Shown: positions 1 through 64,000 of the stretch, piece after piece
Numbering within the stretch: position 1 is the first letter of the stretch
How the letters are laid out: each line of letters starts with the position of its first letter
Assembly (NCBI RefSeq): GCF_000143415.4
Contig: NW_003314354.1
Span: 286,575 to 350,574, forward strand
Direction of reading: 5' to 3'
DNA from: Selaginella moellendorffii
Lineage: Eukaryota; Plantae; Lycopodiophyta
Length of the DNA stretch: 64,000 nt
Notes under the pieces: generated by a model
Databases searched by the model: none
What the model was told of the DNA's origin: nothing
The model's input: only the letters and a program-made list of their open reading frames with translations
Position numbers and translations under genes: made by a program

Positions 1-2822
1 TCTCGATTCACATCACCGTGCCTGCGACACCATCCCAGCAAGCTCAGCCACATCGCACCTCGAAACTCCATCGCCATCTTGGAAATGATCCTCTCCGCTT
101 CTCCCAGCTTTCCTTGTCGTCCCAAGATCTCTACCACGCCTCGAAGGTGCTCCACGCCAGGAACCAAGCCATGATCGCATCGCATCGATTCAATCCAGCG
201 ATAAACTTCGGTCGCTTCCACGGAACAGTTTATAACGCTCGCAAAGGTGGTGGCGTTTGGCTTGCTACCATCCTGCTGCATCTCCCACAGAAATACAACA
301 GTCTCTTCTCCACGGCCGTGCTGAGCGAACGCCGAAACAAGAGAATTCCAAGAAACCAAGCTCTTCACTGGAACTGCACGCAGGATCTGGCGAGCGGTTG
401 CTAAGTTTCCGAGCTTTCCATACATGTCCCCCAGGGAGGTCTTGACGAACGCGTCCTCGAAGAGTCCACACTCTTCGCAAGCGCTGTGGACGAGATGGCC
501 GAGCCGAGAAGTGGACTCCATGCGGCAGGCCGCAAGCACGGTGATGAAGCTCACTTTGTTTGGAGCGATCCCTTCGAGCAGCATCCGGCGAAACATTGTC
601 ACCGCCGTGGCGTGCTGGCCGTGCTGGATGCAAGCTCCGATGAAGTTGTTCCACGAGACGACGAGAACTTTGGGATGATCTTCGAGCCGATGTTCTTGCT
701 CGATGGACGTGAGCATCTTGTACGCGGTCACCAGGTTTCCACACCGTGCGTACATTGCTACCAGCGAGCTCGCCACCGCCGAGTCCGATTCCAGACCACT
801 CTCCAGAACTTGAGAGTGGATCTTCTTGCCTTGGTCCGAGTTGAGAGCTCCGGCACAGGCACCGAGCATCGCAGCAAACGCAACTCCATCCGGCCTCACG
901 CCCTCCACTCTCATCACCGGGAGGAACTTAAGAGCTTCTTCGTGCAAGCCCTTGTCCACCAACCCTGTGATGATCGACGTCCATGCCACAACGTTGTTAT
1001 GCTTGTGGAGGATCACTCTCTCCAAAGCTTGCTCCACGAATCCACTCCTGGCGAGCATGCTCACGAGTGCGTTTGAGACCTGAGCGTCCGATCCCCAGCC
1101 CGACTCCATAACCAAGCTTTCCACCATCGCTCTACACGGCTCGTCCTCACACGCAGCCAAGACTCTAGACAAAGTTACCGAGTTTGGCGACGCCGCGGCC
1201 TCCAGCAGCATCATCCGGAAGCTCTGCATGGCCTCGTAAAAGCAGCCATTGTCTACGTACGATCTGATCAACTCGTTCCACAGCACTACGTCACACGAAC
1301 TGTTCGTCCTGGTGATCGTGTCGTCGAAGATCTCTCCAGCTCGAGCTGGACATCCACACTTTGCGAACATATTCAGCATGGCGATGCCGAGAAGAGAGTC
1401 GTGTTGCAGCTGCAACTTCAACTCCGTGTTGATCCACTCCAGGATTTTCGTCCCCAGTGACAAGCACCGGCAAGCGTCCAGGAGTGAGGTCAGTGTAAAC
1501 TTATCCGCCGCAAATCCTTGGAGCTGCATCTTTCGGAAGAGCAGCACGGCGCTATCGGCACAGTCGTTCTGGACGCAGGCTGAGATGATAGAGTTCCACG
1601 ACAGAAGGTTTGGACGATCCAGCCGCTGGAAAACCTCGCTGGCTTTCTCCACTTCCCTGCTTCTCGAGTAGAAAGTTATCAAAGCATTGGACACGGCAGC
1701 ATCGGCGTCGAATCCACCCTCCTCGACGCAGCCACGGACGAGACTCGAGAACTTCTCCCCGCAAACGCAGCTAAGAACACCACCCGCGAAGGAATTCCCA
1801 TTCGGAGAAACTCCTTCCAGCAGCATCCGACAGAAAAACGCGATAGCTTCTTCACTGCAGCCGTTCTGAGCGTACGAAGCAACCACCGCATTCCAGGAGC
1901 TCAAGTCTCTCACCGCCATTGTTTCAAACACTTCCATCGCGCGCTCCACCTCGCCAAGCTTCCCGTAAGTTTTCACCAGCGCGTTTCCAATCGAGACATC
2001 GCTAGAAACCAGCCCGCTCTCACAAACTTGCCGATGGATCTCGTCAGCCTCTCGCAAGGAGCAGCACGCATGGAGCATGGTGAGAAAACTGGGAATGTTG
2101 TGCCGCAAGCCATCAAGCAGCATTCCCCGAAACAAATGCAAAGCCCCGGAAAAATGCCCGTTCTCGGCATTTGCTGCAGCCATGCTAGTCCAGCTCGCAG
2201 TGCTCTTGTTTCTGATCCCAGCAAAAACAATCTTGGCCTGTGGCAAATCCCCGCACTTCCCATAGAAGTTGACAAGAACATTACCCACGACGAGATCGGT
2301 GTGGAAGCCCAGCTCGGTGGCAAGCGAGTGAACTCGGTTGCCCGAGCTCCAGGCGGCACAAGCTCCGAGCACCGAGATGAAAGTCACAACGCTGGGGACC
2401 GTCCCCTCGTGCAGCATCCGGCTGAAAGCGTGGAGCGTGGCCTGGAACTCGCCGTGATCCGCCAGAGTTGCGAGCATGGCGTTCCAAGTGATGACGTTCT
2501 TGAGCTTGAGGCTCTCGAAGGCTGCGCGAGCTTCGTCCAAGCTGCCGCATTTGCGATACGCACCGACGATGAGATTGCCGATGAAGACGTTGGTTTCCAG
2601 GAGTCCTGGGCTCCCGCGAAGGATCTCTTGGTGCAAGAGCCTAGCTTGGGGGAGATCTCGGCACGACTGGAGACGGTCGCCATACTCTGCTGCTACTGCT
2701 GCTGCATCGAGCTCGTGATGATCGAGCGGAGGTCTTGCTGCAAGATCGCAGTGAAGGAAGCGCTTCCGGCAGTGGCTTCTTGTGCTGGTGATGCGAGCAG
2801 CGCGAGCAGCGAGATCAAGCAT
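1..2822 (-). CDS. PLS-class pentatricopeptide repeat (PPR) protein; 3' end runs off the window
   Basis: Absent from the ORF track, probably because there is no stop inside the window. The minus strand from ATG 2822 reads MLDLAARAARITSTRSHCRKRF...ETNVFIGNLIVGAYRKCGSLDEARAAFE. The same frame at positions 5-150 reads EHLRGVVEILGRQGKLGEAERIISKMAMEFRGAMWLSLLGWCRRHGDVNR, typical of the S2/E region. The middle was not translated base by base. Confidence 0.88.
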   Translation of the reverse strand, partial: MLDLAARAARITSTRSHCRKRFLHCDLAARPPLDHHELDAAAVAAEYGDRLQSCRDLPQARLLHQEILRGSPGLLETNVFIGNLIVGAYRKCGSLDEARAAFESLKLKNVITWNAMLATLADHGEFQATLHAFSRMLHEGTVPSVVTFISVLGACAAWSSGNRVHSLATELGFHTDLVVGNVLVNFYGKCGDLPQAKIVFAGIRNKSTASWTSMAAANAENGHFSGALHLFRGMLLDGLRHNIPSFLTMLHACCSLREADEIHRQVCESGLVSSDVSIGNALVKTYGKLGEVERAMEVFETMAVRDLSSWNAVVASYAQNGCSEEAIAFFCRMLLEGVSPNGNSFAGGVLSCVCGEKFSSLVRGCVEEGGFDADAAVSNALITFYSRSREVEKASEVFQRLDRPNLLSWNSIISACVQNDCADSAVLLFRKMQLQGFAADKFTLTSLLDACRCLSLGTKILEWINTELKLQLQHDSLLGIAMLNMFAKCGCPARAGEIFDDTITRTNSSCDVVLWNELIRSYVDNGCFYEAMQSFRMMLLEAAASPNSVTLSRVLAACEDEPCRAMVESLVMESGWGSDAQVSNALVSMLARSGFVEQALERVILHKHNNVVAWTSIITGLVDKGLHEEALKFLPVMRVEGVRPDGVAFAAMLGACAGALNSDQGKKIHSQVLESGLESDSAVASSLVAMYARCGNLVTAYKMLTSIEQEHRLEDHPKVLVVSWNNFIGACIQHGQHATAVTMFRRMLLEGIAPNKVSFITVLAACRMESTSRLGHLVHSACEECGLFEDAFVKTSLGDMYGKLGNLATARQILRAVPVKSLVSWNSLVSAFAQHGRGEETVVFLWEMQQDGSKPNATTFASVINCSVEATEVYRWIESMRCDHGLVPGVEHLRGVVEILGRQGKLGEAERIISKMAMEFRGAMWLSLLGWCRRHGDVNR

Positions 2823-2976
2823 ATCTTTTGAGTTCCCACATATTTGGAAGAACAAGTCAACCACAGTCCTAAAGCCCTAAACTCGAGCGCCATCTAAGCC
2901 AGCTTAGTCAACCTTTTGGTCAAAACAATACTTTAATTGGATTTTTTGTAGATCTTTGCAAAGATTTTGGTGTTGT

Positions 2977-5373
2977 TTAATGTCGGAAGTGACGAACATC
3001 TGTAAAAACCATTGCGACGCCATACTTGTTGCAGCAGTCGATCGCATCTTGGTCCCTTATGCTTCCACCCGGCTGGACTATGACGCTCACTCCAGCCTTG
3101 CACGCTTCTTCCACGGCGTCGTTCCAAGCTGCGGGAGAAGACGAAAAAATCCACCGCTCAGTCGCAACTAGAGAGCTTTGAGATTCATCACCACTCACCA
3201 AAAGGAAAGAATGCGTCGCTAGCAAGAGCAGCGCCTTTGACAGCGCTTCCAGCCTTTTCAATCGCGATTTCCAGGCTCTTGATACGATTTGGCTGCCCGC
3301 TGCCCATTCCAAGCATGGAGTTATCCTGGAACTCATTCGACGTCAGGAACGCGAAGAAACAACGATTCAGAAAAACACAGACCTTTGCGACCACGATCGC
3401 GTTGCTCTTGACATGCTTGACGCACACCCATGCGAACTTTGCGTCGGTCATTTCCGCCTCTGTTGGGACTTTCGTTGTGCCGACTCTGAAAGTGATGTCG
3501 TCCGGTGTAAGATCGTCGGCATCTTGAACCAGCCAGCCTCCGCCGACTTGTCTCGCGCTTCGACGGCCTTTCTTGATTGGCTGAGCTTCGAGTATTCGCA
3601 GCGCTTTCGACTTGCCTTTCAAGACCTGGAGTCCCTTCTCGGTGTACTTCGGTGCCACCACAATCTCGTAGAACATTTTGGTTTGGTTTTCCTGATACCG
3701 CTTTGCTATGTACTCTCGTATCTCTCGTGCCAGTGCCTACGAAATGGAAAAGCCCGTGTACACGTTAAAAAGTTGATATTGAAGCAAACCTCGTCAACTT
3801 CGCAATTGAAGGCTACTATACCGCCGAATGCACTGATGGAGTCTGCTTCAACAGCGAGGCGATAGGCCTCCAAAATGTCGGGCCGCGACGCCACCCCACA
3901 GGGATTTGTATGCTTGACTACAACGCATGTCGGTTCTTTGAATTCGCAGACGCAATTCCAGGCGGCATCAGCATCAAGATAGTTGTTGTAAGACATTTCC
4001 TGCAAAAGGAGCATCAATAGAGGTGAATAAGTAGATTCACTACCTTTCCGTGGTGTTGCACAGCAGTCGCAATTCCTCCAGCATCAACTTCTGAGATGGA
4101 TTTATCGACATAAAACGCGGCCTTTTGGTGTGGGTTCTCTCCGTATCTTAAAGACGATTTTAGTGCCAGTGGTATCGTAAGCTCTGATGGAAACTGAGTA
4201 CCAGAACCATCTGCCAAACGCCAACTCCATGTCATGTGGATCAAAGTGAGAAAACAACTAAAAACTTACCACCATTGTTTTCCTTCCAAAACCACTCCGA
4301 CACGGCCGAGTCGTAAGAGGAGACGTGCTGAAACGCTTTCCAGGCGAATTTCCGTCTGATCATTTCGTCATTCTCCAGTTCACCCTGCAGACTGTCTAAA
4401 ACCGTAGGGTAGTCTGCAGGATCGACGACTACAAGTACGTGCTTGTGGTTCTGCCATGAAAAGAAAATTCAAAATTCAGTAACCGCAAAGAACAAATGAA
4501 ACATGAAACCTTGGCTGCAGCTCTGATCATTGCAGGACCACCAATATCTATATTCTCAACACCTTTCTCGAACGATGCTCCTCCGGGAGCAGTGACAGTG
4601 TCATAGAACGGGTAGAGATTGACCACCACAACGTCTATGGTTCCTGCCTTCACAGTACAGACAAGGAGAAACTAAAGATTAGCGCAACTATGAGCACACC
4701 TATCCCGTGCGTGTCGAGAGCGTCCATATGCGAGTCTAAATCACGCCTTGCAAGAATGCCTCCGTGAACCGCAGGATGCAACGTCTTTACTCGACCATCC
4801 AGCTGCAAAAACAAACATTTCACAATCAAAGTTCCTCCAGAGAGAAAAAGAATACAACCATTTCAGGGAAGTTCGTCAGTTCTTCCACTCTTGTAACTTC
4901 GAAGCCCGCAGTTTCCAGCGCCTTGGCGGTACCACCAGTGGAAATCAGCGTATATCTAGTCGACAACTTTCAGCATACAACTTTCTTTTTGTGAAGAGGG
5001 CATACAAACTTACCCGAGTTCTCTAAGACCAGTAGCAAGAACATCAAGGTTGCGCTTGTCGGACAGCGAAAGAAGAGCCTTCTTAGAGCCTGCCGATAAG
5101 AAGAAAATGAGAAAACACATTAGAAAAAGTTCGAATCATACCTGGAGCTGGTGTCGATCTTGGCGTGGATACGACAGTCTTCACGGCAGAAGACTCCGAT
5201 GCCGCCATTCTCACCACTCTGGAGCTCTCCAATCGCGAGAAGCCGGCGGTGGAAGGAGAGAAATGCGAGCAATGGGAGGCACAAAGAGGCAGCGGATGAG
5301 CAGCAGCACCGATCCTGGAGCGATGTGACGACGGAAAGGTGTGGAGCGCAGCGCAGAGGCGCACCACTGCCAT
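2977..5373 (-). CDS. purH: Bifunctional AICAR transformylase/IMP cyclohydrolase, multi-exon, with N-terminal transit peptide
   Basis: Exon translations: [137 protein letters not shown] introns. Ser/Ala/Arg-rich N-terminus. Confidence 0.97.
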
Positions 5374-5386
5374 CTAAACCCCGGAT

Positions 5387-5395
5387 AAACCCTAA
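5387..5395 (+). promoter_or_regulatory. Telo-box (AAACCCTAA) in the ~210 bp divergent purH/PPR intergenic region
   Basis: Exact motif 14 bp from the purH ATG. Function is inferred. Confidence 0.45.
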
Positions 5396-5583
5396 TCCTC
5401 TCAAGCCAGAGCGTGGATGGATGAGGAAGAGCAAGAACAGAAGTGGGAGAGGGATCTTCTTCCCTGTAGACACGATCGCGATGGATCGATCGCGCCAAAG
5501 AAGCACGCCTTCCTCCTGCCAAAATATTTTCCCTCTCTTGTGCGATAGGGTTCTTGGCATTTTGATATCTCGCGTGGAATGGA

Positions 5584-8500
5584 ATGTTGGGGCGCCTTCG
5601 CCGGAGGGGCAAATCCGACCTCCTTCTTGCGCGAGGCATCGCCTCCTCTGCTGCTACTGCGCCGAGAGGCAAGAATCTCCTGTCGCGAGAGGATTTCCAG
5701 GGTCTGGAGCGAGTGACGAGCCTCCTGGAATCCGGCAATGCGGGTGAAGCGAGGCGCGTCTTCGATCACCAGGTGAGCCACTTGGACGTACGAGTCTGGA
5801 ATGGTGTAATCGCCGCCTTCTCCAGGCATCACCATCGGTGCGAGGAAGAAGAAGATCGAGATCTTCCCTCGGTAGCCTTGCTCCATTGCATGCTCCACGA
5901 GGGAATCCGGCCCAACGCCACGACGCTGGTGACCATCCTCAAGGAATGCAGTACCGAGGGCAGCAAGAAGAGGGGGCTGTGGATTGCCAGCGCAGGAAAG
6001 CTGATCGAATCTTTCGTTCGCGACGGTGGCTTTGACATTGAAGATCGCATTGGCACCAGTTTGGTAAATATGTATCGCATCTGCGGCAGGCTGGAAGACG
6101 CTCGCAGGATCTTCCGCGAGTTCCACTCGCCGAGCAACGTCGTGACATGGACTGGGATCATCACAGCAAATGCCGAGAGCGGGCATTTTTCCGAGGCCAT
6201 CGATCTCTTCCACCGGACGCAGCTCGAAGGTGTGTTGCTCGACAAGACGAGCTTTCTTGCTGTTGTGAATGCGTGTGCTGATTGTGGGAACTTGGTGGCT
6301 GGCAGGTTGGCTCAGAGGCTCGTCAGAGAGGCCGGGCTTGAGGCCGACGTTGTTCTTGGCAACACGCTCGTCAACATGTATGGGCTGTGCCACAGCGTGG
6401 ACGAGGCTTGCAGCGTCTTCGACTCGATCCAGGAGAGGACCTCCGTGAGTTGGAACGTTATGCTCTCGGCTCACGCGAGGCAGGGGAACTTCCAAATGTC
6501 GCTCATCGTCTTCCGGCTGATGCAACTCGATGGATTCAAGCCCGAGGCCATCACTTTCCTGGCCGTGCTTGAGTCGTGTGCCGCGGTGGGATCGCTTGAG
6601 ACGGGGAAGCTCGTCCATTCCAACATCCAGGAACAGATTGGGGAGCTGGATCCGCAAGTTGGCGATGCGGTCGTCAACATGTATGGGAAGTGTGGAGCGG
6701 TGGAAGAAGCTGCCAGAGTTTTCGACGAGCAGGGACACAGGAGGAGTGTGGTGTCGTGGAACTCGATGATCGCCGCGTTCTTCCTCAATGTGTTGCTCGA
6801 GGAAGCATTCCGGTGTTTTCGGACGATGCAACTCGAAGGTTTCCATCCCAACTTTGCGACGTTTGTCAACCTTCTTCACGGGTGTACCGATCTAGAAGCT
6901 CTTGCGGAGGGTGATGCTGTCTACGGGATGGTCGCCGAGACGGAGTTCCATTCCGAGCCTGGGATAGAGATCGCCCTCGTCAACATGTACTCGAGCTGCG
7001 GGGAACTTGATGCTGCTTATCAGATCTTGCAAGGCCGAGACGACGTGTCTCTACCATGGAGCAGTTTTCTTCGTGCAACTGCGAGATATGGCTATTCGAA
7101 TGAGACTCTTGCAGTTCTTCGACGGATTCAGCTCAACGGGATCTTTCCAAACACCACTGCTCTCGTCTCTGGTCTCAGTGCCTGCGTTGCTCCAGGGTTC
7201 CTAAGAAGCGGTACCGGGATTCATGAGCTGGTTCTTGAGGCTGGAATACAGCACCACTTGGTCGTCGCCACAGCACTCTTCGTCATGTATGGGAAGTGCA
7301 AGAGCTTGGACCATGCTCGGCTCTTGTTCGACGGAATGGTACAGCGAGACTCAGTTGCCTGGAACGCGATCATGTCACTCTACTCCAGTTATGGCCGCCA
7401 CGAAGGAGTCATCGAGCTTTTTAGGAGCATGCTGCAAGAGGGTGTGAGATTCAACAGGGCCAGCTTCTGCATCGTTCTCTCGTCTCTGGTCTACCCGGCA
7501 ATGCTACTGATCGGGGAGAGTGTCCACTCCATGGCCATCCAGAAAAACTACGACGAGGACGACGTTGTAGCTGGTGCTTTGGTGACCATGTATGCCAGGC
7601 TTGGCAAGCTTGAGAAAGCTAGGGAAATCTTCGACCGGGTGAGCGCGAAAGAGCCGAGCACAGCTCTCTGGACAGCCATGATCTCGGCCTGCGTCGAGCA
7701 CAGAGAGTTTGCCGACGCGCAGCTCCTATTTCGACGCATGCAGCTGGAAGGTGTGCTCCCGGACAGCTTCACCCTGGCTTGCGCTGCCGCCGTAGTAAAC
7801 TCGCTGGAGATGACGCTGCTTAACGCCGCTGCTCGTCAGAGAAGCCTGGACAACAACGTCAGGCTTTGCAACGCTCTTGTCGAAGCCTACGGGAGCAAGG
7901 GAGAGCTCGACAAAGCGCTCGATATGTTCGAGAGCACGGAAGAGAAGACTCAAACAAGCTGGAGCCTGGTGATTACGGCGGCCGCGGAAAATGCAAGACA
8001 CCACCAGGGACTAGCTCTCTATCACCAGATGCTGCTCGAAGGTTACCGACCGGACAAAGTCTCGCTGCTGGCAGCTCTGGGAGTTTGCTCCAGCCTCGCC
8101 TCTCTCAAGTCGGGACGGAGGATCCACGAACAGGTCGTGGAAGCCGGGCTCGAGCCGGACGAAGTCGTGGCCAGCGCCCTGGTGGACATGTATGGGAAGT
8201 GTGGAGGCTTGGAGGCTTCACGAGCAGTGTTCCAGAGGTCCGAGAAGCAGGATCCCGTGCTTTGGAACTCGCTGCTAGCGGTGGAAGCTCGATGTGGAGG
8301 GGACACAATGAGACTCTTCCACTGGATGCAGCAAGATGGTTTGAGGTCCGACGGTGCTTCGTTCGTCAGCCTTCTCGCGGCGTGCAGCCATGCTGGGGTG
8401 GAAGACAAGGCCTGGGACTACTTCGCAGCGATGAAGTGGGATTTTGGTGTGGTGCCTGCTTCGGAGCACTTTGGTTGCATGGTCGATCTGCTGGCGAGAA

Positions 8501-8781
8501 CCGGGAAGCTTGAAGCTGCGGAGGAGCTGATCTTCAAGTCGAGGCTGAGGCTGGATTCGAGGCTGTGGATCACGCTGCTGGCGGCTTGTAACGCGAACGG
8601 GGACGTGAGCAGGGTGGAGCGAGCAGGGATGAACGCTCTGGTTTTGGATCCACAAAACTCTGGGCTCTATGTGACACTTGGGAACATGTTTGCGGCGGCA
8701 GGGAGGGAGCAAGATGCTCGAAACATGAGAGCGGCCTTGGATGAGTTGCGAGCTTTGTCCAGCAAAGACAAAGAAACTTAG
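5584..8781 (+). CDS. PLS-class PPR protein with E domain (1065 aa, intronless), probable organellar RNA-editing factor; no DYW domain
   Basis: Repeated motifs such as LVNMYGKCG..EEA..VF..VVSWNSMIAA and FVSLLAACSHAG. C-terminal EHFGCMVDLLARTG..WITLLAAC..LDPQNSGLYVTLGNMFAAAG. Confidence 0.95.
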   Translation: MLGRLRRRGKSDLLLARGIASSAATAPRGKNLLSREDFQGLERVTSLLESGNAGEARRVFDHQVSHLDVRVWNGVIAAFSRHHHRCEEEEDRDLPSVALLHCMLHEGIRPNATTLVTILKECSTEGSKKRGLWIASAGKLIESFVRDGGFDIEDRIGTSLVNMYRICGRLEDARRIFREFHSPSNVVTWTGIITANAESGHFSEAIDLFHRTQLEGVLLDKTSFLAVVNACADCGNLVAGRLAQRLVREAGLEADVVLGNTLVNMYGLCHSVDEACSVFDSIQERTSVSWNVMLSAHARQGNFQMSLIVFRLMQLDGFKPEAITFLAVLESCAAVGSLETGKLVHSNIQEQIGELDPQVGDAVVNMYGKCGAVEEAARVFDEQGHRRSVVSWNSMIAAFFLNVLLEEAFRCFRTMQLEGFHPNFATFVNLLHGCTDLEALAEGDAVYGMVAETEFHSEPGIEIALVNMYSSCGELDAAYQILQGRDDVSLPWSSFLRATARYGYSNETLAVLRRIQLNGIFPNTTALVSGLSACVAPGFLRSGTGIHELVLEAGIQHHLVVATALFVMYGKCKSLDHARLLFDGMVQRDSVAWNAIMSLYSSYGRHEGVIELFRSMLQEGVRFNRASFCIVLSSLVYPAMLLIGESVHSMAIQKNYDEDDVVAGALVTMYARLGKLEKAREIFDRVSAKEPSTALWTAMISACVEHREFADAQLLFRRMQLEGVLPDSFTLACAAAVVNSLEMTLLNAAARQRSLDNNVRLCNALVEAYGSKGELDKALDMFESTEEKTQTSWSLVITAAAENARHHQGLALYHQMLLEGYRPDKVSLLAALGVCSSLASLKSGRRIHEQVVEAGLEPDEVVASALVDMYGKCGGLEASRAVFQRSEKQDPVLWNSLLAVEARCGGDTMRLFHWMQQDGLRSDGASFVSLLAACSHAGVEDKAWDYFAAMKWDFGVVPASEHFGCMVDLLARTGKLEAAEELIFKSRLRLDSRLWITLLAACNANGDVSRVERAGMNALVLDPQNSGLYVTLGNMFAAAGREQDARNMRAALDELRALSSKDKET

Positions 8782-8879
8782 AAGCTTGTACCATTGTTTT
8801 TACAATCAAAGACAGAGGTCTCTGACTTGATCTTTCGTTAATTCCCACACTCTTTCCAAATGACCATTGTGTCCCAAAA

Positions 8880-9530
8880 TCTATGACTTCCAGCGATGCG
8901 GAGGAATTCCGTCACGGCTTCCACTGCCAGAAGCTGCGTGGAGATCGATGATGACTTTAATGCCACTACTCCTGTAAAATAAATAAAACCAGTTTAGAAA
9001 AGCAAAGGAGGGAAATCATTTTCTTACTCTGCCCATGTAATAGCATTGTCTAGAGCTGCAAGCGAGCCTGCTACATAGGTAGAGGAGGGCTTGGATCATA
9101 TTTAATCCACCATTCCACCGGAATCCTCACTGTGTTGATTCCTAGACACCAAGGTCCCGAAGTCATTTGAAGTGATGAACGTGTTTCTATGGTCCTGAAA
9201 TGACGAGAGACTTTGATTTCCAGCAAGATCATCTTGATCAGATGCATCAGCACGGTTGTCGAAAGCATTGCTAAGCTGGTATTCTCCAAGTGGAGCATCC
9301 CCAGTTTTGTTCATGTAGAAAACTGCGGGATTGGAGCTTGCACTTGATCACCGGAGCAAACAAGATATGGAGAACAGAAGAGAAATCACAATTGAAGAAA
9401 CAAAGCCAATTCTTTGCCCGCAAGTAGTGTAGATTGTCGAATGCCTTGATATGGACCTTGTTATTCGCGAATGAATGTAAAGGTCTCCCACTCTCTTGCA
9501 TCTTGGCTTGTTGCAAGATAGCTTCCTGCT
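8880..9530 (-). pseudogene. Glycoside hydrolase family 5 (exo-1,3-beta-glucanase-like) pseudogene fragment
   Basis: Frameshifted pieces: GEYQLSNAF, HRNTFITSNDF, GINTVRIPVEWWIKYDPSPP, GSLAALDNAITWAE|intron|GIKVIIDLHAA. Internal stops. Paralogous to 27470-28110. Confidence 0.8.
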
Positions 9531-9727
9531 GAGCCTAATGCTTTGATGAAATTCAAGCTTGAAGCTATGGCAAGCTATATTTAGTTTAAAATTTTAGTAT
9601 ATATAATAAAAAATTGATTGTTAACAACTGGATTTTCAGGATGGCTTCTCCGAGCGTTGCCGTCACTCCAAGAAGCAACAGCATGAATGGTGAAGAGAAA
9701 AGTTTAGCATTTTTGTTTCTTTGCTAA

Positions 9728-9784
9728 GGGGAGATAGCTCAGATGGTAGAGTGCTTGCTTAGGGATCAATACCCAGCATCTCCA
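9728..9784 (+). pseudogene. tRNA-Ala pseudogene with a ~16 nt internal deletion
   Basis: GGGGAGATAGCTCAGATGGTAGAGTGCTTGCTTAG|GGATCAATACCCAGCATCTCCA. The 3' half of the anticodon arm and the variable region are missing relative to the copy at 15831-15903. Confidence 0.85.
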
Positions 9785-10232
9785 AATATGTTTGATTATT
9801 GGATCATTCCAGGCGTTTAGACCGACTTTACTGGTGTTGACCTCTGGGGGAGCTATGGATGGATGTTGCACCGTGAGACTATCAACAGAGCAATGCATAG
9901 ATATTTATCTTGTGTTTCTTTTTCCCACTTTTTTGCAAACGAGTAAAAAAGTTTCGTTCACTGCAAGTGATTGAGCCTGGAAAGGAGTTGCCATCAAATT
10001 AAAGATGTCTTATCTTTTTGAAATATTGAGCATTTCGTGATTGTGAGATTAAATCGCTGTTCACATCTAGGTTTGGGCTCTTTGGCATGCTCAGTTCAAG
10101 TCCGACAATCCACAGCGTCACAAGCTGTCGAGTCTATTCGTACAAAGCCAAAAGTACCTCTTTATTTTCTAAGTCAAGGGTTAGGTTATAATCTTTGATT
10201 TTTCTATTGTCGAAGCTCTCGTCAGGTAAGCT

Positions 10233-10979
10233 ATGGTCTCTCGCGCTCACGCCGCCCCAACGCTTGGCCGCCAAGGGCATGTAGGCCATCACCGAGCTTC
10301 ACACCCGCGAGCTCCAGCACATCCACCACACCACCATGGACACCATCCTCGAGGAGGCCACGAGCCAGCGCCAGCTTTAGCTCCAGTTCTTCAAGGTGAC
10401 GCTCCAGTTCGAGCCCCAGCGCCAGCTGCTTTCGTTCACCCTGCTCGCGGCCACCCTGCTCATCTAGCTCCAGCGCCTAATGCTCGCCACCACGATCCAG
10501 CTCCAGCAGCAGCAGTGTACCATCATCATCACGGTGATGGAGCTCCTCTGGTTGTTCACCACCATCACCATGGTCACCACCATGGTCACCACCATGGAGG
10601 ACGCCACAACCACCACCACCACCACCACCACCACCACCATCGTCACGAGGGTCACGACGCAGCAGTGGGCACACCAACACCCGCAGCAGTAGTTACAGTG
10701 GTTCGGAGGACGCCGTGGTCGCTGCTCCAGCTTCTTCTCTGGGTTTTGGTTGCGATCTTGGTGCTGCTCGCATGCTTTTTGCTCGTGCGATGGATGCTCT
10801 CTCGAAGGAAACAGCGCAGTAATGCTATCTTTCAGGATCCCGGGTGGCAGATCGAAGTTGTGGTGGACGATTCTCTGACTGAGAAGAAACAGCTGCAAGC
10901 TCACACTCGTGGTTCGCACAGCAATGGCACTCTGGGATTCTCCTCAAAGTGTCCTGCCAACACTGGCAGTGACGCGTAA
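10233..10979 (+). CDS. Putative His/Pro/Ala-rich single-pass membrane protein (possibly chimeric)
   Basis: 248 aa open frame with PAPA repeats, poly-His from CAC repeats, and the hydrophobic segment WSLLQLLLWVLVAILVLLACFLLVRW followed by RRK. No signal peptide seen. Confidence 0.45.
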   Translation: MVSRAHAAPTLGRQGHVGHHRASHPRAPAHPPHHHGHHPRGGHEPAPALAPVLQGDAPVRAPAPAAFVHPARGHPAHLAPAPNARHHDPAPAAAVYHHHHGDGAPLVVHHHHHGHHHGHHHGGRHNHHHHHHHHHHRHEGHDAAVGTPTPAAVVTVVRRTPWSLLQLLLWVLVAILVLLACFLLVRWMLSRRKQRSNAIFQDPGWQIEVVVDDSLTEKKQLQAHTRGSHSNGTLGFSSKCPANTGSDA

Positions 10980-11479
10980 GTCAGCACAGTGCATGCCTTG
11001 TCACATGGAAGATTGTGTACAAACAATCTTCAAGGAGATGAAGTTGCAGAGCAAGAAGACAGCAGGGTCTTGCTCACGGACGGTGAAGATCACATACAAG
11101 GGTCCACTGGTGGAAGTCACCAGACTTGGAAGTTATTGCACAGCTGGCTCGGAACATGGACTGGAAAATAGAGCAAGAACCTACCAAGTTTCGATTTGAC
11201 TGAGCTATCCTCTAGAGGTGACGGGGGAGCAGACGTTCGTGCACCTCCAAAGGCCAGAGAAGTTGAGACGAAAGGTTTGAGAAAAGGTAACGTACTGCTT
11301 TTGCTCTCTGTTCTTGCAGGTGCTCAAATCTCAACTTCGATGAGAAGAAGCAGAGCAGGGCATAGCGGCCAGATAAGTTTCTCCAGAGTCAAGAACATCA
11401 TAAGCCGGGAATCAAGCAAGTGCAAAATTGTGGCAGTATGGTCGAAGTCACTGCGGCTTGCAACACAGGTTGTTCGACA

Positions 11480-11880
11480 GGATGGGACGAAGAACAGGAG
11501 AGGTTGGTCTACCTTGCAAATTGTGAATACGAAGCCGATGCATTCATCACGTGGACATGTGGAAGCCATCAGAAGTGTTCTGGAGGACGAGGAAACACGA
11601 CGTTGGTTGCCTGGAACACGAACGTGCACGTCTTCTATCAGATGCAACGAGAAGCTGGCCTGCCTCCAAACGCTGAGACTTTGCATGGAGCAGCAAAACG
11701 TCGTTTCCTGGGATTTGCCGAGAACAACCTTTGCTCTTGAGTGCTACGAGCAAGCCGCAGCCAAACGCTCAGACTTTCATGGTGGCGCTCAAGGCACACG
11801 GCGACTTAGCAGAGAAGAGGCTCCACTCGCAGATCTGGGAGAGAAATCTGGAGGGAATCCACTCCTCAGCGTGCTCGCTC
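11480..11880 (+). pseudogene. Degenerate PPR remnant
   Basis: Fragments FYQMQREAGLPPNAETL, QNVVSW and PNAQTFMVALKAHGDL..RLHSQIWERNLE lie in shifting frames. Confidence 0.6.
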
Positions 11881-12294
11881 CATGAGAGAAAAGCTTTTCT
11901 TGGGAGGTCGGTACACTTTGCAAGGAAAGAGTGTCATGCAAGGTTGATGGAGCCGTCAATCAAAGATGGTACCTAAAAAGACGCGAAAGGATCTTAGCTG
12001 GCAGAGATAAAAAAATATGAGACACAATACTTATCTCTTAATTCATTGAGTAATTTAATTGATCAATAGTTATAAACATAGTTTAGACTAATATTATAGT
12101 AGAATAAACAAAAATATACTAGAAAGTGTTTATAGGGAAGGTTATAAATTATAATTAAAAAGATCAATCTAAATGAACAACAGCTATTAGATATTAAAAT
12201 ATCCTAGAATCTCCAAGCATAGTTTAAGTATATTCAATACTGCCAAGCACACCAATTATGGATCTAAACTTCTTTGATTAAACCCCTATTAAAA

Positions 12295-13092
12295 CTTGGG
12301 ACTTAAGTTTCTCTGAGATTTTGTTGTTGATTAGATGTTATGTTTTTCTTTCAACCATGCTCTGTAAAAATATACAAACTTTATAATTATAATTCAAGTT
12401 CTTTAAATCTTTTTTAATTTCATATTAGTAGACGAGAAACAACAAACATATGAACATTGGTCAAAGGAAGCAAAGACAACATACTCAAAGGCATTATAGT
12501 TAAAAGTAAAAAATAACCATCAAGCAGGAGCATCATTACAAATATATAATTCTCAAGTATGGAAGTGATATTATAAATGGGAAGCCTTACAACATCATAA
12601 TCAACTAATTCCCAAGTTGCAATTACACATAATTCTTTAAACATTAAAATTCTGAAATCTTTCATCCTTTGCATAGAATGGATCCAAATGTTAAAGTTTG
12701 GATTCATCATAACATCTGAACATGAGGTGAAAAAAAAAGATATTGGTATTGTATTTGAAACTAAAATAAACTTTATCTATAAATTACACTGAAAAAAATA
12801 TATGGCATTTCTTATAATTACACTCAAAGAGAGAGTTAATTCTTCAATAGAAGAAAAATGTGCAACCATCACGAAACTTAAATGTATCAACAACCTTGTC
12901 TAGATCAGCTGAAAGAAGGCACAAAGAAACTTGTCAAGCATCAGCAAGACAAAAGCACACAATTTACTTTGGACAACTCTCTATCACGAAATCCAAAAAG
13001 ATTTAAAGAACTTGAATCATAGTTACAAAGTTGTACATTTGTATAGGACAGAATGTAACATCTAATCTACTTGGAGAAGCTTGAGTCCCATT
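12295..13092. repeat. Inner AT-rich inverted repeat (~110 bp arms)
   Basis: 12298-12413 (gggacttaag...ttcaagttctttaaatcttttt) is the approximate reverse complement of 12994-13090 (aaaaagatttaaagaacttgaa...cttgagtccc). Confidence 0.7.
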
Positions 13093-13208
13093 TTCAAGTT
13101 AAGTTTAAGTGACCAAACACCATATTTCCATATTTCCATTTGTGAAATATGATCCAGAACATGATTGTCTTTGATATTTTTATATTTTGACCATGGTGTG
13201 CCCTCTAA

Positions 13209-13496
13209 ATGCTTTATTTCGTTAAAGTGGGACTTATTCAGTAAAGTGGGACATTAATTAGCATGTGTCCACATGCCATTTCCTAGTACTTAATTAATAT
13301 TTATTAATATTTCTATCAGTTTTTTAATTTATTTTTTTATATTTCACAATATTATAACACAAAATCATATGAAAAGTTTTTAATTTATAAATTATAAAGT
13401 TAAAACTTCAATTTTTTATTGTTGTTATAAAAATGGCATGTGGCCACACACCATAAGTGGGATAATGAAAAGTCCCACTTTAACGAAATAAAGCAT
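13209..13496. mobile_element. MITE, 288 bp, perfect 26-bp terminal inverted repeats
   Basis: ATGCTTTATTTCGTTAAAGTGGGACT (13209-13234) and AGTCCCACTTTAACGAAATAAAGCAT (13471-13496). Subterminal inverted CCACATGCCATTT. Flanked by CTAA on both sides. AT-rich, non-coding interior. Confidence 0.88.
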
Positions 13497-15945
13497 CTAA
13501 GATCCTTTTGCCTGTTTTCACATACCATCTTTGTTCGGGTTTCGTTCATGGCTCCGTCAATCTTGCATTACACTCTTTCTCCATTTTCCTCACAAAGTTT
13601 ACCAACAAGCTCCCGAAACGAGCAACACCTCTTAATACCCTCTCCACAATAAGATTGTATGTCCATTCCCATCCCTGAAAGAAAAAGATACTTACCATGT
13701 GTAAAGAGATAAGCTCCAGAGCCTCCACAGCTTTTCATGAAACTGCCAAGCTTCAGTTTCGCCTTCATAAGGAGGTACTTGGTTTACGTGATGCTTTGGT
13801 CGAGTTAGTTAGAAGTCCCTAACTTCAAGCTATTTTAGCTATAAGATGAAACAAAAAAGCGATGAACTAAAAACTATAGTACTTACGAACATCATGCTCT
13901 CCAGGTACTTCAAATGAGTAGTGCAAGAGGAAGTGCCGGAGTAATACTGAACTTGGGGCGGAAAACTTCTTGAGAGGCAGCCACGTCTCCACACTTCCTA
14001 TAGAATGTGATGAGTGAGAACGCAAGTAGTGGATTCCGTCCAGATTTCTCTTCCAGATCTACGAGTGGAGCCTCTTCGCCTAAGTCGCCCCGTCCCTTGA
14101 GCGCCACCATGAAAGTCTGAGCGTTTGGCTGCCCGACTTGCTCATAGCGCTCGAGAGCAAAGGTTGTTTCTCGGTGTATCCCAGGAAACGACGTTTTGCT
14201 GCTCCATGCAAAGTCTCAGCGTTTGGAGGTAGGCCAGCTTCTCGTTGCATCCGATAGAAGAAGTGCATGTCCCATGATGATCGTGTTCCAGGCATGTTTC
14301 TTCGTCCTCCCGAACACTTCTGACGCTTCCACATGTCCACGAGGCTGCTTGCGACAAATGCATCGGCTTCGTATTCACAATTTGTGAGGCGAGAGTGTTG
14401 CTTTCCAGGTAGACCAACCTATCCTGTTCTTCGTCCCATCTTGTCGAACAACCTGTGTTGCAAGCCGCAGTGTAGACTTCGACCATACTGCCACAATTTT
14501 GCACTTGCTTGATTCCCGGCTTATGATGTTCTTGACTCTGGAGAAACTTATCTGGCCGCTATGCCCTGCTCTGCTTCTTCTCATCGAAGTTGAGATTTGA
14601 GCACCTGCAAGAACAGAGAGCAAAAGTAGTACGTTACATTTTCTCAAACCTTTCGTCTCGAGCAACCTCTCTGGCCTTTGGAGGTGCACCAACGTCTGCT
14701 CCCTTGTCACCTCTAGAGGATAGCTCGTAAATCCTTCATCAAATCGAAACTTGGTAGGTTCTTGCTCTGCCTTCCAATCCATGTTCCGAGCCAGTTGTGT
14801 CATAACTTCCAAGTCTGGCGACTTCCACCAGTCAACCCTTGTATGTGATCTCTGGGTGAGATCACCGTCAGTGAGCAAGAGCCTACTGTCTTCTTGCTCT
14901 GCAACCTCATCTCCTTGAAGATTGTTTGTACACAATCTTCCCTGTGACAACACATGCACTGTGCTGACTTACGTGTCACTGCCAGTGTTGGCAGGACACT
15001 TTGTGGAGAATTCCAGTTTGACATTGCTGTGGGAACCACGAGTGTGAGCATCCAGCTGTTTCTTCTCAGTTGGAGAATCGTCCACCACAACTTCCAGATG
15101 ATCCGTCACTTCGATCTGCCACCCGGGCTCCTGAAAGATCGCATTCCTCCGCTGCTTCCTTTGAGATAACATGCATCGCTCAATCATGAAATGCTCTCCA
15201 CAGTATAGATATGATATTTCAAAAAGAGAAATGGATATCTTTCCAATCCTAATGTCCTACTTGCAGTGACACGCCACTTTGCATACTTTGAATAACGAAA
15301 CTCTTTTTTTCTCGTTTTTCAGCTTAGAACTCATTGAATGGGATCATGGAGACACCAGCCATCAGCGTGCACAAACTACTTCGTCTACAGAAAACTGGGG
15401 AAAAGAAACACGAGATAAATATCTATCCATTGTTGTTTTGATAGCCAACCGAAAGCATGAGACTGATAGATGCAAAAATGCAAGTTGGATTATCTTTGTC
15501 ATGTAGATGGCATCCTTGTTGTCTTCACGCTCCTGCCTACCAGTATTCTTTTTCTCGGCCGGTGGAGGTCTCTTATTATGGTTGCCTCTATTGCAGACAC
15601 AACATATCAAAGTAGTTTCCATAATGTCAGAGGCAAAAGCAAAAGAATTAACCCATCTGGGTACTGGAATAAAAGCCAGTTTGTCACAGACGGTAGAGCA
15701 GCAATCCAGTGACCCAACAGTGGAGGGAATTAGCACCATCCGGTTTTCGTGGATCCTTAGCTCCTCAAGAGGTCAACCATAGTCAACACCAGTAAAATCG
15801 GTCAAAACTCTTGGAATGATTGAAAATAGTTGGAGATGCCAGGTATCGATCCTGGTGCCTCTTGCATGCTAAGCAAGCGCTCTACCATCTGAGCTACATC
15901 CCCTTAGCATAGAAACAAAAATGCAAGGCTTTTCTCTTCACCAAT
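13497..15945 (-). repeat. Right arm of the large inverted duplication, including a PPR remnant at 13960-14420
   Basis: Reverse complement of 9690-12000 with indels. The minus-strand fragment LAFSLITFYRKCGDVAASQEVF is a PPR motif. Confidence 0.9.
15831..15903 (-). tRNA. tRNA-Ala(AGC)
   Basis: GGGGATG TA GCTC AGATGGTA GAGC G CTTGC TTAGCAT GCAAG AGGCA CCAGG ATCGATA CCTGG CATCTCC A. All stems pair, the G3:U70 Ala identity pair is present, and a T4 run follows downstream. Confidence 0.9.
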
Positions 15946-16219
15946 CTAGTACTCATCCTTGGAGATTCTGGTGTCTTTTGTCACATTTCAAAAGTTTTTT
16001 GATTGATTCTAGAGCTCTCAGTTATGCTGTGTAGTGTTAGTTATCCGGTTAGTTGGGTAAAATTGATGTATTTGGAGTCTTAAACTTTAGTTGAAACAAG
16101 CTTTAAATTTGAAAAGGACACTTTACAATAATAAAAACAAAATAAACATTAGCACTTTTTCAAGAAATTCTAAAAATGAGAAAAAATAAATATGTAAAAA
16201 TTACAAATGCATAATCAAA

Positions 16220-16590
16220 TGAAGCAAAGGCAACATTATAGTTAAAGGCAAAAGTTAAAAGTCTTAACATTATACCATCATTACAAGTATATAATTCTCA
16301 ATTATGGAATTGATACTATAAATAAGAAAATTTACAACATCACAATAAACTAATGCCCATACATATACTACTTTTGGTGAGTCTTTAATCCTTTACAAAC
16401 ATATGCATTTTATATATTTTATGGTTTTCGGGATGGATCCAAATGTTAAAATTTGGATTCATTGCAATATCTTGATATGAAGGGTTTATGACATTGGAAA
16501 TTGGTATTGTATTTGAATTTGATATATATTTATAAATAAACTTTTACTTATAAATAACAAAGAACATTCTTTAAAGTTACACTCAAATGG
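16220..16590 (+). repeat. Dispersed AT-rich repeat, direct copy of 12480-12830
   Basis: Shared blocks catcattacaa.tatataattctcaa.tatggaa.tgata, ggatccaaatgttaaa.tttggattcat and ttggtattgtatttgaa. Confidence 0.75.
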
Positions 16591-19500
16591 ATTTTATAAT
16601 AATAATTTTATATTTAGTAATACTAAATATAGTGAATTTATTCTTTAAATTACGGAAATATTGCCACTCAGATCTAAATATTATTTAAATTTCAATTTTT
16701 TAAAAAATACCTGTTTAATAAAAATATTGCCACGAAAAAATTAAGAAAATATCCTTTCGTGTACCAGAATATTTTAAAAATATTCTTAGTGACTCCTTTT
16801 GTCTGTATAGGACTACATTAAGTTGTACATTCTTGAGGTCAGTAGGAAGGCATTGATTTGCTTGTTACAACTTACAAGTTCCAAAGGCATTAGTTTGGTT
16901 TTGGTACAAGATCCAGGCAGGACAACATGCTTGGAATACGAGGAATGGACCTTGAAACAAAATCCATCACCTAGTAAGCTTTTAATAATTAGTTTCTTTG
17001 AATTGATCAAGCATGCCTAATATCTCTATTTGTTTGTTCAGAAAAGAAAATGCACTTACATTTTGAAAGAATGTGAAGGTGATGTTTCCAATTTTGTAAG
17101 AATAAAAAGTTACTCATTTTAAAAGACTTTTAGCTATACAAATATGTAGCTAAATATGTTTACTAGCAAACCAAAATACCAAATAATATTAGTGTTTAGG
17201 CAATTTGATTGGTACAGAAGACCATTTTATATTGTGTTGGTTTTACCAATTGCTTTACTCATCCTCTTGCATAACACTGCAAAGCAAAACACTATCTCTT
17301 TTCCTCCTCCTCTTGTGAATACTATTACTATATTATGTATTATTATTATTATAAGCATTAGTAACATTCTTCATGGTTGCTGCAGATGCAGCTGCTTGGC
17401 TATAGAAACTTGCTGGAGATGGTGGTCTTTCCAAAGCTCATCTCTCAAAAGGCTCTTGAAATGCAACAAAAGCTGCCAGAATCTCCAAGGATGAGTATTA
17501 GCAAATCTTCAGGTGGTGGTGATGGATCATCAAAATGATGCTTACTAATAAACGGTATTAGTTTTCATGTGTGGTTGCTTTGCTATAGTGATGTTAGCAG
17601 ATGAAAAGCCTCACTCAATGCCCGCTCGCTCGTAAACACTGTAACCAAGTGTAGCCACGGTAGATTCGCCTAACGATGGCAAGGCCATGTCCTGATCGGA
17701 AAGACACTTGTGACGAGAACGCAGTAGCTTTTCTACTTAATTCGATTTGTTCCTACTGCCTCTGATGGTCGAAGTGACGTTAGTTAGGATCACGCTTCTG
17801 ACAAAAGTCTATTTCTTTTTCTCTTCTCTCGCTGTTTGGCGTATCACAGCGATTTAATCCTGCTTCGATCGTGGACGTCACCATGACATTTGAGCTTGAT
17901 CTTACAGAAGGCATGATCCTCGTCATTCCTCCTCACTGAACTTGTCGTAGCCGACGCAGTAAACAACGTTCCACCACAAGCACGTCTTGAGATCATTGAG
18001 CAGAGCAGATCTGATGTCTTGCTCTTGATTCCCGAGGCTTTCGGTAGCTACGTTGATCTGGATGAGACTTCTCTGGGAATCTCTGGGAAGTCTTTGGAAG
18101 CCTCTGGCACTGCGTTGTGGAAACGCTTTTCCTGCTGCCTTGACTTTGGAGCCGCTTCGCTGGAGCTCTTCGTCGCCTCGCCATCCTCAGTCGCTGATGT
18201 CGGAGGCTTCAGCCTTGATCTGGTCCGCGTTTTTTGCTCGTGACGTATTCCTTCGTCTCCACAAGCTCGCAAATTCTTCCCAGGACCAGGAAATAAGCAT
18301 CGTCTGCATAGTCGAAACAATGTAGAGCATCAAGAGGATGGAAATCACGGCCGTCTTGGCCGTCTGTGTAGCTGCTAGTGGCGAGTAGAGATCGTACGCT
18401 GCTTACTTTGTGATGTCCGTTACCTGGGACGCGAACTTCTCTCCTTGATCCTGGGAAGTCAAGCTCTCGAGAACTTTGATATCCAGCGCCCTCGAGAACT
18501 TCTCCAGGTGTGAGTTCAGCTCACTCACGTTTGGATCGTGAGCACCGGTTCGCCTTCTCATACTCTAGTGTCCACTTCCGCTTTATCCTCGCGCCAGCAC
18601 CTCGTACAGTGAGAAGAACTAAAGAAAAGAACAAGAGAAACTTACATTGCATTCAAGTATGACTCTTCCACCAGAGAGAGCTCCAATCGCGTCCTTCAAG
18701 CCTCATTAATGTGTAGAACCAACTTCTCGCTTCTCTTTGGTTCGTCCATTGGCAACGAGTAGCCGGAAAAAAAATTAAAAAATCCCCGCGTTCCTGGGAG
18801 CCATTTAAATAAGCTTTGGTCACTAACGAAGTTCGTAAAGCTTACTCTATCAGGCGTGTCTCAGTCCCAAGAAGAGCTTCCTGTCGTGAGGTAAAAGACG
18901 AAGAAACCATGGTCGTCGTGGCTCAAGCTAAAAGCCTGAAAGAAGAAAGTGACCAGGAATACTCCACTCAATCGTACCGCTTCGTATAAATACTGCTGGT
19001 CGGTAAAAGAAATCAGCTGAGCAGTCCGCCACCTATCTCGGCTTTGCTGCTCGATTCGTTCTCGTCGAGCTTCCGGAATCCGGACAGTGTCTCCCCGGCA
19101 GCACCGACCTATTCTTGCGTAGGGGACGTCCTGGAAAAAACCGTGAAATCAAGTGCCACAAGAACGCAAAGATCCCAAAGGGAGAGCTGGAGAAGCTCTC
19201 GCCACGGTCTGGGCTAAAGACTAGAAAAGGAAAACTGTTACCGGAGAGAGCGATCCATCGCCGGAGGCTTTTCTGGATTGGAAGATGTCGGCGATCAGTC
19301 ACTGGAGGAGTACAAGAGCGTATATTTCACCTGCATTGCCTCGATCGAGCGCGATTCAAAAGAAAGCCGAGACCTTTCCTCCGCGGCAGGGTAGCCGCGC
19401 TCCCGGCGATCAAGAAAACGCGCTCCCTTGCAGAATCCCTAAAAAGAAAGAAAAAACACGAACGAGAGAGAGAGAGAGCGAGCGAGAATGAGAGTGAGCT

Positions 19501-19702
19501 TCGTTTCTCTCTTGCTTGTGCTAACTTATCAATACAAGGAATTATCAAAAGGGGGAAACTGTGCAGCAATATTGGGCTGTTCTACGACGGGCAGCCTGCT
19601 TCTGGGATTTCGATTGCCCGGATTTTCGTGGAGAGCATCGTCCCCAGCTCCGTCTTTGACCAGGCTCTTTCTGTCTCGCAGCCTCCGACGTGGGCTTACT
19701 GG

Positions 19703-20425
19703 ATGGGAATCGCATCGACCATCGTCTCGTTTCTCGCAAGCTTGCCGGTCGTCTTGGTTGCTTTCGATGTGAATTTCCAGCCCGCAGTCCAAGCTGAGGA
19801 GGTCGAAAATCCAGTGCCAGTCGGATCGGTGGCAGTGCTAGCCACGAGCACGCTCGGATTTTTCCATTTCCTTGCGACCAGCGAGAAGTGGATGTTTACC
19901 AAATCTTCGTGGTCACAGTTCGCGCGATGGGTCTCGACTTTCACGGCTGCCCTCTACGGGATCTCTGCGTCACAGCTTCTGATCACGAGCTCCATAGCCA
20001 AGGTGATTAAAGTTGGTGCATCTCTCTTTCTTTACGGCATAGCGGCAGTGGCTTCCCCGATTTTCGCACAAGAGTTTGCCCGGGATGTGCACGGAGCTTT
20101 CACAGCGTTGGTCTACACTTACGGACTGTTCTGGGGCGTTCCTTTTGCGCTGAGAGGACTGCTTTCGTTTCACCACTGCTTCGGGACCATGCTATCCCGA
20201 GCTTTCGAGGTACGTTCGTTCGTGAAGCCCACAGCACAGCTTGGCTTTACCACAGAGTGGCGATTCATCACGAGCAGTGCGTTAAGCACCTTGTCATCGC
20301 TTATGTGGGTGTTCTATAGCTCGTTTGAGGAACATCACCATGGACACTTCGTTATCTCTATCATTGCTACTGTCTGTGGAGCGCTGCTTGGTGTGTGGCA
20401 GTTTCTACATAAGAGTTGGAAGTAA
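19703..20425 (+). CDS. Divergent 7-TM SWEET/MtN3-like membrane protein; start uncertain (frame open from 19115)
   Basis: Seven hydrophobic segments. TM1 MGIASTIVSFLASLP and TM6-7 LSSLMWVFYSS...IIATVCGALLGVWQFL resemble SWEET GIxGNxxSxxxFLSP and LSAVMWFFYGL...IPNxLGxxLGxxQ. Confidence 0.5.
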   Translation: MGIASTIVSFLASLPVVLVAFDVNFQPAVQAEEVENPVPVGSVAVLATSTLGFFHFLATSEKWMFTKSSWSQFARWVSTFTAALYGISASQLLITSSIAKVIKVGASLFLYGIAAVASPIFAQEFARDVHGAFTALVYTYGLFWGVPFALRGLLSFHHCFGTMLSRAFEVRSFVKPTAQLGFTTEWRFITSSALSTLSSLMWVFYSSFEEHHHGHFVISIIATVCGALLGVWQFLHKSWK

Positions 20426-20462
20426 AATATCGATTAATGGCATAACTATAACAAATACAAAT

Positions 20463-20762
20463 CTATAAGAAAGATTCCTTAAAGGGATCATCTCTGTTTG
20501 AAGACCATCCTCGATTCTTATTAGACTTTTGATCTTGGATTCTCTCGATTATTACCGTCACAGTTTCTAGCTTTGACCTAGGAAGTTTTACTATATCACC
20601 CCAAGTCCAACCTTCCCTGATTTTCACGTTGTTTATAATCAATACATCGGGCTCTTTGAAGTTGAAACTCTTTTTGATCCTTGCAATATCGATTTTCCAG
20701 TCTGGCCAAGCAATAAATCCAAATTTCTTGCCTCTTTCTGAAACTAACCAGATTATGCACAT
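20463..20762 (-). CDS. Small ORF (99 aa) with putative ubiquitin-like header domain; degraded second copy at 23240-23420
   Basis: IIWLVSERGKKFGFIAWPDWKIDIARIKKSFNFKEPDVLIINN..WTWGDIV. Nucleotide similarity to 23260-23400. Confidence 0.35.
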   Translation of the reverse strand: MCIIWLVSERGKKFGFIAWPDWKIDIARIKKSFNFKEPDVLIINNVKIREGWTWGDIVKLPRSKLETVTVIIERIQDQKSNKNRGWSSNRDDPFKESFL

Positions 20763-21862
20763 CTCTCTCTGAAAAGTCCTTTGATGATCACCACAAAATA
20801 AGTATATTCTAGAATCTTCCTTTTTCTTTAAGGAACCTATTTTTGGATTAATTTATTTGGTAAGAAAAATAAAGTCCTGTTTTTGTTAATACTAAAATAT
20901 CAGCTTTTCTTCAATCTGAAACTTTGACTCTTACAGGTTGCCTCTTATGAGTGTTCAAGGTGCATTGGTTCATTAGCTCCAAGTGAGCCTACCTAAATAG
21001 ATACTTCCACGATTCCTCAAATGGCACACATGAGCACCTTGAGTGTTTTGAGAGTTATCTCAACTATAACTGGATTGAGAACTTTGGAGTGGCTCATGAT
21101 CAATTCCTTTTGTTTCAGCATAGGATTAGGCTGAATCACTGTTACTATTTGAGAAGGTTTCAATTGATGTATTGGTGGACAATTTTCAGCAAAAGAGGTT
21201 TGGTGAGGAGAAAATAGATTACCAACTCCACTCCAAGCTTTTTGCATTCTGACAACATCATCAATAATCTGTAGTTGTTGGAAGCTATGCTTGGCCAAGA
21301 GTATTGCCACATGCAAGAAGCTTATCACCACAACTTTCATCCAAAGGTCGTAAGGTCGTAATTTCCCAACAAAGAATTTTCTTCACTATTTCACTGATGG
21401 ATAAAAAATAAAGAGAATCAAAATCAAAAGAGAACTTTCGTAAATGTCTGGAAAACCTCTCTTTGTTGTGGAGCAACATCTGTGGCGAGAAAGAGGAGAC
21501 TTCAGTACATACCCACCGTATTCAAGGTCTTCTTTCAGCCTTGCAAGTTGATCCGTGATCGGCTATTCGCCTTGAGACATTTGCCCGAGGTGGAGGATGA
21601 TAAAGTTCCAGCCAAGCTGCTTCTCCTCAGATCGTGGAGCTCAGCCTGGCACTTTGAGATCTTCCAGCCGCTTCTCATGCGCGAGAAAGAGAATCTGCAA
21701 AGCAGTCCGCAGAGAAAATCCATAGGATTGACCAATATGATATGGCGTTTCGTATTCAACTGAATATTCGGAAGCTTTTTGGATCAAACAAATTTGCTTG
21801 GCGGCGGCTTGACGCATCCAAGCCAGAAAAATACTAATGAAACATTTACATTACAAAGTTCG

Positions 21863-21942
21863 TGACAACTGTGGGATTCGACCCCACGCCCTTGAGGATT
21901 GGAGCCTAAATCCAACGCCTTAGACCACTCGGCCAAGCTGTC
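21863..21942 (-). tRNA. tRNA-Leu(UAG), T-loop variant (possibly pseudogene)
   Basis: GACAGCT TG GCCGAGTGGTCTAAGGC G TTGGA TTTAGGC TCCAA TCCTCAAGGGC GTGGG GTCGAAT CCCAC AGTTGTC A. Stems pair and there is a long variable arm. The T-loop reads GTCGAAT instead of TTCGAAT. Confidence 0.82.
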
Positions 21943-24229
21943 ATATATTTGGCATATCATTCTATTCAATTAACAATGCTTCAACGGGAAGAGCTCACAT
22001 CTTGTAATCACCAAAGTCATTTCCCTGGTTTTTGTTCTAGTTGCTTCGTTTTCTTTCCTGGCCTGGAGCTATCAGCCTCATCCTCTTCCTCCAGGTGAGC
22101 AGGAAAGAAATATCTTCTTTCAATCTACAGATGGATTCTTCAGAAGTTCGCGGATCTTCGGTCTTGATCGGGCGATGTCACTGCACCATGTCCAAGCTCC
22201 CACCATAAACTCCATTATCTGATGGAGTTTCTGAAGGGAGAGGTCTGTTTCCTCCTTCCAGACAACTGGAAAACTAATAAGCACCAGAAAGACAGCTCCA
22301 ACATACGCAGGTAAGAAAATTGAGCACTCAAGATATTAGATGCGTCGATGCGTATCCTCCAAGCGTTGCTTCAGAGATCGCCACTGCGATCACGATGGTG
22401 CTCAAAGGCGTATCGTCTTTCAGGACTGTAAGCGGCACCTTCAAATTTACTGGCTTAGAGAAAACTCGTATATGCAGAGGTATGCGTACGCTAGAGAGGT
22501 GAGACGCTCAGATTTAAAACTAATGGCTTTTTAAGTTCCTGAGCGATTTCGATTTTCTTGTTTCTCGACAGATCAAGGACGCGAGGAAAGTTGGAAGAGA
22601 TGTTCTAAAACACACTAACGAATCCAGAAGCTTTTGCATAGGTTTGGATTTCCTCAATCTCATGGTTTTGTGCCAGCAGGCAGCAAATCAGCATTCTTGG
22701 CCTATTTCGAAGGGTGTGAAGGAGAACTATCTACATGCGAATATTAATATATATATTTAGTTTAAAATATCAATATATACAGATTTTGGAAAAGGCATCA
22801 TATTAGGTTATTAACAATGACATCATGCATACTATGGGCTCTTGCGGGCTGGGAGATGGAGTCACAAAAGGAAGCTCGCAAGCTTAGGGAATCAGCACAA
22901 AGGTCGAAAAGCAAAACAGGATGGCTTCTCCGAGCGTTGCTGTCATTGTCGCAGAGGATGAGAGGAGAAGGCGATGGATCATCAAAATGATCAATTGTGG
23001 CTAGATTTTTTAAAGGATTGAATCGAGCGATTTTTTTTTTTTATGTCTGTCTATAATGGTAGTGATGTTGGCAGCCGTTGGATCGTCATCAAAGAGGCGT
23101 CACCACCACCGCATGCTAACGCAGGGAACAAAGGTATCCCATCCGCATCTGGATGTTGGCATGACATCTGACATCGAGGATCTTACAGAAGGCGCCTCCT
23201 CCGATGCCATAAGATCCATTGGCCATAAGGTTTAAAATTTAGATTAATGAAATAACTCTTTAAAGGGATCATTGATTGAACCATCATTTTATGATTTTTT
23301 ATTGCTGCACAGTCTCTATCTTCGACTGAGGAATTCTATAATATCATCACACATCCATATTCCACTTTTCTGGATTTTTAAATTGTTTATAATCAATATT
23401 TCAAACTCCTCTTTTTGGTTTCCTTAAGCAAACTTATGGATATATCTAAAATATTCTTGGATATTCTAGAATATTTTACCATCTAACAGTTGTTATTCAT
23501 TTGGATTAATTTCATTTTTATAATTTATAAACATGTTTATAATCTATAAACTTTATTAATCACTTTCTAGTATATTTTAGTTTATTCTACCATCTAATGG
23601 TTGATATTCAATAAAATTAATCTTGTGTTTATAAATTATAAACATGTAAAGTTCCACTATAAAGCAAACCATGGAACGTGCAGCAAATTATCAGATTATA
23701 CACCGAAAAATAACCAGTTTTAAAACTTTATTTAAATATTTGCCTCTAGTCGTCAGTTTTAATGCCCCTCAGATCTGACGTGTTTGTGACGTGCCAGACG
23801 GGCTGGCGTCAGGAACCCTAGAACAACAAAGTCTTGAAAGGCTGTTCACAACAGAGGAAGACAAAGGCTTTTGACAACATTGTTCTTGAGTTGGCACTAT
23901 GCTTCTCATTTTATCTTATCATTATTATTATATATAAATTATGGTTCTTTATTTAGTATATTTTAATAACAATATTATCAATGTTTCTCTTATATGATAT
24001 TATTTTTTTCCTTCTCATCAATATTTTGTACATATTTTATGGCACTCTGAGAACACTCTGTCATTCTCAACTCGGATTGGTCTTCGAAGATTTTAGCTGA
24101 ATTTTAGTCCCATCCTACGATCGCAAAATCAGGCGTAATCAGCACGGTTGAGAGAAGGAAATACATGAAATCTGTATATAATTTACCAGCATGTCGCTGT
24201 TGGACAAGTTATCAAAGAGCGAACCCTCT

Positions 24230-24660
24230 ACGACGGGCCATCCTCCGAGATTTACAGCATGAACCGGTGCCTGGCCTGTGACGAGTATGACTGTATCTCA
24301 GATAAATCCCTCTGTGGCATCGGCGGCATCTTCTCAAACACTTCAGCCACCTCGCAACAATTCCCATGTTGGCCATATAGCACGGCAGGAGATTAGTTTT
24401 CTCCATGGAATCTTGGGCTTTGTCACACTGGTGATAATCTCCGTAAGCTCTTAGCAAAAGAGTACTAGACACTACAGTTGTTAATACTCTCAAACGCTTG
24501 GGACATATACACACTGATCAATGGTTGCTTTGTTGGACATATCCCTGGGTCATCAAATTACAAGATGCCAGGAAATACTGCTCTGCAGCATCTTGTCAAA
24601 GACACTGGCTTCATCTTGTCAAAGATGATCACCAGAGCAGTATTTCCTGGACAAATCCTG
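24230..24660 (-). pseudogene. Degraded tandem partial duplicate of the adjacent PPR gene
   Basis: 24298-24620 matches 25436-25750 (for example gataaatccctctg.ggcatc and tctccgtaagctcttagca) with indels. Confidence 0.85.
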
Positions 24661-24756
24661 AAATGAATTTAAAGGTCTCCCACTGGAATTTGCAAAGAAT
24701 GAATAATTTATGGCCTTTAGTGTGTGAGAGAGTACTTTTCGAATTATCTAATTACC

Positions 24757-26823
24757 TTACTGAACCTGCTTTATGCCTTCGAGGTGCATTCTCTGGAAGA
24801 GTTTCAAAGCCTGTCTCTTGTGCCCGTTTGCAGCAAAAGCCGTGACAATACCAGACCATGCTTCCTGGCCTCGCTCCTGCAACCCATCGAAAACCAGCAT
24901 TGCTTCCTCGAACTGCTTGTAGCGAGCATACATCTCGATCAAAGCAATAGCAACCAGCGGATCAAACTGCAAAATCCCGCTGTCCAAGATACTATCGTGG
25001 ATGATCTTCCCCTCGCAGGCGCTTCCACAAGCCTCTAAGATCCTCACGAACGCCACTTTGTCGGGCTTGACGCCCTCCAAGTCCATTTCTCTAAACGCTT
25101 GCATCGCATCTCTGAAACTCCCATGTTGGGTGTAAGCAGCGATCATTACCGTCCAAGTCCCCAGCTCTTTCTGAGGCAGCTCGTTAAACACAGCCTTTGC
25201 GCCTCCAAGATCTCCCTTCTGGGAAAATGCGATGATCAGAGAGTTGACAGAAGCCGCACTCCACTGGGGCATGCTTAGAAAAATCCACACTGCGCGATCG
25301 AGGTGCTCGGCTTGACAGTATGCGGCTACCATCGAGCTCCAAGCCAGAGAATTTTTCCTGGGAATTTCTTCAAAGGCCTTGCAAGCGTCTTCAATCCTTC
25401 CATTCTCACCATAAACTGATACCATTACGATCCAAGCAGATAAATCCCTCTGCGGCATCTTCTCAAACACTTCAGCCGCCTCGTAAATATGCCCGTTTTG
25501 GGCATATGCCTCAACCATAGCACTCCACGGCAGGAGATTCTTTTTCTCCATGCAATCAAACATTTCTTGAGCTTCGTCACACAGGTGATTTTCTCCGTAA
25601 GCTCTTAGCATAAGAGTGGTAGACACTGCATTTGTCACAGGAATACTCTCAAACGCCAACCTTGCTTGGGGCATATACCCGTTTTGGGCATATCCTTGGA
25701 TCATCGCATTACAAGATGCCAAGAAATGCTGCGGCATCTTGTCAAAGACACTCCCGGCTTGGAGGACAAATCCCGACCGCACGTATGCCTGCACCAGTGT
25801 CGTCCAACACACGGCATCTCTCCGAGGAACGTGGTCGAAGATATCCCGACATGCCTGGAGATTCCCAACCAGAGAATATCCCGAGATCAAGTGTGTCCAG
25901 GTGATGATATCCCTCTGGGGAGCGTCGTTGAGCAAACAGTGCGCCGTTTCTACCAGCGATAGACGACAGTAGCCACTGATGAGCGCATTCCAGGTGATTA
26001 GATCTCGCTGTGGCATCCGATCGAATAAGAGCTGGGAATAATCAAGATGCCCGGTGGAGGCGAGCGATTGTAGCACTGCGTTCCAAGAGGCTTCGTTCTT
26101 GGCAGGCATTGCGTCAAACAAGGCTTTGGAAGATTCAGTCCCCAGATCCCCGCTATCGGAATATGCAGAGATCATAGCGTTCCATGCAACAATATCACGA
26201 AATGGCATTAGATTGAAAAAGTCCTCGGCTTCGATGGTCTGGCCGTCTTGCGCAAGAGCTTTGATCATCAAAGTCCAGGTAATAACGTCCCGAAGATCCA
26301 TTTGATCAAACACTCGCTTGGCATTGACAATATGCCCGTTTTGGGCATATGCTGCGATCATCGTGTTGCAAGAGATAGTGGTGGGCTTCTTAATCTGAAA
26401 GAACGTTGCGAATGCACTAACCACGTCCCCGCAATTTCCATACATCTGCACGAGATGGTTCTCCAAAAATGTGCGATCGCCTCGCCAGTGCTGGAGAATA
26501 TGGCCGTGGACGCACTTCCCCTCTTCCAGCGATTTGGAGGCTCCACATTTCTTGAGAAGATTTGCGTACGTTGCTGCATCCAAGGGAATGTCCCAGCTCT
26601 CGAGCGCCTGGATTGCATCCTTGAGGCTTTTGGACTGCAACTGAGATGGATCTAATTCTACTTGGCAATTGCCACTGAGGACTCTACTAGCCAGTGTGGA
26701 CCAGATCTCCCACTTTCCATGTCGAAGTGTCTCGCTCATCCATCGCAGGTAGCTTTGTGGAAGGCTACCAAGTGGTTTTCCAATGTGATGTCCAAAATCC
26801 AGCACCCGGTCTTTAATTAGCAT
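24757..26823 (-). CDS. PPR protein with a long run of ~31-aa S/SS motifs and an N-terminal FGxHxG..LP..YLxW domain; no E domain
   Basis: 688 aa ORF with many repeats of the form D.ITW..LI.AY.Q.G....A..VFD.MPQR. N-terminus MLIKDRVLDFGHHIGKPLGSLPQSYLRWMSETLR. Confidence 0.9.
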   Translation of the reverse strand: MLIKDRVLDFGHHIGKPLGSLPQSYLRWMSETLRHGKWEIWSTLASRVLSGNCQVELDPSQLQSKSLKDAIQALESWDIPLDAATYANLLKKCGASKSLEEGKCVHGHILQHWRGDRTFLENHLVQMYGNCGDVVSAFATFFQIKKPTTISCNTMIAAYAQNGHIVNAKRVFDQMDLRDVITWTLMIKALAQDGQTIEAEDFFNLMPFRDIVAWNAMISAYSDSGDLGTESSKALFDAMPAKNEASWNAVLQSLASTGHLDYSQLLFDRMPQRDLITWNALISGYCRLSLVETAHCLLNDAPQRDIITWTHLISGYSLVGNLQACRDIFDHVPRRDAVCWTTLVQAYVRSGFVLQAGSVFDKMPQHFLASCNAMIQGYAQNGYMPQARLAFESIPVTNAVSTTLMLRAYGENHLCDEAQEMFDCMEKKNLLPWSAMVEAYAQNGHIYEAAEVFEKMPQRDLSAWIVMVSVYGENGRIEDACKAFEEIPRKNSLAWSSMVAAYCQAEHLDRAVWIFLSMPQWSAASVNSLIIAFSQKGDLGGAKAVFNELPQKELGTWTVMIAAYTQHGSFRDAMQAFREMDLEGVKPDKVAFVRILEACGSACEGKIIHDSILDSGILQFDPLVAIALIEMYARYKQFEEAMLVFDGLQERGQEAWSGIVTAFAANGHKRQALKLFQRMHLEGIKQVQ

Positions 26824-26998
26824 GTATTCAAATTTTTTTAGCCATCTTACCTTTTCTGATTAAGAAGGCATTTTTATAAACATAAATATGTTTGTAATCT
26901 ATATACACATTAAGTATGTGAAAGGCTAGACTTGAGTTCCTGGTCAACTTTCACACTATTAAAGAACAGCAGCAGAACCAACACCAAAAAATAAAAAA

Positions 26999-28611
26999 AT
27001 GTCTCGCACCTTGTTCGTGCTCGCTCTTTGCATTGCAGACTTGTTCTATACATCCTCTATGATCACAAACTCAAGCTTTTTCATAATCCTCTTTCAGGAA
27101 GGGCATTAATACCTGTCACAGGCGAGAGACACCAGTTCGTGCTGTAAATCTCGGAGTATGACTTGTCGTAGAGGGCTGGATGCAACCATCTTTAGTAACT
27201 TGCCCAACGGCGACATTTTTTGTTCATATCCTCAATTTTCTCGGGCGAATCTCGTAGGATGGGACTATAATTCAGATAAGATATTTGAATACCAATGCAT
27301 ACATCCGAGTTCAGAATGACAGTGTTCATGGGCACGACACCCAGTAGCTTCAGAGTAGGCCATTTCTTTCATATGGCGTTTTCACTTGAATTTGTAAGTT
27401 TAGGTATGGCGCGTCTCTCGTACAACGTTCCAGCTACGAAAGTAAAAGGAATGGAAATTTTCTCAAAGCACTCAAAGCAGGAGGAAGCTATCTTGCAACA
27501 AGCCAAGATGCAAGAGAGTGGGAGACCTTTACATTCATTCGCGGTGAGAATAACAAGGTCCATATCAAGGCATTCGACAATCTACACAGGCAAATAAGTG
27601 GCTTTGTTTCGTAAATTGTGATTTCTCTGCTGTTCTCCATATCTTGTTTTGCTCCCCAGGCCACTGGTGATCAAGTGACTGCTGATTACAAAGGAGACCC
27701 AAGTTGGGAGAATTCCAATCCCGCAGTTTTCTACATGACCAAAACTGGGGATGCTCCGCTTGGAGAATACCAGCTTAGCAATGCTTTCGATAACCGTGCT
27801 GATGCATCTAGAGGCTTACAGGTGATATGATCAAGATGATCTAGCTGGAAATCAAACTCTCGTCATTTCAGGACCACAGATCTGATCCAAGACCTCCTCC
27901 ACCTTATGTAGCAGGCTCGCTTGCAGCTTTAGACAATGCTTTTACATGGGCAGAGTAAGAAAATGATTAAATCCATCTTTTTCTTTTCTCGATTTATTTT
28001 ATAGGAGCACTGGCATTAAAATCATCATCGATCTCCACGCAGGTGAGGAAGCGCACAGTGACGGAACCTCAAAAACTGGAATCCCTCCGCATCGCCATAG
28101 ATTTTCTAGCTCGAAGGTAACTTGTAAACTTTGTCAAGTATCTCACAACCAGGTACTTAGAAATATTCCAGGGACGTGAAGGTTATCTTGTGCCAGTTTG
28201 TTCCGGGAGATTCCAAGGATGTTTCCAAACTTATGCCACCGGGTGCTTTAAATGTGGTCTTGGATGTTCATCCTTATACTGCCTACAGCAAACTGAGTTC
28301 AACCCAGGCAAACATCAACCATGTCAACACCTACTTCAAGAACATAATATCTTCTCTGAGCGCTGTGAATGGAGCCCAAGTCTTTGTTGGTAAGAAGAGT
28401 TGTTTGTGATCTGATGATAATATGCTGGCACCCAGGGGAATGGTCTAACGTATTATCTTCGGGAGACGGGAACGATGCTAACTACATCAGGCTGGGTAAG
28501 GCACAACTGCAAGTGTTCTCCAAAGCATCATTGACTTACCGGTCGTTCAGAAACTTTGATTACAGAAAGAAGTGGTCGTTCGAAAAGAGCACTTTACCAT
28601 ATCGAAATGAA
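26999..28611 (+). pseudogene. Glycoside hydrolase family 5 pseudogene (nearly full exon series)
   Basis: Signal-like MSRTLFVLALC; RPVRAVNLGV*LVVEGWMQPS with an in-frame stop; VTADYKGDPSWENSNPAVF, GEYQLSNAF, GIKIIIDLHA, NVVLDVHPY, VFVG|EWS. Frameshifts present. Confidence 0.85.
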
Positions 28612-29048
28612 TAGTTGTGATTATTATTTATATTGTTTTAATTATAACTCGATAATTCTGATTACAAGCTAGTCAAAGAAAGTTTACATAAAGAAGAATG
28701 AAATATATTATAAGCTTGACCGGTCAAACTAAATGTATGACCTTGTAGGCTTAGCGTGATCGATAGCAACTCCAACAGTGCCTATCATTCGATGAAAGAA
28801 TGGGCAAACCATTGGGCGGTGGTGGCCTATTAAAACGCCGCCAAAGGCGAATCCTTGTCGCTTTCCTACGCGTACGGAAGACAATGGTACCACGCTCCGT
28901 TCGTACAGCGTGAGGTAAGTTCTTTTTCCTTTCACCGTGGCCAGTTTCACATTTTTCGATATCTTTCCCGCCTCCTTCTGGCGCGCTTCATTGATCTTTA
29001 GGTCTTTTGGAGGCACCTCGCCAAATCGGATCTGGCTCCTCTAGATTC

Positions 29049-30658
29049 ATGGAAGATCAGTCCAAGAGCGCAAGAAAGAAGATCGAATCGATCAACAGCA
29101 GCAGCGCCGCCAGCGCTACTGCAGCCAGGAGTAGCAGCGGCGGCGGCGGCAAATCGTCGCGGAAGATCAAGAATGGCTCCAGGCGAAGAAAGAAGGGCGG
29201 TATCGCGGCGTGCGCAAGCGGCCGTGGGGCCGATTCGCGGCGGAGATTCGCGACCCTCGCACCAAGGAGCGGCGATGGCTGGGGACATTCGACACGGCCG
29301 AGGATGCGGCCCTGGCCTACGACATCGCGGCTCGATCGATGCGCGGCGCCAAGGCGCGCACCAATTTTTCGCACTACCAGCAGGAGGATAGCGTCCTCAC
29401 GCTCGGCCTGGCGTCGTCGATGATCCAGTCGCTGGATAATCCGGAGATGATCAAGAAGGCCACCTCGGCCGCCTCGCAGGGATGGGATCTTTCGCGCCTC
29501 AACGGCGGCGCCGTGGAGCTCACGGAGCTCGATCCATCGCCGCCAGCTCCGGTACCGCAGCAGCAGCGATCATCGCCGGGCAAGCGCGATTCCAAGCCGG
29601 CGCAGGCTGCTCTTCCCAAGCAATGGCGCATGTACCAGAGGCTGTGCGCTCAAAGGCTCTTTGGCGATGGCGATCACCAGGTCAGGAATTTCAACACGAC
29701 GATCGACAGCAGCGATGTATCGCCCTCCCCGCCCAAGAGGATGCGATCGAGCAAGGCCTTGCCCCTGGCGGCGCAGCCGGCTAGCGGCGATCGAAATATC
29801 GCCGCTAGCCAAGAAATGGGAAAGAAGTCGCCGCCAGCGCCGGCGATATCACTGTGCCCACTCTCGGAGATCCTGAGCTGCAGCGCCAGTAGCAGCAGCA
29901 GTAATCACCACCGCGCCGACGTTCTTCTTCCGCGATTGGAGCAGCCGAGCGGGGGATCCTCGCTGCCCACGTCCGAGGTGTGTAGCCCCGCGAATTCGTC
30001 CGATGGCCACCACTACCACCACCAGCAGCATTCCTCTTCCTCGCTACTGTCCCAGAGCTTGTACGAGGTTTGCTCTGCCGCCATCGCTTGGAATTTCCCC
30101 AAGCCCAATCCCGCGAGGTTTGGAGGAGTGGAGTCCTCCTCGGCGGTAGCGGTTTCGTCCGAAGTTTCCAGCCCGGCGAGCTCCGAGATCCATCACAAGC
30201 GCGACCGCGATCACGAACGCAATCACTACCAGGTTCTCGGGAATCACTACTCTTCTACTTCCTCGCTTGATCATCATCACAGCGTCGCGGGTATCAGTCA
30301 CTCATCGCTCCATCATCCGGGTTTCTTCGCGAGCCAGCTCCACCATCAAAATCCAGTGATGATGGATCATCAGGCCCAGCAGGCTCACGGTTGGGATCAT
30401 CATCATCAGCAGCAGCTCAGCGATCTCAACAGTAACAATCTCCATCGCGATGATCACACTCATCATCACCACCACCACCACCACCTTTTCCATCATCAGC
30501 AACATCACCAGCTCCACCAACAGCAACAGCACCACGATCTAGCACTGCTCCTCGCGGACATGCCACCCATCCCCGAGAATTTGCTCCACGATCTCCAGCT
30601 CCTGCCCGATCTCGATTTCTCGTCGCCATCGGCTGCATCCAGATTCCAGTTTCACTAG
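29049..30658 (+). CDS. AP2/ERF transcription factor, ESR/DRN/LEP-like (group VIII), with an apparent 1-nt frameshift near 29178
   Basis: [57 protein letters not shown] followed by a Ser- and His/Gln-rich tail. The AP2 frame has TAG at 29132, and the ATG at 29049 is in a different frame. Confidence 0.9.
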
Positions 30659-31368
30659 CTCGAATCAAGCACTTGACAAGGAGAGGAAAAGAAAAAAGAA
30701 GCAAAGAGGTTGTAACAGGCTCAAAGTTTTTTGCGCCACCATTCAAAGTTTTCTGGTTTGCTCTGTTTCGCGTGATTTTTTAAATTTAGGGTTCTTGCTA
30801 AACTAGGTCTGGCCACTTTAATAAATTCCGCACCACCTTTCTTTTTCAAAGCAGTCAAACTGAAAGAAAAAGAATGCCTTGATTGTTAAAACAGTGGGAG
30901 TTCTCTGCAACAAACTATAACCCACTGTCTCGATTCCGTTGTTACCAGCTTCTGGCCCAGTGAGAGAGAGGAGAACCTTCTCATTCATGGTGCCGAAATC
31001 CCAAGAACAGGAACAGGCAATTAATTCCCTAGAAGAGAGTGAAAGAAACAAAAAGAAAAAAAAGCTCGTTTTCGCTATCTTGAAAGACAATAACTTCGCA
31101 AATTCGCTGTGTGTCGAGCTGTTTGCTGCGAAAGAGAACCTCGAGATGGAAGCAATGGAGAAAGAGAGAACTTGCCTTTCGCTGGCTGGCTGGCTGGTCT
31201 TTCGGGAGTAATAAATCAATCGTTGCGTCGCCGAGGAGAGAGAGAGAGAGCGAAGAACTTGTCGTCGTGTTGGTGATGGATTTGATTGGACTCTTTTCAA
31301 TCGGTCGCTGCTTCGTAGCTGTTCTATCTCCCCACGCGAACTATTTTTTTGTCTTTCGATCTTTTCGG

Positions 31369-33493
31369 TCAGTTCTGGCATCGGACTTGGTGGTGTTGAG
31401 GCCTCAAAGTCGGCTGGTGCTGGTGCCGCGGCCGTTGCATTCGCTTGCGCCGAGTTACGTCGCCCCATAACCAAGTGTGATGCGTTTGAGCCGCGGCGGC
31501 GGCGCTGCTGCTAGTACTCTGAGACAAACTCCTCGATTTCCTTGGCGGCGGCGGCGTCGCTGCTGTCGTTCTTGTCATCGTCTCAACGGCACTCCCGTTT
31601 GAATGCACCGACTCGCGCAAGCTGCTCCTGCGCGTCCGGGAGCACATCACCTCTTCTTCTTCTTCCTCGTCTTCTTCTTCGCTCTGTTCTTCTTCGACTT
31701 CTTCTGCCGCCACCACCTCGATCTTCTTCTTTCGCCTCCGCTTCTTGTAGTGCTGGTGATCCTTTTCTTTCGTTGCACTCGACAGGGTCCGCTGGAACAG
31801 TGCCGCGATCGTCTTGCCTTTGCTCGGAGACTGATCGTCGTCGCTGACAACGAACTTCCTGCCCGACTTCATCAGCTTCCCACCGCTCTGCTGCTTGAGC
31901 ATCGTCACCACCGACTTGAAAAGCTTCAAGTCGGACACTCCAGGCTTGCTTGCACCCTCGACGTCGCGGTTCTTGCACAGCTTGACTGTCGTGGTGGAGC
32001 AACGAGGAGAAAAGCTGAGTAGAATTGTCGCTGCCCAAGTTATGGTGTCGCTGATAGTCACAAGGTCCAAAGAATCCTCCATTGACATCGTCCTAGCCTT
32101 GCTTAATCCTACCTTGCTAAGTCCCTCCTTTGCCACCGAGTTGATCACTACTGAATTAGTTGTCGAAGCATCCTGGAGCTCGAGGTTTCTAGCCAAATCC
32201 TCTGTGCACGAAGTCCCAGCTCCTAATACTCTGTTTTTCTCAGTAACCTTGCTGTCAATCTTCACTTCCTCGCCAACTTCGCTGCTGGTTTTTCTTCTAC
32301 TCAAAGATTTCTCGCTGTCGACGGCGTGAGTGATGTTGCTTACAATAGTGGCCGTATCGGGCTTTAGAGGTAGATTGTTCTCGACGAGAGGAGGCAGCGG
32401 CTTGCTGGGAATGTTGTTGGCGGAAGAAAACCACGAGGTTCTGGAGGAAAGGTTGCTCTGATTGTGGCCGATGAATGTGTTGTTCTTGAGGATTTCTTGC
32501 GTGATGTACGAGTAAGGCTGCCATGACGGTGCAAAGCTCTTTTCTACGCCAGCGTTTCCATTCGCGTAGCTTTTGGACGCCATAATCATCATCTCAGGAA
32601 TGGCCGCGAAAGTGTTGTAGCCATAGTTTTCTGCTTGATAGCTTTGGCCTGGACAAGAAACGACGGAAAAAACTTAGGCCAAAAAACACGAGAGGAGAGA
32701 GAGAGAGAGAGAGAGAGGATTCTACCTGTAATCTGAAAAACGTTCCATGGATCACCGACTTGCGCTGTTCTTCCAAGATTCTGCATTGGCTAGACTTGAT
32801 TAATATACAGACATACAGACAAAGATACGGAACGCAAACAGATACCTGGCTGATCCACGGCTGGTTTTGGTGCTGCCACTCCAGTCCATTCTTTGCTGCC
32901 GGGAAAGAGGCCCATTGACGATCATCCGAAACTTCCCTGCCGCGGGGAAGAGTTGGAAACAACGCCATCTCTTGCAAAGGCCTGGATGGCTGCTGGTCCT
33001 CCAGCTTAATTTCCCGCAAGTTTATATGACTCGAGTCCCTTCCAGATTTCCCCAAGAAGTTCATCGTGGGATCAGCTGGAAGAGAGTTCCTCGCTCGAGA
33101 GGACGTATCGAACACGTATTCGGTCTCCTCGTCATTGTCGTCAGGAATTTGCTCCAAGTCAAACGTCTTTTGCCTCTTTGCTCGCCTACTAAAACCGCTG
33201 CTATCAATGCGATCCTCCTCTAGGCTGTGGAGGAGATCCCTTGTACCGCATCGCTGATCCCGAGAAGGATTTATCACTCCCATGTCCGTCATGAGAATTT
33301 TCTGCCTCTGGTACAGCCGATGCAATTCACGCACCTATCAAGAACATTCAACCAAAGAAAAAGAGGAAAAGAATCGCTCAAGAAAGGTAAAGAAAGCGGA
33401 AAAAAAAATAAAATTGGAGAATCAATGTACCTGCTGTGTGAAGACTAGCTCCTGGCGAAGCATCGTCTCTCGCAGAAGCTCAATTTCATCCAT
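31369..33493 (-). CDS. DUF863-family plant protein; exons 33493-33431, 33334-32846, 32780-32726, 32648-31369
   Basis: N-terminal LRETMLRQELVFTQQ|VRELHRLYQRQKILM, a TFDLE motif, AATILLSFS and C-terminal WGDVTRRKRMQRPR. The GT-AG introns join in frame. Confidence 0.85.
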
Positions 33494-34112
33494 GGCTAGA
33501 GCAGCCAAATCTTCCTGCCAAGAAAAAAGAAAGGGAAAAAGAAAAGCAAGGAAGAACGTGAGAGAAAGAAAAGTCTAAAATTCTGGTCCCAGCCCCCAAT
33601 TTGCTTGCAAAAGATCCAGGGACAAGAACTATGCCCAGGAAATCATGCGAATTTCAAGCCAAGCCACCACCGCCCTACCTCTGGAACTGGAATGCGCAGC
33701 GGCGGATCCACGCCGCGGCGCCGCTACAATCCGCCTCGATTCACGCCTTCTTGCGCTTCTTGGCGGCGATTCGCGGAGGAAGAAGAAGAAGAATCGAAGA
33801 GATCCCCCCAAAATCTCCGTCGCCGTCGTCGTCTGGCGCCGCAGGAGCCCCTGGACGGCATCTAGGCGCGGATCGAGCGCCCAGCAGCTGGATAAACAAG
33901 GCGAGGAGAAGATGCCACGAAAGATCTGAGCGGAGAGCGAGAGCGCTTGGCTTGCTTGTGTCAGTCAGAGAATTCACCACAGTGGACAAGGGGCCACCAC
34001 TCTCTACACGCAAGCCTTGTTTATCAGCTTAATCCCACACCCGATTAGGGCTAAGCGCCCCCACGATTAGCGGGTAAGCCGAATCTAGGAGGGATTCGCC
34101 CGACATCCGCTT

Positions 34113-34140
34113 CCGCGCGGACGTGGCGCGTGACGTGTAT
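34113..34140. promoter_or_regulatory. ABRE/G-box-like cluster upstream of the DUF863 gene
   Basis: ccgcgcggACGTGGCgcgTGACGTGT: two ACGTG cores plus CGCG elements within 28 bp. Confidence 0.35.
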
Positions 34141-34431
34141 GCCAGCGAGGAGAGAGAGTGAGCGCTACTCAATCTTTTTTTTTTTTGCCTTTTTTGTTCT
34201 GTCTAAATTTTTTTTTTCCTTCGTTACAAAATCGCGACTTTCGAGGGATCGCTTCTTTCCGTAGGGGCGGTGTTCTTCACGTACAAATCGAATCGATCGA
34301 TTATTTGCGGAGATGGGTGATGGAATGGTGAGTTTTTCTCTCCTCTTTTTTTTTTTCGCTCTTTCTGGCGTGGTGTGATCTTCGTTGTTCTTCGTTGTTC
34401 GTTCGTCGTCGTTATCATCTTGCTTGCTTTT

Positions 34432-36182
34432 CTAGCTTTGTATAGCCAGCAGCTTTTTCATTTTCTCGTAGACCACGTAAGTGATGCTCGCGGCCGGAGC
34501 GACCTTGCACAGGTTTGGGACGAGGCCTTTGTAGAAGGCTGTCACACCTTCGTGCTCGAGCGTTCTCTTAAATACGTCTTTCATGCCTTTGTACCGCATG
34601 GGAGAGTTCAAAGGCTGGGCCTGTAATCTACACAAAAAAGAGGAAGAAAGTTTCTCAAAAGTGAGAGCGTATTGATTGCTTGCCTTGTGCGGATGAGCTG
34701 CAAAGGATACACTGAAGTCGCTCCGATCGCTCCGGAGATTGTTCCACACGCGAGTTGCGTCAATGGACCCGGCTCTGAAACGCTGAAGCTCAGTAAGAAA
34801 CGAAACGAGGAAAGCATGTCATACTTGTGCTCTCTAGCTTACCAGTTCCTTCCGGGAGTATCGATCTCGACAAGTCCTTGAGCGTCTCATACATCGCCAA
34901 GTCGATCCCCGCGTAAGGGATGATCCCAACCAGCGACGGCACGAGACCCCGGTAGAACGACAAGAACCCCTCGTGAGCGTACATGTCCCGGACGAGGCTG
35001 CTCATCTGAGACTTCCGGGACAAAACTTGCAGCCTCGTCTTCACCACGTCCAGGGGATAAACCACCGTTTGAGCAATCGCACCCGCGGCTCCACCCGCAA
35101 AGAGCCTCCCGAGAGGACCAATCTCGGACTTTTGCTCCCCCTGGATCTTGGCGGCCACCTCTTTGAGCATCTCAAACGCGTAGAACTTGACAGCGCTCTC
35201 TGGAGCGACCTTGAGAACGTTGATTCCGTTTCCAACGTAGAATCCAGCCATGCCACCCTCGGTGTATATCTGCTTGAGGCCCTGGAAGAGATTGGGCCTA
35301 GCTCGTCTCTCGGTCTGGACCTGGAGGATAACTTTGAGCCGGTCGAGCGGAGCGGTGGCGGTCCGGGACACTGCTCCCGCAACTCCGCCCGCGATGAAGT
35401 ACCTGGAAGCGTATAAGTGTCGGCTGATCCCTTCCGGGATGATGGCCTGTTCTCCGATATCAATCTGGCAGACCTTCTCCCAGTACTGATAAACTTCCGT
35501 GATCGTCCCGGCGTGAGGAGAGAGCAGCAAGAAATCCCTCCACTCCTCGAAAGTGATGATCCCGTTGTTGTCACGGTCCACGTGATCCATGAACTTGGAG
35601 AGGTTTCGATCGGAAAGATGGATGCCTGCGCAGACAAGCAAAGCACAAAGAAGAGTGAGAACACTAGCCTGGGAGGAACTCACTCTTTCTTCGCTTACCT
35701 GCATTCTTAAGAGCGTCGCGAAGCTCTTCCGGATGGATGTAGCCATCGTTGGTCACGTCGATCTGCTGGAACATATGGTAGAGCTCCAGCTCCTTCTCGT
35801 CGATGTAGCGGCGAAACTCGAGGAAATCCACACGCCCGTCGTGGTTGGCATCGCACACCTGGAGGAGATCCTGCGCGAACTTGTAGTGCGAGGGGATGGA
35901 CATGGTCTTGAGGCGCTGCTCGATCTGGCCGTGGTCCAGGAAGCCCGATTCGCTGGAATCGAAGAGGGCGAACAGATTCCGGATCCTCCCCTCGCGCTGC
36001 TCGCCAGTCTCGTCCAGGGCCAGCTCCACTTCCCTTAGGGTCACCGCGGGCGCTGGGAATTGTTGCTTCACCGATTGCGCTGGCGATGGCGCTGGCGATG
36101 GAGGATTCAGCCCGTGGACGCGGAAATCCTTGCTCGCCTGCTGGACCTCCGCCAGGCTCACTGGCTCGCTGGCCGCGGCCAT
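34432..36182 (-). CDS. Calcium-binding mitochondrial carrier (ATP-Mg/Pi transporter, APC/SCaMC type), multi-exon
   Basis: EF-hands ([48 protein letters not shown]) followed by carrier motifs [17 protein letters not shown] and YPLQLIRTR. Ends KKLLAIQS*. Confidence 0.96.
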
Positions 36183-36589
36183 AGCTTCGATCTTGCCCTT
36201 GCGGATCCTCCTGCGGGCTTACCGATCGACGCCGCGGTAGAGAATGCTCGATCGCTTCAAGCCATCGTCTCCATTCCCTCTCCTCGTCCTCTCCATACTG
36301 GTCCAGCCTTTCTCCAACACTCTCCCTTTTTCCAACACACGTTTAAAATTCGCCTTTTAGCCCAAATTAAGCTCTCCGTACAATACCACAATGCCGTACA
36401 TAATACCGTACGTACGTATAACGCAAGAGAACTCTGTGTTTTTTAAGCTGTTCATCATCTTTCACAAAAAAACGCTCCCGAGAATGGAGAACGAGAACGG
36501 ACGAACGGGACGAAGGAACGATTTGGCAAATTGGCGTCGCCGCTTCCTCGAAAACTTTTCGCAGTCTTTTGTTCGTCGTCGCTCCAAAT

Positions 36590-37676
36590 TCACATGAAAT
36601 CGAACTCGTCGACGTCGTCATACGCCGTCGAGTAATTGTCCTCGTCGGCTTTGTCAACATGGAGCTGCTTTTTCTTCGCTCCTGGAGAAGATCAAAGTTA
36701 TTCGCCGCTAGCAAAACTCGTGACTCGCTAAAGACTAGAAACTAGAGACTCTGAAAGAAAAGGCTTTCTTTTCCTTACCTCCTTTCTTCTTCCCGGCCGA
36801 GTCCTTCTCCGCTTTCAACTTCTCGTTGGCGATGACCGTCACAGCCGACGCAACTTCCTTCACGTCGGCCGCCTTCATTGACGCCGTCGCGGTCTTTAGC
36901 AGCGTCTTGAGCATTGTCATGTAATGGTAGCTCGTCTGGGAGAAAAGAGGACAAACGCGTGAGAAGACGAGAGAATTTCACACCGAAGGACGCACCTCAT
37001 AATTCTTTAGCTCGCGAGCAACGAGATCCGCGTACTCTATAAAGTCCGCTTCCGATTTTGGGAGGAAGCCTTCGAAAGGCCGGCCCCGGCTTTCCTTGCC
37101 GAAGAGTTCTGTCGTCACTTGATAATCAGCCTCTTCAACAAGTCTACAGGGAAACCACAATCAGCAAAAGTAAAATCCATTTTTCCTCGAAAAGATCCAA
37201 CCGAGAAAAAACAAGGCGAGAAGAGAAGAAAAGGAGCACCTTTGTTGTTTAAGCTTCTCGGCCAAAGGATCAGATGGCGCTTGTTCTTCTGGTTTTTGCT
37301 CTTGTGGAGCGGCGGGCACGGATTTCTTTCCTTTCTTGTCGGTTTTTTCGGCTTTCTCGGCTTTCTCGGCCTTGGGAGGCTTTGGAGCTGGTGCCTGATC
37401 AAAAGGAATTCCCCTTAAGGACGATGAATCGAGAGAACACGAACAAACTCACCGGCTTTTCCTCCTCATCCTCCCATGATTCCTTCACTTGAGCTTCCTC
37501 CTCCTTGTCTTCGTCGTCCCACTGGGATTTCGGCTGCTCCCTGGAGACAATAGGCGGCGGCGGAACGAAATCTTCGGCGTCTGCGAAGGGAAGACGAAGA
37601 AGAAGATGATAGAGCTAGAAACGCGATCGATCTCATCGCGCCACGAGCAGAATCACTCACCCCAATCGTCATCCAT
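36590..37676 (-). CDS. EIF3J: Eukaryotic translation initiation factor 3 subunit J, multi-exon
   Basis: MDDDW|DAEDF..WDDED..KESWEDEE, DPLAEKLKQQR|LVEEADY..TTELFG, PKSEADFIEYA, KEVASAVTVIANEKLKAEK, ending YDDVDEFDFM*. Confidence 0.93.
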
Positions 37677-37734
37677 TGCGTCGTCTGCTGCGCACCCTCT
37701 CCCCCCACGCGCGAAAGCCCGCCCTAGTTCTCCA

Positions 37735-37743
37735 AAACCCTAG
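37735..37743 (+). promoter_or_regulatory. Telo-box (AAACCCTAG) upstream of eIF3j
   Basis: Exact motif ~60 bp from the ATG. Telo-boxes are common in plant translation-factor promoters. Confidence 0.5.
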
Positions 37744-37808
37744 ATCACTCCCAACGATAAAACCATAGACCCGATATATAATTTTTTCTCAAAACTCCAT
37801 CTCCATCT

Positions 37809-40800
37809 CTACCAGCCGCCACTGTTGACGCCCGCACCATCGCCTCCAGCGATCGTTGCTCCTCCTCCCCAGCCAAGATCTCGAGCACTGCCACTGGCGC
37901 CAGGAATTTCTCCAGTAGTTCCTCCTCCTCCCCAGCCAAAACTGGAGCTTTCCTCTCCATCCCGCTTCTTTGGAGAAGATCCGCCATCGCCATTCTCCTC
38001 TCCAGCGCCACCTCCTCCACAGCCGCCAGTGCTCGCGTTTCCTTTCGCAGGGACTCGATCATCTTCTTCTCCATTGATGCCAAAAACGGAGCTTGCTCCT
38101 CCTCCATGCTCGTTTGTTTCACCACCAGCGTTAGCAGGAGTTTCTTCTCCAGTGCTACCACCCCGAGTAGCGTTTTGATCGCGAGTTTCATTTCCACCAC
38201 CGTCTTCGGTGTTCCAGCCTCCGCCACCATTGTCGCCAGTGTTCCACCCTCCACCATTGTTGCTGGTAACTCCACCACCGTTGTCGCCGCCGGCGTTCCA
38301 GCCTCCGCCACCACCATTGTCACCGCCTGTGTTCCAGCCGCCACCACCACCGTCGCCGCCGGTGTTCCAGCCTCCGCCACCATCGTCAGCGTTCCAGCCA
38401 CCGCCATTGTCACCATTTTCCCCGGGATTTCTACCACCTCGAGGTTGTTGCAGTGCTGTACCGTCCAACGAAGCTATGATCTGTGCTTCCACTGCCGAAA
38501 GAAAAAAGATGTTACAAACAGAGAAATCAGGACTTTGATGGACTTGCCTGTGACTTCTTTGAGCAATGCACGAAGAAAGACGTGCACGATGTTTCTGTAA
38601 GCGCGTACTACTCGGCCTTTCAGGCCTTTGTAGCTGCCTCGAGTAACTTTGACCTCTTTTCCAATCAGCTCATGCGTTTTCCTCGGAGGAGCACCTACAA
38701 GAACGCAAGAAAAAAAAAACGAGATGATTTTGCAGTTGAAGAGAAGACTGTTTGATTACCGGTCTTGAAATTCGCCATGAGAAAACCTTTCACCTGTTGG
38801 TTTTTGTAAGAACCCGGAACATCGAAGGAGATAAAACGAAAATTTCATACCTCTTCAAGCACGCAAGAGCGTGCATGAGCGCAGAAGTTCCCTTGATTAT
38901 CCGCGTGGTCTGCATTGTGAACGAAAAGGAAGTCCTGGTAGATGTGTTTCACAGTGCCTCGACTTTCCTGAGAAAACCACAGCCCGCGCGAATCAGGAAA
39001 CGCAAAAAGAAGAGAAAAGTAAAAGGCTTTGTGGAACTTTACCGAGAGAGGACCCTCCTGTACGCGGACCATGCTGTCCAGGCGAACAATCTTCGAGGTA
39101 GCGTCTCTTGCTGTAGCATTTTCATCCACGAGTTTCTTTTGGATGTTCCTGGCCTTGACGTTCACCACTTCTTGTTCGATCTCTCCTTTCAGGATCTGAT
39201 GAGCTTAGTTTGATAAGTTGGAAGAACAAAACAGAAAATCACCTCGACTGAGTTATCAGCCCCCTCGATCTTAAGAATGATCCCGAAAGTGGATTGGCTG
39301 CAAGGAATAGAATCGATAAAACTTTGCGAAAACAAAATCAGCTAGCCTTACTCTATAAGCACGAGATCTCCTTCATTGAACTGTCCGGCGGATATCTCGG
39401 ATGGCGTGAGAACTTCTCCAAGACATTTCCGTGGCACTTCGATCTGCATATCCATATCCAGCTCGAAGAAAAACTTGAGAAAAAGAGGAGAGAACTCACA
39501 TTTTCCGTGATCAAGTCGCAGCGCAGCACAACGTGATCGCTTTCAAGCTTCACTATCATCCCCGTCCGGCCTTCGTGCTCCCCGGATGCTACACGGATGT
39601 GGTTCGCAACCTCGTACACTCTCTCGAGCTGCTTCTTGTGTGCTCGTACAAATTTCTGCTAGCAGAAACCTTTCAGAAAAAAACAGAAGAAGAGTGAAAC
39701 AAAGACATACCCGATCATCCGCCAAGACGTAGACCGCATCGCCATCAACTTTGGTTACTCTTCCTATGGTACCTCGGAGTTCGCCGTCGATCACCTGGAC
39801 TTTCTCATCCTTCTTAAGGCTGGAGTCATGGATTCTCGGTTCTTCGGGAACATATGCCTTCGATTTTCCAGCGTCGCTCCTCGCCTTTGCCTTTCCCTTC
39901 GACTTCCCAGCATCCTCTTTCGCCTTTCCCTTCGCAGCGCTTTGAGTCTTCCTGGCTTTCTTCTTCGGCCGCAAATCTTCCTCTTCGTCAGGCTCCTGGA
40001 TTTGGTGCGGATCCATGAAGAAGTCGAGCTCTCTCTTCGTCGGCGTGATGGCAGTCACGGATTTGGACTGCACAAGCGTGATCAGATAGCCGTCCCAGAA
40101 CTCCATCCTGGAAGATTTGCAGACTGTTCTTCCCTTCTCCCTCTTTACAGGGAAACCGAGTTTCCTGCGGAAAAAACACAAGTGTGAGAAAATGGTGGCG
40201 ATTGAGAGCTCTTACTGGGCATGTTCCGGAGTGAAAAGCCCCGGCTTGTTCTTCTTGAGGTGAAAACCCTTCGTTTTGTACTGCAAGAGCAAGAAGATCA
40301 CTGGTTTTGCGACACCAATGAACAAACCTACCTTGCAAACGTCGATCCTCGGCACCAGCTTGACACGAAGTTTTTTAAGATGGTCTCGAACTTCCACGAC
40401 CTGGAAAGAAACCTTAATGTGGCTGACTTGTATCGTTTTCTTTCTTCACCTGAGCAATGTCACCATTGTAAATCCCTCCCTTCACTCGCACCCAATCCTT
40501 CACGGAAAACTCGCAAGCGCTACGAGAGCTCTCGCCAACGAGTACTTCACGATTCTCATTGCGGAGAATCTCTTGCACGGTTTCGTCCGAGACGGGAGTT
40601 ATCTTCTTGAGAAGTAGCAAATTAAGGCCGTGGCATGCCTGGAAGAACAAAAGAAAGTATAGAGACTGATCTCAAACAAAAAAAAAATTACCTTTCGAAT
40701 GTGTGCTTCGGACTCGGCCTCGATGATAACAATCCCTTCGCACGACTTATCAGGAGCAATGGCGCACTTGACGAGCACAGCGGTGCTTTCCGAGTCATTT

Positions 40801-41275
40801 ATCTTTGCAAAGATCGAGGCCGCGGCATCCTCCGCCAACCCGTGCTAAAAGGAGAAGTAAAAGAACACCACATACAAGAAAAAAAAATCGAGACAAGAAG
40901 CTCACTAGTACAAAAGGAACCAGCATTACCTTGCATTTCACCGTCCAAAACCTGGGCTTGGATCTTCCATCCTCTTTTTCTTCATCATCGCTTTCGTCTT
41001 CCTCTTCTTGTTCTTCTTCCGGACTTCCTTCCTGTTGCCCTCTCTTCATTCGCTTGACGGCGCTAACGTCGATGAAGTTGTCGATCGATACTGCAAACAA
41101 GGAGCGCAAGAGCCAGCAAGCGAGAAATGCATCGATCAAAACCATGCAAGAAAGGAAAAAACTTACTGCTTTGTTCTTCTTTTTCATCTTCTTCTTCTTC
41201 TTCTTCTTCCGGTTCTTCCTCATCGTTGTCTGGCTCAACTGGGCTCTTGCGCTTCCCGGAGCCCACATACCCCAT
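37809..41275 (-). CDS. Divergent SPT5-family protein (acidic N-terminus, NGN, KOW domains) with a C-terminal GW-repeat tail (SPT5L/KTF1-like architecture)
   Basis: PRFWTVKCK, GIVIIEAESEAHI, DWVRVKGGIYNGDIAQV, VKLVPRID, EKVQVIDGELRGTIGRV, HIRVASGEHEGRTGMIVK, VRVQEGP. The last exon has about nine GW motifs (GGGGWNTGGDN repeats). Confidence 0.85.
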
Positions 41276-41589
41276 GATCGCGATCGCGAAGAAACCCACC
41301 CAAAACCCCGATTCTTCAAAGACGAAACGGACTAATAAGCTATATGCCAAGTGACCAACAAGAACTCGATAGATGGTACGAGAACGTCACATCAAAGGAG
41401 CGTTTCACGCTTTCCGGTGGAAGTAAAAGCGATGATAGAAGAGACGTTTGCTCTTTCCTCTCCTTCTTTGTTATCTGCGAGGTACTCTTTCTTCTCAGCA
41501 GCTGTTCTTGGTGGATTTGCTCCTCGCACGCATCATGGCTACAAATTCATCTTCCCGTCCTGTGAATAGTTTCACTCAATCCTGCGAGT

Positions 41590-42700
41590 GACTTACATTG
41601 TGTGTGGCCACTTCTTTGATGGTTTCTTTCAAGTCCTGCGTGTTCAGATCGCCAAGAGCTAGCTCCAGTTCTTCCACAGTGATGTACCTGACCGATGAAA
41701 AAACTTGGAACAATAAAAATGAGAGTTTTACGCTGTTATCCTTGCCGAGACACTGGAAAGCCGACTTTTGTTGAGATGCATGGTCGCCGTGATCGATTGA
41801 GGCCAATTTCAGCAGCGCCAGCCTTGAAGGACAAAATGAAAAACGAAACAAAAATACACTAAGCAAACTTCCGACATCGTGTTCTGTGAGAGTGGATCCC
41901 AAGTTTACAAGTCCGGCTTTTAACTCGTCGTACGTGATCGTCCCCCTCCACAACAAGCAGATTTAGATTAGCCAAGGCTAACCATCAAATCAGCTCGGCT
42001 TTCCTCTGGATCTTCGAGGGCCTTCCTTTCAGAAAAACAAGCTTTTTCTTTGCTTTTTCACAGTAACCTCTGCACAAGCATATGCTACGTAAGATAAAAC
42101 ATTCCTAGAGCTATACGTACCTGGCCAACTAAAGAAGAAAGAATGGAGAGCCTTTCCTCCCTGTAAATCCTGTCTAAATCCGAGTTGCAACCTCAGACAG
42201 ACTCTCGGCAATCACCTGGATGACAAATTCTTGAAGGAATGCAAAACAGAGAAGAGCGTCACCTTAAAAGTGCAAGCTTTTTGAGCTTGTTCATGGGCAG
42301 AAAACTGCTTCATTCGCGACAGCACTGGGTTGTCCAGCGGACCTCTGGTGCCTCGCCATCTTCTTTGAGCCAAGGGAGGATTCGACGACGTGATCAAAGC
42401 GAAGCGTTATTCTAGAAATCACAGAGCCTGCTTAATGTCCCGAGAAACATCTTACCAGTAGACACTCCTTTGGTCTTGCGCAGCAAATCCTTGGCGATCA
42501 AAGGTTGCTGGAAAGATCGAGGTGGCCGCGAAGAAATGCATCCTTGCTGAGATTTCTGTTTAAGATGATCTTTTACCAGCCCAGAAAGGTGAAACACCAA
42601 TGTATGCGATGACTTCAGCACTCCATGCACCGGCATAGTTGAGTCTAAGAACTGCCAGCAAGATCTTTGAAGGCCTCACCTGGAAGAAAGAAGGAACAAA
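41590..42700 (-). pseudogene. Calcium-dependent protein kinase (CDPK) pseudogene
   Basis: Fragments FKDLAGSS, WSAEVIAYIGVSPFWA, PLDNPVLSRMKQFSA, GTITYDELKAGL and YITVEELELAL, with deletions and frameshifts. A short second copy lies at ~44485-44535. Confidence 0.85.
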
Positions 42701-43186
42701 ACTGAAAAAAGAAGGGAAGTGCCAGGTACATATGATGAAGAACGAATGCGTTTTTGCCTGGAAGGAAAACGTTCTCACACAGGGAGGAAGATGAGAAACA
42801 ACGAAGAAAAACGGACGAAGAAAGTAGGCGAAAGCATATACCGATCGATCGATCTAAGTTTGAGATTAAAGCATGGTTCCAGGAAGAAAAAGAAACAAGA
42901 AGAGGAAAGAAGAAGATTTCCAAGATTTACGTATAGAATAGTAGGAACTGATCGATCAAAGACCCAACAAAACGAAAGAAAAAATACTAGCACATTTTAG
43001 GCCTTACAACCGGCATATTCCCAAAGGAGAATATGTTCATAGAAAGGAGAACATTCTTAGGTATAAAAGGCAATTTTTGAAAAGATCTAACCCTCCAAGC
43101 GAACTACACGTGGCGAAATCCCAGCTATTGCGCACGCCTATATATCGAGGACTGAGGGAAAGGGTTTCGTCAAACAGACTAGGGGA

Positions 43187-44227
43187 ATGGCGTGGTGGAA
43201 GAGCGTCATCGCCCCGTTCACGCGCAGGCCCCCGCGCTACTGGGACTTGCCTCACAGGTTCGCTGTCCTAGTCGCCAGCTCCCTCTTGTGGATCGGGCTC
43301 GGCAGCATCCCTCTCTATGGCATGGCCAAGACGCCGGCGGCTGGCTGGGCATGGGTGCGCGAGGTGTTCGCATCCAGCCCAGGAACTCTCGCAGACCTGG
43401 GAGTGATATGCTTGGTGGCTGCTAGTCAAGCCAGGGTGAGGGTGAGACTCGGGTGGGATGTGCCCAAGCCCGAAGACAAAGTCACAAAGTTCGTCATGTT
43501 TGGCGTGTCGCTCCTCGTCCCAGTGCTGCCCCTTGCTGCCGGTCGCTATGGACGTGATCTCGGTCTTGTCAAGGCGCTGCTGCTCTATGCCCAGCTTGCC
43601 TTTGCGAATTGCGTCGCGTGTTTGCTCGTGATTGCCAACGAATTTCGGTTCTGGGGAGTAGGAGTTACCATTGCCGAGCTCCTCCCGGTGGCGATGCTGG
43701 GCAAGAGCTTGGTTGTCAAGGCTCTTGGCAGCAGCGAGGGGCTTGGCACTGGGAATGAAGTGGTGAGCTTGTGGAGCGTTCTTGCCACAGTCACCTTTGT
43801 GGCGGTCACGTACAAGCTCCACAGGAATTCGATGTTCACGCTGTTTGAAGTCTCGGACTGGCTGCGTCCGGTACAGGTTCTCGCCATGGCGGCATGGATC
43901 TCGGGCATCCTTTTTCCCAGACACTTTGCAACGCTGTTCGAGGGACGCGGCTTGATCTTGGTGCCGGTGGCGATGGGTTTACTGTTCAAGGCTTTTGCGG
44001 CGTGGGAGAGTTGGGAGCTGGGCTCGTCGGAGACGAATGCTTTTGCCGGGGTGGCGGCTGGAGTGCTGTGCGTGGTGGCGGCTGCCACAGGATGCGTGGG
44101 CTCGGCTTTTGGATGGCTGATAGTTTGTCGTCTGGTCGTCGAACTTCAAGGCTCGGTGCGCTCTGCGATCATGTGCAAGCGGAGAATGGAGCAAGAGAAG
44201 GCAAAGGCATCAAATCAAACCTTGTAA
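43187..44227 (+). CDS. Highly divergent, intronless Sec61-alpha/SecY-like protein (346 aa)
   Basis: LGSIPLYG..WVREVFASSPGTLADLGV matches Sec61a CSQLPLYG..WMRVILASNRGTVMELGI. GRYG..LGLVKALLLYAQL matches GMYG..LGVGNAILIILQL. AFAGVAAGVLCVVAAATGCVGSAFGWLI matches [28 protein letters not shown]. Confidence 0.8.
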   Translation: MAWWKSVIAPFTRRPPRYWDLPHRFAVLVASSLLWIGLGSIPLYGMAKTPAAGWAWVREVFASSPGTLADLGVICLVAASQARVRVRLGWDVPKPEDKVTKFVMFGVSLLVPVLPLAAGRYGRDLGLVKALLLYAQLAFANCVACLLVIANEFRFWGVGVTIAELLPVAMLGKSLVVKALGSSEGLGTGNEVVSLWSVLATVTFVAVTYKLHRNSMFTLFEVSDWLRPVQVLAMAAWISGILFPRHFATLFEGRGLILVPVAMGLLFKAFAAWESWELGSSETNAFAGVAAGVLCVVAAATGCVGSAFGWLIVCRLVVELQGSVRSAIMCKRRMEQEKAKASNQTL

Positions 44228-44782
44228 CTTCTACGCGTTTGTCATTGCAACATTGCATAGAAACTGAAACTCTTGGGATCGCGAATATTCGTTTGTTTTG
44301 AATTTTTCTAATAGAAAACAAGTGGAGCCGAGAAAAGCTCAATTTGGAGTGATCTTAGGAGCTTGTCCTTGATTAACCATAAGATCATCTTTCGGGTGAT
44401 AAACACTTGTTTTTTTAGAGTGATTCTTGTGAGTGTGTCTTCATACCTTCCTCCACTCTCATCACGAGAGAGCTTCTGACGAATTCAAAGCTTGTTCATG
44501 GCAGGAAACTGCTTCATTTGCGACATGCCATCTTCTTAAAGATGGTTTAAAAATGACAAAGCTTTTGTGCTTCACAAACATTTTGTGTGTTTAAGGTTTG
44601 ATGGCAAAAGCTTTTAAAACTACCTCGCAGTATAATCACCTACAATAGCATAAGTCACCTACATAAGTCGCCTGTGATACCTCTCTACAAATGGCGAGAC
44701 CCCAGGCCACGTGTTGTAGTGTTATTGGTCCACGTATGCTTCGAGTGAGTTTATATTGTGTTTCTAGGGTTTCCAAGGATTA

Positions 44783-46308
44783 ATGGCGGTGTGGGTGAAA
44801 GGCAATGGCGAGGAGGCTCGACTCTTCCGGCTCCATAACTCGAGGTATCTCATGCTCTGCTCGATTGCAGCGCACTGGGGCTTCGACCCCGACACGCTCC
44901 TCGTGGGTCGCTTTGCCCTCTCCATGGACAAAAGCGGCAACTCCGTCTCAGACGTGGACGAGATCCGGGCATACTCAGCGGGCGCGGGCGATGGTCTCAC
45001 AGATCAGACTCCATTTGTCATCACCGGGAAGCCAGCACATACGATCTGGACCAGTTCCTCTTCGAGGAAACCGACACTAGAGGAGACGTTCGTGGCTGCG
45101 GCAATTACAGATGAGGATTTCAAGAAGCTATCCTACACAGAATCCAGGAGTGTGCGTCCATACAGATCGCGCTTGGTGTATCAGCGGTTCAAGGCGATGA
45201 GGCAGGAACTCATCATCGACGAGTCTGGAGTTCATCACTACATACGTGCGAAGGACGATTTAGGCAGTGCAGTTGCCCCGTTTGTGGGAGCTCTTCACAT
45301 CGTCCCGAATGGATCAAGGTTCGATGGCAGTGCACGTCGCCCAGTTGGAATGGTATCACTGGTTCGCTGCGACGGTTACTGCTTGACTGCGGCTCAATGT
45401 CTGGAAGGTTTCGATGGTGATGACAACACTATCTTCGTCAGCTTCCCACGGATGAGCGGCAGCGGGGATAATTCTTGCTTTTACGAGTGTAAGATTGCCA
45501 AGGCCGAAGAGTTTGTGGTGCACTTGGAGGCTAAAGAGCAACAAAGCTTCAAGACTTGCATGGCTACCCGATTTGGACCTGCCTCTGGCTCAGTTTTCAT
45601 GTTCAGCGGCCCCAACAGCACGCAACTCGTGGAGTGTCCGATGGTTGATTCGTTCGTATGTCCATTCGAGGGCATTGTATTGCCGAGCGCGAAGATCGAC
45701 CACAAGCTTTCGCTGGGAGGTCCTGTTGTCAACTGTGTCGGCGAGATGATAGGGGTGATTATTGCACACAGCCTACTGAAGAAGAGCAGCGACTCGAGAG
45801 GAAAAGCGTGCGTTACCCGGTTTGGAACCAAGATGAAAGTGCAAAGTGTTTCGGACTTGCAGGAGTTTCTAGATGATGCACTGAAATGGAAGAACGTCAA
45901 CAACAAGCTGGGCAGCACTCGAGGCGATGCAAAATATGAGAGTTAAGTTCATTGATCCTTCTTTCTGGTTCTCATTTTTCTTTTCTTTTTTTTTCTTTCT
46001 TGTCTTTCAGTGTGGAAAAATTGCTTGGAACTCAGGAGGTTGGTCCAGTGCACGGGAGCTGACTTCATTTCTCCCGCTCAGGAGTGGTATTCGCAGCATC
46101 CACTGTCAGGTTCGTAGACATCTATTTGATCTTTTTGATCGAGTAGTTACCAATGTATTCCTCGCTTGCAGAATTTATCAACAGCGCTGTGACGGAGTTT
46201 AATGCTCCACCGCTTAAGCGTCCGAAAGTTAAATACGTCCCCATGTCCGAGGAGAAAATCCAGAAGTTTTACAAAGAGCAGGAAGCTGTCAGAGAGGTTT
46301 TTTTCTAG
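44783..46308 (+). CDS. Uncharacterised protein: N-terminal Ubl-like header plus inactive trypsin-like domain; exons 44783-45941, 46011-46109, 46172-46308
   Basis: CLTAAQCL (cf. TAAHC) and KLSLGGPVVNCVGEMIGV (cf. GxSGGPV). Two GT-AG introns extend the frame in phase to PPLKRPKVK..EAVREVFF*. A telo-box (TAGGGTTT) lies just upstream. Confidence 0.7.
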
Positions 46309-46558
46309 ATATGTGAATAGTCCTCAACCGATGAAGATGCTCTAACTTGCTGTCTACTCTTCACTCTCTCTCTCTTGATTTGCTGACAGACACGGTCACT
46401 ACAAGAAGACTCTGGCTTTTCCTCTGCGATTCTAATCTTTGCTTCGTTTTACGTTTTACGCATGGATTCGGCGGTTCGACATAGGATAGGGTGTTTTCAT
46501 GCTAACGTGAATTTGCTGGACACCTGTTATGCGAGCAGAAAAGACCTGTATTACGCCC

Positions 46559-46654
46559 TTGCGATGCTATGACGTAATCCCATGGGTTTGGAGGTTGGCA
46601 ATTCGATTTGTGTTTTCTTGCGATGCTATGACGTAATTCCATCGGTTTGGAGGT
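46559..46654 (+). repeat. Two ~37-bp direct repeats
   Basis: ttgcgatgctatgacgtaat.ccat.ggtttggaggt at ~46559 and ~46618. Confidence 0.8.
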
Positions 46655-47239
46655 GGTATTTTGGCTGCTACACGGAGTTAATCAGGGGAAAGGGGGATTA
46701 GGGAAAAGTGCCGATGGTGCTGGTTGTCATGGAGACTTGAAAGGTTCATTATCAACTGCTGGGGAATCCTTCATCTTCAAATACAAGAAGGTCCAGTTCT
46801 TGGTATTCCTAGAGCACCATGAAATCAGTGGATGTCGAGGTCTTGCTTCTGATGGCGTTACTGTTGGTTAATCGATGCTAATCGTTCAAAATGCTGGGGC
46901 AACTCCACCAACTCTAAGTTGAGCCGTGAGGACATTGCTGTGTTCTGGGCATCATTTGCTGCAACAAGCTTGATCTCTATGCACATTTCTGAGTTGATAG
47001 AAAGAGGCCTCGCTCCTTACTCTTCCTTCTTTTTTCATCTACTTCTCTTGAGTCGCTTGTTTTATTAGTTTTATTAGTTTTCGTTCAGATTGAACTGGGA
47101 CGTACACTACGTGTTGCAGAGATTGTGCTTGAGAATAAGTCATTTGTGGCATTGCAATGGCATATATCCTCTAATGACACCAAAGTTTTCGTTTGTTGCC
47201 ACGCCCAAAGGATCAAACTCTCGCAGCCAAAGCTAGCAA

Positions 47240-47725
47240 TGGGTGAGCGTCATCCACGAATCCAGCACGGCTACAAGCACTCAAAAGAGTGCTAAAGGTG
47301 ATGGTGTCCATCCATTCAGCCTCATCTCCCAGAACATCGTTAAAGACTCTTTGCTTCTTCCATTCTGAGGATAAGGACACGATATCACCATGGTTCCATC
47401 CATGGATCCTGGAACACTAGTATGGAGGCACTCAAGTCTCCACACTAGAGATTAACACATTTCTAAGCTTGTTTCTGGTATTCTTGCTTGCTGGTGTCTC
47501 CCAAAATCTGGAAGAGAAGAGACTTGGCTTGTGGCAAATTCCCCATACTGGCACAAGCATCAATCATTGCTAGTAGCTGAGATCATTGAGCTTGACACCA
47601 GTTTGATCCATGAGATTGGAAACTTTGAGAGCTCCATTGTAATTGCCATTCTGAATATAGGCCCCAATCAATGCATTGTAAGTTACAGCATTTCTTTGGC
47701 TTACATTCCAAAAGACCTCATAAGC
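47240..47725 (-). pseudogene. PPR pseudogene
   Basis: Minus-strand RNAVTYNALIGAYIQNGNYNGALKV, QNGRSKESLTMFWEMRLNG and ITFSTLLSACSRAGFVDDA, broken by frameshifts and stops. Confidence 0.8.
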
Positions 47726-47819
47726 TCATGATGATACAAAGTGGTTAAATTACTAGCACTTGCTTAGCATATGCTGCGCAGTTAGCAAAATACTGTTTTG
47801 ATTTTTCAATATATTAAAA

Positions 47820-50700
47820 CTAGCAGAGACCCCAGCTCCGCTGGGAGATATAGCATACCCAAGATCTTCTTTTCTAATTCTACAATGTTAAAAATTTTGA
47901 TTATATACAAGTTCAAATGATATTATATCAATTGTTATAAGATATAATTTCTTTCTCTTGATATCAATTGTTTAAATGCAAAAGACTGGCATTCTGGCCA
48001 TGCACAGCTCTACATGACTCAATGCCATACAACTCCAAACCATTGGGATGCCTTTGAAGGAAGACATCACTCGAGCTCTTCAGTCAACTTTGCTCCTGGA
48101 TTCAGCAAGACACAGGTGGCCTTGCATCCACAAACAATGAGCTCCTCCTGTACAAGTGCCTCTTTATGGGGCAAAACCGTCACAAAAAATGAATAAAAGC
48201 ATTTCAACCCTTTTACCATGTGTTTTAATCTAGGCAGTCATTTGAAAGTGATCAAATAGTAACTGCCCAAGTCCTCCATGTGAGAATGGAATTGAGAGAT
48301 AACATATAATAAGTAAAGAAAAGATTCTTAATCAGCAAATCAGCAAACATGACAACAGATGATGTACCTGCTGACAAATCTTGCAGATGGTGTCCTCTTT
48401 TTTGTTGCACCAGTGCTACACATGCGTTTGATGAGCATACTACCAAACACAAAAGAGAGAAAAAAAATGAGGAAGAGCCAGAAAATTGCTTAGAACTCTC
48501 AGACCACATATTATAGAAAATTATAAGATTATTAAGATCTAGAAAATTTCTGTTCAATCATAAAATTAAAATTAAATTATTAAACACAGCAACTATCTAA
48601 AGGAGAACATGATTATCAACAAACATAGATTATAAGACATATTAATATATTTTATAAACATAGATCTAGCACTTAAATAATAATATTGTTATATTTTTTT
48701 ATGGTACTATAATTAATAGAGTGTAATAACATTATCACTGCTAGATTATATATATTAATCTATATATGTGGTCTTAGAACTCTCAGACTAAGTATTTCAG
48801 TCTTCAAGATTAGCATTTTCTACAACATCCATCTTACATTATGTAAATATCATATAATAGTGTATTACAGAGTTCAGTAGTTATAACAGAATCCATAATC
48901 TTAGCAGAGACCCCAGCTCCACTGGGAGATATAACATACCCAAGATAATTAATTCTTCTTTTCTAATTTTACAATATTAGAAAATTTTATTATATATAAA
49001 GTTAAATTTATCTAAAATTTCCTAGTATTCATCTCCAAAGAAATGTACAATAATGTAAATAAATAATAATGCATGTTGGGGAAGTAAAATCATTTTTTAT
49101 TGTCATTAAATTTGAATTTGATGTTTTTATTGTCTTTATTTAAAAATGCACAACCCTAAATACATCTACAGGATTGCTGTCATGCTTTAAAAGCAATTAA
49201 ATTTTCACAAAACCAAAGAATCATAGACTACCAAAAAATAATAGATTAGTTTAGAGAAATTATAATTTTAATTGCATACTGAGTTAAATTCCTTTTATGT
49301 GAACTATAATGATGCCTCTAACATTCACACTTTACTAAATAAAAATAGAATTTCTATTATATGTCTGGTTTAACATTTTAAAACATACATAAATAAATCT
49401 ATCTAGCTTGCTACCACGTTTTGTTTTATTTGAGAAAACTCTGGAATTTCAACATTTTGGGAGGTCATCCTACTCTAACCCTAAGATATTAAACCCCCCG
49501 AGTATCCTAATACCCTTAACCAATTGGAATAAAATGTGCACTTTTATTTAAAAATCCTTTCCCTTTATATTTAATTTTATATATATCATCTTTCAAATTA
49601 TTCTTTTTTGTTGCATATAATCCACCATACTTCTTTTGTAAGTTTACACCCTCATGAATGAAAGCTTATAACCATCACTCTCCTAAGACCCGTGCTCTCT
49701 TGCCATAGCAAGGATCCCAGCTCTGCTGGGAATGTATCTTGGTTGGCAAACTTACTATTTTAAATGCATACAAGGTTAATTTGTCAAGAATTTACTACCA
49801 TCTATATTCATTGTATCGTGCATTCGTTATATCATTATGATTTATTAGTTGGTGGAACTGAAGATGGTTGGAATATTTATCATCTGGATGTCAAGCCATA
49901 AGAGATAGCAATGAGTAGTTTATANNNNNNNNNNNNNNNNNNNNNNNNNNNNNNNNNNNNNNNNNNNNNNNNNNNNNNNNNNNNNNNNNNNNNNNNNNNN
50001 NNNNNNNNNNNNNNNNNNNNNNNNTCTAGTCTTGTACTGTATTTTCTATTGTATCTACTATATACCCATCTTTGCACAACAAAATTATGTTTAATTTTAA
50101 TAATATAGTATTGAATCAATAAAATACTCTTTGTTCTGTAAAGGTTTTGTTCTATAGAACAATGAGTATGCTGAAATATTTTCAGGGAGATATATCATAC
50201 CCAAGATAAATAGATCTTCATTTTTAATTGTTCAATGTTAAAATTTTTGATTGTATGCAAGGTTAAATTTATCTTAATTTTGCAACTATTCATCTCCAGA
50301 GAAATGGAAAATAATGCAATTAGATAATGATGCAAATGTTTGGGAAGATAAGATCATATTTTAATCATCACTAAATTCGAAATTGAATTCTTCTATTGCC
50401 TTTATAAAAAAGTACAAAAACCTTAACACATTTACAAGATTGCTGCCATGATTTAAAATAAATTAAATGCTCATTAAAAAAAAATGTATACTAACAAAAC
50501 ATAATAGGTTAATTTTGGGAAATTATAATTTTGATTGCATATTGAGCTAAAGTGTTTTTATCTGAACTGTAATAATACCTTTAACATTAATTTTTACTTA
50601 ACTGTAATATTGCCTCTAAATTGCATAGTTTACTAAAGAATAATAAAATTTCTATTATATATTTGTTTTTACATTTAAAAATATACTTAAAGTAGATATA
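47820..50700 (-). mobile_element. Cluster of non-autonomous Helitron-like AT-rich elements (3' ends at ~47820, ~48901, ~49705; body copy at 50183-50700)
   Basis: Minus strand CCCAGC-GGA-GCTGGG hairpin, a short spacer, then CTAG|T at 47820. Near-identical ends at 48901-48930. 48925-49400 is repeated at 50183-50700. Confidence 0.6.
49925..50023. other. Assembly gap (N run)
   Basis: Run of Ns. Confidence 1.
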
Positions 50701-50909
50701 ATGTTCATCTTAACAAAAAACTGTAATAATGCTTTATGATAAAGCTATGGACTCCAATAAAAAATAAATTACTATTTACTTATTCAACACTACTCACTAA
50801 TAAGCAATTATATAAAGGTGAACATGATCACATATTAATATAGCTTATAAAATTATTATTGTTTTAAACTTGTCTTTAAATTCTATTATATTTATTTATC
50901 ACAAATGCA

Positions 50910-51639
50910 GCTTTGATCTAACGTATTTGGTGCTGGTTGTGAAGATGAACGATGCATTGATCGCTGCTGTTAAATAACTCAAAGGTGGAGACTACAAAGA
51001 TGACACGTACATTGGGCCCATGATATCCGAGTCACAAGATGCTATAGTGGAGAAGAGCGTGAACGGTGCAGTGAAGGCAGGCACTAAATTTTTTATTGGT
51101 GGTAAGCAAAGGGAGCTTTCATGGAGCCAATGATCCTGGAAGATGCTCCCTTTGACACGGACAGAAGGAAGGAAGAGATTTTCGGTCCTGTGATCCTTCT
51201 CTACTCATACAAGTCAGCTCTCAAAGTTTCTTAGCCACTGAAGTTCTTCTTTACTTCCTTTGTTTTTCTCTAAACTTAAACGGTGGTGACGCAGTGATTT
51301 CAAGGAAGCCGTGATGGAAGCTAACAACACGCATCACAGTCTCCAAGCCGGCGTCTTTACGTGTGATCTAAACAAGGCCTTCTATGCATTTCAGCATATA
51401 GAGGTAGCTTTGCATTTGAGATATAGAAAGTATTGATCAACTGTTTGATAATTATTTGATCCTCACAGGCTGGAGGAGTTTGCCTCAACGATTCGCCAAG
51501 CATGTGCGTTGATAGCCAGCCATATGGTGGGATCAAAGACTCTGGAATCCAACGAGAGGGTGTCAAGTACGCGATGGACAACATGCTCGAAACCAAAGTT
51601 TTAGTCATGTGCAATGTAGGCAACGCGTCTTACTTTTGA
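50910..51639 (+). pseudogene. 3' fragment of an aldehyde dehydrogenase (ALDH21-like), introns retained
   Basis: DTYIGPMISE, KEEIFGPVILL, EAVMEANNTHHSLQAGVFT, GGVCLNDSPS..DSQPYGGIKDSGIQREGVKYAM. Frameshift near 51115; 5' half absent. Confidence 0.85.
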
Positions 51640-51749
51640 TCAAGCTCGAGCTCGAGCTTTCGAGAAGAGTAAATACAGTCTATCCACAAATCATTGCCGA
51701 GTTGTCCTCGTTTGCTCGCTCACTCTCTAGCACCATCAACCTTTTACCT

Positions 51750-52327
51750 TTAGGATGGAGAATGCTTGTCTATAAACTCCTGGGAGAAGGTCCATAGCTT
51801 GTGAGCGAGCTCGGGATCTCTGCCATAAGCGCTACAGTTGGATTTGTTGGAATCCACGAAGTATTGCCCAGTGACGTCCTTGAGGCTTGGATGTAAAGCC
51901 ACGTATCACGTTGTAGCAGCGCCCTGAGAGATCGATCACATATTAGTCACAAAAAACTTCCAGATTATTGGGAGAATTCTTCTTACCTATGGCACATTTT
52001 TCCAAAGGAAGCTGGAGAAGAACTTGAGAACCCCTGCATGAAGATCAAAGTTCCATAAGTAACCAAAAACAATGACAAGGCAAAGAGACAAACTCATTAT
52101 GTAGAATGTGTACCGCATCAAAGGTGTCATTATAAACCCTGGATGAACAGCGTTGGCTGTGATGTCAACTCCTTCGGCTTAATCAGTGAAAGAGAAAGCA
52201 TTGACGAAAGAGAAAGGCGGGAGAGATTTCAAAGCATTAGACGAATACCTTGAATCTCATTGCCAGTTCTTTGGCGTGGAAGATGTTTGCGAGCTTGGAT
52301 TGACGGTATGCTCTAGTGTCGGAGTAC
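51750..52327 (-). pseudogene. 3' fragment of a short-chain dehydrogenase/reductase (Tic32/retinol-DH-like)
   Basis: RAYRQSKLANIFHAKELA|..ITANAVHPGFIMT..|GAATT..VALHPSLKDVTGQYFVD..LAHKLWTFS. Stops present. Confidence 0.85.
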
Positions 52328-52387
52328 CTTTTGGAAGAAAAAAGGAAGAATGTAAGCTCACGAGAAAAGAGAACTGTTTGGTGTACT

Positions 52388-52549
52388 AATGACGAGATTC
52401 CCAGGTGCCTTGACAGTTTCACCACCTGCTTGAGCAGCCATTGACAAGCTGTCCTTTCCACCTTCTATTGCGACCTCAAGCTCGATCATAGTGTCGCGAA
52501 GAGCAACAGCAGCATTGTACATATGTGCTCCTTCGGAATCAAGCTCAAC
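52388..52549 (-). pseudogene. Isolated fragment of FGAM synthase (PurL/PUR4)
   Basis: LDSEGAHMYNAAVALRDTMIELEVAIEGGKDSLSMAAQAGGETVKAPGNLVIS. Confidence 0.85.
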
Positions 52550-52650
52550 CTGCAAAGTCAAACATATCATAAGGTGAAATATCCTTGACAAAAAAAAAAG
52601 TTCTGGCTGAGCTGCAGGATGCTCATCAATGCTCTGGTATCAATTTATAT

Positions 52651-52677
52651 TCCAGCAGAGCTGGAGTCTCTGCTATA
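52651..52677 (+). mobile_element. Helitron-like 3' terminus in plus orientation
   Basis: TCCAGC-AGA-GCTGGA-GTCTCTGCTAT, the same hairpin and spacer as the ends at 47820 and 48901. Confidence 0.5.
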
Positions 52678-53569
52678 ATAGTACTGCAAGATAGGAATAA
52701 AGCGGGTAGGTAGAGAACAAAAATAAGTGCCCATTCCATAGCCAGGAGAAAAAGCTATTTTGATTCACTAAGATCAAGGTACAGTTCAGTATAGTACTTT
52801 TTTCTTTTATAATTACAAAACTTTTTAAACTCTTACAGATTTGAAAACTCATGGCCTCTGTTGTGGCAAGAAACTGTGCTGTTGGGATCCAAGGCAGTCC
52901 TCCTACAAACACCAGATAAAGTAATAATAGCACTAATAATAAATATTCACCTATAGCCAGCAAAGAAGTAATGGACGACAATGAAGATTTGAAGCTTGGC
53001 AAGCTTGTCGGACCCATATCTCGTTACCCATTATACTTTTAGCATTGACCATTGAGCGTCATATACCAAAAGAAGGAAAACAAGAAGAAAAAGAAGGGCA
53101 GAACATCGTGAAGAAGAAGAAAAAGCAAAAATCTTAAGAAACAGAACAAAGTGAAAGCTTGGAAATGGAATAGAAAATGCGGCCTACAGACATATGTCCT
53201 TTCAGAACCTTTCTTTAGTTGGCTGAATTTTCCTATTTCTTGTGCAGAGGTTCAACTTTGTCAAACTATGAGCGCTAGCTTCCCTGGATTTGGATGATGT
53301 CAAAGGATTTCTTAAGCATGGAAACACTCATTAGAGGCAGCAGACACGGTTTGTGACGGCTTAACCTGGACTATAAGAGCCTTGTATCAGTGACCCACTT
53401 CATCACGGAACGACTCTCATCTTCAGATCATCGATTACTGCCAAGAAAATTCGAGGAGGAAGAAGACATGCCAAGCTGCAATACCTGAGGATGGGAAGTT
53501 GGAGAGGGAACATTTTGGTTTTGCTTCTGCTGTCTCTGAGCTAGTGTTTTGGATCATGATGAGAGTGGA

Positions 53570-54050
53570 GGATACAAGAATGGCTACCACAGTTACTCGA
53601 GATCCTGTCCTCAAGCCAAGAGAATCATCAGGGACACTCTGAGCAAGCACACCGATTGGGACAGGACGATACCAGCAGGAGTTCTTCGCTTGCACTTCCA
53701 CGACTGTTTCATCGACAGGAGTAGCTTTGCAAGATTTAAATTCTTGTCTTCTAACTTTGCTGTTCTTCAGGACTGTGATGGATCGGTTCTTCTCGACTGA
53801 TGGAAGTAAAGTGTAAAAGTTGTCCCTTCCAAGCCTCATGTCTGCCAAGAGCTTCATTTTTGTCCTGGTGTTGTCTCCTGCGCTGACACTCTTGCCATAG
53901 CTGCCAGAGATTCAACCGTCATGGTAAGTTTAGCATCTTTTATCAAGTTCTAAGATGGAGAGAAAAGTATTACCAAGTCCCAACTGGATGCTACGACGGA
54001 AGAGTTTCCATCCAGGAAAACAGCAACACCTTACAATCTCCGTTTGGGGA
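53570..54050 (+). pseudogene. Class III peroxidase pseudogene
   Basis: YSRSCPQAKRII..AGVLRLHFHDCFI|CDGSVLLD*..CPGVVSCADTLAIAARDS|PTGCYDGRVS. Confidence 0.88.
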
Positions 54051-56089
54051 TGCATCAGCTCTCATTAAAAACACTGGATATTTCAATTGGCTCCAAAACT
54101 GTAAAACAGTTGTAAATCACAAAATTTATGAACCAGCCAGTTCTCGCCTCTATAGGATGATCCTTTTGACAGCAGAATAGTACGCAATGGCCAACTCAAT
54201 CCAGGGCACTGGAATTTGAAGACATTGCAGCCAATTCTTGGAGATCTTCCCCATCTACAAGAACAAACAATGGAGGCTGAAGTGGAATCCAGTGAAGTTT
54301 ACCTTCCATGTACCAACTTATAGCATGGCAGGAGCGTCCCGCAGCCAAGTCGTGGTGTAGGCGTACTTCATCATGAGATTGAGCAGTGGCCGCTCCATCA
54401 CCTGCTCTTGATTCGACACAAACACATCCAGCCGAAACCAGAGTCACTCGTGGGACTCGATGTCTGTGACACAGGAACGCCACCTGTTTACTCCTCCCAT
54501 TTTCTCCTTGGCCTCGTTCTGGATGAAGGCCCGGTCCTCGAGGATGGCAGCATCCATGCTCTTTTTGCAGCGATGCTCCTCTCGCCCCATGTTTGCCCCA
54601 ATCTGCCCGATCGCCCTAAAAAATTTCACTTGATTTGGAGCGTCATTAAAATCACATTGAAGCGTTGCCACCCCTTTGGCACTTGATCTATGCCATTTAT
54701 TTCAAGTTTTTGAATTTGAACCGTTAGATTATAAGTATATTCAGAAATAATATTCTAAAAATGGAATAAAAGACGCCGGATGCCATATGCCAATAGCACG
54801 TTTAAATAAGGGAGTATGATTAAAATTGGAATAGTATCAAAACAACAAATATTGTATTTCACTTTGAAAGAAGAATTTAGGGAATTATGCTAAAAAATGC
54901 TAGATGAATACAAAATCTAATTCTTGTAAACTTGATAATATAAATATTTAGAACAAAATATATTTTTAAATATTCATTAATAAAAATATTAGATACAAAT
55001 TATTATTTGGAAATATGAATATATTTAGAAACATACCTAACCCAGAGAAAAGTAAAAATGAATTTTATATTATTAATAATATGGTATATGTAAATTATAT
55101 TTTTACTTAGGATAAACTTATATTAAGATTTTATCAAATAAAAGAGAATAATTACTGCAAGACATTACTTAATTATGTATTTTAATTAGAATATAGAACA
55201 ATAAGTTTTTAAGAAAATTAATATATTACAACCCAAATACAGTCAAGAAAATAATTATTGTTATATATATATGTTACAGAAACTATAAATTCAAATATTA
55301 TATTCCATAGTATTATACACAATAAATTATATTTATAGTTAGGAAAAAGATTTCGAAATATTACTGACTAATCAAATATTACATACATAATCTTAGTTTT
55401 TTTATAATGAGTTAGATTATAAATAGCTAAGGCTATATATAAAAATATAATACATACTCTTATTGTTAAAGTTGTTTAATTTTTTTGTATTAACAGTTGA
55501 AGATTTGATTATAGTCTTACACATTCATAAAATTAAGTCAACCCACATCTGATATACCATCACCTAGTATTAGGTTCTATATGTTTTAGTAATATTTAGA
55601 TAAACCATTTGTACAGAATATAATTTTCTTATTATATTTGTAAATACTGTTAAATTAAATTATAAAAGTTAATTTTGACCTAAAATATTCAAATATTCTA
55701 ATACTTTATAAAACAAAATAATTTTAGGTAAATTTGATTATTTTATTCATAAAGAATTAAAAATAAAGTTATTCACATAATAGAATATTCACTCTCTTAG
55801 GGTAACCCATTAATCAAAATAAATCTCTACCAGTTTTGGATTTTGATCTAGTGATGCCACCAAAGACATACATAATCTATTACCTCATGGTACAACTTGT
55901 CATTGGTTAAATTAGCAAGAGCATTATGTATTGCCACCTGGATAACTTAAAATCTTTTGATACCACACTCCATTACCATGGTAGCATAATTAGCAAGAGA
56001 TAGAACTTATTATCAGAGTCTGGCCAGCAATCAACACCTAGTGTCCCAATCTCTACACCCTTAAATTCACATGGTAAAGAAAGTAAAAA

Positions 56090-56590
56090 ATTTACCATAT
56101 TGATGACCATGTGGATCTGCCAGAATGAGAAGCATATGAGCCATGAATGCCCCTCCTCTAGTGTTAGTGGCTGAGAAACTACATGCCAAGCAATTTTTCA
56201 ATATGATGCCCAACATAATCTTCCCAGCACTAGGCATAACAATAAGCCCAAGAAAAATCACAAAGAACATTACCATCCAAGTATAAACTCAAGCTAGGAC
56301 TAATTGTTATAACTACTACTACAAATTTTGACTCCTTCACTTTTGCATTCTCTAGAACTTGTGCTGCCACCTAAAGAACATAAAATAATTCTCAAAACTT
56401 CCATTGAAAAGAGAATAGCTTACTTTTTCAATTGTTTTTTTGTGGTTTAGACATGTTGCTAGAGGCATCACACCACCGCTAGTGACTGGATATGAAGTTT
56501 GAGAAAATACAATCTCACTACAAGAAAATCCACTTACAACAGCAGCTCCAATGGCATCACAACTCATCTCAATTCCCAAAACAGGCAGCA
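56090..56590 (-). pseudogene. GCP1/TsaD (organellar t6A synthase) pseudogene fragment
   Basis: VLGIEMSCDAIGAAV (cf. VLGIETSCDDTAAAV) and GGVMPLA...H...IEKV (cf. GGVxP..A..AH...ID.VV). Heavily degraded. Confidence 0.65.
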
Positions 56591-58641
56591 AACCAGCAGC
56601 GAGAAAAGAAAGGTGCCATGCAGGGATTTGTACATTTGGGATGAATGTGAGGTGTCATTGCTAGGGATTGGCAAGAGCATGTGCCATAACTCACAAAACC
56701 CTAATTTGAGGGAAAGAGATTCAAATATAAATTTGAATCACAATCTAAAGGCACCAATAGTCAAGCCTACTGTCATAGTAAACACTCTCCACTAAACCTT
56801 GGTCTCCATTGCAAAAGGTTGAGTGTCAATGTTGGTCAACACTTTACATATGACATGTGTAGTAGTGCTTTCTTCGAGAAAAGAGGAGCCTTTGCCACAA
56901 ACATTGGAACACTTTGCTAGCTAGATCAACCAACAGCCTAGATTGATTTGTGTTTCTCAGAATTCTAGAATATTCTTACAATGAAGCAGAATATGCTCCT
57001 TCAAGAATATCTTTATGTGCTATAGAAGATTCTCACAAAAACCCAACATGCTAGATTTGGATTTGTCAATAACTACTTGGATGTTCTTGGCACCAAATTT
57101 TCAAAGAAGCCAATTTAAGCTACAATCACAGACTATCAAACCAAAGGTTTAATCAACATATGAATACCGTTAGAATCAATGGCTTGGATTGAGTGAGCAG
57201 GCTGTGTGGAGGTCCAAATAGCTAAATCTTTGTCCATAGAGAACTATTAGATCTCATACCAACTAGCAAGCCAATCGAACAGACTTCCTTTTTCCCTTGT
57301 CCCTATGTCTCTCTTTAAGAGCAAGGGTTAATTTGGCGTTGTATGGGTAGTGGGGTTTTGGATTGGAGATTGCAATCAATCTACCTAGGGTATGGATTTC
57401 TGAACAGAATCCTTGCAATTTCTTGCATTGTTTCGCGGGATTCCTGCATTGTTGCTGTGATAATGTGCACTTTGGTGCTTGTTTTTTGTGATTTGATGCT
57501 CTAATGGGATTATTAGAATGCCACTTCTCAAAATCATGCCGCTTTTCAGATAAATAATGTGATGTCTCAGCATCCGAGAAGGCCTTGAACAATTTGGGAG
57601 GCAATGGATTTTCGAGCTTCGCGCAGGCTTAGAGCAAATCAGATTCCTCTTTGTTCGATAATGTAAGCAACTAAATTTTTTATTCTACTTTAATCACTTA
57701 ATCACACCTCTGACCACTTGGAAGAGTCTCACTCACAACCTCCTTAAGTCCTATTCCGGACTTGGGGCTTGTTAGCCTCGAGAATGGCATCTATACCACT
57801 CAACTTTTGCACTTGGTCCAAGTGCTCCACATGTCTGATCCCATAACCAACACCCAAAGGTATCACTGATATATCAGCCCATTACGCTAAAGCCATGCTC
57901 ATTCACTTTTGTCATACCGGTGATCTAACACCACCTACATCATAGTCCCATTTTTCAAAAACTGGGCCATCCATCCATGAATGATCATCCTAGATCCACT
58001 CCTTAACATCCTTAGGATGCCCACAAACATGGGGAACAACCTTCCCCAATATCCCTTTTTTGGTCCTACTAAGTGTTTTTCGATTTGTGGTTCGCCAACA
58101 TTGCCACTAAATCAAGGTTTACAAGTTCGACTACTAAGTCCCATTGTCCTCTAGGACTTCTTCACTATATGAACATATCTTTGGCCATTACACCAGAGGA
58201 CTACTTTTCTTCCTTTCCATAGTTTTCTTTTCTTTTCAAGACTTTTGGAATAACATTTTGGAACACCATGGCTCTACACAAACCTTATAGGTACTCTCCC
58301 CACTTTTCACCTTTGGATGCTCTAGCTATGGGGCTAAAGTGAGGTTCCGTTGAGCCACGCTATGCATCCAAGTAAGTAGTGCCACCCACATTTGAACTAA
58401 GAGCATTGATTATTCGATCTTCTAGAGGAACTAAAGCCGCCTCTTGAACATTTCACCAAGCTACCCCATTTGTTAATCCATATTCACTCTAGCTTTGGAC
58501 TCCTTAGTGGATATATCATCATCCAACACATGGGCATAGGTCACATTAACATTCCATATTCTTCCTACTATACTTTGGGAACCCCCTATAGCCCCTAGGG
58601 GATGATTACTTTGGGTTTTCACCCAATAGCCTGTATTAGTA

Positions 58642-58907
58642 TTCGGACTCAGATTTGGACTCGGACTTGGACTCAGCTTTGACTCAAATTCGGACTCGGT
58701 TTTAGTCTTGGTTCCATCTCGGACTCCATCCTGGGTCCATCTCGGACTTCATCTCAAGTCCATCTCGGACTCCATCTTAGACTCCATCTCAGGTCCATCT
58801 CGGACTCCATCTCATGTCCATCTTGGACTCCATCTCAGGTCCATCTTAGACTCCATCTCAGACTCTATCTTAGATCCATCTTAGATTCCATCTTAGACTC
58901 CATCTCA
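58642..58907. repeat. Minisatellite of 6/12-bp units (GACTCCATCTCA / GGTCCATCTCG)
   Basis: Many tandem units visible. The minus strand would read EMES/EMDL repeats. Confidence 0.85.
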
Positions 58908-61900
58908 ACACTTCCATATGTCATGTGTTGGTCCTCTTATGTCCTTTTTCTAAAGACTCACTTATTGCTTGCTTTGTGTTTATTCTTTAAGCATTTCATT
59001 AAGTTTCACTCCCACTCTCAACTTTTTAAGTTGGAGCTTTTAATCTAAATGTGTTATACTCGTTTGGCTTTTGCTTCGGCCACTACCATTTGACACCCTT
59101 TCAATTCCACTTTAGGGCTTAGGGATTTGTGTCTCACAAATAGGCAACAGGTGCAGTCATAGTCAACACATTGCATGTGACACATGTTGTAGTGCCTTCT
59201 TCTCTCGCCCCATGTAGCTTGGCCACTTCCCATTGGCTGAGAGCAAACATCAGCACAATTATTCACTAAGATATGGTTAAAAAAATAACCTCTTTACAAT
59301 TACCCCCTATCGGATAGTTGTGATTGGCTAGATCCAGTGGCCTAGAAAGTTCAGCACTCCCAGATAAATATAAAATTAAACCACTGTTAGATGGTAGAAT
59401 ATCCCATTATATTCAACTAAATTCTAAATATATCCATTAGCATTCTGGTTAGCTTAAGTAGACAAAAAATAATAAATCTTAAATTTAAAAACCATTTAAT
59501 TGAGGAAAACAATAATTCAATTAAAAATTAAAGGCACACAACAAAGTAATAATATAGAAAAATCAAGGTTATTAAGAAGACTATACTAAAAATATACAAT
59601 GAGTGTTTTTAAGTACGGCTCAAAAAGTACATTTTACATTTAACAATACATGCTGATAGTTTTTGGAGTCACAAGTAAATAAAAAATAAAACCAAATAAA
59701 CCATTAAAAAATAGAGTATAGAAAGTATTCTAAATAAAATATATTAATTAATAAAAAGTTTTAATTTTTTATTTGTCTCTAAAGCTTTTTAAAATTAAAG
59801 TCATATTTAAATATTGTACACTTATTTTATTTATTTATTATTTATTCTGAATATAAAACTATCATATTAATTTTTAATAGTAAAATAAAAATCAGTTATT
59901 TCGTGTTATTCTATATTTTTAGTAAAGAACTATATTTTAACATTAGTTATGGTGTTGTTCAGCTAAAACTTAACATCAGCACTATTAACAATTAACTTAG
60001 TTTTACTATTTTTTTTTTGTTTTTGGATAAGATAGTATTGCTATAAATTTCAAAATTATTTATTGTTTATTTTATCAAAATTCTTTAGAAATGTATGAAA
60101 TTTTACTTTTATATTTACTGTTAGTTTAAAAAATTTGGATAATAATATTTATCTAACATTAAAAATGTAAGTCATGGTCAATTTAGAAAAAACATCAGTA
60201 TAAAGGAAGTAATATAAATTAAGAAATAAAAGCAAACTTTTATTTATATTTTTTATTTTTTATTTGTGGCTATGCATATTCATTAGAAATTCATATCTTT
60301 TCACTTTAGTTGAGCTTCTTGATATGATGTTTATTTGGATATTTATATTAATTATTCAAATAATTGTGATTGACTACTTGCACTAATAAAATTAAACAAT
60401 AATTATTTTTATATTAGTATTCTATATAATTAAATATAAAAAAATTTATATATTATTTTGTGAAACCAATATATTAACTGGTGAAGTACATGAAGGCTCA
60501 AGGTTATGTTTAAGTTTTATTTTTATTTTTATTTACCTATAATATATAAGTCCTACTTAATTTATAATTATAATAAATAACTAAAATCTTAGTAAAATGT
60601 CAATTAATATTTTTCAATTTTACTCTAGATACTGTGAGCTTATTTTTAAATTTTATTTAATATTTTTTAATTTAATTTATTTTTAAATAACAATTTAACA
60701 TAAATTTTATGAATCATAACATAAACAGAGGAATATAATATTAAATTTAAATAAATTTAGAATATATTTTTAATAAAATATATAAATATTGATGTTAAAG
60801 ATGAATAGTTTCACTTTAGATAGCAAAATAGTAATACATTTGTTTTTTATAATTTCATTAGTTTTTGCTTGTTATTTGTTTTAGTTATTAATTAATTTAA
60901 AAATCCCAAAGTCTATAATATTAAATTTTTTTAATAAATATTAGAAAAAATTTTATATAAAAATATTTATAGATTTTTGTAGTTTTAAGCTTTGAAAGGT
61001 TTTCAATTTAAATATTTTAATAAACTATTGAATAAGCTACTAACACCTGAAATCTCCAACCAAATGTTTTTACCAGATTGTGTTAGACTATGCGGTTTGC
61101 ATTCCACAGAAGCACTAGCACCTCTTATTGTACTATTTGGTGAGCATTGCAATAAGCACCTTTTCCATTCCCTATTGTTTATAGTGTATACAATAGATTA
61201 TATAACGATAAAATTTAATTTAATTTATTTATAGAAAGTTAAAAGACATTTATACATACATATAGACTTAATATGTGCTTTGTAAAGAAATCCAAGAAAT
61301 AAAATAAAAATAAATGTGTTACATACCAACAATCACTATAAAAGTGAAGAATCTTGCAAAGAATCAAATGTATTATGTATCGAAGAAAAATAAATTGTAT
61401 TATATACTTAAAAAGTCAAGCTATAAAAATTTAACACAAGATACAAAAATTGAACATGCTATTGGATAAGCAATCCAGAAATAAAGAATGAAACAAAGAA
61501 GAAAACCTTATATATACCCAAGTTTTTAGTTTTATTTTTTAAATTATAATAACCTTTTCATTAATTAATGTTATCATTTAGTTTTAACATTCTCTCATCC
61601 ATCTCAAAAATCAGAAATCACTGTCTAGCACATCTTTCACTTCTGAATTCTCATTGTTTTTCCAATATTTATTTTTTCTTAATTTTTTTTTCAGCACCTT
61701 TCTTTAACAATGGCAATGTGCATACTGTGCTTTTTCATGAGCTAGTGGAAGTTCTTGTGTTCTGTAATCACTTGATCAACTTAAAATGTATAAACAACAT
61801 TTCTCTATTTTGGTCAAGGCAAAGGTGGGGAACGATACTGGAAAGGCAACTCCTAAAAGGCAACTCCCCTTGAGAGAGTCTATGAGGTTGTGAACCACGT

Positions 61901-61959
61901 CCCATCCAGTGAGCATGAAGGCTGGCCGAAGCTTGAAAGGAGCTCTCTCCCTGTTTTCT

Positions 61960-62700
61960 CAAGTTTTTCTTCAAGTTAGATATGATCTGTGCCGCAGCCA
62001 CGAAAATGCCATCATGCCATATTGGACAGTTGAATGGAGGAGATCTCATAGGCAAATCCATCATGTAGCTGCTTTTGTGTTTGTAACCTTTCTCTTTCTG
62101 CAGTGAAAGCACAGATAATAGCTTCGTTGGACGGTATAGCAGTGCAACCTCCGCGAGGTGGTGGAGTTCCCCGGGAAACTGATGACAATAACGGTGGCTG
62201 GAACGCTGGTGATGGTGGACTGGAGGCTATGGTGGCGGAGGATGGAACGCCGGCGGTGAAATGGCTGGAACACTGGCGACAATGGTGGCGGAGGCTGGAA
62301 CACCGGCAGCGAGGATGGTCGTTGCGGCTGGACGACAGGCAGCGACAATGCTGGTGTGCTGGAGGCTGGAACAGGTGGCAGAGGCTGGAACACCGGCAGC
62401 GAAGATGGTGGTCGAAATGGCTGGGGCAGTGGAGAAGTGTGATAACAATGCTACTTGGAACTCCCAGCAACGAGCACGGAGGAGGACCAAGCTCGCGAGT
62501 GATACCAATGAAGAAGACAATCCCGAGTAGTCCCTGCATAGAACGCGAGCAGTGGTGAGTCGCAAGTGGTGATGCTGGAGAGGACTAGAGGAGCAAGCGT
62601 TTTGGCCGATTTTGGAGAGATTTTAGTTAGCGGGCGAAATCTTTGTTTGACAAGTTTTGGTCGCTCGCTTGGATCCACGGCGCTACAAGGAGATGGTCGC
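61960..62700 (+). pseudogene. Inverted, frameshifted duplicate of the 3' end (last intron and GW exon) of the SPT5-like gene
   Basis: KAQIIASLDGIAVQPPRGG..NGGWNAGDGG matches EAQIIASLDGTALQQPRGG..GGGWNADDGG. Frameshifts follow. Confidence 0.85.
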
Positions 62701-63206
62701 GCTGGGGAGCATCAGCTTCGCCGCGACCCCCAGTTGATGCTGATGGTGATGCCTTCCGCCGCTCGGGCACTGGATCGCGCCGAAGAGCCTGGAATTCTCG
62801 ACGTGGGAGGAATTTCAGAAGCTTCCTCAAGCACGGTCTATGCTGAAATTTGGAGATCCGCGAGAAACATGGAGCTCTTTTCTATACTGTTAAGTTGTGA
62901 TGTTCTTTTAAATATCAGCAGACTTTTAGAGAGCTGGAAGAGAACGAGACATGAATTACAATAGGAAGAGGAAGCAGGAGGCAGAAGATGCGAAGAGAAA
63001 AACTAAAAGATTCATTTCGGCATTACTGCGAATGGAATGTTGGCCGTGGTAAGCTCTTTCGTTTCGATTCTTTTATGGACGTCAAGCATTTGCTTGCAGG
63101 GAAAACTTAAGGGTTTGCTGCTCACTTTGTTTTCAGGCAGAGATATACCCTTTATCACGAATCTTTAAAAGGAAGAGGCCTCAAAGGGTTTCTCCAAACT
63201 AGGGCA

Positions 63207-64000
63207 ATGGCTTTGTGGATCCTCACGCACCCGTTTTCGCGCAGGCCCCCGAGGTACTGGGGCTTGCCTCACAGGTTCACCGTCCTAGCGGCGATCTCCC
63301 TGCTGTGGATAGCTCTCGGCAGCATCCCGCTCTATGGTATGTCCAAGACGCCGGCAGCTGGCTGGGCATGGGTGCGCGAGGTGTTCGCATCCAGCCCAGG
63401 AACTCTCACAGACCTGGGAGTGATATGCTTGGTGGCTGCTAGTCAGGTGAGGGTGAGGTTGCCAATGAGCGAGGAGGTGCCCATGCCCGAAGACAAAGTA
63501 ACGAAGTTCGTCATGTTTGGCGTGTCGCTGCTCCTCCCAGTGCTGCCCCTTGCTGCTGGTCGCTATGGAAGTGATCTCGGTGTTCTCAAGGCGCTGCTGC
63601 TCTATGCCCAGCTCTGCCTTGCGAATTGCGTCGCGTGCTTGCTCGTGATTGCCTGCGAGTTTCGGCGCTGGGGAATAGGAGTTGACATTGCGGAGCTCCT
63701 CCCGGCGGCGACTCTGGCCAAGAGCTTGGTTGTCAAGGCGTTGAGCCCTTTCCCTCCAGCGGCACCGGTTAGTGGCAGAAGGTTTGAAGGTGCGCTGCTT
63801 CACGGGCTGTCTGTGGTGCGTGGCAATTACAGTGGGAGTGCGTTTTATAGTGCTCTTGGCACCGGCGGCGGCGGCGATCTTGCTTCTGGGAATGAAGTGG
63901 TGAGCTTGTGGAGTGTGCTTGCCACAGTCACTTTTGTGGCGGCCGCGTACAAACTCCAGAAGAATCGGAAGTTCACGCTCTTTCAAGTCTCGGACTGGCT
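63207..64000 (+). CDS. Second copy of the divergent Sec61-alpha-like gene, open to the window end
   Basis: MALWILTHPFSRRPPRYWGLPHRF..GSIPLYG.., no stop to 64000. Retains KALSPF..SGRRFEGALLHGL..AFYS (cf. Sec61a KAFSP..GRGxEFEGAV..AFYR). Confidence 0.82.
   Translation, partial: MALWILTHPFSRRPPRYWGLPHRFTVLAAISLLWIALGSIPLYGMSKTPAAGWAWVREVFASSPGTLTDLGVICLVAASQVRVRLPMSEEVPMPEDKVTKFVMFGVSLLLPVLPLAAGRYGSDLGVLKALLLYAQLCLANCVACLLVIACEFRRWGIGVDIAELLPAATLAKSLVVKALSPFPPAAPVSGRRFEGALLHGLSVVRGNYSGSAFYSALGTGGGGDLASGNEVVSLWSVLATVTFVAAAYKLQKNRKFTLFQVSDW

Follow-up and report, generated by a model that had tools for sequence, protein, structure and literature searches.

A fast-evolving tandem family of putative membrane proteins derived from Sec61-alpha, and stripped of its ribosome-docking loops, in Selaginella moellendorffii

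The analysed stretch of 64,000 nucleotides of Selaginella moellendorffii (the window; scaffold GL377658.1, positions 286575-350574, to which it is 100% identical, the 100-N gap at window positions 49925-50024 included) carries an intact single-exon ORF, from ATG to TAA, whose 346-residue product is, judged by profile and structure comparison, a true yet extremely diverged Sec61-alpha homologue. It is copy A of three tandem copies (A, B and C) lying about 20 kb apart. Copies A and B are open and have lost the two cytosolic loops with which Sec61 and SecY proteins contact the ribosome; copy C is broken. These genes probably form a fast-evolving, dispensable family of putative ER-membrane proteins that follows a birth-and-death regime and is restricted to S. 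moellendorffii.

NCBI models give copy A a single exon on both haplotypes. The exact protein is annotated as one exon on GL377658.1, and the allele on scaffold GL377624.1 codes for 344 aa with 98% identity to copy A. There are no splice joints inside the ORF in the RNA data, and none of 20000 composition-preserving base shuffles retains an open frame of its length. These Selaginella proteins are currently called 'hypothetical' and go undetected by Pfam; their identity as Sec61 derivatives is a new annotation. The features of the locus and of the deduced proteins are collected in Table 1.

Table 1. Features of copies A and B in window coordinates, with the corresponding plant Sec61-alpha residues for segments lacking a partner
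Feature	Window position	Strand	Plant Sec61-alpha residues	Description	Basis
TATATAT	43139..43145	+		42-48 nt 5' of the copy A ATG	seen in sequence only
Copy A ORF	43187..44227	+		Sec61-alpha-derived, 346 aa; allele on other haplotype is SELMODRAFT_423035	
N-terminal half (TM1, plug, TM2-TM5)	43196..43726	+		residues 4-180; statistically secure homology block	hhalign, PDB phmmer, Foldseek
Best conserved block (TM1 end, plug helix, TM2 start)	43310..43402	+		residues 42-72, PLYG ... W.R..FASSPGTL.DLG	alignment, conserved-column audit
TM5/TM6 hinge	43724..43729	+	200-235	junction L180/G181; ~36-41 aa gone (GRRFEGALL...AFYSAL in copy B), partner missing in copy A only	MAFFT
Cytosolic loop 6/7	43811..43816	+	261-284	junction Y209/K210; 24 aa, FQGFRVVLPVRSKNARGQQGSYPI, no partner	MAFFT
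Lumenal loop 7/8 and TM8 start	43913..43954	+	313-322, 354-362, 372-380	~25 aa shorter than plant Sec61-alpha; three separate pieces without partner	MAFFT
Cytosolic loop 8/9	44036..44041	+	392-423	junction N284/A285; ~32-34 aa, including universally conserved ribosome-contacting Arg, no partner	MAFFT
TM9-TM10	44039..44146	+		residues 285-320; Gly-rich packing motifs kept (G288, G292, G302, G305, S306, G309)	C-half hhalign, phmmer
Copy B, first 264 codons in window	63207..64000	+		full ORF 63207-64379 (window-equivalent), 390 aa, intact	

Searched with phmmer against all PDB chains, copy A matches solely Sec61-alpha and SecY chains, the best alignment (E 8.6e-9) pairing its residues 7-205 with residues 14-225 of Sec61-alpha and a second aligned stretch falling on TM9-TM10. 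Comparison by hhalign with an alignment of 18 canonical Sec61-alpha sequences gives a probability of 98% and E 1.3e-13 for residues 4-180. This alignment ended at TM5, and the C-terminal halves were therefore compared alone: they align collinearly from TM6 to TM10 with E 1.8e-5 and a score of 40.1, to be set against 13.6 +/- 2.6 (maximum 25.2) for 200 column shuffles and 15.1 for the reversed sequence, high per-column confidence being confined to TM9-TM10. The correspondence along the whole of Sec61-alpha, from TM1 and the plug to TM10, which an earlier note had drawn by eye from the sequence, is thus borne out in both halves. The Pfam SecY profile PF00344, to which that note had looked, gives no match even at E <= 10 for copy A, its allele or copy B. 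The Plug domain (PF10559, Plug_translocon) remains below its threshold of 22.1 bits, scoring 15.0-18.1 (copy A, 15.0 bits over residues 38-66), while its motif is visibly kept in the MAFFT alignment. Identity of copy A to all Sec61 and SecY rows of the alignment is equally low, 21-26%, and shows no plant affinity.

The hydropathy profile of copy A has ten peaks in the order of Sec61-alpha. An AlphaFold (AF2) model built from 26 sequences has ten TM helices and a plug helix, likewise collinear with Sec61-alpha; its mean pLDDT is 55, with 60-84 in the N-terminal and 34-49 in the C-terminal half, which makes it usable for the N-terminal half only. Input of the three family sequences alone gives a pLDDT of 37. 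The best 50 Foldseek matches of the copy A model are all Sec61 or SecY structures (TMq 0.55-0.60 over the full length), Ssh1 (2ww9) being found among the fold matches, and the N-terminal half superposes with an rmsd of about 3.1-3.2 A across some 180 columns. Look-alikes in the ESM Atlas are noise only (scores <= 0.79, TM < 0.5). The ten TM segments proposed from the start, and with them the SecY core, thus appear to be retained, a statement that rests on hydropathy and profile alignment because the model of the C-terminal half is poor.

Deletions were called, in plant Sec61-alpha numbering, by MAFFT alignment to 23 canonical rows. Cytosolic loops 6/7 and 8/9 are deleted with the frame kept, as the earlier note had claimed, and so is the direct joining that it described after TM8: in copy A, AFAGV follows WELGSSETN with nothing between. 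Its reading of the joint after TM6 holds for the loss of loop 6/7 but not for the pairing of FTLFEVSD with IKLFYTSN, since MAFFT pairs KLHRNS with KLFYTS; the two alignments disagree and the register of TM7 is ambiguous. That the deletions are confined to loops is correct as far as these loops go, and has to be extended by the shortening of lumenal loop 7/8, the greater part of which is gone, and by the loss of the hinge in copy A.

An audit of the 100 columns in which conservation across the canonical rows reaches 85% or more measures what is left of the core. Of these near-invariant positions 42 are kept in copy A and 47 in copy B, while deletions remove 18 and 11, respectively. All the conserved positions of loop 6/7 (G263, P283, I284) and of loop 8/9 (Q395, G405, R407, L415, Y418, I419) are deleted in both copies. 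Substituted invariant positions are D62, P63, R75, P85, D169, E170, G181, R239, G426 and G446. Those kept comprise PLYG, R68, the AS..GT..LG plug block, Y140-G141, Q157-L158, W381 and the glycines of TM9/10.

The ribosome, and SecA too, contact the channel principally at loops 6/7 and 8/9 (PMC4081569). In the mammalian ribosome-Sec61 structure an Arg of loop 8/9, called universally conserved, stacks on 28S rRNA (PMC4081569); plant R407 is its counterpart, the human docking residues being R273 and R405. Given this contact role and the absence of both loops, sequence and established structural knowledge together make the loss of ribosome docking well supported, and the disappearance of the docking surface for ribosome, SecA and Sec63 from copies A and B is judged real on the alignment. 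Lacking these loops, the proteins would dock neither a ribosome nor a partner of the Sec63 or SecA type, and a role as canonical co-translational translocon would be impossible for this family. Residual activity, if any, would reside in the membrane-embedded core, for instance in pairing with Sec61-gamma/beta or, at the lateral gate, with TM segments.

The second open copy noticed near copy A proves to be an intact gene that runs off the end of the window. The allele of copy B on the other haplotype is SELMODRAFT_423037 (393 aa), and the NCBI model of copy B adds upstream exons to give a 680-aa protein. Like copy A it is without loops 6/7 and 8/9, and it retains the TM5/6 hinge with the eukaryote-type motifs GRRFEGALL (FEGA) and AFYSAL (AFY). 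These motifs are missing from the alignment rows most divergent from plant Sec61-alpha, which are probably archaeal; their presence in copy B argues for descent of the family from a eukaryotic Sec61-alpha. Copy C (SELMODRAFT_427691) lies outside the window, about 20 kb downstream of copy B. It is 98.4-98.8% identical to B, shares with it 2.3 kb or more of the flank upstream, and is broken by a 143-bp frameshift deletion and two 9-bp deletions, so that its 615-aa gene model is a chimera continuing in the wrong frame. Copy C arose by very recent duplication of B and is already a frameshifted pseudogene. Its interpretation as a broken allele of copy B was rejected, since it maps 20 kb past B as a third copy.

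Outside S. moellendorffii no close relative was found among 5.8 billion proteins (word index) and 1.84 billion representatives (exhaustive search). In those searches canonical Sec61-alpha appears only at E of at least 2e-6, apart from a duplicated rice model. Four short database matches considered as 'minimal SecY' proteins (P0007, P0009, P0010 and P0014) were rejected as truncated canonical sequences. Phylogenetic analysis places the family, which has a deviant composition, on a saturated branch that exceeds 3.4 substitutions per site, whereas land-plant Sec61-alpha tips measure about 0.04; because of this saturation neither parent nor donor could be identified from the tree.

Selection was assessed by Nei-Gojobori dN/dS. 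Between A and B dN is 0.15-0.16 and dS 0.24-0.28, giving an omega of 0.55-0.66; between alleles omega is 0.28 for A (6 non-synonymous and 7 synonymous differences) and 0.48 for B (10 and 7). Omega is significantly below 1 by Fisher test for A versus B (p 0.005 and 0.0013) and for the pooled alleles (p 0.017). Indels between A and B are all multiples of three, both frames are open on both haplotypes, and neutral simulation from copy A gives a probability of 0.014 per lineage of escaping a stop codon over the A/B divergence. The purifying selection that maintains the frame is significant but weak. Where amino-acid identity is highest (residues 41-80 and about 253-316), dS is only 0.03-0.10, which fits recency or gene conversion better than strong constraint, and an omega of about 0.6 could arise by averaging over an earlier phase of constraint and a neutral present.

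Both intact copies are transcribed in sense at a low level. In one run (X1) mismatch-free contigs cover 43496-44231 in pieces at a depth of about 6, with zero coverage at 42000-43495 and 44232-44794. The neighbouring gene is present in the same run with its GT..AG intron (46106 to 46169) removed; this splicing marks X1 as RNA, and the contigs show copy A to be transcribed. From a second run (X2) comes a 513-nt contig that shows 8 differences, one of which gives the other allele's GSGEG. In two deep, stranded raw-read runs the ORF reads have the orientation of the + strand neighbour and are therefore sense. Copy-B differences are present in nearly all of these reads, and their loose end before 43954 matches only the B of this haplotype; in these runs B is low and A essentially silent.

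That A and B code for proteins now, or did so until very recently, is argued by selection on the frame, by the transcripts and by the core packing residues that have been kept. The most serious rival, which we regard as possible though doubtful, is that they are functionless transcribed relics, future pseudogenes in which constraint ceased too recently for the frames to have closed, with copy C showing the common fate. The frameshift of C fits this view, as do the omega of 0.55-0.66 between A and B, the loss of over half of the near-universal positions, large copy-specific deletions such as that of the hinge in A, low or absent expression, the lack of orthologues in both sequence collections and the poor confidence of the fold. 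It accounts less well for two frames of 346-390 codons that stay open on both haplotypes at a saturated divergence from any Sec61-alpha, or for an omega significantly below 1 even between alleles; exclusively in-frame indels, the low neutral odds of remaining stop-free and the preferential keeping of core packing residues also speak against it. Constraint, in-frame indels, stop-free odds and transcription taken together leave pure random decay unable to explain A and B. The earlier note's preference against such decay stands to this extent, tempered by the weakness of the constraint and by the death of copy C.

The reading of a dispensable family of putative ER-membrane proteins that turns over by birth and death is drawn from the weak constraint, the copy-specific large deletions, the dead copy C, the low expression and the restriction to one species. 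The genes would then follow a birth-and-death course and not represent an essential new machine. Calling the ORF the best candidate for an undescribed system in the window, as was done at first, overstates the case in view of the weak constraint, the pseudogene, the low expression and the few near-invariant positions kept. From the first reading as a lineage-specific, ribosome-uncoupled channel or membrane factor, the loss of docking and the one-species range are retained; a working channel is unsupported.

It is rather unlikely, in our estimate, that the loop-stripped SecY-fold protein is functional in Selaginella, as a ribosome-independent alpha subunit together with Sec61-gamma/beta or as a regulator that titrates those subunits; this would be a use of the universal translocon core in a mode undescribed for any organism. 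We likewise hold unlikely a dedicated ribosome-uncoupled channel, protein-conducting or other, in which the family would supply an alternative alpha subunit for post-translational transport, retro-translocation or ion leak. The plug, the Gln of the lateral gate and the packing of TM9/10 are kept while only partner-docking surfaces are removed, and the frame is preserved under some constraint. Yeast Sec61 without lumenal loop 7 moreover assembles and supports viability (PMC3897919), so that a loop-trimmed Sec61 can fold and the core tolerates such trimming. However, the only change in that mutant is the removal of a large lumenal loop, L6 and L8 being retained, whereas the Selaginella proteins have three or four loops trimmed and a heavily substituted core. 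Known Sec systems are all opened or driven through loops 6/7 and 8/9 by the ribosome, SecA or Sec63, and a substitute docking surface is not evident in the family; the substituted invariant residues listed above, the weak constraint with one dead copy, the low expression and the failure to find conservation beyond one species weigh against a channel as well.

Compared to canonical eukaryotic Sec61-alpha (PF00344 with Plug PF10559), the family shares ten collinear TM segments in two halves and the motifs PLYG, R..FAS.PGT..LG of the plug, YG, QL..A, the Trp at the end of TM8 and a Gly-rich TM9/10. It differs by its length of 346-390 aa instead of about 475, by the missing or shortened loops and, in A, the missing hinge, by its low identity and the many near-invariant positions lost, by the lack of a PF00344 match, by its confinement to one species and by its omega of about 0.6 on a saturated branch, to be set against the short branches of land-plant Sec61-alpha.

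Specialised paralogues of Sec61 and SecY include yeast Ssh1, vertebrate SEC61A2, bacterial accessory SecY2 and plastid SCY2, which are, like the Selaginella proteins, duplicated alpha subunits diverging from the housekeeping channel. To our knowledge all of these retain docking loops on the cytosolic side and act together with the ribosome or a SecA2 partner, whereas the loops are deleted in the Selaginella family.

Sec61-alpha and SecY are among the most conserved membrane proteins, and their two cytosolic loops are regarded as the universal handle that the ribosome, SecA and Sec63 use to open the channel. A natural, frame-preserved and transcribed version without these loops lets one ask directly how far the bare SecY core still suffices for folding, gamma/beta binding, leak and insertion, and exemplifies the speed at which the core evolves once freed from its partners. 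This importance is tempered by the weak constraint and the dead copy C: instead of a new machine, the family may be an evolutionary curiosity that is disappearing.

The intronless structure, from which alone this is deduced, suggests that the family began by retroposition and then grew by local duplication of DNA. A Sec61-alpha transcript would have been retroposed and the resulting gene duplicated locally to give A, B and C. Plant retrogenes are likewise single-exon copies of normally intron-containing genes, here exemplified by a Sec61-alpha model (P0115) that spans 2.8 kb for 477 aa. The Selaginella family differs from them in that it has no poly-A remnant (there is no A-tract after the copy A stop) and no conserved target-site duplication at copy A when both haplotypes are compared, and in that its parent is not identifiable because of saturation. 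We found no paper tying such Sec61 paralogues to Selaginella or to plant retrogenes.

A foreign or mobile-element-borne origin, by horizontal gain from a eukaryote or virus or by transposon capture of a fragment, is highly improbable: it would account for an intronless ORF of 59.5% GC (GC3 70.5%) in a window of 45% GC, for the lack of plant affinity and for the 38-nt direct repeat that brackets copy A, but the right arm of this repeat is missing on the other haplotype, terminal inverted repeats or LTRs are not found in the flanks of copy A, window self-comparison confines the nucleotide similarity of A and B to the coding region (starting at 43159, 28 bp 5' of the ATG), and a donor-like sequence was not found in the 1.84 billion representatives. 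Transposon capture was rejected on the first three of these grounds. As to base composition, the host ORF adjoining copy A is GC-rich too.

The intact single-exon ORF of 346 codons derived from Sec61-alpha (copy A; window 43187-44224) has a GC content of 59.5%, with 70.5% at third codon positions (GC3), against 45% in the whole window and 40-44% in its flanks. Compared to plant Sec61-alpha, its product contains more Ala, Val and Trp (Trp at 4%) but less Ile, Asn and Tyr. Copy A lies between the arms of a direct repeat, which share about 90% identity and are separated by 2.2 kb. The left arm is kept on the other haplotype (scaffold GL377624.1) and the right arm falls within 44322-44689, a stretch that has no counterpart there.

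RNA reads mapped to a segment 5' of copy A differ from it at fixed positions, are split at non-canonical "joints" and have long unaligned ends. A related expressed locus elsewhere is their probable source, in which case this upstream segment would be a fragment of a gene. On the 3' side, the locus of a 387-aa ORF is transcribed in sense and spliced, with a GT..AG intron from 46106 to 46169. The encoded protein has trypsin-like motifs whose catalytic residues appear to be replaced (TAAHC to TAAQC and GDSGGP to SLGGP), and a Pfam search gave no match to it, even at E <= 10.

On this haplotype, the NCBI models of the two other tandem copies include predicted upstream exons. These contribute 290 residues to the copy B model, which on the other haplotype consists of the 393-aa ORF alone, without added exons. 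Copy C is broken by three deletions, one of 143 bp that shifts the frame and two of 9 bp, and its 615-aa model SELMODRAFT_427691 fuses upstream Gly/Trp-rich exons to the amino-terminal half of the copy, followed by a wrong-frame continuation.

Features around the three Sec61-like copies (window positions unless stated; L005 and L002, sequences around copies B and C)
Feature	Position	Strand	Remarks
Stretch with mapped RNA reads	42184-42551	-	reads of minus-strand sense
Direct repeat (~38 nt), left arm	42284-42321		flanks copy A
Direct repeat (~38 nt), right arm	44489-44525		flanks copy A
387-aa ORF	44783-45946, reaching about 46340	+	556 bp 3' of copy A
Run of 100 N	49925-50024		gap in the assembly of scaffold GL377658.1
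NCBI model of copy B, this haplotype	L005:6001-8465 (window-equivalent about 61915-64379)		680 aa
Copy C, third tandem copy	L002:7244-8400 (GL377658.1 about 369850-371000)		12-20 kb past window end
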